From: Convolutriloba macropyga | Lineage: Eukaryota | Length of the DNA: 64,000 nt | Assembly: GCF_964194025.1 (NCBI RefSeq) | Contig: NC_134474.1 | Span: 36,952,001-37,016,000, forward strand | Direction: 5' to 3' | Part shown: positions 1 to 64,000 of the stretch, one piece after another | Layout of the letters: each line of letters starts with the position of its first letter | Position numbering within the stretch: position 1 is the first letter of the stretch | Position numbers and translations under genes: made by a program | The notes under the pieces: generated by a model | What the model saw: only the letters and a program-made list of their open reading frames with translations | What the model was told of the DNA's origin: nothing | Database searches by the model: none

Positions 1-1773
1 TAATCAGATTTAAAACTAGCTCAGAAAAGTAAAATATATAAGAACGTTTTCACCTAAAAACTTTGAAAAGATTTATCTTTTCAAAATCAACAGCTCTTTA
101 CCTTGGATTGTCATTTTTGGCGTTCGAGCCAAAAGTTATTGGAATAAATTTTAAAATTGAAACATCATATGTAAAACGCTTATCTTCGCCCTTTTTCTGC
201 AATAGGGATAGTCATCCTTGTTTCATCACCAAACCCATTAATTGGCCAGTTTTGAAATCAAAATTAATTTTATCAAAAATTTATTTTTAAATTTTCAACT
301 GCCCTTATGGAATCATTCAACTGTGTTCGCAGCGAAATTCCTGTACAGAAAACTGTATCAACTACTTTGTTTAAAATTTGGTATCATTTAATTTGGGTAA
401 AAATTGGGTAAAATTTGGGTATCATTGGGTATTTCTTATTTGCTTGAAAGAAAGCTGCCTAATTTTCGGCACTTCATTCAAAGCTAAATCTAATAGCTTT
501 TACTGCTTTGCTTATGAGTTACAGTTTAACTACTTATTCATTTGATATAAACAACTACGCCCTTTTGAACAGACCAAAAATAAAACAAGGTGTTTTGCGC
601 ATTTTTTTGTTACAACTATTATGAAAGTATTAACAAAAACATGACAACATCGGTGTTTATCGAGCTACATTGCGTTCGAAAAATCGATAAATAAACGGAG
701 CAGATGCGTGATACAAGCCGGCCGAAAAATGGGTTATAAAGTTTGTATTTGTATTTCGTGGCTAAGATTAGGACAAATTGCGAACACGGGATTCCAATTT
801 CCCTTCCATTTTGCCGGTTTCTGGTAAAGTAGCTATTTTCCGCAATATTGTTCCACTTTCAATGTATTAACATAGTAAAAACGAAAATGAGATACACGCA
901 TCGGGCATATCTGCCCATGACGATTTGGTATACCTCTGCGTCGTAATCTAAATACCTGAAAACCGGGCGATCCGCCAACAATGCTGTTTTTTGCAAAGGA
1001 GACTGGAAAAAAATATATCAATACTAAAGCCAGCAAAATTCATCAATCCGGCTTTAAAAAAACAAACTTGGCAAACCTAATCTGCATGAAGTATTCACAA
1101 GCAGATTCTGAGGAAATCCAGCTAATCAGATTTAAAACTAGCTCAGAAAATTAAAATATATAAGAACGTTTTCACCTAAAAACTTTGAAAAGATTTATCT
1201 TTGCAAAATCAACAGCTCTTTACCTTGGATTGTCATTTTTGGCGTTCGAGCCAAAAGTTATTGGAATAAATTTTAAAATTGAAACATCATATGTAAAACG
1301 CTTAACTTCGCCCTTTTTCTGCAATAGTGATAGTCATCCTTGTTTCATCACCAAACCCATTAATTGGCCAGTTTTGAAATCAAAATTAATTTTATCAAAA
1401 ATCTATTTTTAAAGTTTCAACTGCCCTTATGGAATCATTCAACTGTGTTCGCAGCGAAATTCCTGTACAGAAAACTGTATCAACTACTTTGTTTAAAATT
1501 GGGTATCATTTAATTTGGGTAAAATTTGGGTAAAATTTGGGTATCATTGGGTATTTTTTATTTGCTTGAAAGAAAGCTGCCTAATTTTTGGCACTTCATT
1601 CAAAGCTAAATCTAATAGCTTTTACTGCTTTGCTTATGAGTTACAATTTAACTACTTATTCATTTGATATAAACAACTACGCCCTTTTGAACAGACCAAA
1701 AATAAAACAAGGCGTTTTGCACATTTTTTGTTACAACTGTTATGAAAATATTAACAAAAACATGACAACATCG
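1..1773. repeat. Near-identical direct duplication: 1-652 repeated at 1123-1773
   Basis: taatcagatttaaaactagc... starts at both 1 and 1123, and the copies stay aligned to ...catgacaacatcg. Spurious ORFs 63-290 and 1185-1412 are nearly identical. Confidence 0.95.
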
Positions 1774-2579
1774 CTGCTTATTCCAGTCAGTTTTCTAGAT
1801 ATCTCCGGAAAATTAAACAATATTTAGACAGATTAAAAGTAATGTTCATCGATATCCAATTTTTTGGAAATTGTTCAACCTGATGTTTTCGCAGTTGAGG
1901 TCTAACCGAGCAGGAAAAAATGTCGGTTCTTTTATAATCATTTATTTGTTTTTTTTATAACGAGCAAACGAGAGCCGAGCTTTGAGAAGACTTTTATACA
2001 TAAATTTTAATATTTGCTTTTCATACGATTTGAATTTCACTTAACTGCAAATTTTGAAGTTGGATTTTTGAATAACTAAAAAAATCTTGCCAAAAAATTT
2101 CTTTTGTTTTTTTACGAAAAATTAACGCAAAAGAAATTAAATTTGTTTGCTTTCATTTTCTGAGGTGCAATTTTTATCCGGGCAAATGTTTCCTCTTTTC
2201 AAAAACAATCTTCGCGGCATTCTTTATCAGCTTTCGTTGGTTCTTATTTTGGCGGCCCTTTCAAAATGCTTTCATCTATTCAGTTTAGTTCTTTTGGATA
2301 AAGAGCTGCATATGTTTGACCAACATTTGATTGTTTTCAATTTGTGAAAATTACTGCTGTCATTTTATATGTCATTGATATGTGCTGCTCTCCAATATCA
2401 ACTCATTTGTATGAGAAGAAGAGAAGATAGTTCTTTTGCAGGAACTGTTTCAGATCAAGATTTTTCAGGAAAATTATTGCAAAGTTTAGAGTTAGCTCTG
2501 TTTGAAATTTTATGGTGTGACTCCTGCACATTTTATTGTTCAGAACTAACGTATCGTGAGATGCACTGATGTATATTGA

Positions 2580-3129
2580 GAAAATGTTACCAAGAATCCC
2601 ATTATTGTTGTCCACGAAAGCACCGAAAACCAAAATTCTTAGTTTTGCGGCGTATTGAGCAAATCAATCTTCTTCATTTCCCAGTACTGTTTTAGATCGT
2701 CTTGTTTGAAAATGCTTATAGCAACATGATTCGGTGATACTTACTCAACAAAAAATAAGTGTCGGGTATCCAGTCGAAGTAATTGATTCCTGGTCCAGAC
2801 ATGGAGATAGGTTCTCCGTCATTAAACAGCGGATCCTTCCACTTCTCTGTCAAATAAATCTCAAAAACAGCAAAGTTATTCTGAATCTCCGAGATACTCT
2901 CGATTGCAATTCCCGTTTGTAATATTAAAGGTTTGTCTTTGATTCTCGGAGGCATCGAGGTTTGAAGTCGGATGAAGTTTTCGTCTCGTCGAATCACTTC
3001 GGGTATGAGAATGTCCTCGTCACTGTTTTGCATATGGGTTCCGTATTGGAAAGCGCCCATACCACAGGACACAGTTTGAATAAGAGCCACAAGTTGAGTG
3101 AATTGCAGTCTTAATGGGTAATATGACAT
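2580..3129 (-). pseudogene. Decayed Cys-loop ligand-gated ion channel extracellular domain
   Basis: ORF 2716-3129 has a signal-peptide-like N-terminus, then PPR..KP, IAIESISEI, FEIYLTEKWKDPLF and WIPDTYF, matching the LGIC pattern (I.SI..I / YL...W.D.RL / W.PDTFF). Past the stop it reads SNKTI*NSTG..LICSI..NFGF (degenerate Cys-loop) with further stops. Confidence 0.65.
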
Positions 3130-3869
3130 AATTTATTAATCGAATTGATGAGTAACACGTTTTAAAAAAACTTATAATTTATAAACTGACTGTACTTTTG
3201 TTTATATTTTCTGGGCTAAATTGAAAAGATCCTTACTATATAAAAATCTAAGCAATAAGTTTTAAGTGGAATATTAAAGTTAAAACGTTTGGTTGAATAC
3301 TGTTTCAGTTAAGATCATTTTCAAAAATTACGAGCAGAACAAACCATTTTCAGTCTGGTAAAATTGTTGAGCGATAAAGGCCACAAATAAAATTAAGTAC
3401 ACTAAGTTTTATTAAGAGTTAAAATATACGTAACTAACACATTTTGAGCCCAAATCTACTTTGAGCGCGTCACAATATAGGAATATTTTGGCAGCAAAGA
3501 GAAGAAAGTTTTAAATTTCTATTTTTCAGATGGTCTCTTTTGTCAATATTGTTGACAATAGACTTGCCATTTGTTCAATTGTCTTTATATTCACCTGTCG
3601 TCTAAGTTGTGAATTGTTTATGTTCTTTCCATTCAAGAGAAAAAACAGTTCGGAATTTATTTTGATTCCATTTTTTGACAATTTAAAGCGCGTCTTGCAT
3701 CTTTGCTTAATTTTTCCCCAGCTTAACTACAAAGGCTTAAGTTGCCGCAACTTATTTCACTATATCAAAGTACGTTTTCAACATAGCTTCCAGAGCCAAT
3801 GTTTGCGGTTTACAATTGCAATTTCCGATTCAACATAACTCTCCATCCGCAAAACGTGAAGTAGATGAA

Positions 3870-4100
3870 GAGAGGGAGGTACTTTTGCAATGAAAGAAGG
3901 GGAATTAAAACAGATTTATTGAATAAAGTAACACTTTTTCCCACCTTTAGCTACAAAAGTATTTGCAGAAGTCGACGTTAATATCCTAAAGCAATGACAG
4001 TTTTGACACGGGACTTGTCAACGCATCAATTGATGCTCTTACGAATATTGCCAAATCTTGAGACCACCTTGACAAGATTTCCAAAAATTTTAATCAGAAA
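3870..4100 (-). mobile_element. Possible Penelope-like GIY-YIG C-terminal relic
   Basis: Broken minus-strand frame EH...FRILTSTS..F....K.YFI....NSP...VPL resembles the end of Penelope ORFs; very decayed. Confidence 0.3.
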
Positions 4101-7100
4101 AGACCGCCCGCTTTTTTACTATACTGAAGGTTGAGGTGATGTTTTTTTGTAAAAAATGTTATTTTGGTTATGATCACATTCTATGTTATGTATATTGAGA
4201 AACTATTTCCCGCACGCTTTCTACAGTAAATGATAGAGAAATTAATTTGCTGAAAACATTAGTGTAGAGCTCGACCGGAACGAATTTGAAAGATCTTGCA
4301 CGATAACACTTCATTAATGTATTTTTGCAAGATAGACTTTTGTTTTGCACAATCTTACAAAATAAATTTTATTACAAGAATCTTGCAAGATTTTACAAGA
4401 TAGCCAGCCTTCCAGTCTCGAATGGGGTTGTTTTGAACTCAATTGGTGCCTTTAACAGTACCTCAGCACTACATTAAAAAACCAGCAGATGTATTTGTAG
4501 GTTTTTGCATTTTTTGTCAACTTTCCGAATAAATAGAAGACAAATTTATAAAGGAACAAGAAGAATAAGTCCCTAACATCAATAAAAATTTCTGATAAGA
4601 ACTGTTGCATATCTTTAATAGCATGAACAAAGCTACCGGAATTCGCATTCATGCAGTTGCGCGGTGGTGTTGTTTAGTCAACAGATATTTCTTGAACTTT
4701 TTTGTTTATTCTGTAAATATAGCTGAAGGAAATTGATTGGGATTTATTTACTCTGAGATGGATAGGAGGGAGTATTGGTCAGGCTGCAGGTCTGCACAAA
4801 CTGTGATCAATCAGTGAACTAAATTTAAAATAAAAGAGTGTGAATTAATTTTTCAGGTACCGATTTTTCCCAATTTGAAGGTCGAAAAAATTCTTTTAAA
4901 CTCAGCAATGATTAATCAATCTGGCGCTGAACGGAAAGCGTAACAGCCAGAATGGAAATTGGTAAACTTGATTTAAAACAAAAAGGAATGAATTGTATTA
5001 ATATAGTTGGTTTGATCTTACAGATTCACAATTAAAACACCATTTGGGGAAAGCAAATAACCGGCTGCTAATGGTAAACAAAAAAACGAAACCGGTTTCA
5101 TTTCTTGTCTATATAAAATGTAGTGCAATATTTCATTTTCGTTCACTCACTCACCCCCCCCCCCCCCCCCCCCTGGAATAATGGAAGAACAGAAAGCATT
5201 ATAAGTAAATAGAAGTAACAGTATTTGAGTTAATTGTTCTAACTGTGATCAGAACGTCGTTTATCGATTCGCTGTTTGCTCTGGGACAATAGCGGTATTC
5301 CATATCTTTATCTCACTGGGTTTTCGTAAATACTTGACACGTTTTTGTCCCAATAGCTGTATAAAAACGCTCTCCATATTCTATGTTTAGTTCTAGGCCA
5401 TGACATTCTGTTTTGTCAGTTAGGAGGTCAATTTGTAATATATTGGAAACAGTGGTGAAATAGTTCTAAAAATCTAATTGGGCTTTCAAGCTTAGGAAAC
5501 CCCCCCCCCCCCCCCCCCTCTGTTTTCAAAATAGCTGTGAGTTTTTGAGATTTGCATGTGTATGCGCGGAGTTTGATGAGGAAAAAAATCCCCAATGAGT
5601 TAAGAAAACTCAAGAAATCAGACCATATCTTGCATTTAGTTTTCGCTCAATCTCTTATATTTAGTCTTTCCACTTATTCCACAAGGAACGTTTTGAGTGT
5701 AATTTTCTCAGCATTCCTCTCAAATTTCACTCACGTTTAATGTTTTTTTTTTTAATTTGCTCTACTCAGTAAGACGCCAGCTAAATAAAAATTTATTTTT
5801 TTTTCGATTTTTGTGAGAAAACAGACCAAAATCTTTACGATAAAAATTAGAGCGTATCTTTTGTTAAGCTCATAATCATTTTCATTCGAAATTCGTTATA
5901 CGAGTAAAGTTAATTCACAAAAACAAGTGGTTAAAAGATCAAATCTTTGATATTCTTACCAAAATGTGTCTTATCTGTTGTTAGTTTCGATATTGTATTT
6001 CGCATATCATTAACTAAAAGGCACTGAGGTTAAATTTACCATAAATACAATGTGAGTGAGTGGTATTTTAGCATTGATTAGTAAACAAAGTGAGTGGGAA
6101 TATTGACAGGTAGATATGCCTTCTGCAGTCAAAAGATAAGTCATTAGATAGAATTATTTCCCTCACGATAACCTCCGAACTCAGCCTTGCTCTAAGCAAA
6201 GGATACAGATGACGTTTTTAGCAATCGCTCTACAGGCCAGAAAGTGGAAACAAGATCAAATAATTCAGAGAAAAAAGATGAAGCTAAATGAATGACTTGT
6301 CAGAAAATGGACAACCGTGAACTTTGAACAATATTACGGAATAATATTAATAGGTTCCCTTAACCGACCTTCAACACTTGAAACGAATTCAGTTTTAGTG
6401 GAAAAAAGGCAGTGCCATTGTTTAAATTTTCAAGTAAATATTGCTGTATTGCGCTCAGAGTTACCTGAAAACCCAGATATATCAAACACTGATTACTGAG
6501 GTTAAAGTTCCAGACACAAGTCAACTCTAACCAGACTATGTCCAAACTTCGGTCTCTCATCAGACCGTGCTAGACCAAAATCACACCTGAACGGACTCGT
6601 GCGACCCAAATTTTTGTGCCACTTTTGTGCCACAGAAATTTATGGTGCGACTTTTATCATATTAATTTTTAGCGTAACTTCAGTGCGACCAAAACCTCTA
6701 GTGCGACTTTCGTGCAACCCATACTTGAGTACATAAAGTGTAGGTTGAAAAGAAAGAAAAGTTTTCTAATTAGCGGTTACAAGAGTTGCTGAAACTGAAC
6801 CAATTGAGTGCAAGCTCCTCAAAGTCAGCAGTCTTAATCATCAAGACTTTCAGTCTAACTTGCCTAAGAAAAGATTAGCTATTTGATTGTTTTTTGTGGT
6901 AATGGGTTGTTCAAATTGACACAGATTTTGTGCGCGAGGTTATTGGTGTAAATAGAGTCTATGTCTTCGAAAATTGTTGTTCGAGTACGCCTCGGAAATT
7001 GTTAGCTATTTCACGCTTTTTCTTGCTTTGAAAAACGCCAGAGCTGGGTCTCAGTCCGGACGATAAATGAAGAAGAAAACGTCAACCGTAGAGACTGGAA

Positions 7101-7143
7101 AACCTAAAAACTAGTATTTTAATTAACTTGAGATAATTTACAA

Positions 7144-7501
7144 NNNNNNNNNNNNNNNNNNNNNNNNNNNNNNNNNNNNNNNNNNNNNNNNNNNNNNNNN
7201 NNNNNNNNNNNNNNNNNNNNNNNNNNNNNNNNNNNNNNNNNNNNNNNNNNNNNNNNNNNNNNNNNNNNNNNNNNNNNNNNNNNNNNNNNNNNNNNNNNNN
7301 NNNNNNNNNNNNNNNNNNNNNNNNNNNNNNNNNNNNNNNNNNNNNNNNNNNNNNNNNNNNNNNNNNNNNNNNNNNNNNNNNNNNNNNNNNNNNNNNNNNN
7401 NNNNNNNNNNNNNNNNNNNNNNNNNNNNNNNNNNNNNNNNNNNNNNNNNNNNNNNNNNNNNNNNNNNNNNNNNNNNNNNNNNNNNNNNNNNNNNNNNNNN
7501 N
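7144..7501. other. Assembly gap
   Basis: Run of N. Confidence 1.
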
Positions 7502-7979
7502 AGGAAAACTAGCGTTTTATTAGACAAATTTAGACAGATTCATGGATTTAGGTAATTTCGCCACAGTTTTACTTAACAAAGTTGAGAATTTTAATAACCA
7601 GCCGAGGATAGACAAGCTATGTCTTTAACTTTAATCAGCAATCTCTGCGCACGGCAAAAATTTCAAAAAATGACGCTTAGGCTTAGGTTCACAGATAAAT
7701 GTATCTTTTTTGAAAAAGCTTTGAGTCTTAATCAACTCCTTTATTCTTAAAATTGACGCACACGAACAGATGAAGTTCAGATAATCAACAGTGGAGATAA
7801 ACAAGCAGATCACAGTAAAAGCATGAACTCACAACTAACGCCATCAAGGGAAAAATTTTAAATAAACAATTGGAAAGCTATCCGTTATAACAGAAAAAAC
7901 TATCTGCCATTGTAATCACTCACTCACTCACAATTATTGGAGTAATTCTTTGTTTGATCAATTTTGAGTTCCTCTTCAC

Positions 7980-8450
7980 TAGGAGAATGTTGCAATGTGG
8001 AAAAACGTTTGTCAAGAAGGTTGGCGTCGATCCATACCACAAGCCAAATGTCATAGTTTTGGAATCGACTCAAGCAGTTGACAACGCAAACCCTAAAGAC
8101 GTGGCCTCTAGGCAGATAAATTCGCTGGTGCTTTATGGTAGATAAAGAAGAACTGGAAAGTCATGAATTTCACTTTCAGTAACTTGAAAAAAAATTGAAC
8201 TCACGGCTCTTTTTAGCCTTCGGTTCCAAAGAATATTGTTTTGTTGAGAATATCAAAGCAGATAAACAGACCTCTATGACTCAGAGATTTTGTTGAAGAT
8301 TGTATTGCTTGTCGTTTCGAGACAAAAACTTTACTTTGTACAGATTTACAGCTTTTGTTTGTTCCAGTCCAACGCCAAGAAGCTTTCAAAGCACTTTCAA
8401 CAGCACTTACAATTTGTTCTTTTGTGTTGACACCAAAACTAAACCCACAA
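7980..8450 (+). mobile_element. Possible Penelope-like RT N-terminal relic
   Basis: PYHKPNV... resembles the PK(I/V)HKPNVP motif of Penelope RTs; frame is broken. Confidence 0.35.
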
Positions 8451-8989
8451 TTCGTAGCTCAAAGGCCTTTACAATGCTTTCCAGCTCAAAGTATAAATCA
8501 AATTCTCCACAAATTACTCAAATACAAACTTCGTCAAATTTTTTAAGAAGTTTGTCAGTAAAATTCATAAAAAAGAAGAGAAAAGAGACATCGTTAATAA
8601 CAAGGTAAATTGGTAGTTCAACGTTTTTATGAAGAATTTCGACTCAAATCCAGTGCAGTCAATAACAATTACAACGAGTAATCATGTTATTAATTCATTG
8701 TATTTATTATAGTCTTCCATTTATGAAAAATTTTGGTCATAGAAATTTCAGTTATGACAAAATTTAGTTGTTATCAATAAAGAATTTTTCGATTTATGAA
8801 GTCAATGTTCCATAATGCGAAGCTTCTCGGATCATATTTTTTTTGTCAACCTGCATTACTAGTCTCTACCGGTATTAAATTTTGCGAGCAAAATTACTCA
8901 TTTTTATAACCACATTTCACTTTTCATATTTTAACAGATTGTACGTGTGAAACGTATTTACGAACTATGAGGATGAAAAGGCGATTTAG

Positions 8990-10300
8990 GCCCTTAATGG
9001 AAATTTCAAGCAGTGCTTTTCACGTTTAAACTCGGAGTCGAAAATCGAATCTACTTTCCGCAACAGCATGCTATTCGCGGAAGCGCATTTCACAAAGAAA
9101 TGTGCTGCGGATTAATTGCAGTAAATTCCCTAATTTTAGGAATCTTAAAACAAAAAAATGTAAAGGGAACAAAATTTTTGAAATGCCTTTGCCAACAAAA
9201 GTAACTGTAATCACATTTCGTTGGAAGTGCTTCCGATTTTAGGATGTTTTAATTGCCGTGTGGAAACTACTTTCACGTAATTTAAGCTCTTTCCACATAT
9301 TCAAGCTCATTCGTCAAAATACAGTGGGCAGTATGAGCCACAATCTTTGTTCCTAGTTTTTGTTTAAGCAAAAGAAGATGCTGACACTGTGGGTACGCCA
9401 TTCAGAACTGAACGGCATTTTTAGCCAGAAGTATATTATACAATAAGGCAACAGAACAAAAATCTAAAACAACTTTGAAGAAAATTCAGAGAATATGAAA
9501 ATAAGTAACAAAGCCTTATGGACTTTTATGACTAAATTTGATACTTTTCTGTTTCTCTCTATAATCAGTTAATGCTTTTTACAAAACACAAACGTTCTAC
9601 AGGCATACATTACCCGGAGGCAACTGTATGGAGCATATATTTTTGTCTGGATCCTGTGGAAAGCAAGAACTTTGAAGACAAAACAAAAATAAAGTGCTGA
9701 AAACAAAAAAAATGAGAGAATGAGAGTTAACAGGAAGACAGGGATATCCCCCAAAAATGCTACCGCACACCACAGCTGAAAAATCAGATGGAGCAGCCGT
9801 ATCAAAAGCGTTCTCTTCGCGAGAGCTGACGAACTGACCAACAATTTATAGTGATTCAAAACGTTAGTACAGAAAAAAAGCCCGAATTTTATCCGAATTT
9901 TCAATATCTTTGATGAAAAAACCAAGAGCAAAAATTCTTCTCGCTCTAATTTCAAGTGCCTACTTGGAGTCCCTCAATTTCGTTGTTTATGAAAATATTT
10001 AAAAAAGTAAAATAAAAACTTCATACAATTGCATGTGTGTTTTCGACAAAATTGAAGGTAATAGACCGAGGTATTAAGTCTTTATGGTTTCAAAGAAACA
10101 ATAACTGACGATGGGTTCTTGTTTGAAGTTTCGCTTTTCGTTTTCTCTACAATTGCAAACAAAAATTGCATCAGGCTTGGGTGATAACCCAACATTCGAA
10201 GCCAAATTCAAATTATATTGCTTCAAAAGGAAACAAAAATCTGATATCATTACTCCCTGAATCATTTCTCATGGCGAAAGAATTACTACTTTTATGACAG
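8990..10300 (-). mobile_element. Decayed Penelope-like retroelement (RT, thumb, GIY-YIG)
   Basis: Collinear minus-strand relics: F.F..KQY...GLSPKPDAIFV (~GSPLSP.LANIFM), FVENT (~YVDDT), KLEREE..L.F, TNVLNHY..KRTLLIRLLH, ICGKSLNYV...TRQL (~C..C..YVG.T.R.L) and terminal PSLN. Confidence 0.6.
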
Positions 10301-11149
10301 TGAGGATTTTGTTGAAAAAAATATATTACAGTGTGCTAAATTTTGCTTTCAACTTGCCAACATTATGGCAGCACAATTCAATTTTCCGTGACCTCATTTG
10401 CAGCTAAGTGACGGTTGTTTTGCCATCTCGATGAGATCCTTAATGAGGAAGCGCACCTTGAATCGAATCAAGATACAGCAGTACTTTGCGGTGAACAAAC
10501 AACGAGCTTTTTGTGTCAGTTACAAATTAAGGCAGTGCGTGTTTTAACAAATAAGAACCACGTTACTTAGGTCAACAACTGACTCGTGCAGAATGATAGT
10601 GATGAGGCGGAGCCTGAAATTAAAGAAGATCAAACATTAACTCGATATCTTTAAAAAGCCAACTCCTGCCACTCATCGGCAAAAAGCTTTAAATTTGTAC
10701 CCATTACTGAAATGCCTGATATGTCAGACAAACGTAAAACAAACGAATAGACACATGAAGCATTGCACAGTCGACATTGAGTCGTCCTTTAATAAAAACA
10801 AAGCGACTCGGTAATGTGCGATCGCACATAAGGTTCCGACCCCGTTCATCCACAATATTGGCTGGATTGTCTGCTATATGAGGAACATAGAAAATCCAAA
10901 AACTCATGTTTTTTTTTAAAAAAATTGGTGTATGAACGAAAAGAAAATCTCCAATGCAAATAACTGTGGCGGAGTACAAATGGCACATTAAATTGACGAG
11001 ATGTGCAAATTTTAAGAAAGCGAGTCAAGACGAACAGCAAAATCAAACAACAAAAACAGCAAAAATAATTTTATCAGAAACTTCATATCCGTTTTAAAAA
11101 ACAAAACTTAATAAAAAAGTCAAAATAGCGTCAGATAAAACTGATATTA

Positions 11150-12450
11150 AAGAAAATAACTTGTAATTCACCAGAAAAGATAAGGGAGTAGTAAAAAACG
11201 ACTTGGTAACAATTAGATAAAAAAAAGAACAAAAACAGTTAAGTCGCCTTTTTTAAACAATTTATTTCGAAGTAATGAAAACCATTAGAAATCAACTAAG
11301 AAATCCCATAGGTGTACGATTACCAATGCTTCTATAGAAGGAATTAATAACTGCCAGTATTCAATTGTTTATGCGGTTACAAAAAGAACAACAAATAGAC
11401 ACTAAACACAAAGTCAAATAAAACTTGGCAGAAAACTCTTTTGAAACCATAAAGCCATACTATGGCCATCAAAATGTTTTCAATTGCACTTTCTGCGACC
11501 ACCAAGAATGTATTATGTGACCTTTCATAAATAAAGCTAGGTAACAAGTTGATAAAAATGAAAAAAAAATGCAAAAATAAGTAACAAATTAATTTTTTTC
11601 GAAAAAAAAAAAATTATTTCCAAAGACATGAACGCCATTATTTACAGAATGAAATAAATTATTAGTTTTGTATATTCTTCCAAAAAAACCCTTGAGAGTT
11701 GCACTTATCCAAAATATGTCTTATGACTACAAAAAGAACGTCAAACATGACAAAAATCAAAAATTAATTTACTTTTTTTTCCGTGTCGAAACCAGTAAAG
11801 TCAACGAATTCTTTGAAAACATTAGATTGTGTGACACAAATCTACCTTTCAAAACTTCTTTTGACAACGATAATTTCATATTTAGACTGTAATTAACGAG
11901 ACTAGGTAACAAACAGACAATAAAAGGAACAAAAATGCCAAGTTAAAAAGTGTTTTTTTTTAAATTTGGAAAACAATTGTTTTCAAAGTCATGAAAGCCA
12001 TTATCTATCTTCTAATATCAGATCATCTACTCTTCCAGGAAAAACCGGGTCATTGAATAGGAAATTTTATACGACTAGAAAGACAGAATAAAAACGTCAG
12101 TTGAAGACAAAATTTAAAAAATTCAATTAACTTTTTCGAGAAAGTAGTGTCGAAGCCGTTAAAATCATAATCTTTATCTGCAAGAATTTCAATAATTTGA
12201 ATGATGCTTTATATTGAAAGCCAATAATATGATATTTGAACTGTCAATAAAGTGATAAAGTGACAAAACTAGAAAACGTGAAAAATGGGCAAATACCTAA
12301 ATTTTAAGAAAATGTGAAATCTAGTTGTATCGAAGCCATTAACCTTAGCCAAAGGCCTAAAACCGCAATACAGAATAAATTTGATTTCAATAGAATGAAG
12401 AAGCACTCTTTCAATGCTGACAATAAGCTACAAGTTGAACAAATAAAGAG
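11150..12450 (-). repeat. Internally repetitive dispersed repeat, inverted relative to 26050-26905 / 29147-30150
   Basis: Recurrent gtcgaagccatta-like motifs are the reverse complement of the aatggcttcgacac motifs at 26-30 kb. Confidence 0.55.
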
Positions 12451-13199
12451 AAAAATAGAGCAAAGTTCAATAAGTCATTATTTATTTGAAAATCAAATAC
12501 TTTTAAAACTCAAAACGACCGTAAGTTTTCGAGTAATCAACTAGACAAAAATATGTGGAGCTAATTAGGAACCCAATTGGACCTATCATTAGTGAGCTTT
12601 GGTTTGAAGTGTTCTGTTATTTAATTACAACAGTAAAGATCAAACTTTATTTTATAAAAAATATTGACTGTTTAAAATCCGAATTATCTTTGGATTATAC
12701 CGGTCCAAGATTGGTCCAAAACTAGCCCTGCTAATTTTTGTTTGTTCAATAAGAACTCTTAATTATTCGAATGTTATAGATATTGATCTTTTGATAGTTA
12801 AAAAATCAAAAATAGATGCTGCGTTTTTGATAATCAACGAATAAATTTAACAAAAAAACGGCAAAGTTTAAATTACAGAGCACTCTCAACGGAATTTGAA
12901 GCCGAACAAGCTCCCTTTTGAGTCCAAAAAATTGTGTTAGTGGTGTTTGGGTCTGTACTTCCTCTAATTTTAATCAAAATGGACTGAAGAAACTTATTTC
13001 GAGCTGTTTTTGAAGAAAAAGTCTAAAATTTGTAATATTTAGCCAGAATTTTTGACAAAAAAAAGAATAAAAATAGCCTAAAAAATTTTTTTTGTTTTTA
13101 CAAATAAACAACACTTTCTGAAAAAATAAAAAATTTTAACAAAACTGTTGAAGTTTTATTCAAAAATTCCGGAAAAAGGGAATAAAATCCCACCGGAAT

Positions 13200-13425
13200 T
13201 CACTCTATTTTCTCAAAATTCAAACCTCGATAAATCCCTGTAAGAAACGGAATTTCAAAAAAATCTTTTCAATTCCATATTCTACGCCGGACAAGCTTTC
13301 TAATGATACCAGTCTTAACTCTACGATAAATATATCGATCGGCCAAAATTGACTGAACAAAAAAAACCCATTTGAGTATATAGTTCCTTCCCCCTCAAGA
13401 GGGGTCGGAACAATTAAATTCATAA
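13200..13425. repeat. Dispersed repeat end; inverted homolog at about 25326-25520
   Basis: ccatttgagtatatagttccttccccctcaagaggggtcggaacaatta is the diverged reverse complement of taattgtttcgaccccacttgttgggggaggacctatatactcaaatgg. Confidence 0.85.
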
Positions 13426-13911
13426 TCATTAGTAATGTTTAATCTTAATAAATTATACTCAGAAGTCATAAAAATTTGAACTGATTGTACAAAAAGGTTG
13501 CAAACTTGGTATTGGAAACGAACAAGTGTTCAAAATCTTTGACAAAGATCAACCCTAGTCCAGAAGTCTGCTCAAGTTCCGCTCATTTCTTGCATCTTTC
13601 CCGCTCATGCCTCGACCAGGGAATTCTTTCCAATAGTAATATTTTGTTCTTGGCTCAATTTCGGAGGATTGAAGCACCAAAATGAAAAAGTGTGTCATTT
13701 TGAAGACGGTTCGTTGAATATCAGAAATAGCTCGCTCAGTTTGCACGAAATGACGCTTATAAACAAGAAATTACCTGAAGTCTTGAATTAACTGATGAAA
13801 ACTGCAAAATCTTTTTCTAGAGGCTTCTAAGCAAAATCAGCAATAGAGATGTCTTAAGCCCCAGAATTTGTTGAGTTACCTCAGCCAGCTTCAGTTGTTC
13901 CCTAGACTACT

Positions 13912-14860
13912 GTTTTCTCAATTCAGACAGGTGGTCCCTAATCTGAAGTTAATCATTAATTATTATACATTATCAAACAAACATTAAGTTCAAGTCTCAT
14001 TAAAACAACTGGCTCGATCGCATTAATGAAAATATCAATATCGTTAACATTATGACAATATCAAGCACAGCCATCGGCAACAGTAAGTTCTCATAATCTG
14101 TTTGTCTAAAAGGCAGCAGTAACAGTTAGCTCAGTGCAAGTACTATCTGCTTGCAGTTGAAGATTTTGAGCCACATCGAGCTTTTGTTTGTTCTTATTCA
14201 GTCACAAACCTAAAATAGTCCGATTCAACGCTGATTCCATTCAAAAATTTTTCCGACTGTCAATGAAAAGCATTGCAAAACAAATCATCTGACGGTACCT
14301 ATCGCCTTCTCGGGCCAATTGACAACTTTTTTCAAATTTTTGTCTCCTATAATAACGAGGATTAAAAATCTTATAATTTTTGCTAAATAGTTGAAATGAA
14401 AGGAGAACCTACTTTAGAAAATGGTTATTTTATATAACTATTCTCTTTACAGAAGTGTCAATAGGAAACGTCAGGGACAGAGATCTCAGCGACACCGGTA
14501 AACTGTCGAAGATTTCTATCCATTTGAAGTAAATAGACCAAATGTTCCTTTCTTATCAAATCTTTGACAATAGCATCAACACGTAAAAACAGCTGTATTT
14601 CAAATGGTAAGGAAAAAGTGCTTGCTCACAAAGTGGTTGCTTCTTTGTGGATTGGATACAAATGAGATTAAATCTACATAAAGGGCCACAAACTGTATAA
14701 TGAAGATCGAAAAATTTGTATGAAGATCGAAAAACTGTATGAAGATCGAAAAATTTTTAAATAAAAAATATATTAAATAGACAAAAGACAAAAAAGAGTT
14801 TCAATTCTCCATAAAAATGACATTGATAACGACGAAAAACTGAATTACAGTGTACCCTAG
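13912..14860 (+). repeat. Segment duplicated downstream in three pieces (25281-25325, 30448-30541, 34261-34971)
   Basis: Direct matches: ttttctca.ttcagaca.gtggtccct.atctgaagtt; aaaaggcagcagtaacagttagctcag; cacatcgag...ctgaattacagtgtaccctag. Confidence 0.9.
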
Positions 14861-15759
14861 AGTAAAAGAACCCAGGTTGAGGTCCAGACCCAAATTGGTT
14901 TATGATCAGACCCTATCGAGCGCACACCCGTGTGTTCCCAGACCGAAATTACAGGGTCTGGACGGAAGTTCGAGCGCACTACGGTCTGGACGATGGTCTG
15001 GAGATGGTCTGATCCGAGGTTATTTTGGTCTGAAAAGTCTGATCATAGGCGGATTCAAGCGCACTTGGGTCTGATCAGAGGCGACTTCGAGCGCAATTGG
15101 GTCCTCTTCGAGCGCACTTGGGTCTGATCAGAAATGTTTTCGAACGCAATTGGGTCTGATCAAGGACAATTTCGAGCGCCTTATTTTTTAAATATTTTTT
15201 TGTTCTTTTTTACTGAGAGATGTTGGCTCTGCCAAGAGGCAACAATAAAGCAGCGTTCTGATCAGAGACTCATTTGATGTCCGATAGCTCTGATCAGAAA
15301 AAAAGGAGTCCAGCTAATAGTAAAGGCCGGACCCCTTCAGACGAAATTTTGATCAACTGGAGACCACGATGTTCCTTATGGAAAGCTTTCTAAACTCATC
15401 CATTTAGTCAGAAATATACACTAAACGGTACACGAAATAAAATTTGTTCTCAACAGTTGGGTTTCGTTTTCTTTAGCATTACTTTTATAATTGGTTTTTC
15501 CTTAGATGAATTAAATACCGCAAACATCAGTTTTTATGAAATGAATATAATTTAACAAAATTAAAAGATTTGATTATAAAAAATTTTCTCTGATCAGACT
15601 ATTTCGAGCGCACTTGAGTCTGATCATAAAGTCTTCGAGCTCACTTGAGTCTGATCATAATAGTCTGATTGAGGTCTGGGCAATGGTCTGAATTTGAGTC
15701 TGGACCATGGTCTGAAGATGGTCTGATCAGAACGCCTTCGGTCTGAAAAGTCTGATTAG
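14861..15759. mobile_element. Non-coding element rich in (ttcgagcgcacttgggtctgatca)-type repeats, truncated by the Polinton
   Basis: Begins exactly where homology with the 34.9-kb copy stops (ccctag|agtaaaag versus ccctag|cgtacaag). Carries many TCTGATCA/TTCGAGCGC motifs in two blocks. Confidence 0.7.
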
Positions 15760-15907
15760 AGTAGTAATAGGGCGAGCAAGGCTCCCCGGGGGGGGGTGTA
15801 GACCCCATGTATTAAGATAGGGCATAGGAGTAATTTTTGAGAGAGGGTCTACACTAATGTATTAAGATAGGGTATAGGCGGCGTACATGTATTAAGATTA
15901 GTAATAG

Positions 15908-15999
15908 CGGCCGCCACGTATTAAGATTAGCGGCCGCCACGTATTAAGATTAGCGGCCGCCACGTATTAAGATTAGCGGCCGCCACGTATTAAGATTAG
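15908..15999. repeat. 4 x 23-bp perfect tandem repeat CGGCCGCCACGTATTAAGATTAG
   Basis: Counted directly. Confidence 0.98.
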
Positions 16000-16269
16000 G
16001 AATATCCTCCGCAATGTATTAAGATTGGGGATAAATCTAGGGGTGTTCCAGGGGGTGAGTAGTAAGGTGGGAGCAGATCAGGGTGATTTTTCGGAGCCAC
16101 TTGTCACGTGATTTTAGAGGTCATTTAGGGATTAGCAGGGAATTATACATGCAACGCGCAGGGAATTGCACAGTCAGCGCGTACGTACAGGCGGGGAATT
16201 GTACAGGCAGCGCGCATTAACGGATATTTTCCCTCGTAGTAAACTTCATCATTTTTTGGTTTAACCACA

Positions 16270-16485
16270 GCAATGTATTAAGATTAGGTATAGCCGCCGC
16301 AATGTATTAAGATTAGGTATAGCCGCCGCAATGTATTAAGATTAGGTATAGCCGCCGCAATGTATTAAGATTAGGTATAGCCGCCGCAATGTATTAAGAT
16401 TAGGTATAGCCGCCGCAATGTATTAAGATTAGGTATAGCCGCCGCAATGTATTAAGATTAGGTATAGCCGCCGCAATGTATTAAG
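16270..16485. repeat. 7.4 x 29-bp perfect tandem repeat GCAATGTATTAAGATTAGGTATAGCCGCC
   Basis: Counted directly; shares the GTATTAAGATTAG core with the 23-mer. Confidence 0.98.
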
Positions 16486-16639
16486 GTCAGTTATATCCAC
16501 TAAAATTGAGAAAATTGAAAATTTTTAAAAGAATGAATTATGAAGGTACAAAAAGACAGACACAGTATTAATCAAGTACATTATAAGTAATTTTAAACAC
16601 AACAGAGAGCGCTCACAATACGAAAATTGATTCAATAAA

Positions 16640-19600
16640 TTACAAGTTCAGGGGTACAGTATGAATTCCATCAGATAACACTTTTCGTTTAGGATAAAAA
16701 TATGAGAGTCCTTTCTTTGTTTGTTCATAGGTAGCGGCGCAGTGGTTGATTGTCCGAAATCCTCTATTTGTAGATGTTAAATTGATTATTTCTTCCATCA
16801 CTCGCCGATATTTTTCCAATGGTCCATCTCCGGTCTCTTCCAATGTTCGTTTGTTCAGTCCTTTGCTGCTGAATTTGTACTTATCCGATTTGGCATCGTA
16901 GCAACAATATGTTTTGCTACAGAGACAAATCATTTCAGTACATCTAAATTCTTCGTTGAACAGACCTGGTTCACGCTTATCGTGCTTTTTATGTTTATCA
17001 CAACAAGTTCTAGGGAAGAAATTTTGTACAGCATCAGCTTTGAAAGAATCATCACAATTGTGTTCCCTCAGAGTTTCCCAATCTGCTTTTTTAGATGGAC
17101 GAATGCAATCGTACAAATTATCGTGCGCTAGAGCTAAGTATAAGGAGTCAGTGTCCACTTCTAACTCTTCGAACGTGTCGACATCGCAAAATTTATCAAA
17201 AAAATTGTAATAAAGCTCCAACATACGTAATTTTGCGTACTGAAGTATAAAAAAGCCGACTATTATCGGTTCACGGTGCTCAATTTTTGATTTTACAAGT
17301 TCAACTTCGTTTAGTTCTTTTGACACACTGTTAAGTCTCTTAAACAATTTCCCGTTGATAGCTTTGTGTGTCTTTTCATCGTTCAAGTATTTTGTCTCTG
17401 TATGTCTGCTTCTGTCCATGATTTGGTAACCATAGGAACTATTCCCTAACAATTTCATTGTTTCTGCAACAACGCTTGATTCAGGATTTTCATCTCCAAC
17501 TCTTCTAGCATCAACAACCGATTGGACAAAATTGTTGAAGCATTTTTTGGGTGTGTACTGAACGAAGCGATAAATTTTGGTGCATTTTAGCCCAAGACTA
17601 AGGTAAAAATTGAGTAATGGTGTTATGACTGTTCCATTCTCCAACTTGAAGCTTGAAATTAACATGCGTTGCGGTTGCTTGAGTAAATCGTTATCAATTG
17701 CATAATCCCTCATATAATCACCAATATCTGCTCGACTAACATTAAAGTTTTTAAAGATTGGTGGAAAGTTCGAGAACTTGTATTTCAACCCATCTGGAAC
17801 TTCGAGATCACACTGAACGTAACCAAATAGTTTATCTTCTCTTATCTTTGTAAGTAGAGATTCTTGAGTCAGAGGTAGCTTGAATGGGAAATTGTTTCTC
17901 ACGTGAATTTTTACAGATTCATCACCTTTGACAGTTTCCCACCAGTTACATTCCCATATCTCAACAACTTTATATCCTTTGTTTCGCAAATAGTCTCGTC
18001 TTAGTTCATCGTATTCCCGTTTCTTTAATCCTTTCTGAGTCTCTTCCTCTGACATGCTTGCTCTTGCTTCCTGACATGCACAAAAGTGAAAGTAACAACC
18101 CATTGCTTCAAAAATAGTTTTACAGTGAGCACAAAATCCGTCTACATTAAAACAATCAATCTTTTTCTGAGTTCCAGTTGTGTAGTAGCTTTCAATAGTG
18201 CAGTTAGGACGTTGAGATTGTAGGTACGACATAACCATGTTCTCAAATTTCCTCGATTTATTTTGTCTAGCTTTAAACTTCTGAGAGTCTGAATCAAACT
18301 CCCATCTAGTGTAAAGTCCAGTGGGCATTTCTTGACACATGGAGAAGGGGTAAAGTTGACTGGCGTCTATACCCACAATTGATTTGCAAATGTTTTCTGT
18401 GTTTCGAATGTAGGTTTGATCCACAATTGCTTTTCTAGTAAACACAATAGAGGGACCACCGGTCATATCTTCGCGTATTTTATCATGTAAATCTTTGTCT
18501 GCTTCAACGAAAGGATAGAATTTGCTATTAGTTGATTTGTGTAGACAAATATTTGCTAAATTAGGTAGTGTGCAACCCAGTTTTAACATATCAATCCCTT
18601 TGTTATGATAGAATTCCATCATTTTCTGCATCGCTTCTAGTGTCGGGACAACATCTTTGTTATTATACCACCTGACAAAGTCTTGAAAAGTTGTCATTTG
18701 TTCGTGCTCCCACACACTTTCCAGGTAATTGTAGTTGTCGAATCCCGAGGGGGGCACTACCTTCAACCTAAGTTTTTTCAGAGCCTCCTGTTGGGAAAGT
18801 CCACTATTCAACAATTTTGTGAAATCCGTAAATTCTTTTTCCAAGGGATTGTGATCTCTCAACTTACTAAAGAAACATTCGTAAGGGGGTAGGAAAGTTA
18901 CATCCAATTTGTTTGGTGAGTCGAACCATTCATAAGGGAAAAATCCTTTGGTCTCATTTGTCTTGTAAGCTTTGAGGAACGAATCTAGTGATGTTGCTCC
19001 ACCAAGAAAGTTTAGAATATCGAGAAACTGAACATCGCCAAATTTAAAGGATACAAAATGATTAGCTTTTTTAATAACCGTTGGTTGAATATCGCGCTCG
19101 TGAATGAGGTAGGGTAGTAAATAAGACTTGATAAGATTCAGATCATATTTCCCGCTGTTGAATCCAAATACAGGTAAAATGCTGACATAACGTTCAAAAT
19201 GTTGTTGTAGTTCGAGAAGTTGATTTTTCTGAATTTGGAGGAATTGAGTCGACATATCAATTTCTTCTTCTTCGATATATTGAAATTCAAACATTGGAGT
19301 ACTCTCATCTTTCCTTCCATTTAGCTTCTCGAAAATAGAACTTACTCTGTTTTTAATTGCATTTTCAATTGAGGAAAATTTTTGCAACATTTCTGCTTTA
19401 CTTCTGCTAGCTAATTCTTCTAATGCTTCAACAAAAGATACAATTAGTGTCTTGGGGTCTCTGTTGCAAAGGAAAATAGGTTCTTGTAATAAATTAGAGG
19501 AAATTGACACAGATATTGGTTCATGTTTTCCTATCCAAGTAGTTGTATTGGTATCTTTTAGTTCATTAGATGGAACGCAGATTGATTCGAAGTCAAATAC

Positions 19601-20989
19601 AGCCAAGTTTTTGAACAGTTTTTGTTCTTCCTCATATCCAATTCCAAAACCGTCAAATTTATCGAACAAAGTTTCTCTCAAAGTGTAAACACTCTTCGGA
19701 TAAATGTGCTGTATCCTATCTTTACAAGATTTCACGTGACGGTGGAAATTACCAGCACGCTTAATAAAGGTATCACAATTAGGACAGCGGAATCGTTTGA
19801 AAAACGTGTTGATATCATCAACATAGCAAATGTGGTTGTTGTAGCGCAGTAGATTAATGTTGTTCTCGTACATATCAATACTTCTTCTGGCAAGTTCACC
19901 TACAAAATCCCCGTCCTCAATGTCAATGTCATAAATGAAAATGTTGTGTTTTATAGCATTTTCAACAAACACAAGGTGATCCATTGACACTCCTCTAAAG
20001 TTAATTGCGTCATGACCAGACTCGTGGAGAAAGTCACTGAACAACTTAGCTGCGTTTGTTTCCAGCTCAGCTGATCCATACAAGTGAACAGCCACAGCTC
20101 TAAACAAGCAAAGGTAGTCCTTGTAGGTTTCTCCGTATACATTCGTAACAAGACAATTTACATCGCTTCTCCTCAACAACTGTTCAGGTATAACAGCATC
20201 TAAACATCCCATTGGGATATTGTTGAGAAGAGCACAGAAAACTGTTACATTCGTAGTTAGTGCATACCGCCATTTTGTGTTTGCCCTTTCTTGAGCACAA
20301 GTCTCAATCAAATTCAATTTCTCTACTCTATCCTGAAGTGAGACTAAGTCTCCCTTAGAACAAAGTAAATGAGACTTCTCAAAGAAGGTGTTGTTCTCAT
20401 GAGCATAAAAGTATCGGTATTCGTCTGTGTCAACATTTCGTAAAATAAATCCCAGGGATAAATTTATTTTTGCAGCACAGTTAAGCTTTTCAAACACTTC
20501 CTTCAGTTTTTCATTAATTTCGCTGGGATCAAGTCTCGACAATTTAAAATTGAATACTGTATGTCTCCCATTCTCCATCTCAGTATTGTCAAAGAAGTGT
20601 TGACAGGCACTAAGTTCCTGCTGTAACTGTTCGTTGTTCCTATCCAATTCTTCCGATTCTAGTACTTCTTTCAAGCTTTCGCTGGATTTGGTTCCAACTT
20701 TGGTCGATGTTCCGTGTTTCCGTCTCTTATGTTGTTGAAGAGAATAAAAACTTGGAAATTCCTCCAAGCATATAGTGCACACTGTACTAAGCTTCTTTTC
20801 TTGAGGAGCGTGATGCTTAGCAAGGTGGTAGTTCAAGTCCTCTTTCCTCTTTGTGTAGAAATGTGGACACTTGGGACATTTTAAAGTCCCACTATCACAC
20901 GATTTTTTGTGTCGAGCCATTTGCTGCTTGACAACCATTTTCTCGCACTTTGAGCATTTGACAGGTAGATTTCTATCAAGAGGAGGCAT
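16640..20989 (-). CDS. polB: Protein-primed DNA polymerase B (1449 aa from first ATG) with zinc fingers, OTU-like domain and inserted Vsr-like nuclease
   Basis: ExoI VFDFES, ExoII FNSGKYD, ExoIII YNNKDV; TGGPS; motif A DASQLYP, motif B KLLGNSSYG, motif C VDTDSL; SKTY and KG. The ORF-track start at 21007 is TTG; the first ATG is at 20989. Confidence 0.95.
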   Translation of the reverse strand: MPPLDRNLPVKCSKCEKMVVKQQMARHKKSCDSGTLKCPKCPHFYTKRKEDLNYHLAKHHAPQEKKLSTVCTICLEEFPSFYSLQQHKRRKHGTSTKVGTKSSESLKEVLESEELDRNNEQLQQELSACQHFFDNTEMENGRHTVFNFKLSRLDPSEINEKLKEVFEKLNCAAKINLSLGFILRNVDTDEYRYFYAHENNTFFEKSHLLCSKGDLVSLQDRVEKLNLIETCAQERANTKWRYALTTNVTVFCALLNNIPMGCLDAVIPEQLLRRSDVNCLVTNVYGETYKDYLCLFRAVAVHLYGSAELETNAAKLFSDFLHESGHDAINFRGVSMDHLVFVENAIKHNIFIYDIDIEDGDFVGELARRSIDMYENNINLLRYNNHICYVDDINTFFKRFRCPNCDTFIKRAGNFHRHVKSCKDRIQHIYPKSVYTLRETLFDKFDGFGIGYEEEQKLFKNLAVFDFESICVPSNELKDTNTTTWIGKHEPISVSISSNLLQEPIFLCNRDPKTLIVSFVEALEELASRSKAEMLQKFSSIENAIKNRVSSIFEKLNGRKDESTPMFEFQYIEEEEIDMSTQFLQIQKNQLLELQQHFERYVSILPVFGFNSGKYDLNLIKSYLLPYLIHERDIQPTVIKKANHFVSFKFGDVQFLDILNFLGGATSLDSFLKAYKTNETKGFFPYEWFDSPNKLDVTFLPPYECFFSKLRDHNPLEKEFTDFTKLLNSGLSQQEALKKLRLKVVPPSGFDNYNYLESVWEHEQMTTFQDFVRWYNNKDVVPTLEAMQKMMEFYHNKGIDMLKLGCTLPNLANICLHKSTNSKFYPFVEADKDLHDKIREDMTGGPSIVFTRKAIVDQTYIRNTENICKSIVGIDASQLYPFSMCQEMPTGLYTRWEFDSDSQKFKARQNKSRKFENMVMSYLQSQRPNCTIESYYTTGTQKKIDCFNVDGFCAHCKTIFEAMGCYFHFCACQEARASMSEEETQKGLKKREYDELRRDYLRNKGYKVVEIWECNWWETVKGDESVKIHVRNNFPFKLPLTQESLLTKIREDKLFGYVQCDLEVPDGLKYKFSNFPPIFKNFNVSRADIGDYMRDYAIDNDLLKQPQRMLISSFKLENGTVITPLLNFYLSLGLKCTKIYRFVQYTPKKCFNNFVQSVVDARRVGDENPESSVVAETMKLLGNSSYGYQIMDRSRHTETKYLNDEKTHKAINGKLFKRLNSVSKELNEVELVKSKIEHREPIIVGFFILQYAKLRMLELYYNFFDKFCDVDTFEELEVDTDSLYLALAHDNLYDCIRPSKKADWETLREHNCDDSFKADAVQNFFPRTCCDKHKKHDKREPGLFNEEFRCTEMICLCSKTYCCYDAKSDKYKFSSKGLNKRTLEETGDGPLEKYRRVMEEIINLTSTNRGFRTINHCAATYEQTKKGLSYFYPKRKVLSDGIHTVPLNL

Positions 20990-21447
20990 TGTATTGTTGT
21001 GATCCAAAATAAATTGAATAAATTTTAAGTAAATTGCCGAGCAACTGTATCTGATAATAAAGTGAGAATGAATACAATTTTTGGTTTTTTAGTTAGAATA
21101 ACTTTTATGACTAATTATTTCCATATAAGGAAATGACGAAATTTCTATTTTTAGTAACAATACGCAATACGAAAGTTCAAGAACTTCCTACGAAGCAGTC
21201 ACAGTGTTACATTATACATTGTATTTAAATCCAGAAAACATCAAAAATGTGTAACCTTATTCCTTGGAGGAAAATCGGAAATCTTAAGTTATATTTATTT
21301 GTCATATTGCTGATTTGTGTTACTTTTTTTACAAAACAATACTATTCATCCCAAAACAAAATCTATCTGTCAGATGTTTGATCACTTAGAGAATACAAAT
21401 ATTATTGTAAACAAACTAATTTTGTAATTTCATCGATAAAACACTAA

Positions 21448-21777
21448 ATGTGTTTTTACAATAATATTAAAACATTAGAGAAGAAAACTCCTACTTTAAT
21501 TGAAGATAACTTATATACAATTGACGTTAACGTGATTATATTACAAACTACAAACCAATCAAATTTTAGTATTAAGAAACTTGTTGTAAAAGTTAATGAT
21601 ATCGTTTTGCTTATCTCATTCTCTCTTTTAACATTTTTTTATTTTAATAGATTAATACGTGAAATTTTACTCATTTGTGAAACATGTCGATCAAAAACCA
21701 CTTACAAATATTGGAGAAGATTTACAAGAGAAAAGAAGGTATACCTGATTCATACAAAATTGACGAAATTGATGTAG
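21448..21777 (+). CDS. Small Polinton ORF, unknown function (hydrophobic stretch, CxxC)
   Basis: 109-aa ATG ORF divergent from polB, overlapping the next ORF. Confidence 0.35.
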   Translation: MCFYNNIKTLEKKTPTLIEDNLYTIDVNVIILQTTNQSNFSIKKLVVKVNDIVLLISFSLLTFFYFNRLIREILLICETCRSKTTYKYWRRFTREKKVYLIHTKLTKLM

Positions 21778-22271
21778 ATTCATACTTTTTTTACAATTTT
21801 TTGGACATTTTCACAAAATCCAACAGAATAATCCGATTTAGTAAAGGACTTGAGTATGCAACGTTCTCTATTAAAAAATTTGAATATGAGGAGTTTATTG
21901 CGAAACAGTCTTTTGATTTATCCTCAGAATTGCATGTAAGCAAATACGAATTGTTGTTCATTTTGAACTCCGTCCCCGATATATTGGAACAGTACAGAAA
22001 TATTTCACAAACAAACTTTGTTCCTCTCCCAGAACCAATAACAATAACTTCTTCACTACAGAGTGCTTTGTACTTCCATTATTACAACGACTACAATGCA
22101 GTGGGAGTACTGATCAGGTTCGGAATTCGTTTACCTAACGTATATATACAGAAATTTGATTCCAAAAATGGAACATTTTCCGAGATTGATCTGAAATTTG
22201 ACGAATTGGAAAAAATTTATCAAAGCTTGACTTTTTTGGTAAATTATGTCACTTCATTTCAACTTAAATAG
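21684..22271 (+). CDS. Polinton ORF, 195 aa, internally duplicated, possible tandem PC4/Pur-like fold
   Basis: Intact ORF in AT-rich DNA. Repeats IIRFS..ATFSIKKFE..SELHVSKYEL and LIRFG..NVYIQKFD..SEIDLKFDEL align with each other. Confidence 0.7.
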   Translation: MSIKNHLQILEKIYKRKEGIPDSYKIDEIDVDSYFFYNFLDIFTKSNRIIRFSKGLEYATFSIKKFEYEEFIAKQSFDLSSELHVSKYELLFILNSVPDILEQYRNISQTNFVPLPEPITITSSLQSALYFHYYNDYNAVGVLIRFGIRLPNVYIQKFDSKNGTFSEIDLKFDELEKIYQSLTFLVNYVTSFQLK

Positions 22272-22783
22272 ACCATTTTAGGTAAAAGCATAGTCGGAAA
22301 CCTGTATGTATCCTTCACTTCCTACCTTGTTAGAAAATTTTACCCAAATTTGGATTTGAATTTCAGTTCGTCCAGAAATATCAAGTTAAACGTCACTTTT
22401 TCTCATAAAACCTTCCATCTTTGGTTACTGTTGTCTGATTGGACAGAGGACACTATATATAGAGGTTGTTGATTTTGACATTATCATTTGATCCAACTTC
22501 TCTGAAAACATCATCACTACTTTCTCACATTATACTAACTACTCCTCAACATTTTATCCTGCTATCGAGCTCCAACATTCACTTTCTTTTTGTTTAAAAA
22601 TACTTACTTTAGTTCTAACTTTTGTTTAAATCTAATTTATATATCCTGTTCCCTTCCTAAAAAGGAAATTTGCTGCTTTATAACTTTCTCTCCACTGATT
22701 GCTTTTATCACGTTCTCGACAAGAATCTTTTCATCCATTCTCATCACTTTCTAACAAAAACCTCTTCTATCATTTATTCCAAA

Positions 22784-23512
22784 ATGGAGTTCACCGTTCA
22801 AAATAACAACCTTCTGTACTCATTTTCTTTTACTGAGGATATTGCTCGGATAGGAGTTCGAGATTTATCAAACGGACTGTATGAGTCTCTGATCACTTTA
22901 CCCATTACTGTGTGGCACATTATTGAGCACCAGCGACAACAGTTTGATACATATCATCAGGGACAGGTCCCAATCACAGAGAATCAACTCGGAACTCACG
23001 CGATGGGACACGAAGTTGCTGTTGTCAGTGGACACCACTATCCTCACGTTAATGGATCTGATTTTCCTGCCAACTATGTAGCTGGAAATATTCAGTACAC
23101 ATTTCCTTGGGAGGAAGGGCAAATTCCAAACAGTTGGTTCACTACACCGGATGTAGGTGAGGTATCAGGTCCGGAGGTGGAAAATAATCTTCTCCAAATA
23201 GCTTCAAGAGCTCATAGAAGAGAACATAGCGAGTTGAGTATTGATACTAGTACCACCACGTCATTTAACGATCTGGAAAACTTTGATCCAGCGCAGTACT
23301 ATGGATCTACTGACATGTCAACTACACCCTCGATGGCAACCCCATCGATTGAGGAAGGAAAAGCTCACAACCCTATCTTTTTGAGTGATGTACCTAATAC
23401 TCCAGTCACTGTTCAACCAACTCAACTACCTGGTAGAATTGAGCGACAAAGAGGTTTCGGTAATGAAATTCAGAACTTACCAGAATATGTTATTGAAACT
23501 CTTTTTGAATGA
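22784..23512 (+). CDS. Polinton ORF, 242 aa: PC4-like N-terminus plus acidic S/T/P-rich tail
   Basis: AAAATGG start context, TATA-like TTTATAA at about 22677 and AATAAA at about 23560. RIGVRD...ITLPITVWHII resembles the PC4 pattern VDIR...GI(S/T)L...W..L. Confidence 0.72.
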   Translation: MEFTVQNNNLLYSFSFTEDIARIGVRDLSNGLYESLITLPITVWHIIEHQRQQFDTYHQGQVPITENQLGTHAMGHEVAVVSGHHYPHVNGSDFPANYVAGNIQYTFPWEEGQIPNSWFTTPDVGEVSGPEVENNLLQIASRAHRREHSELSIDTSTTTSFNDLENFDPAQYYGSTDMSTTPSMATPSIEEGKAHNPIFLSDVPNTPVTVQPTQLPGRIERQRGFGNEIQNLPEYVIETLFE

Positions 23513-23699
23513 TTTCTATGTTCCATTTTGTAAACTATTTTGTATTTGTTCGTAAAAATAATAAAGTTTCTGAATACCTTTTGGGTGTTTCGTATTAAAT
23601 TTTTATTTTCAATTTTATAATTTTTTTATAGTTTTCCAGAATAAAAGATTAACACGAAAGGTTACTTGATAATTTAGGTACTTGGTTATTATTGAAAAT

Positions 23700-24085
23700 T
23701 TGTTTTTCGACAATTAAGAAAAATACCGAATTTAATTTTGATATTTAAGAAAATTGTCGAATTTATTTTCGACATTTAACAAAAAATGTCGAGAAAAAAT
23801 TCGATTTTTAAGAAAAAATTACTGTTACAAATCCGATTTTTAAGCTGCAAGAACAGATTCAAAACTTGTCATTTTAAAAATTATTATAATTTATGTTTTT
23901 TGCTTAAAATCATACCGTAAAACTAAGAAAAATGAGAAAAAATTGCACATTTTGCACGCACAGTTTGGTAACATTTTTGATTTTTAATGAAAAATCTGAG
24001 GTTCTATTTTTGACTTTTAACAAAAAATGTTGTGTGAAAATTCGACATTTAACAAACAAATCGACTTCAAATTTCGACTTTTAGA
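23700..24085. repeat. AT-rich intergenic degenerate repeats centred on TCGA (ttcgacatttaacaaa)
   Basis: Multiple tttcgaca/tgtcga/ttcgattt units between convergent ORFs. Confidence 0.7.
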
Positions 24086-24125
24086 ATATACACTAATAAT
24101 AAAACATTTTAGTACAAACACTTTA

Positions 24126-24530
24126 TTACTTTCTAACTTCAAAGTACAACATGGGGTTATCAATTATTCCATGACCATCTAGTAAACAATCAACAATTTT
24201 TATTAATTCACTCTCATACTTTGAGTTCTTAAGAGACTGAATTCGGTCGAAGAAGGATGATCTCAATGTTTGTGTGCTTGCATTTCTTTGCTCAGCTCTC
24301 AGTAGATGTCTCTTGAACTTTTTTCTACTCAATCTCTTCTTAGACACGCTGGGTAGTTTTTCAACAAATTTGTTTTCCGAATTATGTTGTACCGCTCTCT
24401 TCAATTGGGTGAAAACAAGTCCTGCTTCTTCGTTTGTGTGACCGAAAAACTGATGTTTATATAAGGTGTATAAGCAGTCCACTGTCTGATATTGAAAAGA
24501 TAAATCATCCAATTTTTTGGAGTAATTCAT
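24126..24530 (-). CDS. Polinton ORF, 134 aa, basic NLS-like tract
   Basis: ATG ORF with KKRLSRKKFKR; AATAAA on the minus strand at the stop. Confidence 0.65.
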   Translation of the reverse strand: MNYSKKLDDLSFQYQTVDCLYTLYKHQFFGHTNEEAGLVFTQLKRAVQHNSENKFVEKLPSVSKKRLSRKKFKRHLLRAEQRNASTQTLRSSFFDRIQSLKNSKYESELIKIVDCLLDGHGIIDNPMLYFEVRK

Positions 24531-24846
24531 TAATGGAAGATGAAATGAGAATTATGTGATAAGAACAATTTTTCAGAGGACAAAAAGTGTAATTGTGAGA
24601 CGCAACAGAGTATTCACTAGTAAGCAAGTAAGGTTTATAATCCTTAACTGATACGCAAATGAACAAGGCTTTCTCACAAAATTTTTTATAAAAGTCAGGT
24701 AAAACTTGACACATAACTGCTGCCATTCTGTAACCAAAGTGATTTTGGAGTGATTCTTTTAAACTACCGTATAAGGAAATAACGCAATTCAGTTCAAACA
24801 CAGCGAAAATTTCGTTTGAAAAATGACACAGTTCAAGAGACAGCAA
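24505..24846 (-). CDS. Polinton ORF or exon, Cys-containing, unknown function
   Basis: 113-codon open frame overlapping the previous ORF. It starts at TTG directly after a tttttctag acceptor-like site, so the true start is uncertain. Confidence 0.45.
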   Translation of the reverse strand: MLSLELCHFSNEIFAVFELNCVISLYGSLKESLQNHFGYRMAAVMCQVLPDFYKKFCEKALFICVSVKDYKPYLLTSEYSVASHNYTFCPLKNCSYHIILISSSINELLQKIG

Positions 24847-24891
24847 CTAGAAAAATCCGTTGTTTTACTTGTTCTAATTATTTCAAACACT

Positions 24892-25080
24892 ATTACTCGC
24901 TAATGCAACACAGACGTGCTAAACATCAAGATAAATATGCTGCTCTAGTTCAAATGTTTGCTCAACTTAAAATTTCTGACTAAGTTTCCTTATAAGGAAT
25001 TTTTGCAAAATGACGCAATTGAACTAGAGCAGCATATTTATCTTGATGTTTAGCACGTCTGTGTTGCATTAGCGAGTAAT
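24892..25080. repeat. Perfect 62-bp inverted repeat (24892-24953 / 25019-25080) ending at the gap
   Basis: Exact reverse complement with a 65-bp spacer. Confidence 0.97.
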
Positions 25081-25280
25081 NNNNNNNNNNNNNNNNNNNN
25101 NNNNNNNNNNNNNNNNNNNNNNNNNNNNNNNNNNNNNNNNNNNNNNNNNNNNNNNNNNNNNNNNNNNNNNNNNNNNNNNNNNNNNNNNNNNNNNNNNNNN
25201 NNNNNNNNNNNNNNNNNNNNNNNNNNNNNNNNNNNNNNNNNNNNNNNNNNNNNNNNNNNNNNNNNNNNNNNNNNNNNNNN
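25081..25280. other. Assembly gap (200 N)
   Basis: Run of N. Confidence 1.
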
Positions 25281-26905
25281 TTTTCTCAGTTCAGACAAGT
25301 GGTCCCTGATCTGAAGTTGTCAATAATTGTTTCGACCCCACTTGTTGGGGGAGGACCTATATACTCAAATGGCTTTTTGTTCAGACAATTTTGGCCGATA
25401 GATATATTCATCGTAGAGAATTGTGAGAGGTATCATTAAAAAGCTCGTCCAGCGTCGAATTCGAAACTAAAAAGATTTTTTTGAATTTTGATTTTTTGAA
25501 GAGTTATCGAGGATTGAAGTTTTGTGTGGACACGTAATATTTGACATGATTTTGTTCACTTTTAGTGTAATTTTTCTTCAAATTAAGGTAATTTTATAAA
25601 AATCTTCATTCAAAATTACTTTTCACGCCACAAAAAGAATCAGTTTTGAGTTCCAAATAGATGATAAAAAAACTAGTTCTGGTCTCATAGGGATGTTTAC
25701 TATCAAAAAAATTCGAATTCTTTTTGAGAGCTCTTTTTTAGAAAACATTTCATATTTTTTGTTTTCTTAAGTCACCTAGAGACGAGTCACTTTTCATACC
25801 GAGGCTACATTAAAGACAGACCTAATTTACAGTTTATTGAAGCCCAATGAAGCCCGAAAATTTTTTTTCATGGAATCGCTCGTATTGTTTATTTGCGTCG
25901 ACTCTTGAGTTTTCGAAAATTTAAGGTCTTTTAATTTAACATCTTTTTGAGGTTTCACTAAATTTTTAGAGTCTTTTGGCATAGAATGGTTGACTAAAAG
26001 TGCAATAATTTTCGTAGGCAGCATTGTGTGAACCTATCTAGAGCTTTGAGTGGACAGGTAATGGCTGTTAAGACATTAAAAATGGTTTTTCGAGAAATTT
26101 TTTCAGCATTAATCGTTCATAAACTTATTTTCGTGAATTGTCAGTCAGTCTCAGTAATGACATGACCACCCTCTTTTCTATTGCAACCCATATTATTCCA
26201 GTTAGCGTTTTTATCTTCTTAATATTTGCTATATGACTTCAATGCCACAAGATTTCAAATTTTAAAAAAAATTTTTTGCATTTTTGTGCATTATTGGTCC
26301 CTCTTGGAACATTATCACGATATCCTGATATTGATATCTCTCATTGGCTTAGAGAAAATAATCAATGGAATTTGGTCAAAATTTTCAGAGAAAAATTTAT
26401 GGTTTGAATGGCTTCGACACTTTCTTCGGGCACTTTTCCACTGAATTTTTGGTTTTTGCCTGCTTTTGTTGTTGTTCCCATAGTCAAAAGACATATTGTG
26501 ATTTATTATTGATCACCTATGCATGAAAAATATCTTTATCTTGCTATTGAGGGATGACTGATCGTATTTATTGCCTTCCGTTGAAAGCTATTGAATTTAA
26601 TGGCTTTTAAGACTTTAAAAATCCATTTTCGGGAAAAATTTTTAACATTAAACGATCTTAACTCTTATTTCATGATCTGTAAGTCAGTCTCAGTAATGAC
26701 CAGACCCTTCATCTCTACTTCAACCAATATTAATCTAGTTAGAGGTTTTATGTGCTAACCATTGGTGTTAAGACTTCGATGCACAAGTTCTCCTATTTTT
26801 TTTAATTTGTTTACATTTTTTTTTTGTAATCCTGTTTCCTTTTGGAACCTTAACACATTATACTACAATTCTTAATTGCATTGATGGTTTAAACGGCTTC
26901 GACAC

Positions 26906-29146
26906 TGTAAGATTTCTGAATTTTGATTAGGCTGCCTATCACGGGAAAATGATAGCGCCCAGATCTCACAATTCGAAAGGTTTTAGTTTGCTGGTTCGTC
27001 TTCTTCTTAACAACAATAGATTTCCCGTACTATGCTCTTGGCTGTTCAAAAGTGTCGATGGTGAAACGCTTAAATTAAATAACTGTAAAAATATATACAA
27101 TAACTCAATAGGCATCAGGTAACATGCGCTACGACAATCAAAATAACTACTACTATAACTAATTCTAACACAAGCCACCACAAGCTTCGAACAATAACTA
27201 ACTAAGTTATTTCTCAATCCAACTGTACAGTAACAACGATTGCCGCTTATACTCAAACACAATCAAAAGAGCTGGAATTATCCCTCAGCTAATAACAGAC
27301 TGATGAACCACAGTCTAACAACAACAATAAGTCCGAGCTTCTCGCTCAATCAGGCAAACTCTGCCAAATAACTATAACTAATCCGAGCCGCTTGCTCAAT
27401 CAAATAACGCAAGTTCAAGAGCCTATCGCTCACTTGCAACAACAATCGGTGCTCAATAATGTAACCGAACTGCAAAGACTACTCAGAGCTTCTCGCTCAA
27501 TCAAATCAGGCAAACTTAGCCAAATAACTCTAATTCTATAACAGCGACTATTCAGAGCATCGCGCTCAATCGCTCCGGCAAAGTTAACGCAACAACGCTC
27601 AATAACGATTCACAGAGCTTCTCGCTCAATAGCAACGGCAAACTATGCCAAACAATTGATTATTAACTCGTTCGCGCATTGCAACTTCTGCGCTGCGCTT
27701 ATAGTGTGAGCCTTTTATATACTGAGCCAAGCAAACAGTTTGTTTACTCAAACCAAACAACCGTCATTATTGCATAAGGTTTTCAGCCTTCTGTACTACT
27801 TTTGGCTACTTCGTTTACTTTCCGTAATACCACTTCCGTAATAAGGTGACGTAATAAATACCAACTCTTACTTATTAGATGTCAGTAAAGATGGCCGCCA
27901 AATACTACGTATGTGCGAATTCCGGATTTTTCGGTTCTTACGTGCAATTTGTTTACAAAGGGGAATTCGTAGGGTACCGTCCGCGTGTCAGCTGACCCGC
28001 CGCAGGCTTACGGCTTGGTTGCGTCGTACGTCCGTGATAAGAGAAATAATTCAAAATGGCCGACAAATCGGTTCACGCTTAGTTCTCGGCCGATCCTACG
28101 TTTCCGGGTCTTTCGTTTACATAAGGCGGTTTGGGGGGTACGGTTCGCATTCGGCTTAATCAGGCATGGGCTGAAGGCGTTATTACACCCTGTAATAGGT
28201 GGCGTTCATGAAACTCAAAAAACAGCGTTTTCGGATTTTACCCCAAAATTATCTCTTTTTCCCCTTATAAGTGTTAATGGCTCCCCACCTAGTTAAGCTG
28301 TCACTACCAATTCTTGTACACAAAGAGCTTAGGGGCACCCTAGGTTGTTGGCAATCCCGGTTGGGTTCGGCCATATCGGCTTCGCAAAATCGGGGGGGTG
28401 GACAAATTTTCAGTCCCAACTTGCAAAAATTTTCAGATTTGATCAAAATCGAGAATTCTTAAAAATCCGAATTTCTTTCAGTTATAATGGATGTCAGTGA
28501 CTACTAACGGTTTGTTCGTTGCAACAAGCTACTCGCGGATTACAGCAAGCTAGTATTCAGTATAGAACGCAATTTCACATATATCCCCGTAAAATGCATT
28601 GAGGACAGTAATTCGCTGTAATTGGTTTATGAACTTCAGCTACGTAGCAGTGAATTTTTATATGCTCTTATTGGACCTCATGAGAGCTAGGATACCTAAA
28701 TGTAAATCACGAGATTGAAAGAGATGGCTTAACCTCTTTACAGAGACTTTCATGATAACAGTTCAATGATGACATTTATTATGATTCCACACTTTATGAT
28801 AACAGTACATATGATAGCAGCAAGCGCCAAGGTTCTGCCAACTCTCAATCAGTGCACCACAGATCCCAAATCTTTAATAGAATACCCGCAATTTCTGAGA
28901 GTTCAAGGTAACCGCTCTAACAAAATTACTTCACTTTCCGTTTCTCGTTAAAGTCATTACTGAACCTAATCTACTTGGCAGCTTGTTCCCCGTCTAGAGC
29001 TGAATCTTTTCTTAAAGGTTGTCCGGTGTTCGCAGCTGTTATACTGTCTCTAGTTGCATTACATAATTGTCCGTTCAACTTAAAAAAATGTTTCACACCT
29101 AAAATTCTGATAGTTGTTGTTTTAGGCCATTGGTTACAATTTTACA
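26906..29146 (-). mobile_element. 2241-bp solo-LTR-like insertion, TGTAA...TTACA ends, 5-bp TSD GACAC
   Basis: GACAC at 26901-26905 and 29147-29151. The paralogous empty site ggcttcgacactttcttc lies at about 26410, with homology on both flanks. No credible ORF. Confidence 0.82.
27711..28065 (-). promoter_or_regulatory. LTR U3-like promoter: TATA box with upstream ETS-, CRE- and YY1-like motifs
   Basis: TATATAAAAGG on the minus strand at 27711-27721; cacttccg at about 27831, tgacgtaa at about 27847, aagatggccgcc at about 27888, aaaatggccg at about 28053. Confidence 0.55.
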
Positions 29147-30550
29147 GACACTTTCTTCTCGCTCTTCTCTACTTTTTTTTTGGAATTTGCCTGTATTTGT
29201 TGGTGTTTTCGTAGTAAATGACTTTTTGTAATGTCTTATTGATGGGTTATCGATGAAAAACATCCTCGCCGTCTTATCGAGGCACAAAAAATTTCGTTGT
29301 TTTAATGTATTTATTCTGTTTGTTGATATATTGGACTCAAGTTAAAAAAAAGAATCCCATTGCTGTTAAAAATTAATCAAAAGTATCAAAATTTTTACTG
29401 AAAAGTTTGTTTTTTTTTATTGTTTAGGCAGCCGTAAATTGCTGACAATTCTCAGAGGCTTGTAATTGAGGATTGATTGAATAATGTTACCGAAAGTGTA
29501 TAGCGAATAGTCTAAAGTATATAAAATTATACAATTTTAGGTTCTAAGGATTTTTCATTTTTAAAAAAATTTTTGTTGTCGTTTTTGTCAGCTTGCAACA
29601 TATTCTCATCATTCATAGGTCACATACCTTTTGCTGTATTTTAAAAATTAACATGTTTACTGATGTTTTGTTTAATGGACAATATGCGTTATCATAAAAA
29701 GTTATGTGAGTGGTGTTTTTGTGTTTCTTCTTCTCCACTTTTAGCACAATCGGGTAACCCTAATGATTTTCAAATGTGGTTCATTTGAACCTATTTATTC
29801 TTTAAGTATAATTTAAGCTGAAATAGCATCATTAGAAATTGAAACAAAAAAAAACATTATACTCAGATAATAGCTAATGATTTCAATGGCTTCACTAATT
29901 TGTGTTTTTGCAATGATTGTACTTTGTTGTTTGTAAGTTTTTGAGTTTCTCTGCATCTATAGTCCGTTCCTATGGCTTAGTCTACAGCCAAGGACAGCTC
30001 CTATTGGATTCATTAACTAGGACTTATTTTGGTTTAAAAAATTATGGTTGATTTTTGAATTTCTCCTCATTATTTCTTAATTTTGTCGACTTGTTACCTA
30101 GTCTCATTAGAAAAAGTCCCATTTGGTGTGTAATTAGGAGACAATAAAATTATGTAGTTAGTGTTTTCTCTGATTGTAATTTGACGTTGCTACTAGTTGC
30201 TTTAAAATTTAGATATTGATTTTTTGCCGTGAAATTTTCGTTTTTGCTTTTTGTTGTTGTTTTGTTCTCTCAGTCTTTTCAACGCAGATCTTTTCGTAAT
30301 GAGGCTTGGCATTAATTAATTCAATTATTAGTTTGGCTGTGAAACGTTTTTTTAAAAAATCAAACATCTATTTTTGATCATATTTTTGTCAAAATTGTAA
30401 GTCAAAAGACAGTTAAGTCAGAAATGTAGAAGAGCGCGGGTCAGCCATATCAAGCACAGTAAATTCTCAAAATCTGTTTGTCCAAAAGGCAGCAGTAACA
30501 GTTAGCTCAGCACAAATACTTTCTGCTAGCAGTAGGATTTGAATCAAACT

Positions 30551-33500
30551 ATAGTAAAGTAAAGTTTATTTAACCGATTGTTGAAATAACAGCATTTTAT
30601 GATAAGCCCAATACAAATATGTCAGCCAAACAATATGTAACAAAAATGAATGAGCTATTTGGCTCTTCAAAGTTGATGGCCATAGAGATATAAAGTTCTT
30701 GGCTAATTTATAAATGAAATCATAGATCATAGAAAATAATTCAAACAAAGTATTTTCGTCTGGTATAAAAGTTTTAGCAAGCATTTTGAAAAAAAGCGAC
30801 GCTCAAATTAGAGCACAAATTTATATTGGGTGGTAGCAAGTCTGCGCTTTTTAAACAGTTGTATGCTTTTCGGAGCGTGTTTTCTAGTGACTTTTCCTTA
30901 GTGCGCGTCCTACTGTATTGAGAGCGTAATCTGTTCTTTGCGACGAGTATTATAGACAGGATCCAGACCAGAGCTTTCAGTGGGGATTTTTAGGGGCAAT
31001 TTGGATCTTAATAGTAGTAGAAGTTCTTTGAAAACTTCACAGAAACACAAATCGAAAAATGTTAACAAGTTGTCCTGCTCATAGATGTTACGAAGGGGAT
31101 CTATTTTTCGTTTGAAAAAGATAGCTCGAATTATCCTTCTATGGCAGTTTTCAAGATGCTGTAAGGCTATTTTTCAAGCACTTCCATATATCAGAAGACC
31201 ATAAGTTACAATTGATTTCGCATAGGAATGATAAAACGTCAAAATGTGTTTAATGTTGAAAAGGTTTAAAATTTTAAACTCGGTATAAAATGCCACAAAA
31301 TTTGTTCAATTTCTTCGTTATATACAATTTGTCTTCTTTGTACGTCAGCTTCGGGTCCAGATAAACTCCAAGGTACTTGCATTTGTGACCTGTAGCTATT
31401 TCTTAATCCTTAAATTTGAATATGCCGCTGACTTGCGATTTTTACCGGAATGAATTAATGTGCACTTTGAGTAGTTCACTGATAGTTTGTTCCATTTGAA
31501 CCAGTCAATCAAAGGGATCAGTTCTTGATTAAAAACATCGAATTCCTTGCCGGAACCCACTAGTGTTGTATCATCAGCAAAGAGACTAACTCTGCTTTGC
31601 TTAATTTGATTTGATAGGTCGTTGATATAAACGACAAACAAAAACGGGCCCAGGATTGAGCCCTCAGGAACACAAGTTTCAATTACTATTGTTCCAGTAC
31701 ATTTCCTTCGATGACAGAAATACTGAGCTCTATCGGACATGTAATTTATCAATATTTTTAGATTTGGCTCACGGAATCCGTATCTCTCTAGTTTTTCCAA
31801 GAAAATTTTATGATCCAGCGTATCAAAAGCTTTTGAAAGATCCAGAAAAATTGCATGCCCTTGCTGTCCACGCTCAATACCTTCTCTGATGTAATCAGTT
31901 ATTTTTGCTATAGCATGTGCACAGGCGCGGTGAGAACAGAATCTGAAATGTCGTTGGTTGAACAGGTTTTTAGTCACAAAAAATTAAACATCTTAATATA
32001 GAGAACATTTTCAAAAACTTTTGAGAAACAATTCAAAAGACTGATTGGTCTGTAATTTCGACAATTTAAGTAGTTTCCTTTTTTGTATACTTTAAGTAGT
32101 TTCCTTTTTTGTATAATGGTGAGATTTTTTTTCAATTTTGAGGCATTATGGAGAAAAATTTTCTCAAAGAATTTGTTAATAGCTAAAGCAAAATACGGTT
32201 CAAGGAATGGCGAGCAACATATGAAACTTTCATTACAAATGCCATCGTTACCAAAACTTTTTTTGTGTTTCATGTGGGATAAAATATTTGCTATCTCATC
32301 ACAATTTGTTGGGAAAAGAGGCATCGACCCAACAATTTTTTCCACTGAAAACGTTTCAGACGCTTGCTGTATCCTATCCGATACCGTTCTACCAATTTTC
32401 GCAAAACAATCATTCACTTTGTCTTTTTTTGGAGTTTTGTGATTGACCATATCATAATTAGTTATAGAGCGGAAAATTTGAAAAAGTTCCCGACGACATG
32501 GATTGGTTCCTATTTTTTCATATTCTCTATTTTTATCTGCGTGCGGATTTTTTGTGTTACATCATTCCTTGAACGCTGATATCAAAGTTTGTTTTTATCG
32601 GTCGGAGAATTCAGCCATAAATGAAGAAATTTGTTCCTTTTATTGATCGCGTTCTTCATATTGTTTGTTATCCAAATGCCTTTTCTTTAACAATTGACTT
32701 CACGCAAAGGTGCAAACTTTTGAATTGTATCCATTATTGATTTCAATATTTCAATGTAAATATCTAAATATCTTCGGCAGTGACGTTATCAAGATCAGTT
32801 TTTCGCAGACTTTGGTCCCGCACGAACAAAAATTTAAGACTGTTTTCACCCTTTAGCTTTGAAATGTCTCGCTGCCAATTTGGTTCTTCCTTGATAACTA
32901 GCTTTTTGGTATTGCTGGTGAACACCCCCTGAATTGCAAAATGATCACTCTTAGTTGTTGTGATAGTTTCAGTTGCTATATATTTTCCCATGGTTGATGG
33001 CGTGACTCTAGTCGGTTCGCAATTTTGCACTTGGAAATCAAATGTTTGAAATGATTTGAGATATTGTTCAGTTTCATAACATTGCTTAGGTATATCAATA
33101 TTCACATCAACAAGTATAATGGTCTCGCCGTTTAAATTGTTTAAAAACAGCAACAAGTTCTCAAAGGCATCCAGAAATTTTGTCAACCGGGAATTTGGTG
33201 GTCTGCAAATCAGGCAAAAACGTTTCTTGTTTCCGTCAATGCCAATTTCGATTATCAAATTTTCAATTCGATGGTATTCGATTGTTTAATTGTTATGTGT
33301 AGGAGATCGTTTCTTACATAGAAGCCAATTCCACCAGCTCTTCGCGAGTCATTGAGGGATTTAGAAATGATTGGGTGATATCCTTCGAAGTGATATATTA
33401 CTACCGGATCTTCCTCTGCCAGCCAGGTTTCCGTAAGGCCTATCAGATCCAGCTTTGTACCAAAATCGTCTACAAAGGTTACCAATTCGTCAAAACGACA

Positions 33501-34255
33501 CCTTAAAGTCCTAATATTAAGTCCAATGATATTGCAATTCACTGTTTCTTTATTAGCCTCGGCTTGGTACTCAGAAAAAGAACATTGTTTTGTTTACAAG
33601 TTTTCCCGTTACCTTTTGCAGTTAAACTTTTTTGTCTTAGATTTTTTTTCGCTGGCTTAACGTCGCTTATTAAGAAAAAACCACCAATGGAAGTTTGACC
33701 GCAAAAAAGCTATGCCTTGTTTGGCACTCGCTGTGACTTCAAATCAGCACTGATTTCACTTGAAGATTCTCTCGATCTTTTTGCATTGAAGCTCTGGATG
33801 TCAATTTGCCTTGGCGTTTTCTCAAGACAAAAAAACCCGGCTGCTGTCTTGGTATGAGGAGGATGCTTTTTCTTAGTCACCGCTACCTCTTTTATGTCAT
33901 CAACGGCTGTAATACTTTTTTTCAACAACACTGCGAAAAACACCTTCTGTGTTCTTCTTGAAGACCTTCACATTGCAATTGAATGTAGTGGTAATAAAGC
34001 CAAGAGATTCTGCGTGCTCTTTTAAGTCTTTTTCAATTCTGGGGACACGCTCCTTGATTAAGACTCCACGACCATTCGAAGGATTATTAGTTTGATCTAA
34101 CCATGGCTTGCGGCCAAATATCTCCATTGTTTCGTTAAAATATAAAAAATTTGACAATGATTGCAGTTGGATATGCTGGATTTGGTGACTTACCAAGGAT
34201 GTGACACGCCTTGAAACTATATACTTTTTGTCTCATGGCTCAACAGAAATGGAAT
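30551..34255 (-). mobile_element. Decayed CR1/L2-type LINE (ORF1 relic, APE endonuclease, RT)
   Basis: APE: LNIRTL, GLTETWL, RAGGIGFYV, SDH. RT: NYRPISLL, FLDLSKAFD, VPEGSILGP, YINDL, FADDT. 3' end AATAAA+(CTTTA)n. Frameshifted; interrupts the duplicated segment. Confidence 0.92.
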
Positions 34256-36805
34256 ATAGTTTTTGAGGCACATCGAGTTTTTGTTTGTTCTTATTCAGTC
34301 GCGAACCTAAAATAGTCCCATTAAACGCTAATTACATTCAAAAATTTTCCGACTGCCAAGGAAAAGCATTGCAAAACAATTAATTGACGGTGCCTATCTG
34401 ACGGTACCTAACGCCTTCACGGGCCAATTGACAACTTTTTTTTCAAATTATTTTTATTATTTTTGCCAAATAGCTGAAATGAAAGGAGATTCTACTTCAG
34501 AAAATGTTTATTTCATATAACTATTCTCTTCACAGAAATGTCAATAGAAAACACCAGGGACAGAGATCGCAGCGACACCGGTAAACTGTCAGAGATTTCT
34601 ATCCATTTAAAGTGAATAGACCACCTCCTGTTCGTAACTGTTTTTGGTCTCAGAAATGCATCATCTGCGTAAAAAGAACTCTTGTTTTCATGGATTGATG
34701 TTGCTCCTTATCAAATCAATGACAATACCATCAAGAAGTAAAAACAGCTGTATTTCAAATGGTAAGGAAAATTTGTGGATTGGATACAAATGAGATTAAA
34801 TCTACTTAAAGGGCCACAAACTGTATAATGGAGATCGAAAAAACTGTATGAAGATTGAAAAATTTGTAAATAAAAAAATATATTAAATAGACAAAAGACA
34901 AAAAAAAGAGTTTCAATTCTCCATAAAAAGGACATTGATAACGACAAAAAACTGAATTACAGTGTACCCTAGCGTACAAGAAACAATGAAAGAAAGTTGA
35001 AAATTGAAAACACTAAAACAACTTTCCATTTCTAAATTAAATCGACTGATTAAAAAGATGTAAGCTCTGAATGTTATCTGTTGGTTGCCCAAAAAATTAT
35101 TTTCCTCAATACGTCAAAAATTTTTCGCCTAAAGAATTCAACCCGTGCGTTTAAAAGATTTATTATACAGTTTTTCAGAACCAATCAAAAAGATGTGTCC
35201 TACAGGGAACAGCGCTTGGCCATGCAATGCTGTAATGTAGTTTTGAAAAAAAATGCCAATGCCAGCAACATTCTCAAATATCAACATGAGACGTTAAATA
35301 TTTCGGAATCGGAATATACAAGCTATTGCAAGCCTGAATCTAATTATCTCTGATCTTGACATACACTTCTGTAAAACAGCCAGAAATGTGGCAACAAGAC
35401 TGAAAGAAAATATAACAAAGTCAATTTTGAGACTCTTGGGAAACTTGAAAGCCGAGCGACTTTTCGTTCCCAAAAAATGACATAAGGTAACAAGACAATA
35501 AACACATTGAAGAATCAGCTACTTATAAAATTGTTGAGATGATTACTTGAAGCAGTGATTTGGCTTGCAATGAAGATAATAGCTATCATTTGAGAAAATC
35601 TTCGGGAGAAGCTACCAAAAAAACAGATAACTGTCATTTAACAACGTTTCAAATTCGTTCAAAAATTATCAAATATCTGTTCTGATCTGAGAACTTTCTG
35701 AAGAAGTTTTTGATGAAATTTAATTAAGAGATCAAAAATACAAAAAGTATTATTACAGTTGGCAGAAATTTAATTTCAAAACAAGATCATAAAGGAAAAG
35801 AGTTTCCATTCTCCATAAAGTTGCAAAATTTTATGTAAAAAACTAAACCAAACGTTCTTCCTAAACAACTCTATTAAGCCTATGTTACAAAAATGTTACA
35901 AATGGCCTTAAAATGTTACATACTAAATGTCAATATCTGTGACATTTGTTTATTTATTAAATTACTAGACAAAACCTCTTTCTCACAAACCTCTGCATGT
36001 CTTGAAAGAGAACACATTCTGAACCTTGAGAATTTCAGCTTCAGATCAATATTCTCCGTGGATTGAGCTCCACTGTACTTTTCAGAGTCATTTTGAAAAG
36101 TACCTTAATATTATGAGATAGTGATCTTTTGGCAAATTCTTTTTTTTTGAAATAATAATTGCACAATTTTTTTGCTCACTGGTTGCCCTAAAATTCATTT
36201 TCAACGAATATGTAGCTTTCCCTCCAAAAGACTTAAACTTATGATTACAAATTTTTTATTATCCAGCTCCAGCTCTCCAGAACCAAAAAAAATTGTACCG
36301 CAGGGAACAGTGCATAGTCATGCCCACATATAACATCCACCTTAGTGATTTGATGCTTACGAGGTTTTCAGAAAAAATCAAATAAACTGTAAACTAATTT
36401 TTGGAAGAAAATTTTGTTAATTCCAGCAACATTTTCCAATATCAACAAGGGACGTTAATTATATGGAAACGTAACATATATGCTTTTGCAAATCTAGAGA
36501 TAAGTGTCACTAATCTTGACATGCAATTCTACTAAACACCAAAAAATTGCCAACAAGACTGAAAGAAAATATAACGAAGACAATTTTGAGTCTTTTTGGA
36601 AATTCCGAAGACGAGCAACAATTTTTTTCTAAAACAGTGCAAAACGTAACAAGACAAAAAACACAATGAAAAACCAGCTGCTTACAAAAAAAAATGAGAA
36701 GGTTAATTGACACAGTGGCTTTTCTCATACTTAACATAACAGCTATTTCTTGGGCAAATCTTACAGACAGCAGAAAACACAAATCTTTCATTGTGTTTTT
36801 CCTAT

Positions 36806-39020
36806 ATAACTCTATTTAGCCTATGTTACAAGAATTTTAGAAACGGCCCTTAAAATGTTAGGAACTGAAGTTTTAAAACTGGCTTTTGAGAACAGCATAA
36901 ATTCGTTCATATATTATCAAATATCTGTTCTGACTTGAGAGTATTGTGGACAAGTTTTAATGAAAGTTACTTAAAAAAACAAATAAAAAACACACTAAAA
37001 TGGATTGCAAATGACAGACATTCTGTATTAAATTTCAACTCTGCATTAAATACCATTGGTTATAATAAAATTTGAAAAACAGTGCACCATAAAAATACTG
37101 AAGTCAGTTGAAATTCAAATATCAACAAAAATTACCTGCAAATTTCTTTTTAAAAAATCAACCAACTGATTACAATATGTTATGTTATAGGTTCTGGTTG
37201 TCTAACTGCTTTCAAGACACTTCAAGTTTTTCTGCAAAGTTTGCAAATATTTGTTTCTCAGATTTAAGTGATCTTTTTTGGTGGAGAACAAGACCGGACT
37301 TTTAAAAAATTAGCTCGATTTTTATGAAGTATTATCACAAAAGTGAGGTACAGAGGAGTGTCTACCCTTTATCTGTACCACATACATCTATTGGAAAGAG
37401 TTTTTTCTGTTTTTGATTTCAATTTTTTGGTAAATTTTCATGCAATTTTTTATGTACAGAACTAAATCAAACCAAACCAAGTTTTTCCTGTGTAACTCTG
37501 TTTAGCCTTTGTTACAAGAAAGTTAGAAACGGCCCTTAAAATGTTAGGAACTGAAGGTTTATAACTGGCATTTGAAAACAGCATAAATTCGTTCATATAT
37601 TATCAAATATCTGTTCTGACTTGCGAGTATTGTGGACAAGTTTTAATGAAAGTTAGTAATAAAACAAATGAAAAAGACACAGAAATGGATTGCAAATGAC
37701 AGACATTCTGTATTAAGTTTCATTTCTGCATTAAATACCATTGGTTATAATAAAATTTGAAAAACAGTGCACCATAATTATACTGAAGTCAGTTAAAATT
37801 CAATTATCAACAAAAATTACCTGCAAATTTCTTTTTGTAAAATCAACCAACTGATTACCATATGTTATGTTATAGGTTCTGGTTGTCTAACTGCTTTCAA
37901 AACACTTCAAACTATTCTGCAAAGTTCTCAAATATTTGTTTCGCAGATTTAAGTGATCTTTTTGTTGGAGAACAAGACCGGACTTTTAAAAAATTAGCTC
38001 GATTTTTATGAAATATTTTCACAAAAATGATTTACAGAGGAGTGTCTACCCTTTATCTGTACCACATACATCTATTGGAAAGAGTTTTTTCTGTTTTTGA
38101 TTTCAATTTTTTGGTAAATTTTTTATGCAATTTTTTATGAACAGAACTAAATCAAACCAAACCAAATTTTTCCTGTATAACTCTATTTAGCCTATGTTAC
38201 AGGAAAGTTAGAAACGGCCCTTAACATGTTAGGAACTGAAGGTTTATAACTGGCATTTGAAAACAGCATAAATTCGTTCATATATTATCAAATATCTGTT
38301 CTGACTTGCGAGTATTGTGGACAAGTTTTAATGAAAGTTAGTAAAAAAACAAAGGAAAAAAACACAAAAATGGATTGCAAATGACAGACATTCTGCATTA
38401 AGTTTCAATTCTGCATTAAATACCATTGGTTATAATAAAGTTCTGAAAACAGTGCATCATAAAAATACTGAAGTCAGTTAAAGTTGAAGTATCAACAAAA
38501 TTTACCTGCAAATTTCTTTTTAACAGATCAATCAACTCATTACATCATGTTATGCTATAGGTTCTGGTTGTCTAACTGCTTTCAAGACACTTCAAATTTT
38601 TCTGCAAAGATTGCAAATATTTGTTTCTCAGATTTATGTGATCTTTTTTGGTGGAGAAAAAATCCGGACTTTTAAAAAATTAGCTCGATTTTTATGAAAT
38701 ATTATCACAAAAGTGAGGTACAGAGGAGTGTCTACCCTTTATCTGTACCACATACATCTATTGGAAAGAGTTTTTTCTGTTTTTGATTTCAATTTTTTGG
38801 TAAATTTTTCATGCAATTTTTTATGTACAGAACTAAATCAAACCAAACCAAATTATTCCTATATAACTCTATTTAGCCTATTTTACAAGAAAGTTAGAAA
38901 CGGCGTTTAAAATGTTAGGAACTGAAGGTTTATAACTGGCATTTGAAAAACAACATAAATTCGTTCATATAATATCGAATATATGTTCTGACTTGCGAGT
39001 ATTGTGGACAAGATTTAACA
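36806..39020. repeat. Tandem array of about 685-bp units (3 full + 1 partial)
   Basis: The aactctatttagccta anchor (one variant copy) recurs at about 36808, 37494, 38179 and 38865 with collinear interiors. Confidence 0.95.
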
Positions 39021-42000
39021 AAAATTACTAAAAAAAAAAACAAATGAGAAACACACAAAAATACACAAAGGTAACAAAAACACACAAAGGTAACCAGACA
39101 AAAAACAGAATGAAAAACCAGCAGCTGCTTACAAAAAAATTGTGAAGATTAATTAACACAGTGGTTTTTTCTCATACTTTACATAACAGCTATTTCATGG
39201 GCAAATCTTACAGACATCAGAAAACACAAGTCTTTCATTGTGTTTTTCCTATATGACTCTATTTAGCCTATGTTACAAGAATGCTCGAAATGGCTCTTAA
39301 AATGTTATAAACTAAACGTTTTTATCGGTACATCGGTGTTAATTGTTTTTTTCTATATTATAAGAGAAACTCCAATTTTTTTGAAAAAATTGCAAGTATT
39401 TGTCGCCAAAAATGGGGTGACGGATCTGGTGGTGAACGAGACTGGCCTTTAAAGTTTTTAGCTGTCCTTTTTCCACGGAATTTCAGAGTGTTGCGGAGGA
39501 GGGTTTTCAATTTATTTGTGCCATCCACCCATCTAAAAAAGATTTCACTCTGTTTTTTGATACCCTTTCTTAATATAATTTTTTTTGTAAATTTTTGAGC
39601 AAAACACTGAAGCAAGCAAAAGAACTCTATTTAGCTGATAATACAGCAATGTTTGAAAATGGTGCTTTACATGTTATCATTTACATGTTTCTATCAGTAC
39701 GAATGTGACGTCTGTTTTCTTCGGTCAAAAATTTTCCGAGAAAAATTTCATTCTCAAACCTCTGCACTTCTTGAAAGCACACTGTGATCCTTAAGAATTT
39801 CGGCTTAAGATCAATACTATCAATGGATTGCGCTCTACAGTAATTCTCAGAATCTTTTCGACAGGAACCTGATTTTTACGAGAAAGTGATCCTGAATTTT
39901 TTGCTAAACTTTTTTTGAAATACCACCTCACCAACTGTTGCAAAAGTTTTTATTCACGGGATGACCGCAAAATTATTTTAACCTGTGAGTAGAAATTTTC
40001 GCTAACGATTCTTTTTTCATGCTGATAAAAGATTTTTTATCCAGCTCTTGAAAAGCAAAAACAGCTGTCCCACAGAAAACAGCGATTCCTCATGCTCTTA
40101 TCCAACATCTACTCAATGGTCATGACGCTTAAATCTGATGAAAACTAAATTTGTGCAAAACTTTGATGCTTGTTCATTGTATTGAGAAAAGAATTCAAGT
40201 ACTGTTGGAATGTGAAAACCATGCTAACGCTAGCAAAATCTTCAAATATTATTAAAAAACACTAAAAAAATAAAACTCCCTGAATGTGCGCATATAACTT
40301 TTGCAAACCTGGTGATAAGTGTCTCAAATAAGTTTTTATAAGATAAATTTTTTTTATTAAAGCAATTGGAGGGATTTCCGCTTTGCATAAAAATTGACAC
40401 TTTCAAATGCCACGCTGTTTCATTATTTTTTTCTCGCTCACTGACGAATTACCTTTTCTCCTTCATATATTTACACTGTCAACCGGAATAACTTCATTTA
40501 GAATTCACGTGTTTCTCTCCCATGCCCCAGGTTGTACATATACATTTTGGTAATTAGACTGAAGTTTCTCACAAAAACAATTTTCAGAATACGGCAAGAT
40601 GACTCGCTCGAAGTTTTGCGTAGCACAGAATATTCCAACATTCGTCTCAAGTTTGTGAAAAACTTCGTCTATTCTGAGTTGAAAATATTTTTTGACTGTC
40701 AATTAATCGAAGCTCAATTTGATGCTTTGTTCCGTAGCAAACTTGAGTACGATTTTTTTATTCTGCAAAACTAATGTTTTCAAAGCCCTCATGTTAACAT
40801 AATTTTACCAGATGAACATCCATTGCTTTATCAATTATGTCACAATGAAAAACAAATTTTCACAGAGGGTTAATTTCAGGAAGAGCAACAAATGAAAAGT
40901 TTAAATTCGTGTAGAAAATTAACCCAAACAATGGAGTAGAGTATTATAAGAAGTTCAATTGTGGGCCAGATGTTAATTGCCAGTTATTATCAATTCAAAT
41001 GACCTATAAAAAAAACAATTTTGAGAGAAAGAGAAGAAAATGAAAAAAATTGGGGGTTGGGGTGTTGTTACAATTGTTATGTAATTGTTGTATAATGGAA
41101 CGTTTATAACATTGTATAGATGCTTCGAGGTTAATGAGAACCTTATGATAAGACAGTGTTTTTTGAATAATATCCTTAAAAAAGTCCGAGTTTTACATTA
41201 TTTCTGAGGTTTTTCTGCTAAATCGCAGATTTTTAAGCTTTTTCATATTTTTTCGAATCAATGAGAATAAAAACAACGCGAAAAGACAGTTTTTGCTCAA
41301 AAATTTCTTTTGATACCAAATATTGACGGATTCTGTGGAATAAATTTGTTTCAGAGGAGTAACAACACCTAAAAAAGGCACATTTTGTAACTGTTTTTGC
41401 CAATAGTCGAATTTACCATTTTTTCTCCAAAAACAGATTTTTTCATGTTTCCGAGATGGTTACTTGATTGCTGTTTCAAGAAATTCGTGGTTCCAATAGC
41501 AGACAAAAGAACCTTTTCAATAAGAACCTTTTCAGGTTTTTAAACTCAATTTTAACACGCTTTGTTAGCAATTATTGTAATTACCAGACAGCTCACAAAA
41601 TACAGAAATTAACTGAAATTTCACACCCAAATGAAAACTTTTGGACACTTGGTAAGCTTACTCTCAATTTTTATCTCTTCTTATTTTTTTATATTTCAAT
41701 CCCGATGTGGGTCAATTGGTCAAGGTCGGCTATTACTCATTTAGTTATGGCTACGTACAATTTAATTGGATTGATTTTCTTCAAACTTAACGTAAAATCC
41801 TGTATTTAAAGGCAATGAAAAACACGGATAAAGTCGTATTTTTCTTATTTTTCGAGGGCTAATTCACTTACCTACACTTTAAAATGGCTTTTTCTTAAAA
41901 AAAATGATAGCTCAACATGTTTCCAGTGTATCTTAAATGATTTTAAAAAAACTATTTGAAAAGTGTGAACATCGAAAACTCGAAAACAAAAGAAACCAAG

Positions 42001-42566
42001 CTTTTATAAAAGGGAAGGATAGAATAATTAGAAGAAGAGATAGGTTGCTAAAGCATCATTTTGAGCTTGAAAAATTTGACAGTCAAAAATATTTTCATCT
42101 CAGAAAAAAAATGAAGCTTTTGACAAACTCAACAGTATGATGGAAGACTCTATGCAACGCAAAATCTCGTTCGTTTCATTTTGTTTCTGTAAGTTTTTTT
42201 GTTTGATCTTTTTATTCAAACAAACAGATTTTAGTGAAATTCAAATACTGCATCTGTTGTATCATCAAGTCTACAAAATAAAAAAAGTTGTACAAAGTAA
42301 TTCAATCTCAAACCAATAAAGCCACAGAGAACAACAATTGGGTAATTTTTGTCAAATATTACTCTAAGAACTCATAGGCAATAGGGAAGAAATTAAGGCA
42401 TTTTGATATTTTCCAATTTTATATTTTTGGCTCCTTTTTTCAATTTTTTTATTTCCACGCCAAAACTTGATTTTTCGTTAAAAAATTTTAAAAAATTTCG
42501 TCCTATGTTATTAAAATTTCAACCTGGTCGTTGTGATAAACTTATTAAATAGTTTGAGATAAATTA

Positions 42567-45500
42567 TGCCAAATACACGAGGTCAGCGATTGGATTCTGT
42601 AAACGATGGGAAATGAGCGAAGGACAGTTTTTCTTTGTGCTAGAAGAAGTCAGACGAACAGTGGATTGAATGTGAGCTTTGCTACCATCGGTTTTATGTG
42701 ACATGGTGTCGTGTCTCAATGGATGCCTTCAATGTTATTCAGCAAACGAAGAGCATTCTATGGTGTCAAGAATCTTGTATTACTCCAGCACAAGATATGT
42801 TAAAGGTACTTTTAACTGAAAAATTGGCCATGGATGAAGTTAATACTAAAATACAATCAACTATCGATTTAGTAAAGGTTGTTAAGGCAGCCGTAACGGA
42901 GCCCAATAGTGTATTATATAATGAAATTGTTGAATGTTCTAGTAAAATAAACATCGCTCACAACATATCAATGGGAAGTTATGGGATACGTATACATTGC
43001 TTGCCTGATTCATCCGATGGAAATCACTTTAAACGAATACAGAGGGATAAAAAAAAACGCCCATAAAGCTCAGAAGTTTATCTTAATTGAAGATGTTACA
43101 ATAGATGATGTTTATAGAATTCGACGCTACAATAAAAATAGCGACAGGTTGAGGAATATTATTGTAAAGCTTGCAAATGAATGATAGTACCGAGCGCTGC
43201 TCCGTTCAAACTATAAGCTGAAACAATGTCCGCAAAAAGTTCTTATATCAAAAGAACTGTCAGGAACCGAACGGAAACCGGAGAGAAAATGCCTTATGGC
43301 TAGATCAAACCTTTTAGAAAGTTGGACACAGAGGAGTGATATGAGATAAAGGAACATTAAATTTTTATTCAGAGCGACTGCTCCAGACCAATGGCTTGAG
43401 CACACCTCCTCTCTACAAAATTGAATACAATACCCAAGCATAAAGTTACTCAGTGCCAGATTCTTGAAGAAGTCAAACGCCGTTAGTCCCTCAGATGTTT
43501 ATATCTTTGACCAAAAAATACCTATATGCTGTATCACCGAGACCTGGTAGAACAAAGACATCGAGAACTTCTTGTTATCCATTAACGGTTTCGATTTTTG
43601 TCGACATGACCTTGACTTATCCAATAGTTTAAAAGATTGTGGTGGTGGCGTTACTTTGTACTGTAATAACTCGGTCACATGTGAACAATTAACGCCTCAA
43701 GATGAGCGCTCTTCGAAATCCTTGAAAACCTCTGGAAAAAAAACTACTACGACAGCAGTACACTTTATATTAGCAGTTAATTATTATCTGCCTGCTGCCA
43801 ACTGTTCCTCAAGTTTAGCGGACCACGTCGATGATGCCATTGAAAAGCTCAGCGTGGAGTTCGGTTCTGCGTCTATAATTGTCTGTGTTGGTTTCAGACA
43901 TTTTTATTTATCTCTCATCACCGATGGCAGTGGGTTTCATATTATCGTTTACGGGTCTGCAAGAGATCACAATAATATCCTAGATTATTTTTTTGTTCCG
44001 AACCCTCCTATTTCAGTTACACTCGAAACTTTGTCACAACGTTGAAAACTGATCATAAAGCTCTAACATTGACAACAAATCACGGGGAGAATAGCCGTAG
44101 TGTTCGGTAATTCATTGATCAGCGGCTGAAATGCAAGAGTTCCTTATCTTACATTTTGAGTTCAACAAGCTTTGATTTCTTTTTGGATTACGCGGATACA
44201 AATGAGGACATTCTTTTAAGAATTGTTTACTTTTTTGCTGCCAACATCGCAGAGTTACAATTCGAAACTCTGAAAGTTTTTTTTGTCATACAGCCGATGA
44301 AACTGCTTTGAAAAAGAAAAATGCCTTTGTTCGCAAGAAGCGATTTGCTGATGCGGAACTTGTCTCTTGTCAAATCAGATTGGTTGTCTTCCACAACGCG
44401 CAAAATCAAAGACTTATAAGTCATTGGTGGCATCAAGTGAACAAATATCTGGGAAAATGTGCTGTTTGATATTGACAGTCTAAATAACTTTTATTAGGGA
44501 AATAGCACGTCGCGCAATGCTCCCAAAATGCCCAAGTTTGGTGGGGCCGAACTACCGTGCAACAAGTCGCCCTATGTGAAATTATTTTTGATCTCAAACG
44601 AATATCTCTCACTGGCTGTGGGCTGATGAATTGCCGTGTAGTATTTTCAAAGAGAACAGGTTGTCTTTGGCCGCATCAATAGCCCACATTTTTAATCATT
44701 GTTTAGATAGCGGTATTTATCCAGATTCCTAGAAAACTGCATATAGGCCCTGTTCCAAAATTCCAAAAATTGAAGCTACCTTTAGCCTAATATCCTTATC
44801 TCTCTATCTTATCTAGGTTTTTCGAAAAGATTTTTTTTGCCAAAAGTCTATCTTGCTCATGAAAGGACAGCCAGTTTTGTAAAAAGGGGCCCACGTCAAT
44901 TCCCCTGATGAACATTCTGATTGATATAATGAAATACAAGCCTGACTTTGATTGTGATCATTTGATTAAAATGAATATGTCCAAAGCGTTTGATACTATT
45001 TGCCCGTCCTCGATTATCAGCGGTTTTGCAACAATTGTTTCCCCAATAGACATTCAGATTATCAACGTCTTTGAACATTTTCTGGCTGATCGACAAAACT
45101 TTACAAAACTCAAAAGTTGAGTCAGTTGCTAGACTAACCAACTTGACAGTCCCCCAATGTATTGTTTTGGGTCAACCCATCTTCAACGTATCAAATCCAC
45201 TTATATTAGTGGATATAGTTTTTAAATTTGAGTGTCTAGTCACTGCGTATGTCGACAATAATACACATATAATTCCCTGCTTAGTAAGCAGTCATGATAG
45301 TGCGGATCAAGTTTTGAGTTGTCTTTGTGACATCCGATGCTCAACAAATCCAAAGCGAACTAATTATCAGGTTTACAAAGAAAAAAGATTAATCCATATT
45401 AGCAGAAATTCTAAGAGTTATAATTTCTTGGTGTTATATTCGACAGGAAACTAAATTTCAAGTCACATGAAAATTCGGTGAAACAACGAATTACAAGTCG

Positions 45501-45950
45501 TATTCATCTTTTATTACCCCTAATAAGACTACAAAATTCCAGCATTGAACGTTCGTAAATGTATCAAATTCTAGTCACAAGTGTAATGATTTAATGTGTA
45601 GTGTTTTGGGTGGTGCTACAAATTATCTCCTCGGCAAACTGGATGGTTGTCAGAAAAAGTCATTTAGAACTGGCATTATTGAGGTTTTCAAACCAAGGGG
45701 GCAAAATATCACGGAGAGTGATCAACACATTTCTGAGGAAATTATGGACATTGGTACAGTCCGTACACTTCACAAGTTTGTTCCAAAACTATCTGTTTTC
45801 GCTTGTAAACTGCAACTAAAACTTCCGTTGCTATCGAAAGCAACAACAAAAACCGAGATTTTAACTTTTTCCAAACTGTTTCCCAAAAAAACATAATTTG
45901 TCTAATGTGCTATGAAATATAAACTTCTATTTGCCTTCTACTAAAAGTTT
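42567..45950 (+). mobile_element. Decayed near-full-length CR1/L2-type LINE with PHD-finger ORF1
   Basis: ORF1 relics WIECELC..F.V.WC...LWCQESC and DVYRI...RNIIVKL. APE: CITETW, GGGVTLY, NILDYFF, TDH. RT: MSKAFDTI, VPQ..VLG, YVDN. Many stops and frameshifts. Confidence 0.85.
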
Positions 45951-46876
45951 TTTCTTTTTGTGATTAGTTGTGCATAGATTGAACATGAAAAAAAGTTTTC
46001 CGAATGGCCAAAATTTTTCTCTTGGATGTGCAGTTCCGAATAAATTGCTCAAAGAAAAGTTTTTTAGCTTATAAAAATGACAGCTGGCAGATGATGAGCA
46101 GAATTGTTATCACCTTATTTGCAATGACCTAGTGATCAAGTTTTTGTCAGTTTATGGAGTTTCCTTAATGTTTTCTCATTTGATCTGGCCCTTATTTATC
46201 ATTTTGAGTGTAATTCGTTTAATTTATCAGTTTTTTCATTAGAAACAGTGAGTTGGTTAATTCAAAAACGTAACGTGAGAGACGTGACTTGTGAAGACCG
46301 AAAAACGTAATCAAAACGTGAACCGACTTTTAAAAAACCATAAGTGTGCGAAATCGGGAAACGACAAAAAGAGTGCGCCCATTCAAAAATTTTTTTTTCT
46401 GAGTGATCTGATTTTTACAAATATTACTCACGAAATTTGTTAAAATTGAGTTTAAAAAGATAATCGTTTCTATAGAAAACCAACAGAACAAAAATTTAAA
46501 ATAAAAACTAACTTTTTTAAAACAAGTACACCTAACAGCAAAAAAATTGTCTGCAATTGGAACCACCAATTTACTCAAAGAGCAATCAGGGCACATAAAA
46601 AATTTTCTGTTGAAGAAAAAAAGTTCAAGTATTGGTAAACAAAATACAAAATTGATCTTTCTTAGGTCTTTTTGCATCTATTTAACAAAATTATAACCAT
46701 GAATAATCAAAATGTTGGTATCTACGGAAATTTTGAGCCAAAAATGTCGCTTCGCGTCTCTTTGATTCTCAATGAAAGCGATGAAACAAAGAAATTTGCC
46801 AAAAAAATGCAAAAAAAGCTTAAAAATCTGCAGTTTAGCTGATAAACCTCAGAAATAGTTATATACTCTCATATAG

Positions 46877-47994
46877 TCAAAACTACCTGCAGGGACGGAA
46901 ACAAAAGGAAACGCAGTTTCATCTGAGCTCAAAGTTCGAAGTGGCGTGCCACAAGGCTCTGTACTAGGGCCCCTACCTTTCGTTCTTTTCATCAACGATC
47001 TGCCTCAATGCGTTATGTCCGATAGCTATGGATATGCCGACGATTATAAAATCATTGGCACAAACAACGTCACCAAGCAAATTGATGCTGCTTAAGTCTG
47101 GAAATGGTGCACTGAAAATTTAATGAAACTAAACGTCAGCAAATGCAAAGTCCTCTATATAAAAGGAGAAACGAAAGTTACATTAAATGGATCGTTTTTA
47201 TTAACTTGGAAAGTCATAAAAAGAAAAGGACCTTGGAGTCATGATCCACAAGGATCTCACCTGGACAGCAAACGCCAACCACCGCTGCGAAAAGGCTTTG
47301 AAAGCTTTCTTCACCATCAAAAGGAACGTTGCAAGAGGAACAGCCTGGCAACCCAAGAAAAATCTATATCGGAGTTATATCGTACCAATTATCTCATACG
47401 GGTCAATTCTCTGGAAACCAAACAAACAAGATCTGAAAAAAGTTGAAGCAATCCAGATTAGAGCTACGAAATGGATCTTATCCACAGGACAACTGACATC
47501 AAAGAGAGACTGCGCAGACTAGATATCCATCCTCTATCGATCATGAGCTCCACGTGCTATTGTTATTCCTGGACATTGCCAGTGGCAGATACGACATTGA
47601 ATGGCAAAATTTCATACAGGTCAACGAACAGCATGACCAGAACACAAGAACGGGAGATACAAGACGTTTCAAGACCAGGAATCTCTCGAGACAGAAACAG
47701 GAGAGCGATTTCTGGACTAGAGGCATCTACCTTGCGAACCTCATTGGTCAAAAAGTTGGTCAAAGTGTGGACTCTATACCAGCCGCAAGCAGAAGAAGGA
47801 AGATAACAGAAGTCTACACAAGTTTCTTCACCGAAGCTTACGCTCCTGAAAATATGTGCACATGGAGATTGTCTTGTCTATGTGAACTTTGCAGAAATCT
47901 TATTAAACTGATATAACTCTTTGACAAAACTGAAACTCCGGGAACATTCCTTTCCCTGGGCGCTGACTCTAAATTCTGTTATTATTATTATTAT
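46877..47994 (+). mobile_element. 5'-truncated CR1/L2-type LINE with (TTA)n tail and candidate TSD ATATAG
   Basis: SGVPQGSVLGP..FINDLP..YADD..LNVSKCK; ATATAG at 46871-46876 and 47995-48000. Confidence 0.9.
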
Positions 47995-48685
47995 ATATAG
48001 GAAGCTTTTAAAACGTTGTCTGAACATAAGGTTGATGATGCAGTCGAGTCATTAATACAATTAACAATACCAACACAACGAAATTATTCAATATCCGAAA
48101 GTATTTATTACCCTCAATATTTCCTTTTCCCTTCCAATTTTAAATAGCACCCATTTCACAACATGCGATAAATCTTGTAGGTTTAGATAAAAATGAAATG
48201 TAGCCTCTAGGGGATATAAAATAACGTTTTTTTTGCTGCGATACAAATATAAAAGTGAAAATTTGAACGAAAAATGCCGACCTTGCATATATATTTCCCC
48301 ATTAAAAATCTTGGAACAATAGGTTCTACATTTGTCAGACTTGACTCATTTTTAGCTTTAAGGGACATTGCGTTTTTTTTCCAGGAAAAAAATCGGTCTC
48401 CATTTCAGTTGAGGGTGCGATTCTCGAATTTATTAGCAACAAGAAAGTTTTGTTCCCATATCCTTGGGTACCTTCCGGCAACAACATCTGTGATTTCTTA
48501 TGAAATGCTCGTTTTGTAACGCTGGAATAAACACAAAATTGATTTGCGAGAGCAGAGAATTTTCTATGGCGGCATCTTGCTTCCCAGAAACGTTTGTGAG
48601 AAATTACTTTTTCACCCGGGCCCAATTGTAATGTTTCAACATTCTTCCTGGCCTTTGTGTTTACTTCCAACAGTGGTGTTTTTTC

Positions 48686-48785
48686 GGGATCTATTCTGTT
48701 TCCCGCCCCCATAGTAACGTGCTACATAACATATAAGATGTTAAGGGGCATAAAAGGCACGGATGGCCGAAACAGAATAGATCCC
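48686..48785. mobile_element. 100-bp MITE with perfect 17-bp TIR GGGATCTATTCTGTTTC
   Basis: TIR read directly; interior agtaacgtgcta.ataaca and ggggcataaaa shared with 61523-61698. Confidence 0.8.
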
Positions 48786-48899
48786 TTTTGCTGGAACAAG
48801 GCATGTTGATCTTTAGTTTAACTGTTTTGCTGGAACATGGCAGTTGCATTCACATTTTCGTACTTTCTATCAAAATTGATTTCATTTGCGGACAGGGAT

Positions 48900-49480
48900 T
48901 CCGAAAAAACTAATTGCAGTTACGATAATAGGCGATTAATTGATTTCAATAATTGATTAGAACAACACAATCGATTTTCCAAGAGCATCGATTGTCACAA
49001 TATATTTCCCAAAACAAAATTATCCCAAGTCAGAAAACTGGAGCTAGAGAAAAATTTTCCTGATTACGAAATTTCGACACAGATTGTAGGTAATTTACAT
49101 ATTTTGTTTTTGAGAAACTTTTCTTCTCAACCACAGTCGATGATGATGCAAGACTTGACATCAATCAAAGCCACAGGTCTATGAGAAAGTACTCTGAGAA
49201 AGTACTCTGAGATAGTACTATGAGAAAGTACGAATGAGAAAGTACTCATTCGTTCAAAGATTGTCTGATGTTTAGTGCACAACGTTTAACGGCTCGTGTT
49301 TGCTTGCACTGGCAGCTCGGGACCTACAGCTATATGAGCTGTAAAACAAATCGCCGCTAAAATACGCTACAAACGCAAAGAACTGTAGGCTGAAGACATT
49401 TCCGTTATTTGTATAAATACCAGAATCGCTCTTCTTCGAAGCTGCTTCCTCTGCCTCAGAGTGTGTCAGTCATTACGAAA
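48900..49480 (+). mobile_element. CRE-like non-LTR retrotransposon 3' relic (RLE domain), containing a 13-bp (GAGAAAGTACTCT) micro-array at about 49182-49246
   Basis: DDARLDI..., G..GPTA, KRKE and LLRS...CLR; homologous to 57230-57600. Confidence 0.65.
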
Positions 49481-49880
49481 AAACGAAGCAATAGAAACCG
49501 CCTATTCCATTGTTCATGTGGGACGGCTCAATGGTTTCTAATGTATCTTATGCTCAACTGTTGAGCGAGAACCCAACTAGGTTTTCTCACTTCTATTTTT
49601 AACCATAGACACAGAATGTAACCATGGCACCAACCCATTCTTTCTTTGCAATACAAATGTTTAATTGCTTTTGAACGAAGTTCATAGCAATTATTGTAAA
49701 CGTGTCTTTTTCATGCAAATTTTTCACTTGACAATCTTGCGCTTTTCTTCTAGAACATTCTTTGACTTCTTAAGTGACTTTTTCACGCTTTTGTTCTTCA
49801 TTTTTGAGTATTCTCTGTTGCTCTCACTCCGAAGTAAAGCTTGTTACTAATATAAATTGGTTGCAGAACATCAATAAAAA

Positions 49881-49935
49881 GGTTCTGATGGCGCAGTTGG
49901 AAGTGCTTGAGGTCAGTGGTTCGAATCCCGGGGGG
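49881..49935 (+). other. tRNA-derived Pol III promoter head (SINE-like or tRNA pseudogene)
   Basis: A-box TGGCGCAGTTGG 49889-49900 and B-box GGTTCGAATCC 49918-49928; the spacing is too short for an anticodon arm. Confidence 0.7.
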
Positions 49936-50089
49936 AAGGTGTTTTGCACCCATGAAGAAAAATTGATCTAGGCTACAGCCCCTGAGTTAAATTGCCTCGC
50001 CTGTCGTTCAAGAGCAATTCTACCGACATTTTTCGGTTTATTTTTTTGAGTTAAGAACCTGCTTGTCCACCCTGAAATCATTTTTTTAT

Positions 50090-50380
50090 GGAAATCTCAT
50101 AATGCATGTGGTATATTATGTTTCATGTAATTGATCTAATTCCCTCTATGTTGGCCAAACCAGCCGAAATTTTACCAATAGAATTTAAGAACATCAAACG
50201 AAAGATTCACTGGTGGGACAACACCTCAATGAATGTGGTACAGCGCAAAATATTGAATGCGACGTACTCGACGCATGCCCGCAGCTCGAAAAACTGGTGA
50301 CAGTTCAAGCAATTTTCATCAAAAAATTAAATAATCACGATGAGTGCCGGATTGTAAATTAACATTAAACATATTTTAGT
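50090..50380 (+). mobile_element. Penelope-like GIY-YIG endonuclease 3' relic
   Basis: HVVYYVSCN*SNSLYVGQTSRNFTNRI*EHQTKDSLVGQHLNECG...AIFIKKL. Confidence 0.85.
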
Positions 50381-51289
50381 TCAAATGCAAAAATTTAACT
50401 TTCGAACTTTTAAAATCATTCTGGTACATGTTAATTCAAAATTTCGACAACCCAACAACTTTATTCGATTGTGTAGGACTGGATTATGTGGTATCCGAAA
50501 TACTAAAGGATATGACTGAGGGTAAAACTCCTTTTACGGAAATGAAAACACAATACCCGGTAGATTCGAAAACTCGCTACTAAAGATTACAATTTATTGG
50601 GTGTATTGAGTTTAAATAAAATGTCTTGTTGAAAGTAATTTCAAAAATTTGTTTTTCTAACTCACTTTGTAGTATTAGATGGATGTAGTCAATAAGTGTA
50701 TATACTTGTAAATCATTTTGTTCGATTGCGAATCAATTTTAAGTAAACGTGACGATGAACGCAGTTTGAAAACGTTCGATTGTTAAATCAAATTATAATT
50801 GACAATTCCTTTTTCTCTGCAGCAAATATTTGAGCAAAAGTGTTATATGTTCCTTCTTATTACGCATATTTTCTCCTCTGTTCTTTGAAATGCTTGTATT
50901 TATATATGGGGATATTGAAATTCACGTTCCATTTTTGCGTAACTTTTGGGTAAATCAAGGCAATAATTGATTTTTTTGTTTTGCCATTTAAATTATTTGA
51001 TTGTTCCTCTTTTTGTCTAGTCTATTTTATGTGCAACTTTTTTTCCAGGTCCCTGGTTGCGGAATTTTATAAACAAAGCCCACTTTTTCGATCTTTAAAG
51101 CAATGTTGCTTGTCTTGCAGAAACCTGGGATCTGCTCTAATAGTTCATTTTAGATATCACTGGAAACAAGTTCTTGTTAATAGCCGCACAGCGATAGCGG
51201 GGGCTATTATTGGCCTTCTCTTGGTTTTTTTACAATTCAAAGATTTTGAATTGTATTGGTGCGCTGTTTTTTTTTTAAGATGTGTTCAC

Positions 51290-52870
51290 ACATTTTTCAA
51301 TGACTTTGATCGTTCAAAACGGGATAAACAGGTAAAGCCCAGCGGGCATTAACTTTCATTAGAGGCGCAAAGTGGGCTTTAGTTGTCCTTCAAGTGCTAA
51401 TAGTGGTGCAGCTGTTGGGATGGCCTTAATTTAAGGTTAAAAGGTCATTTTTAGGAGTTTTTGGGCTCAAAATGGTGCAATTTTTCATGTTTTTGTGATT
51501 TTTTTGAGTTTCTTTGTTTGATTAGTCTCAGGTTGAAGTTTTTAAAAGTTCAGTAAGGTAGTTTTCGACACAAAATTGCTTGTTATGACCATTTTATGAG
51601 CTATAACTTTTGGTACTACAAACACAAACTCGCGAAAGGATACTAATTTTTGAAATTTTTTTCAGGTTTCTTGAAAATTTTTGTCATTTTCTGAGTTTTT
51701 TAGCCCTAGGTGCCAAGAAACCTCCTCTAGAGTTTGATAAAGGGTTTGATGATAGATTACTTCATAGTTTCTAGTGGTAATGGAATTGTTTTCAACTTTT
51801 TGCCATCATGAATTTTAGCATTTTTTGACAAGGCTTGTAATTTTCATATTTTTTTGACATTTATTGTCATTATTCAAGTTGTTTGAGTCCCAGGGGCCAG
51901 AAAACCTCATTAGCGGTTAGATGATAAGTTACCGAAAATTTTTTAGATGCCATGGAATAGGTTTCAACTTTTGAATATCCCAAATTTTAGCAATTTTTTG
52001 GACAAAATTTGCATTTTTTTCAGGTTTTTGAAAATTTTCGTCAGTTTTTCAGTTTTTGCAGCTTCAAGGACGAGGCAATCTCCTTTGAGGTTTGTTAATA
52101 GGGCACTTCATAGTTTCTTGTAGCAATGGAATGGTTTTTAACATTTTAGTGTCTCGAATTTTAGCATTTTTTCTTTTTTTAATCTGCAATTTTTTTAAGG
52201 TTTCCTAAAGTTTTTGTCAGTTTTTGATATTCGTCCAATCTCAAAGTGCGAGAAATCCTATTCCACGTTCTGATGAAAATTTACTGCATGGTTTTTAGTT
52301 TCAATGGAATTGTTTTCATCAATTTAACCTTTCGACTTTTGGAAGTTTTTTGCTAAAATTTGCGAAAAGTTTTTTCAAAACATTTGTATTTTATTTATTT
52401 TTTCTTGTCTCAGTAGACAGGTAACCTCATCCAGTGTTTAATAGAATGTTATTAAATAATTATCAAGTGCTAGGTGGCAATTGAATGGCTTTCAACATTT
52501 TAATAGAACGAATTTCTATTTTTTGAAGTTTGAAATTTTTTCTAAAAATTATTGCCTATCGATCTATGAGCCAATGAGTTTTTTAAAGCTTGGAATTGGG
52601 TTACTGGATAGCCTCTAGAGTTATAGAAATGATTCTCAAGATATTTATATCACAAATTTCAGAAACAATTTCTGATAATTTGCAATTGATTTCTTTTCTG
52701 AAATTTTTTGGTCATTTTCGAGTTAATCATCGATCTTCAAGGGCCAATGAATATTTTTCAGGTCTTTCAGATATAATACTGGACCGATTTCAGAAACAAA
52801 AGATGATTTTGAACATATTTTTGAAATAGGTATTATTAAAGAGAATAAATTTTGCCTAAGGTTTGAAAGC
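51290..52870 (+). repeat. Repeat element with a conserved head and degenerate ~185-bp internal tandem units
   Basis: The head gggataaacagg..agcgggcattaa recurs at about 54390 and, more diverged, at about 56335. Units carry gttact..atagtttctagtg..aatggaat..ttcaac..gaattttagca. Confidence 0.8.
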
Positions 52871-53964
52871 TTCGAGTTTTAGCAATGAGTATATTTTGTT
52901 TAGTTTTGATTCTTTTAATTTCTCAATTTTTCGAGATGATTTTGTTTGTTTTCTGTCTGGAATTGTTCAATTGATCTGCTGGTCAGGTAGAGTATTTCTG
53001 AGTTTTTCATTCAATTCTTTGAATTGTATTTCAGGACTTGTCCTGTTATGTTTTTTTATTTCGTCGTCATGATTTTTGTTACGACCATATGACGTCATAG
53101 CCACTTTTTGTTCATTCGATCATGCAATTTCAACTGAATTGCATGTGTGAACGTCATTTTTCTTTCTTAGTGGAGCGAGTTTTTTTGTTCATGCGCGTGA
53201 TTAAATTTTTGGTCACACTGGACTTACCTCGCTCTCAAAAATGACTTCCTCACTTTGAAATTGACTTTTATTCATTTTAATTCAAAGAGATAAGGTCAAA
53301 TGGGTGTGTGTCACTCTAAATGAAGGCTATTTGAGATCAGCTAATAGCAGCAGCAATAACTTATACAGATTTTTAATCAAAATATAACAGATCAGCCTTC
53401 AATGAAAAGACGAATTTTTTTGGTCTGTCTTTTTTACTGTTTTTTTTAGACTGCCGATCACGAATCTATTGCGGCTATTTTCTGGCAATCTGCCAGCTAT
53501 GTTTGAGGATTCCCAGCAAGCTGGATGGCACTCTCCCCATACGGTCAAGTGAAAATACCATATTCTGCCTCGAACCGAAGAATTTTTGCAGGTTTTCAGA
53601 ATACTGAGAGCAACAAATTTCCAACTGCAATCTCTGAAAATCGTTTGAAATTTTTTTTAGAAGTTTTGAAGCATGGTTTATTTTCGGTTAATGGGGGTAT
53701 AGGTTGTGCGACCATTAAGCTGGAAGGGGAATATAATGGGAAAGACCAGTGAATTCTGCTACGTGGATTGTAAATTTCGAAAGCCGGCGTCGCATCTTGA
53801 AATTTATAATTGATATGGTTGGTTGTCATGGTTGCTTTTTCGATTAGTTGAGTTGACTAGAAATTATCAGGTCCAACTAATAGCGACTCTCTGTTTGCCA
53901 GAATTAGGACGTAACATGCCAGTTTATAATACTAATTGGTGATGTTTTTTCAGATGCTACTCCT

Positions 53965-56900
53965 ATGTCGGGTTTCTATGGTGATTATACCGGTTGGAGT
54001 AAAAATAAGAAGTGGCGGGAAGCCAAACCAGAAAAAGCTGAATTAAGTGATAACGATTCTTCTGAAGGTGAAGACAGTGTTCTGACCACTGATGTGCAGC
54101 TTGCAATGTGGGATCTGGGACATTGTGATCCGAAAAGGTGTTCTGGTAGAAAGCTTCAACGTTGTGGATTTGTCAAACCTCTCAAATTGAAGCAGCGGTT
54201 TAACGGAATCATTCTTACACCCAATGCTGCGCAAGCAATTAGGTAGTTTCTAATAAGTTCACGAGGTCGTTTAATTGCTCTCAAACGAAGTTTGTCACAA
54301 TTATATTAGTCCTGTCGGTCTTTTTTTAATCCGATTTTTCGCTTGACCGATTTTTCTCTGACGCTTTTGTTTTTTTCATCCTCAAAAATGGGATAAACAG
54401 GCAGCGGGCATTAAGTTCTCTTAGAGCCTTTCAGCTCTGTTTCAGCTGAAACTGTTTTGGAGACTTATACTTATGGTGTAAGTATAAGTCTCCAAATAGC
54501 TACCCCCCCCCCCCCGCCCCGTTTATAGCTACCCCGCAAATTTATACTATTTTGCACAATTTTTCAAGCTTTTTGAAAATTTTTGTCATGTTTTCTAGTT
54601 TTATTAGCCCTAAGTGTCAAGGAACATCCTTTAGGTTTTAATAATAGGTTACTGCATAGTTTCTAGTGGTAATGGAATGGTTTGAACATTTTAACATCAC
54701 GAATTTTAGCATTTTTTTTGATAAAACATGCAATTTCAAATTTTTTGACATTTATTTTTCCTTATTCAGGTCTTTCCAGACCCACGGGCCAGAAAAACTT
54801 CTAAGGAGTTCGTTAATAATTTACTGACCAATTTTTATGGGCAATTGAATAGTTTTTCAACTTTTTACTGTCACAAATTTCAGCAATTTTTTAATAAAAC
54901 TTGCTTTTTTTCAAGATTTTTTGTTGAAAAGTTTTGTTTGTTTTTGTTTTTTTTTCAGCCTCAAGAGGCAAGGAACCTCCTTTAGGGTTAGGAAATAGGT
55001 TACTGTATAATTTCTAGATGTAATGGAATGTCTTGCAGGATTTTAACGTCACGAATTTAAGCATTTTTTCTGACAATTTTTGCCATTTTTTTTTACAATT
55101 TTTTGATATTGTCATTATTCAGGCTTGAGCCTCAAGGGTCAGAAAACCTCCGTTAGGGTTTGATAATAAGTTACTGGAACTTTTTTTGGTCTTGGATTAA
55201 TTTTCAACTTTTTTAATATTACAAGTTCTAGCATTTTTTTAAAAAAGTTTTCAGTTCTTTGAATTTTTTTTTTATTTTTTAAGTTTTTCTAGACTCAAGA
55301 GCTGCAGAAATTCCTCTAGGGTTTAGTAATATATTACTGCATTGTTTATAGTTGTAATGGAATGTTTTTCAAGATTTTAGTATCACAATTTAAGCAATTT
55401 AATAAAGTATTTGCAATTTTATGTTTTTGGCACCAGGGGCCCTGGGACCTCCTAGGTTTGATAGTAAGCTGCTGCATAGATTCTTGAGTCATTGGAATGG
55501 TGATCATTATTTTTTACGACCAGTTTTAGTAATTTTTGGATAAAATTTTAATTTTTTTCCAGTTTTTGGAAAATTTTTATCATGTTCAAAGTGTATGGAT
55601 CTTTATGAGCCAGTGAAACTATTTCAGGCTTGAAAGAGGGATACTGGATAATATCTTGAGACAATGAAATGGTTCTCAAGATATTAAGATTTTGAATTTT
55701 TGCAAGATTTTGTTAAAATTTACAATTGCTTACAAAATTTTTCATATTTTTGTCCGTTTCGTATTTTTTGAGTTTAACGACCATTACTGGACAACGAAAC
55801 TTTTTAAGTCTTGGAGATGAGTTACCTGACAGAAATTTTGTTCAAATTGTTTCGAACGTTTTTACTGCGAGGTTTCAATCTTTTGTTTTTACTTTTGCCC
55901 TTTTCAGTTTTTTTTCTATGTGATTTATTTACTAACAAGGCTAGAAAACTAGAAGTTGCAACTAGAGTCGAATCCCATCATGGGAAATATTCCGATATCT
56001 CTTTCTTTTTCGGTGGGTTAGGGTTTCTTTCTTTCTCTTTCTCGTTCACTTTATTTTCTCTCACTCTATCTCTCTTTTTTTTTGTTGATGCCGCACTTCA
56101 GCTGCTGTAATGTGGCGTAATATCATCTCTGATCCTCATTAACAATGATTTATAGTAGAAATGTTTTTTTTTCATCTTAAATGACTTGTTTTACAGGCCG
56201 TTTTTAGGAAATCATTGTTAATTGCTTTCAAAAAGCAATTTCTAGCAAATATGTTAATCCTGTTTGTCTCTTTTTTGCAAATTTTCGCTTGGCCGATTTT
56301 TTGTCGGACTCATTTGACTTTCGTCTTCAGAAACGGGATAAAGGGGTAGCGCCCAGTTTGCATAACTTCTCTTAGAGCCGTTCAGCCCACTTGTCTGCAA
56401 GTATGCGATTACCAGAAACTGTTTTGGAGACCTATACTTATGGTGTAAAATTGACTTATGGTCGGGAAATTGACTTATAACCGACTTATGGTCGGTTCTT
56501 AGAAATTGATCCCACACCCCCACCCACCTACCGCCCCCACATCAGTCCGCACAATCTGTTTTTACACCCCCGCTGCGCTCACCTTACGCCCTTCAATTAA
56601 TCGAAAGCTAGCCTCACTAAACCGTGGCTAGTTATTGATCAAGCCAACCGCTCGTGGGTCGTTTGCGAGCAATTCGCCCGACATTAGTTTATTTTCCTTT
56701 TTTTAATTGCAGTGATAGCTGAGCGAAGCAATCATTTGGCCTTCTGTTGCTTATTATGAATCCAATCCCAGAATAAAACTTCTCATACTAGACTCTGAAA
56801 ATGGGGATATATTCTGGTTCGGTCTCCAGTGTCTTATGACCCCATTTACAAATTATTTGTTGTTATATAACACGTTACTATGTGAAAATAATGAACCAGA

Positions 56901-59868
56901 GCCTGGGTTTCATAAAACATATTTTCCCACTAATCTCGGGCGACGAAACATAGATCCGAAAAATGTTAATCAAATAGTTAAACGCTCTTCCGCTTTCAAA
57001 ATACCGTTTCTATCTTAGCGAGCAAGACTTCAGAGATGGCCTGTGTCTGAGATATGGATGAGACATTAAAAAAGTTATCTAGCAAATATTCCTGCGTTAA
57101 CATAATGGTGGGTATACAAAGTTACGTCTCAATCACATCAGTGATACTGTTGCCATTTTTCTAGACGAAACATACCATGACGATTAAATCGAGACCCATC
57201 TTCAGCCGAAGGCGAGTTCTTCCCGAGTAACACAAGCATGCTGATGATTATGCTAGACTTGACATCAAAGACAGGTCTATGTGAGAATTCCTCCATCCAT
57301 TCGTTGTTAAGATTTTCAATACACTAGCAATTTCTTGTCCAAAAAGTTCGCCAGATGCTTGCAAGTATCACGAGTCTATTAAATGAGCGAATTACGAACA
57401 GCGCGTGATTGACGTGCATAGCACATTCAACCCGCTGATCCCACACGGCAGTGCAGGACCTACAGCAATAAAATCAAACAGGCGGCCGCTAAGATAAGCC
57501 AAAAGCGCAAAGAACCGTACGCCGTCGTCATCCGGACAAAGATCGGTTTCACTCTTCTTCGAAGCTGTCTCTTCTGCCTCTAAGGGTGTTGGTCGCTGCG
57601 AAAAGCGAACCAACCTAAAATTCATCCTCTACAATTGATGATTGCCAATTGAAGGGTTTTGCTCGCGTATCGACTGAGACCCCCCCCCCCCCCCCCCCCC
57701 ACAATGTTTTACCCTGTTATGTTTCCCCATAGACCCTCTTATGTCTTACCCTTTCATATTTCAAATTTGATGATTACCAAGTGAACGGTTTCTTTTTTTA
57801 CCCTGCGCTCGAGTATCGAATTAGACCCCCACCATGTTTTCCTTCCTTATTATGTTTCACTATAGACCTTATTTAACAGTCGTAATACCTGCTTGTTCTT
57901 TGTCTGCATTAGTCATATGCCCGAGCATAAGTTTTATACATGGTTCTTCATGTTATCGAATTGGCAGATACATTCATTGTTCGTTTTACCGAGCTGTAAA
58001 AGGATTTTTCGTTAGCATTGAACACGGTAACGGCTTTTAATTCATGGATTGCGTCTCTGAGTTTTCGTCGTCACGTGTTTTTTTAATTGTTCTGTGAGAC
58101 TATACGCCTTTCGGCTGTTTTTTGTCCAATTTTGTAACGTTTTTCTCTTGTCTTAATTTGATTTATTGAAATAAGACTTTCTGTGCATTCTCAAAAAATT
58201 CAATTCTGCGTTTTTGATAAATCATTTTTTTGGCCGTAGGTTTTTGGAATCTGATGAAATTTGTCATAATTGCAATTTAAGCGATATTTTAACAGTTTTT
58301 GGCAAATTGTTTTCGTTCTAACTTTGATTTCAGTTTTATGTTGGCAGGGAAATGGTTGGAATGATGGCAGTGAAAATCCAAGGCTAAATAATGAAATCTA
58401 CTGGTTCTTCTACGTTCTAGTTTTGTTGCCAATTTTGAAATTTATGGAAGTTTCAAATGAAAATGTTCTCAACATCTGTTGATTTCTCGAAAAATTCTAT
58501 AAGAGGCTATGGCCATAACCTTAGTTTCATTTGGTCAACTTTTATGAACACGTCAAGATATAATGCAATTCTAATTGCTCTCAAACTGAGTCGGATATTG
58601 GTTGGAAATACTTTGCTTTTTGTATCAATCTGTTTCCGTTGTCTTTTCCTGATTATTGTAAATTTTGTCATATATTGAAATCATTTTATGTAAGATTTCT
58701 CCAACAAGAAAGAACTATTAGTTGATTTGGGAGGCCAAAGCTGAAAATGTTTTGATTTTTTGGACCTAAAATTTTGTATTCAGTTTTCCTTTTTGCGACA
58801 GGAGTTAAAATTTGCAGCAAATGGTCTTGATTATTGTGGGGATGCGGAGAATGGTTGTTCCTCGACAAAAGTAATGATTTTGGGCTTCAATGACGTTTAC
58901 GATGTAGGGAGATTCCGGCGCTTTGATTGATTCCGGTTATTTTCCGGCTCTTTCAAATTATTTTTTGTTCATTAATTCATGCAGTTTTATACTGACTTGT
59001 ATGCGTGACTCCAAGTGTAATTACTTTTACTCCAATTTACTCCAATTACAGTCAAGTTTTGATTATTACTGTTAATATGAGGTCAAATGACTACTTTATG
59101 GTTATTTGAGGACAGTTTTGAGGCCTCTCACCAGGCATAGCAATACGTTTATTACAAGTGTTAAATGAATAAGATTTTGAATTTTTTTCTCAGTCCGCAA
59201 TTGACTATGAAATTTTTGTTATAGTTCCTCTGATGCTGAAATTGTTACGAAGAAAGGGATTGCCGTCGTGGACTGTTCATGGGCTAAATTGGAGGAGACG
59301 CCATTCCACCTCTTGAAAGGATCTCATCCGAGGTTGTTACCCTATTTAGTAGCTGCCAATCCTGTCAACTACGGCAAGCCTTGTACTTTATCATGTGTGG
59401 AAGCTTTAGCAGCTTGTTTGATCATGACGGGGCATGAGCAAGATGCTGAACTAATTCTGAGCAAATTCAAATGGGGACCTAGTTTTGTACAAGTTAATTC
59501 GGATCTGCTTCAAAAATACAAAAGTTGTAAAACGAGTATGGAGGTGGTTGCAGCTCAAAATGAGTAAGTATTTTCGTCACAAGCTCAAAAATCACTCGAC
59601 CTTAATCGTTCATCAATTAGTTAAATTTGATTCAGAACAAAGCCTGTTCTCGAACAACTTAAATTACGTTGTTCAGTCTAATGTCACGTTTTATTGAATA
59701 GTAAGTAAAGTTTGCCATTTAGGTAGCTTTGTTTTTAGATATCTAGAAAAACTGGAGAGTGAGTCTAAAAATGACCGAGAAGTGTTGTACCCTTCTTCTA
59801 ACAGCAGCAGTGAGGGTGAATACGAAGAAGAATATTCTGAACAAGTTGAAGACTTGGATATCAAATAG
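53965..59868 (+). CDS. TSR3: 18S rRNA aminocarboxypropyltransferase TSR3; exons 53965-54242, 59225-59563, 59739-59868 (248 aa)
   Basis: LAMWDLGHCDPKRCSGRKL, VVDCSWAKL, RLLPYLVAANPVNYGKPCTLSCVEALAA and FKWGPSF. GT-AG introns 54243-59224 and 59564-59738 (both phase 2) join in frame to 747 nt ending in TAG. An acceptor at 53953 suggests an upstream exon. Confidence 0.95.
54330..55920 (+). repeat. Second copy of the 51.3-52.9 kb element, inside TSR3 intron 1
   Basis: Same head and same ~185-bp degenerate units. Confidence 0.8.
56700..57620 (+). mobile_element. CRE-like non-LTR retrotransposon 3' relic (zinc knuckle and restriction-like endonuclease region) in the TSR3 intron
   Basis: GGYTKLR.NHI.D, ARLDIK..G, YEQRVIDV..STFNPL, G.AGPTA, KRKEPYAV and RTKI..LLRS..CL.G match the C-terminal pattern of CRE-clade ORFs. 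Confidence 0.75.
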
Positions 59869-61399
59869 TGTGCTTGGCTGAACCATATTGTTTTTCCCAA
59901 CGATTTGCTTCAAAAATGAGGTGCTCGCCCAGGACGAGTTCGGAGTGGAGCTGTGAGGACTTGAAATTGATCGGAAATCAACGAACTAGAAAATTATCTA
60001 CAACTTATCTTTAATTGTGACAATTCAAGTATTCGTTATCAAATTACGAAACAATTGCAAGATGAAAGGTTCATGAGTTAATTGAAAGATGGAAGTACAT
60101 GTTTTATTTGTCTGTAATATGCGTACTTGGTTTGGCAGCTGAAGCTATGGGTTTCGGTCAAAAATTTGGAATGACAAGATAAAGTTGATCTTAGACTATG
60201 GCTTATATAGCTATAAAATATGAACATACTATTATTTGTTCCCTGAGATTTTTGGCAATAATTTGCCCTACAGTGAAAATTTTGAAATTACTTGGTCCTG
60301 CTGAAACATTACATTATCAAGAAGAAGAAGAATTTATTTTTATTTATCAGCTTGGTATCCAAGTCGTAAATGAAAAACATTGAAAAGCTCCCAGAAAATG
60401 TCACAAAAATGGAGTTTGAATGAAAAGTTATCTACAAAGATCGGCTTGTAAAACATTATTTCCATTCAGTCGCTATATCGAAATCTATGATAAAGTGTAC
60501 CTGCTTGCCCTTAAAAAGGCAATTACGGCGGTGACTCTCGAAATTTATACTGTTCAGAAAAATATTGCTCGTCAATGCAGGCGAGGAGAATTGAATACAA
60601 GTAACAATGCAAATTCTTCATGAGGCCAATTTTTTTTTGTAAAACAGTGCTTAAAGTCCATGCAAAGTTTATAGGTCATATGAGTTAATGCACAATTGTA
60701 AAATTTTATGGGGTTACGTGCATAAGTGGCACACCAACAAAGCATATACAAAAAACGTTAACCGCAGATCTAGGCGATGAAGCATCAAATTTGGCTATCT
60801 GAAAGGGAGCAATCCCGGAAGAACGAAAAGATCTCCAAATACAAATATACCACTATTTAACTTTTTGAAGCCTTCGATTTGCTTGATAGGATATGATTCA
60901 AGTTGTCAGCTTCCATCCAATTAGTTAAATAATTGCATGGACTACTGCTCTGACATTCAGAATTTGAAGCAGTTTAGTGGCTTCAGTTGACTACGTAACG
61001 GGACATTTGAAGTCAAATGAATTGGGTTGAGGTTAATATAATTATCCTAGTTCCTTCGTTCAAGTGGAGCTAATAGAAGCGTGTATTGTTCGAAGTCCAT
61101 CGTGAAACATGTCCCTTAAATAAGCACGTTAAAAATAAAGGACATTGGAGTCTCCCATTATAGCCCCCCCCCCGCAGCTTAGTGCCCCCTAATCAGTGCC
61201 CCCTAAATATACCATAGTGGGAGGAGGAGTAAATTGGGAAAGACCCGGATATTGATACGAAACAATGATACAAAGGCATTGACCGTATTGTCTTAAACTA
61301 GGGTAACCAATATGGGATTCAATCATCAACACGAAAAGGAACCAATTTCAAAATCGACCAAACAACGCCATACTAGTAATAATAATAATAATAATCGAC

Positions 61400-62300
61400 T
61401 GTGTAAATTACCGGACAAAGACGTAAATAACTAAGGTGAAATGCTACCAGTAAAAGCTTGCAAATATTGGTACAGCATTTATTAGCCACCCGTTGTCAGA
61501 GCCATCGAACCAATCATCGAACGGATCTAACATCTTTTGCGCCCCCAGCTTAGCGGACATGAATCTTCTGTGCCCCCCACCCCCGAGAACGTGCCATTTT
61601 TTACGCAGTAACGTGCTATATAACAAAAATGGTTTTTGTGAGGGGGCATAAAAACGGGGGTGGGGGCAAAAAACACTGGGTGGGGGCGAAATAGATCCCA
61701 TCGAACTACTCTGGCAAGCATTTATCGTCCTATGACACCAGTTATTCATGCAACTTATCGACGCCACGTTCACGAAGGGTACAGACTAGTACAAAAAATC
61801 AATCAAAATACAGTTTGTGAGAAACCAAAGCAGGCTATCAGCGTGGAACAAAAGGGCCACGGGAAAAATATCAGAGGATGAACAAGACACTGTCACGCAT
61901 TGAACGTATCCTAAGTGCCCAACTGGACCAGCGTCACTCTTTTCCATAACATCACTGTTAACCACTGATGCATTATCTAACAACATGGTTGTTAACAAAA
62001 TTTCAGCTCGACCAAATTCAAAAAGGTTGAATTGGTGTTTATATACAGAAACTTTCCATCAAGTTGTGGATTAAGAAGACAGTTAGCAAGTTTGCAGTTA
62101 CCCTTAACATAGCTCAAACAATAGTTTAGTCTCTCAAGTGGTCTCAAGCAATTACTGATCAAATTGGTACAATAAAATTTTCGGTTAATTGAGTGCTCAA
62201 AATTGTGGGAAATGGTTAAGCCACTAGAAGTCACGGAAACCAGGCTTTTTCGGCGACTCTTGTCAAGCATTAATGTATTAAATAATTGCTCTCAAATGAA
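61400..62300 (-). pseudogene. Decayed Cys-rich ORF with a C-terminal hydrophobic segment (possible envelope glycoprotein relic)
   Basis: Consecutive overlapping minus-strand ORFs (61992-62270, 61786-61998, 61444-61773) end in FDDWFDGSDNGW followed by a hydrophobic run; interrupted by the MITE. Confidence 0.3.
61523..61698. mobile_element. MITE with GGATCTA...TAGATCC ends and 8-bp TSD CATCGAAC
   Basis: CATCGAAC at 61515-61522 and 61699-61706; subterminal cgccccca/tgggggcg inverted repeats. Confidence 0.88.
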
Positions 62301-62749
62301 GTGCGTAGCAATTATAATCGCCGCAGTCTTTATGGAATTCTTTGCTTGTCTAATTTTGTCAAACTCATTTGACTTTTCGTCCTTCGAAACCGTATAACAA
62401 GTAACGTTCGGAGTGCACTAATTGGTTCTTAATCTTGAACGTTCGACCTTACAGTTGCCACCTCCCTCCCCCACTCAACTAACAACACACCCCTAGTCCA
62501 CCCTCTTCCACCTAGCGGTTTGGACCACCCTCTCGCCCAGCCCTCTAAACCGTGCCCCAGACACCATGGTCCGCTTACCCTCTTTGATACTTGACCATCT
62601 ATATTTAATTTAGTGCAGTAAACCTTAATACGATGCAATAATTTATTTCTTATTTATTTGTCCTTCATTCCATTATTTTTTCAGATCTCTTTTCATGTTT
62701 CCCGCTTGTTAGTTGTCTCCTGTTCACACTTATTTCATTTCCCGCTGCA

Positions 62750-64000
62750 TGATCAGACTTGTTTGTTCATACTTGTTGTTTTATTGACAACCAATTCAGT
62801 TCATAATCTTGTCTTTTTAATTCAAATTCAGTAATCAGAATCTTTTTTGATTTCGCTCCGCAAAGTTGAGCACATAAATAAAACAAGCATTTTGCCTGGT
62901 GAAACTCAATCCTGTTTTTGAAATCATTTCTCTGCGCCGCGAAGCCGATACTAAAACTGTTGTGTCGGGATAATGCCGACTATCAAGATTGCTGAGAATG
63001 GCTATTATTAGCAGCGAAAAGACTAACGCGAGAAAGACTTAACTAACTCGAAGCGTCTACACTTCATTCGTATAAGACACCTTGTGCACTTGGCTATTGC
63101 GCTCCGATCGGAGCTTATAAAGAATGATTGGTGCAACCAGTTCCTAATAAGTGCGAAAAGCACAGCCTACATGTTTTCAGATAGAAATTGAATTAGTATA
63201 ATAACCTAGAGAGTTTATGAGTGTTAATAATAATATTTTTAAGTTCCTGGTTGAACTGTGAGCTTGGTGATCACCACACACCCCCGTCGAGGAAGAATCA
63301 ATTTTATGGTTCATGTGTTAGTCCGGATTTTGCTTGTTCGCCTATGCTGTGTTCCGACGTGTCGGAGTTGCTTCCTGGGTTGGGCGGTGTGCAGTCCATA
63401 GGGCATGCAGGTGCTGAAGTGTTTTCCCGAGTGGGGAATGAATGAAATGACGCCCTATGAAAGGACGGGTTTGACTCTTGTGAGTCCGAAGACAGAATTA
63501 CGATAGATTGTCCGAAGGATGACCAGTTGGGAAATACCCAAAGTTTAAGCCTAGGAGGAGTTTCGGCGGACGTGTCCACGAGGTCGATTACTGTTGTTTC
63601 GTTATTGGTTGCGGACGCGGGTAGTTATGATAGTGTGTTTTCAATTCGCAACCTCTTTATGCTTGCCTCAGCCTTGGATTTGTGGATGTTGCGCAGCGGT
63701 GTTGACTTTGCGATTGTCGCGACTGTGCTTTATGCTGGGGTTGTTATAATGAAATCTACGGCTTAGAGTTCCCTGGGGAGCATGATTGAAAGATTCGAGT
63801 GGTCGGCTTTTTCTTTAGTTCAGAGATTTTGATTGGGCTTTGTGAGAGTTCGAAGACTTTGCTTTGCTTTAATGCCGCAAACTTTGCTTTTGTCAGCTTC
63901 GTATGGGCTGTTTTGCGTGCTGCTGAAATAGTGGCCCTTTTTCGAATATTCTTTTGGGTACCTCTTTGGGCTGATTTCGTAGACTTTCTCTTTGTTATCA
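62750..64000 (-). mobile_element. Probable 3' end of an LTR retrotransposon: decayed ORF tail, purine tract, LTR at about 63280 to 62750
   Basis: A broken S/T/P-rich minus-strand frame ends at 63304, then GACGGGGG|TGTGTGG. TATA-like TTTATAAG at about 63117, AATAAA at about 62781 and ...TGATCA at 62750. No catalytic motif lies in the window. Confidence 0.5.

What the first reader, a model, noticed from the sequence alone, without database searches (positions are those of the whole stretch)
15760..25080. Intact-looking Polinton/adintovirus arm: candidate replication module of zinc-finger pPolB, iterated terminal sites and PC4-like proteins
Seen: AGTAGT end, perfect subterminal arrays, a 4.35-kb stop-free polB and compact accessory ORFs, while all neighbouring elements are decayed, so the insertion looks young. 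Known: Polintons have AG(T)-type termini, 6-bp TSDs and protein-primed replication. Inference: the repeats act as origin iterons, the polB zinc fingers read them, the OTU-like domain matures the polyprotein, and PC4-like proteins coat displaced ssDNA. This accessory gene set does not match the canonical Polinton core I can recognise and may mark a distinct lineage.
Basis: partly seen in the sequence, partly recalled or inferred. Interest (0 to 1): 0.88.

Follow-up and report, generated by a model that had tools for sequence, protein, structure and literature searches.

The report
One arm of an endogenous Polinton
The region is the left end and replication genes of an integrated Polinton/Maverick virus-like element of a published type, well preserved but cut off by an assembly gap, so it is a good new example, not a new kind of element.

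Summary
An element terminus (AGTAGTA...) sits at 15760. It is followed by two perfect tandem arrays and 16 same-strand copies of a 12-nt core. Next come an unbroken 4.37-kb protein-primed DNA polymerase B (pPolB) ORF and three small genes, up to the N gap at 25081. Full-length relatives from public assemblies are colinear with this arm. They carry 0.8-kb terminal inverted repeats (TIRs) with the same ends and core arrays, 6-bp target-site duplications, an rve integrase, an A32-type ATPase and a weak adenain-like gene. It is therefore a Polinton/Maverick of the published (AGT)2 end type.

The polymerase has three N-terminal C2H2-type fingers, a terminal-protein-like domain, an OTU-like protease domain with conserved Asp/Cys/His, a fourth finger, and exonuclease and polymerase motifs. 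A Vsr-like endonuclease is inserted between polymerase motifs A and B. The terminal protein–OTU layout and the Vsr insert are both published.

'PC4-like' is not confirmed by sequence. One accessory protein models as a four-strand-plus-helix domain that best matches PUR repeats, only weakly.

The ideas that the arrays are origin iterons and that the fingers read them remain inference. They are helped by conservation of the core across diverged lineages.

No other element gene lies elsewhere in the window. This is a new member of a known kind.

The parts
15754..15759 (.). Host flank GATTAG, candidate half of a 6-bp target-site duplication
   Evidence: Two full-length relatives have perfect 6-bp duplications, CCAAGA and GATAAG. 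The second copy cannot be looked for here because the other end is absent from the window.
15760..16487 (+). Terminal inverted repeat, left copy: (AGT)2 end, a G-run, then 16 same-strand copies of a 12-nt core. The inner limit cannot be fixed in the window; by analogy it lies about 790-840 nt from the end.
   Evidence: TIRs of relatives are about 790 bp at 95% and 837 bp at 99.5%, with 11-15 cores each. The end motif matches the published 5'-(AGT)2//(ACT)2-3' Maverick type (PMC8097293).
15905..15999 (+). Perfect 23-bp x 4.1 tandem array carrying the core
16270..16485 (+). Perfect 29-bp x 7.4 tandem array carrying the core
   Evidence: The 29-bp spacing is also the commonest in the L003, L004 and L006 copies.
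16640..20989 (-). [quoted passage not shown]
   Evidence: One tblastn segment covers the full length of intact relatives, with no breaks. Exo I, Exo II, Pol A, B, C and KxY motifs are present. PF03175 is found in 5 of 24 relatives, best E 6.9e-19. dN is 0.077 against L003 with saturated dS.
20714..20956 (-). Three N-terminal C2H2/C2HC zinc fingers of the polymerase (ORF residues 18-98)
   Evidence: All Cys/His ligands are invariant in five lineages.
20222..20632 (-). Terminal-protein-like domain (D1), about residues 126-262
   Evidence: Structure model with Foldseek matches to Y-family polymerases, probabilities mostly 0.4-0.9 and 0.96 at best, E >= 0.019. This fits the published derivation of the terminal protein from the little-finger domain (PMC11161782). 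Weak.
19808..20155 (-). OTU-like cysteine protease domain (D2), about residues 285-400
   Evidence: D297 and H392 are invariant and C300 nearly invariant in 25 sequences. Foldseek matches OTUD1, DUBA, viral OTUs and the TYMV protease at probability 0.96-1.00 but E 0.017-0.05. No Pfam or PDB sequence hit.
19724..19792 (-). Fourth zinc finger (C2HC), residues 406-428, between the OTU-like and exonuclease domains
   Evidence: Invariant C408, C411, H424, C428. Profile hit to a consensus C2H2 finger, E 4.7e-5.
17924..18121 (-). Vsr-like endonuclease insert between Pol motifs A and B (matched stretch, about residues 963-1028)
   Evidence: A five-sequence profile hits E. coli Vsr (1odg, 1vsr, 1cw0) at E 2.5e-4 to 3.5e-4. 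Pfam DUF559 and MTES_1575 match in 3 relatives each and MTES_1575 weakly here.
21684..22271 (+). Accessory gene X, 195 aa, divergent from the polymerase gene, unbroken
   Evidence: 75 homologues; syntenic orthologue in L009 at 31% identity. No Pfam, PHROG or PDB sequence hit. Not modelled.
22784..23512 (+). Accessory gene Y, 242 aa from the family's conserved Met (the ORF starts at 22670), unbroken
   Evidence: 101 representatives in the 50% library. Model: strands 2-7, 10-16, 20-27, 32-40 and helix 41-61 at pLDDT about 90-96, with most of the rest below pLDDT 60. Best PDB matches are PUR-alpha repeat III: probability 0.89-0.97, target TM about 0.6, E 0.13-0.34. dN/dS is 0.10 against L008.
24126..24846 (-). 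Accessory gene Z, broken once (one frameshift, no in-frame stop seen within the two reading segments)
   Evidence: Intact 197-aa and 199-aa orthologues in L009 and L008 match in two frames. No family hit.
25016..25080 (.). 65-nt inverted copy of 24892-24956 abutting the N gap. Colinearity with relatives ends here.
   Evidence: The repeat is absent from the same intergenic region of intact relatives. No element sequence follows the gap.

Best explanation
Window 15760-25080 is the left terminal inverted repeat plus the replication-side gene block of an integrated Polinton/Maverick (class Polintoviricetes) of the (AGT)2 end type. Intact relatives are about 18.3-18.5 kb long.

Shown:
- a true element end at 15760;
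- a repeat-rich terminal region that relatives carry at both ends;
- an intact pPolB gene kept under purifying selection;
- three conserved accessory genes, one of them frameshifted;
- relatives that carry the integrase, packaging ATPase, TIRs and 6-bp duplications.

The polymerase reads, from the N terminus: three zinc fingers, a terminal-protein-like domain, an OTU-like protease, a fourth finger, the exonuclease domain, then the polymerase domain with a Vsr-like insert.

Inferred mechanism, from what is established for protein-primed replicons and from PMC11161782:
1. The N-terminal domain primes DNA synthesis at the ends.
2. The tandem AGT at the very end allows the slide-back or jump-back step known from other protein-primed genomes.
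3. The OTU-like domain frees the primer domain from the polymerase.
4. The rve integrase inserts the linear copy and makes the 6-bp duplication.

Further inference, which I rate about 0.3: the 12-nt cores, spaced about 26-29 bp apart, are binding sites that mark the origin region. They would be read by an element protein, and the polymerase's own fingers are the obvious candidate.

This particular copy is either truncated or rearranged at about 25.0 kb, or its other half lies wholly in the unsized gap.
For: - End and arrays.
- Boundary shared by independent copies with unrelated flanks.
- TIRs and 6-bp duplications in two full copies from two lineages.
- Synteny of polymerase, X, Y and Z.
- Integrase.
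- A32 ATPase: 24.9 bits against a cut-off of 22.8.
- Polymerase motifs and PF03175 in relatives.
- OTU-like and terminal-protein-like folds, with conserved Asp/Cys/His.
- Vsr-like insert.
- Purifying selection.
- Core conserved in lineages whose polymerase genes are only 67% identical in DNA, while spacers differ.
- Published end motif, duplication size, domain layout and Vsr subgroup: PMC8097293, PMC11161782, bioRxiv 10.1101/2023.08.22.554363.
Against: - Only one end is in the window, and no integrase, ATPase or capsid-like gene lies anywhere in its 64 kb. Membership therefore rests on relatives.
- Capsid genes were not demonstrated even in relatives. The 442-aa and 270-aa proteins have no Pfam, PHROG or PDB sequence hit.
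- The adenain-like hit is below its cut-off (E 0.0043).
- Fold matches for the OTU-like and terminal-protein-like domains have high probability but E >= 0.015.
- Array copy number varies from 11 to 44 between copies, and units within an array are identical. That also fits neutral slippage.
- Finger sequences are no better conserved than the rest of the protein: by my count on the alignment, about 55-65% between lineages that share the core. This neither helps nor hurts the fingers-read-cores idea.
- No relative was found in IMG/VR viral contigs.
Confidence: 0.92

Rival explanations
1. The subterminal arrays are neutral minisatellites produced by slippage or unequal exchange inside the TIR, with no role in replication or integration.
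For: Units within each array are 100% identical. Core number differs widely between close copies: 16, 24, 21 and 44. A deletion derivative has greatly expanded arrays.
Against: The same 12-nt core, always in one orientation and mostly 26-29 bp apart, is kept in both TIRs of lineages whose polymerase genes are only 67% identical in DNA, while the spacer columns differ.
Confidence: 0.3
2. The cores are bound by an element protein other than the polymerase fingers. Candidates are the integrase, in the way subterminal repeats of cut-and-paste transposons bind their transposase, or accessory protein Y through its PUR-like domain.
For: Y has a confident four-strand-plus-helix domain whose best PDB matches are PUR repeats. 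PUR proteins bind nucleic acids; that is from my own knowledge, not tested here. Y sits in the replication-side block and is under purifying selection. The relatives' integrases show precomputed hits to extra Pfam families besides rve; I did not look up what these are.
Against: The fold match is weak (E 0.13). Nothing links any protein to the cores. Three or four fingers on the protein that must find the ends remain the simplest candidate.
Confidence: 0.2
3. The locus is a solo, truncated or rearranged arm and not a full element interrupted by a gap. It would be a dead fragment whose polymerase gene merely has not yet decayed.
For: Colinearity with relatives stops at about 25.0 kb. A 65-nt inverted copy then abuts the gap, and intact relatives lack it. 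None of the remaining roughly 9 kb of genes appears in the 38.7 kb after the gap. Gene Z is frameshifted.
Against: The gap is 200 N, a length I take (my assumption) to be a placeholder for an unknown size, so it could hide the rest. The foldback may be an assembly artefact. The contig of a second copy, 98.7% identical at another locus, also ends about 0.5 kb further on, which suggests a region that assembles badly.
Confidence: 0.5
4. It is a different pPolB replicon without integrase or capsid genes (linear-plasmid-like), or the scaffold is chimeric at 15760.
For: No integrase or capsid gene is in the window.
Against: Colinear relatives carry the integrase, ATPase, TIRs and 6-bp duplications. 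The 15760 boundary is shared by copies at other loci.
Confidence: 0.02

Closest known systems
Polintons/Mavericks with 5'-(AGT)2//(ACT)2-3' ends and 6-bp duplications (Kapitonov & Jurka 2006 as cited in PMC8097293; Barreat & Katzourakis 2021, PMC8097293)
   Same: The end motif, the 6-bp duplications and TIR sizes in relatives (790-837 bp, within the published 46-1447 bp), the total size of about 18.4 kb, the polymerase plus rve integrase plus ATPase, and an accessory region next to the polymerase gene.
   Different: That work is on vertebrates. I found no mention there of conserved core arrays in the TIR or of fingers on the polymerase. Capsid genes were not shown here.
Vsr-bearing pPolB2 Polintons of molluscs and a marine nematode (Jeong et al., bioRxiv 10.1101/2023.08.22.554363)
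   Same: The pPolB, which is integrase-linked in full relatives, has all Exo and Pol motifs and a Vsr endonuclease domain.
   Different: I could not place this protein in their tree, because no sequences were at hand. The host of the window is unknown. That paper does not discuss N-terminal fingers.
Polinton pPolB layout of terminal protein, viral OTU, exonuclease and polymerase (Krupovic et al. 2024, PMC11161782)
   Same: A Y-family-polymerase-like domain followed by an OTU-like domain with conserved Cys and His, ahead of the exonuclease domain. Endonuclease inserts in Polinton polymerases are also noted there.
   Different: Here three C2H2-type fingers precede the terminal-protein-like domain and a fourth follows the OTU-like domain. 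The word 'zinc' does not occur in that paper.
Adintoviruses (Starrett et al. 2021, PMC8502044)
   Same: An animal-type element with polymerase and integrase, and small genes upstream of the polymerase gene.
   Different: The upstream genes here lack the LxCxE, CR1-like and paired CxxC motifs of the 'Oncoid' genes. Adenovirus-like virion proteins were not shown. No free-ended or viral-contig relative was found.
PC4/Whirly/PUR class of four-strand-plus-helix nucleic-acid-binding domains
   Same: Residues 1-61 of protein Y model confidently with that order of strands and helix, and best match PUR-alpha repeat III.
   Different: No sequence match to PC4 or PUR. PC4 itself is not among the top 50 fold matches, and the best E-value is 0.13. 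Protein X is unrelated to Y by profile comparison and was not modelled.

Membership tests
Polinton/Maverick | [quoted passage not shown] | tested here: met
   Exo I, Exo II, Pol A, B, C and KxY motifs in the window protein. PF03175 in 5 of 24 relatives, best E 6.9e-19. The window protein itself gives no PF03175 hit.
Polinton/Maverick | Linked retrovirus-like (rve) integrase | tested here: met
   Absent from the window. Present about 8 kb from the polymerase start in every colinear relative.
Polinton/Maverick | Terminal inverted repeats of hundreds of bp | tested here: met
   About 790 bp at 95% and 837 bp at 99.5% in two full relatives. The window holds one copy only.
Polinton/Maverick | 6-bp target-site duplication | tested here: met
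   CCAAGA and GATAAG in two full relatives. Not testable for the window copy.
Polinton/Maverick | (AGT)2 or (AG)3 end motif | tested here: met
   AGTAGTA at 15760 and at eight ends of relatives. The motif is as published in PMC8097293.
Polinton/Maverick | FtsK/A32-type packaging ATPase | tested here: met
   The 291-aa protein of L008 hits Pox_A32 at 24.9 bits, cut-off 22.8. Not in the window.
Polinton/Maverick | Adenain/Ulp1-like cysteine protease | tested here: inconclusive
   The 132-aa protein of L008 hits Peptidase_C5 at E 0.0043, 17.2 bits, below the 21.3 cut-off.
Polinton/Maverick (virus-like reading) and Adintoviridae | [quoted passage not shown] | tested here: inconclusive
   The conserved 442-aa and 270-aa proteins lie downstream of the integrase, ahead of the protease-like gene and the far TIR. 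They have no Pfam, PHROG or PDB sequence hit.
Vsr-bearing pPolB2 subgroup | Vsr endonuclease domain inside the polymerase | tested here: met
   Profile hit to 1odg, 1vsr and 1cw0 at E 2.5e-4 to 3.5e-4. DUF559 and MTES_1575 in relatives.
Vsr-bearing pPolB2 subgroup | Placement inside the published pPolB2 clade | not testable with these tools
   No reference sequences of that clade were available.
Polinton polymerase with terminal protein and viral OTU | OTU fold with catalytic Cys and His | tested here: met
   D297 and H392 invariant, C300 nearly invariant. OTU structures match at probability 0.96-1.00, target TM 0.4-0.5, but E 0.017-0.05.
PC4 (PF02229) family | Sequence membership | tested here: not met
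   No Pfam hit for X, Y or Z at E <= 0.1. No PDB sequence hit for the X and Y profiles.
PC4/Whirly/PUR fold class | Four antiparallel strands followed by a helix | tested here: inconclusive
   Residues 1-61 of Y have that order at pLDDT about 90-96. The best matches are PUR repeat III: probability 0.89-0.97, E 0.13-0.34. X was not modelled.
Adintovirus 'Oncoid' genes | LxCxE, CR1-like and paired CxxC motifs in genes upstream of the polymerase gene | tested here: not met
   None found in X, Y or Z.

The most novel reading that the evidence does not exclude
In this Polinton lineage the priming polymerase may find its own origin. Three N-terminal C2H2-type fingers fused to the terminal-protein domain would read the 12-nt cores iterated about every 26-29 bp in both TIRs. 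From my own knowledge, other protein-primed replicons leave sequence-specific recognition of the end region to separate host or element proteins. A PUR-like accessory protein (Y) might help by binding or opening the DNA.
Probability: 0.25. Interest if true: 0.6.

Novelty: new member of a known kind. Interest (0 to 1): 0.3.

Why it matters
The copy gives a clean example of one Polinton end together with an intact polymerase gene. With its relatives, it points to two features I did not find in the papers I read. One is zinc fingers fused ahead of the terminal-protein domain. The other is a short core kept in the TIR arrays across diverged lineages. If the two are linked, they would bear on how Polintons recognise their replication origins, which I believe is still unknown. 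Otherwise the region is an ordinary, recently active endogenous element. It is useful for repeat annotation and for polymerase phylogenies.

Tried and rejected
- Pfam on the window proteins gave only weak finger and MTES_1575 hits. The polymerase sequence found nothing in the PDB.
- A profile of polymerase residues 101-480 found only zinc fingers in the PDB, not OTU. OTU therefore rests on the fold model and the conserved residues.
- Profiles of X and Y found nothing in the PDB. X and Y are unrelated by hhalign.
- The viral structure library gave only unnamed small proteins for Y.
- PHROGs gave nothing useful.
- Profiles of the 442-aa and 270-aa proteins of relatives found no capsid in the PDB.
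- The IMG/VR scan with a polymerase alignment found no relative.
- Rfam and tRNA scans of the window were empty.
- Host identification failed. No names or accessions come with the protein clusters, and no paper mentions the one NCBI assembly. A mollusc or other marine invertebrate host is only a guess from the Vsr-bearing polymerase type.
- I asked whether the fingers are better conserved than the rest of the protein between lineages that share the core. By my count on the alignment they are not (about 55-65% identity), so this is uninformative.
- I first took a tandem repeat near the start of L002 for a different iteron. On reading the sequence it looks like coding sequence ahead of the finger segment, so I dropped it.
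- dS between polymerase lineages is saturated, so no dN/dS ratio could be given for the polymerase.

Full report
**Observation**

The sequence at 15760 reads AGTAGTAATAG. That 22-nt end occurs once in the window. From 15807 to 16487 a 12-nt core occurs 16 times, always on the same strand, against 0.77 matches expected in the whole window from shuffles. Eleven of these copies sit in two perfect tandem arrays: 23 bp x 4.1 at 15905-15999 and 29 bp x 7.4 at 16270-16485. These are the two strongest tandem repeats in the whole window.

An ORF of 4368 nt runs on the minus strand from 21007 to 16640. The likely ATG is at 20989, where relatives start. Three further small genes follow, up to a 200-N gap at 25081-25280.

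**Is 15760 a real end?**

Yes. A copy that is 98.7% identical over 8.8 kb (L004), a 79% copy (L003) and a 67% copy (L001) all lose similarity to the window at exactly this base. Each has an unrelated flank. A chimeric scaffold join at 15760 is excluded.

**What the whole element looks like**

Two full copies were read, each as two overlapping loci from one contig.
- In contig ctg16138 (L003 and L008) the ends lie 18,330 bp apart.
- In contig ctg83390 (L001 and L009) the ends lie 18,479 bp apart. Both lengths are computed.

Both copies end in AGTAGTA...TACTACT. Both are flanked by a perfect 6-bp duplication, CCAAGA and GATAAG. Their TIRs are about 790 bp at 95% identity and 837 bp at 99.5% identity, each with 11-15 cores in one orientation.

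The gene order is the same in both lineages:
- the polymerase gene, pointing outward next to one TIR;
- a divergent block of small genes, of which X, Y and Z have counterparts in the window;
- then about a dozen same-strand genes.

The same-strand genes include a 291-aa protein that passes the Pfam cut-off for Pox_A32 (24.9 against 22.8 bits) and an rve integrase. They also include conserved 270-aa, 118-aa and 442-aa proteins, and a 132-aa protein with a sub-threshold adenovirus-protease hit at E 0.0043.

This is the definition of a Polinton/Maverick. The (AGT)2//(ACT)2 end motif with 6-bp duplications is the commonest type described for Mavericks (PMC8097293). I could not show the capsid genes.

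**The polymerase**

The protein carries Exo I, Exo II, Pol A, Pol B, Pol C and KxY motifs. Pfam PF03175 is not detected in the window protein. It is detected in 5 of 24 relatives, best E 6.9e-19.

Three C2H2/C2HC fingers occupy residues 18-98. All their ligands are invariant in five lineages. In L002 the fingers lie upstream of the called start, separated by about 70 nt bounded by GT...AG.

I modelled residues 1-480 with a 25-sequence alignment (mean pLDDT 75.5). The Foldseek matches fall into three groups:
- OTU deubiquitinases and viral OTU proteases, at probability 0.96-1.00, target TM 0.4-0.5 and rmsd about 4-5 A;
- Y-family polymerases;
- C2H2 fingers.

All of these have E >= 0.015, because the query has several domains. 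D297 and H392 are invariant and C300 is nearly invariant in the alignment.

This matches the layout published for Polinton polymerases: a terminal-protein domain derived from the Y-family little finger, followed by a viral OTU domain. The OTU domain is proposed to cut the primer domain free (PMC11161782).

A fourth finger at residues 406-428 is invariant.

Between Pol A and Pol B there is an insert. A five-sequence profile of it hits E. coli Vsr at E 2.5e-4. Pfam DUF559 and MTES_1575 match it in relatives. A Vsr domain in the polymerase is the published hallmark of a pPolB2 subgroup in mollusc and marine-nematode Polintons (bioRxiv 10.1101/2023.08.22.554363). I could not place this protein in that tree.

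**Accessory genes**

- X (195 aa) has 75 homologues and no family or PDB match.
- Y (242 aa) has 101 representatives in the 50% library. Its model has four strands and a long helix in residues 1-61 at pLDDT about 90-96, and most of the rest is poorly predicted. The best PDB matches are PUR-alpha repeat III at probability 0.89-0.97, target TM about 0.6 and E 0.13-0.34. PC4 is not among the top 50. The viral library gave nothing named.
- X and Y are unrelated by profile comparison.
- Z matches intact 197-aa and 199-aa orthologues in two frames, so it carries one frameshift.
- None of the three has the LxCxE, CR1-like or paired CxxC motifs of the adintovirus 'Oncoid' genes (PMC8502044).

'PC4-like' is therefore not a membership. 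At most it is a resemblance in the order of strands and helix, for one protein.

**State and age of the copy**

- The polymerase, X and Y genes have no breaks; Z has one.
- Between lineages the polymerase has dN 0.077 with saturated dS. Y has dN/dS 0.10. The lineages therefore diverged while functional.
- Protein clusters at 90% identity hold 306 and 354 members, many of them fragments in the samples listed. The family is thus abundant and mostly decayed, and this polymerase is one of the intact ones.
- At least two lineages, 79% identical in DNA, live in the same assembly.

**The right-hand side**

Colinearity with relatives ends at about 25.0 kb. Bases 25016-25080 are an inverted copy of 24892-24956 and abut the gap. 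Intact relatives have no such repeat there. Nothing after the gap, and nothing elsewhere in the window, encodes any other element gene or a second TIR.

The copy is either truncated or rearranged, or the rest is inside the unsized gap. The L004 contig also ends about 0.5 kb past this point.

**Mechanism**

Shown: the parts listed above.

Established for the family and inferred here: protein priming at the ends by the N-terminal domain. The tandem trinucleotide at the very end serves the slide-back or jump-back step known from other protein-primed genomes. The OTU-like domain releases the primer domain. The rve integrase inserts the copy and makes a 6-bp duplication.

New inference: the cores are functional sites. 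The evidence is that the same 12-nt core, in one orientation and mostly 26-29 bp apart, is kept in both TIRs of lineages whose polymerase genes are 67% identical in DNA. The spacer columns between cores are not kept. The columns just outside the 8-nt anchor I used are also near-invariant and agree between lineages.

Against this: units within an array are identical and copy number ranges from 11 to 44, as in a plain minisatellite.

Who reads the cores is open. The fingers on the polymerase are the simplest candidate. By my count on the alignment they are no better conserved than the rest of the protein, about 55-65% between lineages that share the core.

**Verdict**

This is a genuine, well-preserved arm of a Polinton/Maverick of a published type: a new member of a known kind. 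Its claim of a non-canonical gene set is not. Its mechanistic proposals are either already published (OTU) or still untested (iterons read by fingers, PC4-like single-strand coating).

Noticed in passing
L007:1-15959 (ERZ25071359, ctg22686): A deletion derivative of the 79% lineage. The TIR arrays run straight into the first quarter of the polymerase gene, most of which is missing. The rest is colinear at 95-97%. Both TIRs carry much expanded arrays, at least 37 and 44 cores.
   Followed up: partly
L002:300-660 (GCA_013332675.1): In this more distant lineage the three fingers lie upstream of the called polymerase start, separated from it by about 70 nt bounded by GT...AG. This may be an intron in a Polinton gene. 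A 21-bp tandem repeat further upstream, at 113-216, looks like coding sequence.
   Followed up: partly
window 24892-25080: A 65-nt inverted duplication, 98% complementary, lies directly against the N gap. Intact relatives lack it. It is either a foldback rearrangement or an assembly artefact.
   Followed up: partly
window 15037-15726: The element is inserted next to a block of degenerate 24-53-bp tandem repeats rich in GTCTGATC. It may be the repeat region of another element.
   Followed up: no
window 31396-33258, minus strand: Several adjacent ORFs, one with a clear reverse-transcriptase domain (RVT_1, E 2.3e-24), suggest a fragmented retrotransposon.
   Followed up: partly
window 7144-7501: A second N run, 358 bases long.
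   Followed up: no
window 15781-15800 and the matching positions in L001, L003 and L004: A run of C then G (8 to about 18 G), some 25-40 nt from the terminus, is kept in all lineages just before the first core.
   Followed up: no
window 16135-16215: Between the two core arrays there are three copies of a different, roughly 23-nt GC-rich unit, together with a CACGTG palindrome nearby at about 16105.
   Followed up: no
L004:4578-8799: The 98.7% identical sister copy has its polymerase gene split into three called ORFs, whereas the window copy is unbroken.
   Followed up: no

Follow-up and report, generated by a model that had tools for sequence, protein, structure and literature searches.

What would a nuclease domain do inside the polymerase of a Polinton? 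The question is raised by a 64,000-nucleotide stretch of the Convolutriloba macropyga genome (hereafter the window), in which a first-pass annotation had noticed a Vsr/DUF559-like nuclease within a Polinton polymerase (pPolB), had mentioned published fusions of this kind, and had proposed a nicking, mismatch-processing or junction-resolving activity. The mention of published fusions proved right in the available parts of the sources. Jeong et al. (2023) reported a VSR domain in the pPolB2 of molluscs and of marine nematodes such as Trissonchulus latispiculum, which is the same domain in the same Pol_A/VSR/Pol_B order as in the window (PMC10748475, Suppl. Figs 1 and 9), and the title of their Suppl. 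Fig. 10 reports conserved catalytic residues; the words "appear functional" also stand in a figure title of that paper. A VSR-like insertion of ~140 aa in Group I, credited to Kapitonov and Jurka (2006) in the accessible text of PMC10328495, agrees with the window in length, in nuclease family and in lying inside pPolB. The Vsr-pPolB fusion is thus already published, and the window copy adds one more family. Our literature searches found no function or assay for a polymerase-internal VSR, including in the available part of PMC10748475; the word "VSR" is absent from PMC8097293 and PMC12721341, and "very short" from PMC8502044. The same searches did not find in print a domain site ahead of Exo I or one Vsr family at three sites, and of all the features described here only this three-site pattern may be new.

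The Polinton and its polymerase gene

Comparison with sister copies in the genome, reading of the sequence and translation of the open reading frame (ORF) gave the following features of the element in the window.

15760–16500, plus strand: terminal inverted repeat at the left end of the Polinton, beginning with AGTAGT and containing tandem repeats (sister-copy comparison)
15760–25025, no strand assigned: left half of the Polinton as found in the window, 96–99% identical to sister copies (sister-copy comparison)
16640–20989, minus strand: pPolB ORF of 1449 aa, intact, pPolB2 type (ORF translation, motifs)
17882–18307, minus strand: Vsr-like (EDxHD) nuclease domain of ~141 aa, aa ~895–1036, in frame (carriers compared with empty-site homologs)
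25026–25280, no strand assigned: end of the element in the window, a fold-back copy (25026–25080, ~55–65 nt) followed by a run of 200 N (sequence reading)

All six sister copies examined have AGTAGT//ACTACT ends with terminal inverted repeats and measure 18.4–19.7 kb, within the 15–20 kb expected of Polintons, and five of the six are flanked by a perfect 6-bp target site duplication; the window contains the left end only. Polintons are described with (AGT)2//(ACT)2 ends and 6-bp duplications (PMC8097293). Sister copy C16, which is 99% identical over 8.7 kb, encodes an rve integrase (E 2e-11) and a Pox_A32 ATPase (5e-5), together with a match to Peptidase_C5, the adenoviral-type protease, that falls under the cut-off (0.003). 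Where capsid genes would be expected, the sister copies have ORFs of 442 and 270 aa without a Pfam match; another element contains a relative of the 442-aa ORF at 42%. The ATPase, integrase, capsid and protease genes of the sister copies are missing from the window, whose copy ends earlier, at 25025, and the small ORFs of the window element at 21684–22271, 22784–23512 and 24126–24530 had no Pfam match. A small, capsid-less element type was considered and ruled out, since the sister copies are full length and the window copy halts at the fold-back and the N run. Beyond the fold-back and the 200 N (window 24892–25280) lies different sequence with inverted similarity to 13215–13416. Elsewhere in the window, at 31396–33285, motif reading found broken reverse-transcriptase/endonuclease-like frames, apparently of a decayed LINE. 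The genome search gave 131 scored matches of 84–100% identity among 2904 candidates, and the window pPolB family is a very large, recent expansion in C. macropyga.

Pfam and motif reading showed that the polymerase begins with C2H2 fingers, followed by Exo I–III (motifs at aa 466, 610 and 775) and by motifs A (DASQLYP, aa 875–881, window 18347–18367), B (KLLGNSSYG, aa 1179–1187) and C (DTDS, aa 1279–1282). An AlphaFold model of aa 454–1449 (pLDDT 87) had phi29 polymerase as its top match (Foldseek E 1e-10; Z 19.0, rmsd 3.4, 523 aligned), and motifs and fold together identify a protein-primed PolB. As read from motifs, the N-terminal part probably also includes a TP/vOTU region. The motifs DYLC...NNHICY at window 19823–20119 (minus strand) suggest a vOTU protease with intact Cys and His (cf. 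PMC11161782).

Predicted fold and active site of the insert

The insert begins ~20 residues past the motif-A Asp, and its borders are good to about ±8 aa. The distance from that Asp to V1059 is 171–197 aa (median 185) in 58 carriers, whereas it is 42–50 aa (median 44) in 29 empty-site homologs, and the difference gives the insert its size of ~141 aa. The in-frame insertion between motifs A and B, annotated at first as 17930..18270 (aa 907–1020), was thereby borne out through a survey of presence and absence among homologs. We take the motif-A Asp of phi29 polymerase to be residue 249. The TPR1 region of that enzyme comprises residues 261–358 and binds terminal protein and DNA, according to the available parts of PMC2175359 and PMC6921018. 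By its offset from motif A, the insert probably lies at the start of TPR1.

Searches with the insert alone gave the Pfam families MTES_1575 (E 4e-4) and DUF559 (1.6e-3), both below the curated cut-off, and the three best matches among PDB sequences were all Vsr (E 0.2). An insert profile raised the Vsr match to E 5e-6, and a 39-sequence profile, searched against 177,635 PDB sequences, matched nothing but the three Vsr chains (E 5e-8 to 1e-7). The AlphaFold model of the insert (pLDDT 94) ranked Vsr and I-Bth0305I first in Foldseek (E 0.002–0.01) and Vsr 1cw0 first in VIA-align (Z 9.8, rmsd 4.7, 117 aligned); a RAP-type mitoribosomal protein, at Z 9.1, ties with it. Hjc resolvases appeared only as weak matches (Z 4.5–4.8), and the proposed junction resolving found no direct support. 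On the predicted structure and the profile matches, which agree with the Vsr/DUF559 assignment of the first-pass annotation, the insert is a nuclease domain of the Vsr family that has been joined in frame to the interior of a Polinton polymerase. An intein was rejected, as the window pPolB has no HINT match in Pfam at E<=1 and the insert model has no part that could be a splicing domain. A terminal His-Asn-Cys/Ser/Thr after the insert is absent from the window and present in one of the 58 carriers. No precise insert-skipping joint occurred among the 15 joints listed of 49 (DNA contigs, three runs); these 15 look like random deletions in decayed copies.

The predicted functional residues, within the peptide NVDGF...FEAMGCYFHFC...DELRR...EIWECNW (aa 948–1016) and upstream of it, are as follows.

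18242–18244, minus strand: E916, likely counterpart of Vsr E25 by its helix position; E in 21/21 rows of the window's clade
18140–18142, minus strand: D950, predicted metal-binding Asp, Vsr D51; invariant (47/47 and 101/101)
18107–18109, minus strand: E961, acid at the Vsr F62 position; E or Q in 99/101 domains
18074–18097, minus strand: C965-x2-H968-x-C970-x-C972, in which H968 (Vsr H69) is the predicted general base and the three Cys are predicted zinc ligands (alignment)
18008–18010, minus strand: D994, Vsr D97; replaced by Thr in most of the distant relatives (alignment)
17948–17950, minus strand: C1014 in the WEC motif, predicted to be the fourth zinc ligand, Vsr C117 (alignment)

H968 and D994 were matched to H69 and D97 by direct alignment, and D950 and E916 to D51 and E25 by motif/helix position in the model. 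The alignment also placed C965/C970/C972/C1014 on C66/H71/C73/C117, which we take to be the numbering of the Vsr zinc ligands, E961 on F62, M963 on H64 and F967 on W68, whereas W86 falls on E983 or a gap. The "(H/E)" in the signature given by the first-pass annotation had merged two positions, E961 corresponding to F62 and M963 to H64. In the accessible text of PMC3239194, the active site of Vsr consists of D51, H69, D97, H64 and E25, W68 and W86 form the wedge that recognises T:G, an extra acid at the F62 position is typical of I-Bth0305I-type homing enzymes, and I-Bth0305I lacks two features of Vsr, its zinc motif and its long helix. Both are kept in the insert model, the helix as H89-111. 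Compared with E. coli Vsr (1cw0, 1vsr), the insert shares the fold (Z 9.8), the counterparts of D51, H69, D97 and probably E25, the zinc motif and the long helix, but it is fused to a polymerase, lacks W86, has Phe for W68, Met for H64 and Glu for F62, and has no Dcm-like partner that we could see. With I-Bth0305I (3r3p), as described in the same available text, it shares the fold (Z 7.3, rmsd 4.2, 87 aligned), the EDxHD residues and the F62-position acid (E916, D950, E961, M963, H968 and D994 in the insert); unlike that enzyme, it has no N-terminal NUMOD module, keeps the zinc motif and long helix, and does not reside in an intron or intein. Separate N-terminal DNA-binding repeats are absent from the 141-aa insert, which is a catalytic domain only, and occur only in free-standing relatives. 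As far as the residues tell, the insert combines the EDxHD set, the homing-type acid and the Vsr zinc motif and long helix, without the mismatch wedge.

These features bear on the possibility that the domain is a true Vsr-like mismatch nickase, which would cut at T:G or other mispairs in the wake of the replicase and thereby start short-patch repair, for example against methylcytosine deamination. Vsr itself nicks T:G on the 5' side of the T. Vsr is its nearest solved structure by both sequence and fold, the zinc motif and long helix that I-Bth0305I lacks are kept, and in the window's clade the positions of Vsr 25, 51, 69 and 97 are filled by E, D, H and D. However, W86 is lost, W68 is Phe and H64 is Met, no methyltransferase match was obtained among three sister-copy accessory ORFs and four window ORFs scanned, and the CpG observed/expected ratios of the element (0.84) and of its flank (0.83) give no sign of deamination pressure or protection. 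We consider mismatch processing, one of the activities first proposed, to be quite improbable.

Within the insert, the window's clade (21 rows) has the pattern E916/Q941, mostly with M963 and D994, whereas the other carriers with the insert after motif A have mostly A or M/E/H/T at 916/941/963/994. E916 occurs together with Q941 in 21/21 rows of the window's clade and E941 without E916 in 37/37 others, a swap that counts as a single evolutionary event. Exactly one acid, at 916 or 941, is thus kept, as expected of a working site. A second Cys/His cluster, C930/C953/H955/C956 (window 18122–18202, minus strand), is found only in the 21-row window clade and may be an extra zinc site.

Conservation, inheritance and distribution

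In an alignment of 47 carriers, made up of the window and 46 of 85 homolog matches, D950 is conserved in 47/47, H968 in 46/47, C965 in 46/47 and C1014 in 45/47. D950, G951 and H968 are kept in all 101 domains drawn from three insertion sites and from free-standing proteins, these domains having been chosen by a profile that itself contains the three residues; the catalytic Asp and His, first judged intact in the window alone, are in this sense conserved among homologs (101/101). The dN/dS of the insert was 0.05–0.06 between subfamilies (a rough value, with dS above 1) and 0.10–0.18 in three closer pairs, and that of the exonuclease domain was 0.04–0.20. As estimated from these ratios, purifying selection on the insert is comparable to that on the exonuclease and the remaining polymerase.

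Trees of 58 carriers with the insert after motif A (site 1) were compared: each of the 12 splits that had strong support in the nuclease tree was recovered in the polymerase tree, without conflict, and nuclease and polymerase distances were correlated (0.72, P 0.001). By these measures the nuclease domain at site 1 co-diverges with the polymerase and shows no sign of homing. Occupancy of site 1 switches once on the polymerase tree (83 of 89 rows, after removal of 2 outgroup rows and 4 short ones; support 71). Outgroup branches are very long, and the switch may be a gain or a loss. The mollusc protein P0069 of Littorina saxatilis (36%), with its insert at the same site as the window, and the HNH-type P0082 are placed in the window's family by a pPolB tree. 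At least five related subfamilies in C. macropyga carry the insert, at 49–87% identity to the window protein, and no empty allele was found among 36 candidates scored with an insert-less query.

The wider distribution was examined in metagenomes and protein representatives. Of 74 metagenome loci, 58 yielded an ORF with both flanks: the domain follows motif A in 33, precedes Exo I with the motif-A site empty in 4, and is absent from that ORF in 21, three of which have one before Exo I, in a broken frame lying upstream. A profile search of 1.84 billion representatives returned 11,364 matches at E<=0.001, and the best 149 were classified as 59 after motif A, 24 between Exo III and motif A (site 3), 3 before Exo I (site 2) and 63 unplaced by pattern; the last are mostly fragments, two more of which lie before Exo I by eye. 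Site 2 is occupied in pPolB2 (L138:1384-1728, L146, L149:488-841, L155:1059-1361, L157, L135, L144, L129; P0152, P0188, P0227), where the motif-A site is empty and the domain sits in the linker ahead of Exo I. The site-2 carriers form one clade of the polymerase tree (support 100), and an integrase accompanies two of them (L144, E 9e-10; L146, E 8e-5, under the cut-off). At site 3 the domain stands just before RDAFFGGRT (P0124, P0200, P0226, P0229 and 20 more among the best 149 of 11,364), in a different pPolB type with the motifs RDAFFGGRT...DFTSLYP, which is presumably the Group I Maverick/Polinton type. All three sites adjoin conserved motifs. Two copies of the domain in one protein occurred in none of 89 rows, and a scan of viral contigs with the carrier alignment gave 20 pattern matches, none of which was confirmed.

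Nine free-standing, homing-endonuclease-like proteins among the best 149 of 11,364 (P0155, P0173, P0182, P0186, P0196, P0198, P0209, P0221 and P0235, but not P0234, a site-1 polymerase fragment) have tandem Cys/His, DUF723-like zinc-ribbon repeats (DUF723 in P0155, E 3e-4) with the Vsr-like nuclease at the C-terminus, and they are a candidate source family of the insert. In a nuclease-domain tree of 101 rows and 107 columns, site 2 formed one group (98), and the free proteins were interleaved with sites 1 and 3 with weak support, a pattern compatible with more than one order of the three insertions. Taken at face value, the three different sites in relatives suggest that the domain was captured more than once.

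The invariance across sites bears on the possibility that the domain is catalytically unimportant and merely extends TPR1, in a structural or DNA-binding role that helps processivity or the docking of terminal protein. RAP domains of the same fold do score as high as Vsr, phi29 TPR1 binds terminal protein and DNA (available parts of PMC2175359 and PMC6921018), and the window's clade gained its second Cys/His cluster (C930, C953, H955, C956). Such a role is nevertheless highly improbable, for the catalytic Asp and His are the most invariant residues, including at the two other sites where a TPR1 role is impossible.

Alternatively, the domain would still be a homing endonuclease, selfish or competitive, whose in-frame presence is tolerated although no splicing removes it. 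Polymerase genes without an insert in co-nuclear Polintons would be its target, and cutting them would spread the nuclease or harm rivals. This is suggested by the nine free-standing nucleases behind tandem Cys/His repeats among the best 149 of 11,364, by three insertion sites each beside conserved motifs, and by the F62-position acid that marks I-Bth0305I-type enzymes. The accessible part of PMC11161782 reports diverse homing endonuclease domains at different positions and takes them as traces of intein invasions. Families with an empty site 1 also coexist in the C. macropyga genome, but they are only ~25% identical. Against homing are further the missing DNA-binding module, the vertical inheritance and non-patchy occupancy at site 1, and the absence of an empty allele among the 36 scored candidates or the 15 joints listed of 49. 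Homing enzymes are expected to decay once fixed, whereas constraint on the insert continues after fixation. We regard homing as unlikely.

Nuclease-free relatives exist: no Vsr was found in 16 pPolB2 rows of the polymerase tree with both sites covered, nor in six-frame scans of 16 empty loci (3.7–13.8 kb, partial), one of which (L142) has a clear integrase next to the polymerase (E 4e-7). The domain is thus not universally required. Other nucleases also lie inside Polinton polymerases. An endonuclease VII, without Vsr, is found inside the exonuclease domain of a distant Polinton group of C. macropyga (L079:2006-5908, E 4.9e-8; L082:1636-5652, E 0.0015, under the cut-off), and P0082 has an HNH-like motif in the interval between Exo III and motif A. 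The C-terminus of P0082 (aa ~1420–1744) is a long post-polymerase extension, primase-like by eye, with no Pfam match reported. The nuclease-free pPolB2 locus L114, one of the 16 empty loci, has free-standing GIY-YIG genes at 3700–4221 and 11439–12005, one of them directly upstream of the polymerase, and the pPolB2 proteins P0073, P0075 and L101:2-4828 carry a C-terminal NADAR domain (E about 1e-13).

A proposed nickase tethered to the replicase

We favour, with a probability of about 0.5, the reading that the insert is a domesticated, polymerase-tethered nickase acting on the replication or excision intermediates of its own element; a DNA-nicking activity of the insert is plausible. The catalytic domain of a Vsr-type homing endonuclease would have been captured without its DNA-binding repeats and then inherited vertically with the polymerase. 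At the start of TPR1 the nuclease would adjoin the terminal protein and the primer duplex, and the polymerase may stand in for the lost repeats as targeting module. The substrate would be a branched, flapped or end structure; cutting might, for example, free an integrated strand or end and thereby allow the start or the completion of protein-primed synthesis.

The domesticated-nickase reading draws on the Vsr/I-Bth0305I fold, the invariant Asp and His, the low dN/dS, the co-divergence, the single change at site 1, the acid always present at 916 or 941, and the unrelated nucleases (EndoVII, HNH-like) inside other Polinton pPolBs. It is weakened by the nuclease-free pPolB2 relatives, which show the domain to be dispensable, by RAP as an example that a Vsr fold can be non-catalytic, by Met for H64 and, in most relatives, Thr for D97, and by repeated entry at different sites, which also fits a selfish nuclease. 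We suggest tentatively, and with some doubt, that Polinton replicases repeatedly gained internal nucleases (Vsr-like at three sites, HNH, EndoVII) because a replicase-tethered nick supplies a missing step of the cycle, namely element release or resolution of intermediates.

The window copy offers a clean, intact and strongly constrained example for the role of nucleases inside Polinton polymerases. The known host range of pPolB2 could widen if the host counts as Xenacoelomorpha, given 0 pPolB2 in 2 xenacoelomorph genomes in Suppl. Table 2 of PMC10748475 as available. Polymerases with the domain at each of its three natural positions, and relatives that have no nuclease, are ready comparisons. 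If the domain nicks the ends or branched intermediates of its own element, it would supply the exit step of Polintons and would explain why unrelated nucleases have repeatedly entered their polymerases.

Follow-up and report, generated by a model that had tools for sequence, protein, structure and literature searches.

The closest described relatives of the polymerase studied here are the protein-primed family B polymerases (pPolB) of Polintons. As set out in the accessible text of Krupovic 2024 (10.1101/2024.03.18.585575), Polinton pPolB has the order TP-vOTU-EXO-PALM, in which a terminal protein (TP) with a fold like the little finger of Y-family polymerases precedes an OTU with catalytic Cys and His; the linking residue of the TP lies between helix 2 and strand 4, and the vOTU is proposed to cleave the TP from the polymerase. 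Two further groups, in which an OTU accompanies a VSR insert, are compared here by their descriptions in the accessible parts of both reports: the pPolB2 with VSR from Polintons of marine nematodes and molluscs (Jeong 2023, 10.1101/2023.08.22.554363) and the Beta PolB class (Starrett 2021, PMC8502044). Beyond Polintons, a genome-linked primer protein may bear a DNA- or matrix-binding arm. According to the available excerpts, phi29 TP's N-terminal domain binds DNA independently of sequence, for nucleoid localisation (PMC4357725), and the adenovirus TP anchors the genome to the nuclear matrix (PMC4974454).

The window analysed here is a 64,000-nt stretch of the Convolutriloba macropyga genome (NC_134474.1, positions 36,952,001 to 37,016,000 of the forward strand). 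It holds one end of an element and a polymerase gene about 880 nt from the AGTAGT terminus at 15761, behind two repeat arrays. The arrays of 23-mers and 29-mers named in the first-pass annotation were indeed found. The features of the element in the window are as follows.

15761..15766, plus strand: element terminus AGTAGT (from the sequence; other copies start at the same point)
15761..16498, plus strand: terminal inverted repeat (TIR) region with 16 copies of TGTAT[TA]AAGAT, one mismatch allowed (motif count; at both ends of full copies)
15905..15999, plus strand: 23-mer array, 4.1 copies (repeat scan)
16059..16098, plus strand: inner AGTAGT stretch, weakly resembling the end of another family, IV (80% over 41 nt)
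16270..16485, plus strand: 29-mer array, 7.4 copies (repeat scan)
24892..25080 (also 25081-25280), no strand: 65-nt hairpin closing the window copy and adjoining an N run (from the sequence and comparison with full copies)

Paired AGTAGT ends were found in 14 of 19 genomic regions, with a matching 6-bp target-site duplication (TSD) in 13 of the 14; the five regions without such a pair are those of one family (II, below). Since these features of the copies agree with those described for Polinton/Maverick elements, including the AGTAGT end motif, in the accessible part of PMC8097293, we class the element as a Polinton/Maverick. [quoted passage not shown] The window copy has one end only: it lacks the second end as well as the structural genes, and its likeness to full elements ends at about 25025. 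A search with the N-terminal 200 residues of the polymerase gave 1773 candidate genomic places, and the 150 that were scored all match at 86-100%. Within the TIR region, the inner second AGTAGT (16059-16098) sits between the two arrays. Elsewhere in the window, fragments at 31396-33593 (minus strand) show, by eye, motifs of reverse transcriptase and of an endonuclease and look LINE-like; host tandem repeats occur at 36700-39300, with a period of about 685 nt, and at 51700-55700, with one of about 175 nt.

The polymerase reads, from its N-terminus, as fingers F1-F3, TP, vOTU, F4, exonuclease, and a polymerase domain with a VSR-like insert. Helix residues are given from position -1 to +6.

16640..20989, minus strand: protein-primed family B DNA polymerase ORF, 1449 aa (ORF call)
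20897..20956, minus strand: finger 1 (F1), C2HC, aa 12-31, helix VKQQMAR (motif scan, AlphaFold)
20810..20878, minus strand: finger 2 (F2), C2H2, aa 38-60, helix RKEDLNY (motif scan, AlphaFold)
20714..20779, minus strand: finger 3 (F3), C2H2, aa 71-92, helix SFYSLQQ (motif scan, Pfam)
20222..20572, minus strand: TP domain, aa 140-256, little-finger/PAD-like fold (structure comparison of the model)
19805..20194, minus strand: cysteine protease domain of the vOTU type, aa 266-395, including C294 and H386 (structure match)
19724..19786, minus strand: finger 4 (F4), C2HC, aa 402-422 (motif scan, AlphaFold)
17933..18103, minus strand: aa 963-1019, an insert within the polymerase domain that resembles a VSR/DUF559 nuclease (Pfam, below cut-off)

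Structural comparison of the model revealed that the TP domain matches the Y-family little-finger/PAD fold with Z 5.0-5.6, a score that is middling when taken alone. The following domain matches OTU proteases, at best with Z 8.3 and an rmsd of 3.7 over 115 aligned residues (OTUD1), and its catalytic pair is kept among 71 aligned rows (C294 in 69, H386 in 68). A PRD1-like TP fold followed by a vOTU with catalytic Cys and His, as in Polinton pPolB, is found here. Residue 238 is Thr or Ser in 69 of the 71 rows; T238 lies at the predicted linking position, between helix 2 and strand 4 as in Krupovic 2024, and is our candidate linking residue. The insert at aa 963-1019 matches DUF559 and MTES_1575 with E values of about 6e-4 to 8e-4, below the Pfam cut-off, and the protein gives no PF03175 match, as in the pPolB2/Beta PolB group as far as the accessible parts of those reports describe it. 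Further strings resemble polymerase motifs (aa 465, 610, 775, 875, 1179 and 1277). We presume that they correspond to the standard family B motifs and take the one at aa 465 to be ExoI.

The first-pass annotation had placed three tandem zinc fingers (C2HC, C2H2 and C2H2) at the N-terminus ahead of a presumed TP, and a fourth between the OTU and exonuclease domains. Motif scan, shuffles, Pfam and structure models confirm the three motifs, the TP fold does follow them at aa 140-256, and F4 lies between the OTU fold and the presumed ExoI motif. In 125-residue shuffles, at least three motifs occurred in 0 of 2000 and at least one in 0.95%. When scanned alone, aa 1-100 scores above the Pfam thresholds of zf-C2H2_4 (E 8e-7) and zf-C2H2_6, matches that fall below cut-off in a scan of the full-length protein; F4 alone stays below cut-off (E 0.002). 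AlphaFold predicts two strands and a helix (ββα) for each of the four fingers, and the pTM of 0.35 for the aa 1-100 model suggests that the fingers have no fixed mutual arrangement. F2 and F3 have the Krüppel-type spacing C-x2-4-C-x12-H-x3-5-H with ββα; F1 is C2HC here and C2H2 in three of the families described below (III-V). All 13 ligand positions are kept in the 30 closest genomic copies (30/30), and finger-region dN/dS is 0.04-0.28 in eight of nine subfamily pairs, the ninth being saturated, which indicates that the fingers are maintained under purifying selection and are not decaying. The arm is basic, with 21 K/R against 8 D/E in aa 1-98. F4 may resemble the Cys/His cluster found in adenovirus polymerase, as well as the finger of YOD1/Otu1.

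The nearest solved folds to the finger region are DNA-binding C2H2 arrays, ZFAT (E 9e-4) and CTCF. With classical arrays of the ZFAT, CTCF and Zif268 type the fingers have in common the ββα fold and Leu at +4, along with the Arg+6 and Arg-1/Asp+2 that are frequent in the clade. Unlike these arrays, that of the window lacks TGEKP-type linkers (its linkers are 6 and about 10 residues), mixes C2HC and C2H2, carries aromatic residues at +1 and +2 of F3, and has no covarying target. A Foldseek search of the PDB with aa 1-450 gave no match at E <= 0.001. Among viral structures, aa 1-450 is most closely matched by UniProt A0A7D4VFN9 from Drosophila-associated adintovirus 2 (560 aa, E 2.5e-14 over 543 columns, 12% identity), which is automatically labelled 'C2H2-type domain-containing protein'.

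Compared with Polinton pPolB as presented in the accessible text of Krupovic 2024, the window polymerase differs in having three fingers ahead of the TP and one behind the OTU. That text has neither 'zinc' nor 'C2H2', and N-terminal fingers are not mentioned in the accessible text of Jeong 2023 or of Starrett 2021, the latter with one supplement file. Word searches of the available portions of Barreat 2021 and a 2026 preprint gave no description of a finger array, the available text of Wallace 2021 (PMC8363768) has no 'zinc', and that of Yutin 2013 mentions C2H2 for other virophage and polinton proteins only. The array is thus undescribed in the literature searched, which covered text; figures and bioRxiv supplements could show fingers. 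Taken together, the polymerase and the element are of known kinds, and the array makes this terminal protein a genuine variant, one that extends across the clade and is apparently undescribed for Polintons.

To follow the fingers among relatives, we searched with a profile of the TP-OTU-F4 region, the fingers being left out; 4608 representatives matched, and the best 150 of these were examined. The alignment takes in the start of the TP in 114 of them, and in 66 the TP is preceded by 80 residues or more. One to five fingers are carried by 52 of these 66 and none by 14, counted by a regular expression that undercounts decayed copies. Relatives with fewer than 80 residues ahead of the TP are fingerless in 46 of 48 cases among the same best 150, and many fingerless relatives may stem from gene calls that are decayed or cut. 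Of the 94 among the best 150 that cover the position of F4, 81 have this finger. A quick tree built from 74 proteins has finger numbers between 0 and 8 and requires at least 24 changes among four size classes. Arg at +6 and Arg-1 with Asp+2 form the DNA-contact signature of classical fingers; among 130 fingers in the 66 relatives, the former occurs in 61 and the latter in 27. TGEKP-like linkers occur in 0 of 78. Named homologs come from Mercenaria (clam), Diadema (urchin) and Oculina (coral), and a search of viral contigs found no relatives. The finger array is therefore common in the clade and not peculiar to the window element.

The same genome holds five Polinton families (I-V), each with three fingers. 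Polymerase identity to the window is 85-86% for subfamilies I-B and I-C, 63-64% for family II, 48-49% for III, 47% for IV and 46% for V; when three outside proteins were used as queries against this genome, no closer family turned up. Modules are mosaic, in that family II is nearest to family I in the polymerase (63-65%) yet most distant in the capsid and ATPase genes. The polymerase gene is placed differently in family III, where a cluster of TTACGTCA(T/C) repeats lies 150-350 nt upstream of the polymerase start (L066, L072, L076, L079); we take these repeats to be bZIP/CRE-like. About 2.4 kb of tandem ACTACT/AGTAGT hexamers adjoin one family I-B end (L050), outside the element.

We propose that the array is basic and grips DNA with low specificity, remaining on the TP that is linked to the genome, by analogy with the phi29 TP N-terminal domain, and give this reading an even chance of being right. 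In this putative model, the fingers would hold DNA at the origin during initiation, and the TP would prime synthesis at T238. Cutting between TP and OTU, the vOTU would free the TP from the polymerase, and a finger-TP piece of roughly 260 residues would remain on each genomic 5' end. Given the domain order and the predicted vOTU cut, F1-F3 would go along with the TP on the genome, whereas F4 would be retained by the polymerase, where it would serve a structural role or contact DNA. On the TP, the fingers may tether the capped genome to host chromatin without sequence specificity; the first-pass annotation had offered such tethering beside sequence recognition, and it is the tethering half that forms part of our best reading. 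The DNA-contact residues of the clade and the charge of the arm point to DNA contact, and the variable finger number together with the missing TGEKP linkers is easier to reconcile with a flexible grip than with a fixed code. The likeness to the phi29 arm, and to the matrix anchoring by the adenovirus TP, is a functional analogy, the phi29 arm being an unrelated helical fold without zinc fingers, from a separate gene.

Some features pull against this grip. Arg-1/Asp+2 usually marks a genuine preference for sequence, and for other branches the label 'low specificity' may therefore be mistaken. In the window branch, the aromatic pair of F3 and a Tyr at +6 of F2 look more like a protein-contact surface. 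The fingerless relatives, 14 of 66 together with 46 of 48 with a short N-terminus, suggest that fingers may be dispensable, and the finger arm could be trimmed off, the cleavage position being a predicted one.

The alternative that survives best takes F2 and F3 as a protein-contact module, binding the TP or OTU in cis, the integrase, or a host chromatin protein; although unlikely, it would account for the aromatic +1/+2 pair of F3, which recurs in all five families and is found in 9 of the 130 fingers of the wider set. It draws as well on a small ORF of family I.

24861..24926 (ORF 24823-24983), plus strand: single C2H2 finger, identical to F3 at 11 of 22 positions, within a 53-aa ORF (comparison of family I copies)

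This mini-finger ORF occurs in all eight family I elements examined, from subfamilies I-A, I-B and I-C (8/8), and pN of 0.04-0.06 against pS of 0.46-0.61 within the finger indicates purifying selection; in the window copy the frame is broken near its start. The 53-aa protein would then be a decoy or co-binder of the same partner. Pfam matches to the fingers of CEP104, XAF1 and ZNF451, below cut-off, agree with protein contact. However, the mini-finger was not found in families II-V and the partner is hypothetical; the strong net positive charge of the arm and the common Arg+6 and Arg-1/Asp+2 of the clade argue for DNA instead. A speculative combination, which we rate marginally lower still, is that a whole clade of animal Polintons caps its linear genomes with a covalently fixed, transcription-factor-like finger array that would tether them to chosen host chromatin or proteins and so steer replication and integration, the family I copy of F3 acting as a soluble decoy that tunes the tether.

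It is improbable, to a greater degree, that the array is a sequence-specific origin reader, recognising not the repeat arrays but a core common to all ends, in which AGTAGT is followed after about 20 nt by a G/C run. In all five families the end does open with AGTAGT, and a run of G or of C occurs within about 40 nt; F1 keeps Arg+6 in all five with Asn, His or Gln at +3. Nevertheless, the contact positions of F2 and F3 vary freely, the linkers are non-canonical, and finger number varies across the clade.

The first-pass annotation had also suggested that the fingers could recognise the GTATTAAGAT repeats, read as the 23- and 29-mer arrays, and had named covariation of finger helices with terminal repeats across related elements as a check. 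We presume that GTATTAAGAT resembles POU/homeodomain sites. For the covariation test, TGTAT[TA]AAGAT was counted per end with one mismatch allowed. Family I has 14-26 copies per end; family II has 6-14, a count from the polymerase-side end only because the second end was not found in the 30 kb examined for each of five regions; family III has exactly one, near position 50; and families IV (one element) and V (two elements) have none. The ends of IV and V are complete, as indicated by their 58- and 62-bp inverted repeats and matching 6-bp TSDs; by integrase and ATPase these two families are nearest to one another, so their motif loss may be a single event.

Across the five families, helix positions -1, 2, 3 and 6 do not track the GTATTAAGAT motif. 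Family III fingers are 33-36% identical to those of the window, yet the motif, once per end, is the same, and IV and V keep three fingers with zero motif at either end. Of the 12 usual base-contact positions, only F1 Arg+6 and F3 Tyr+2 are invariant among the motif-bearing families, and both are invariant in motif-less IV and V too. There are points in favour of repeat reading: each of the two TIRs in family I contains the arrays, Lys at +1 of F1 is found throughout the families with the motif but in none of those without it, and families I and II differ both in repeat spacers and in F2. The first 304 nt of the family V left end, moreover, are nested (91-95% identical) inside many I-B/I-C ends, on the polymerase side (L047, L049, L050, L052-L059, L061, L104, L105). 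This indicates that ends were exchanged between families whose polymerases are 46-47% identical; the family I-type outer end around the nested one could mean that family I needs its own end. The covariation test, a comparison of sequences, largely refutes repeat reading, which we now regard as quite improbable. Weighing both sides, we consider it unlikely that the fingers target the repeats, and a host factor or another protein of the element would be their likelier reader.

Least probable is that the C2HC fingers F1 and F4 are UBZ-like ubiquitin binders serving the OTU as a deubiquitinase: they flank the OTU domain and family V gives one zf_UBZ match below cut-off (E 0.002), but UBZ fingers require a helix Asp adjacent to the His ligand, and at the two positions after the His neither F4 (common residues, 71 rows) nor the window F1 has it, Lys standing there, and F1 is C2H2 in families III-V.

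In summary, the gain from this locus is a domain variant of a known polymerase and not a new system. The fingers mark a large polymerase branch, in which 4608 representatives match the TP-OTU region and 52 of the 66 scorable top matches are fingered. How Polintons recognise their ends, gain access to chromatin and choose integration sites is the question on which the variant bears; the TP finger array offers a small, expressible handle on it, and the five families coexisting in this genome supply finger sets and end sequences as a natural panel.
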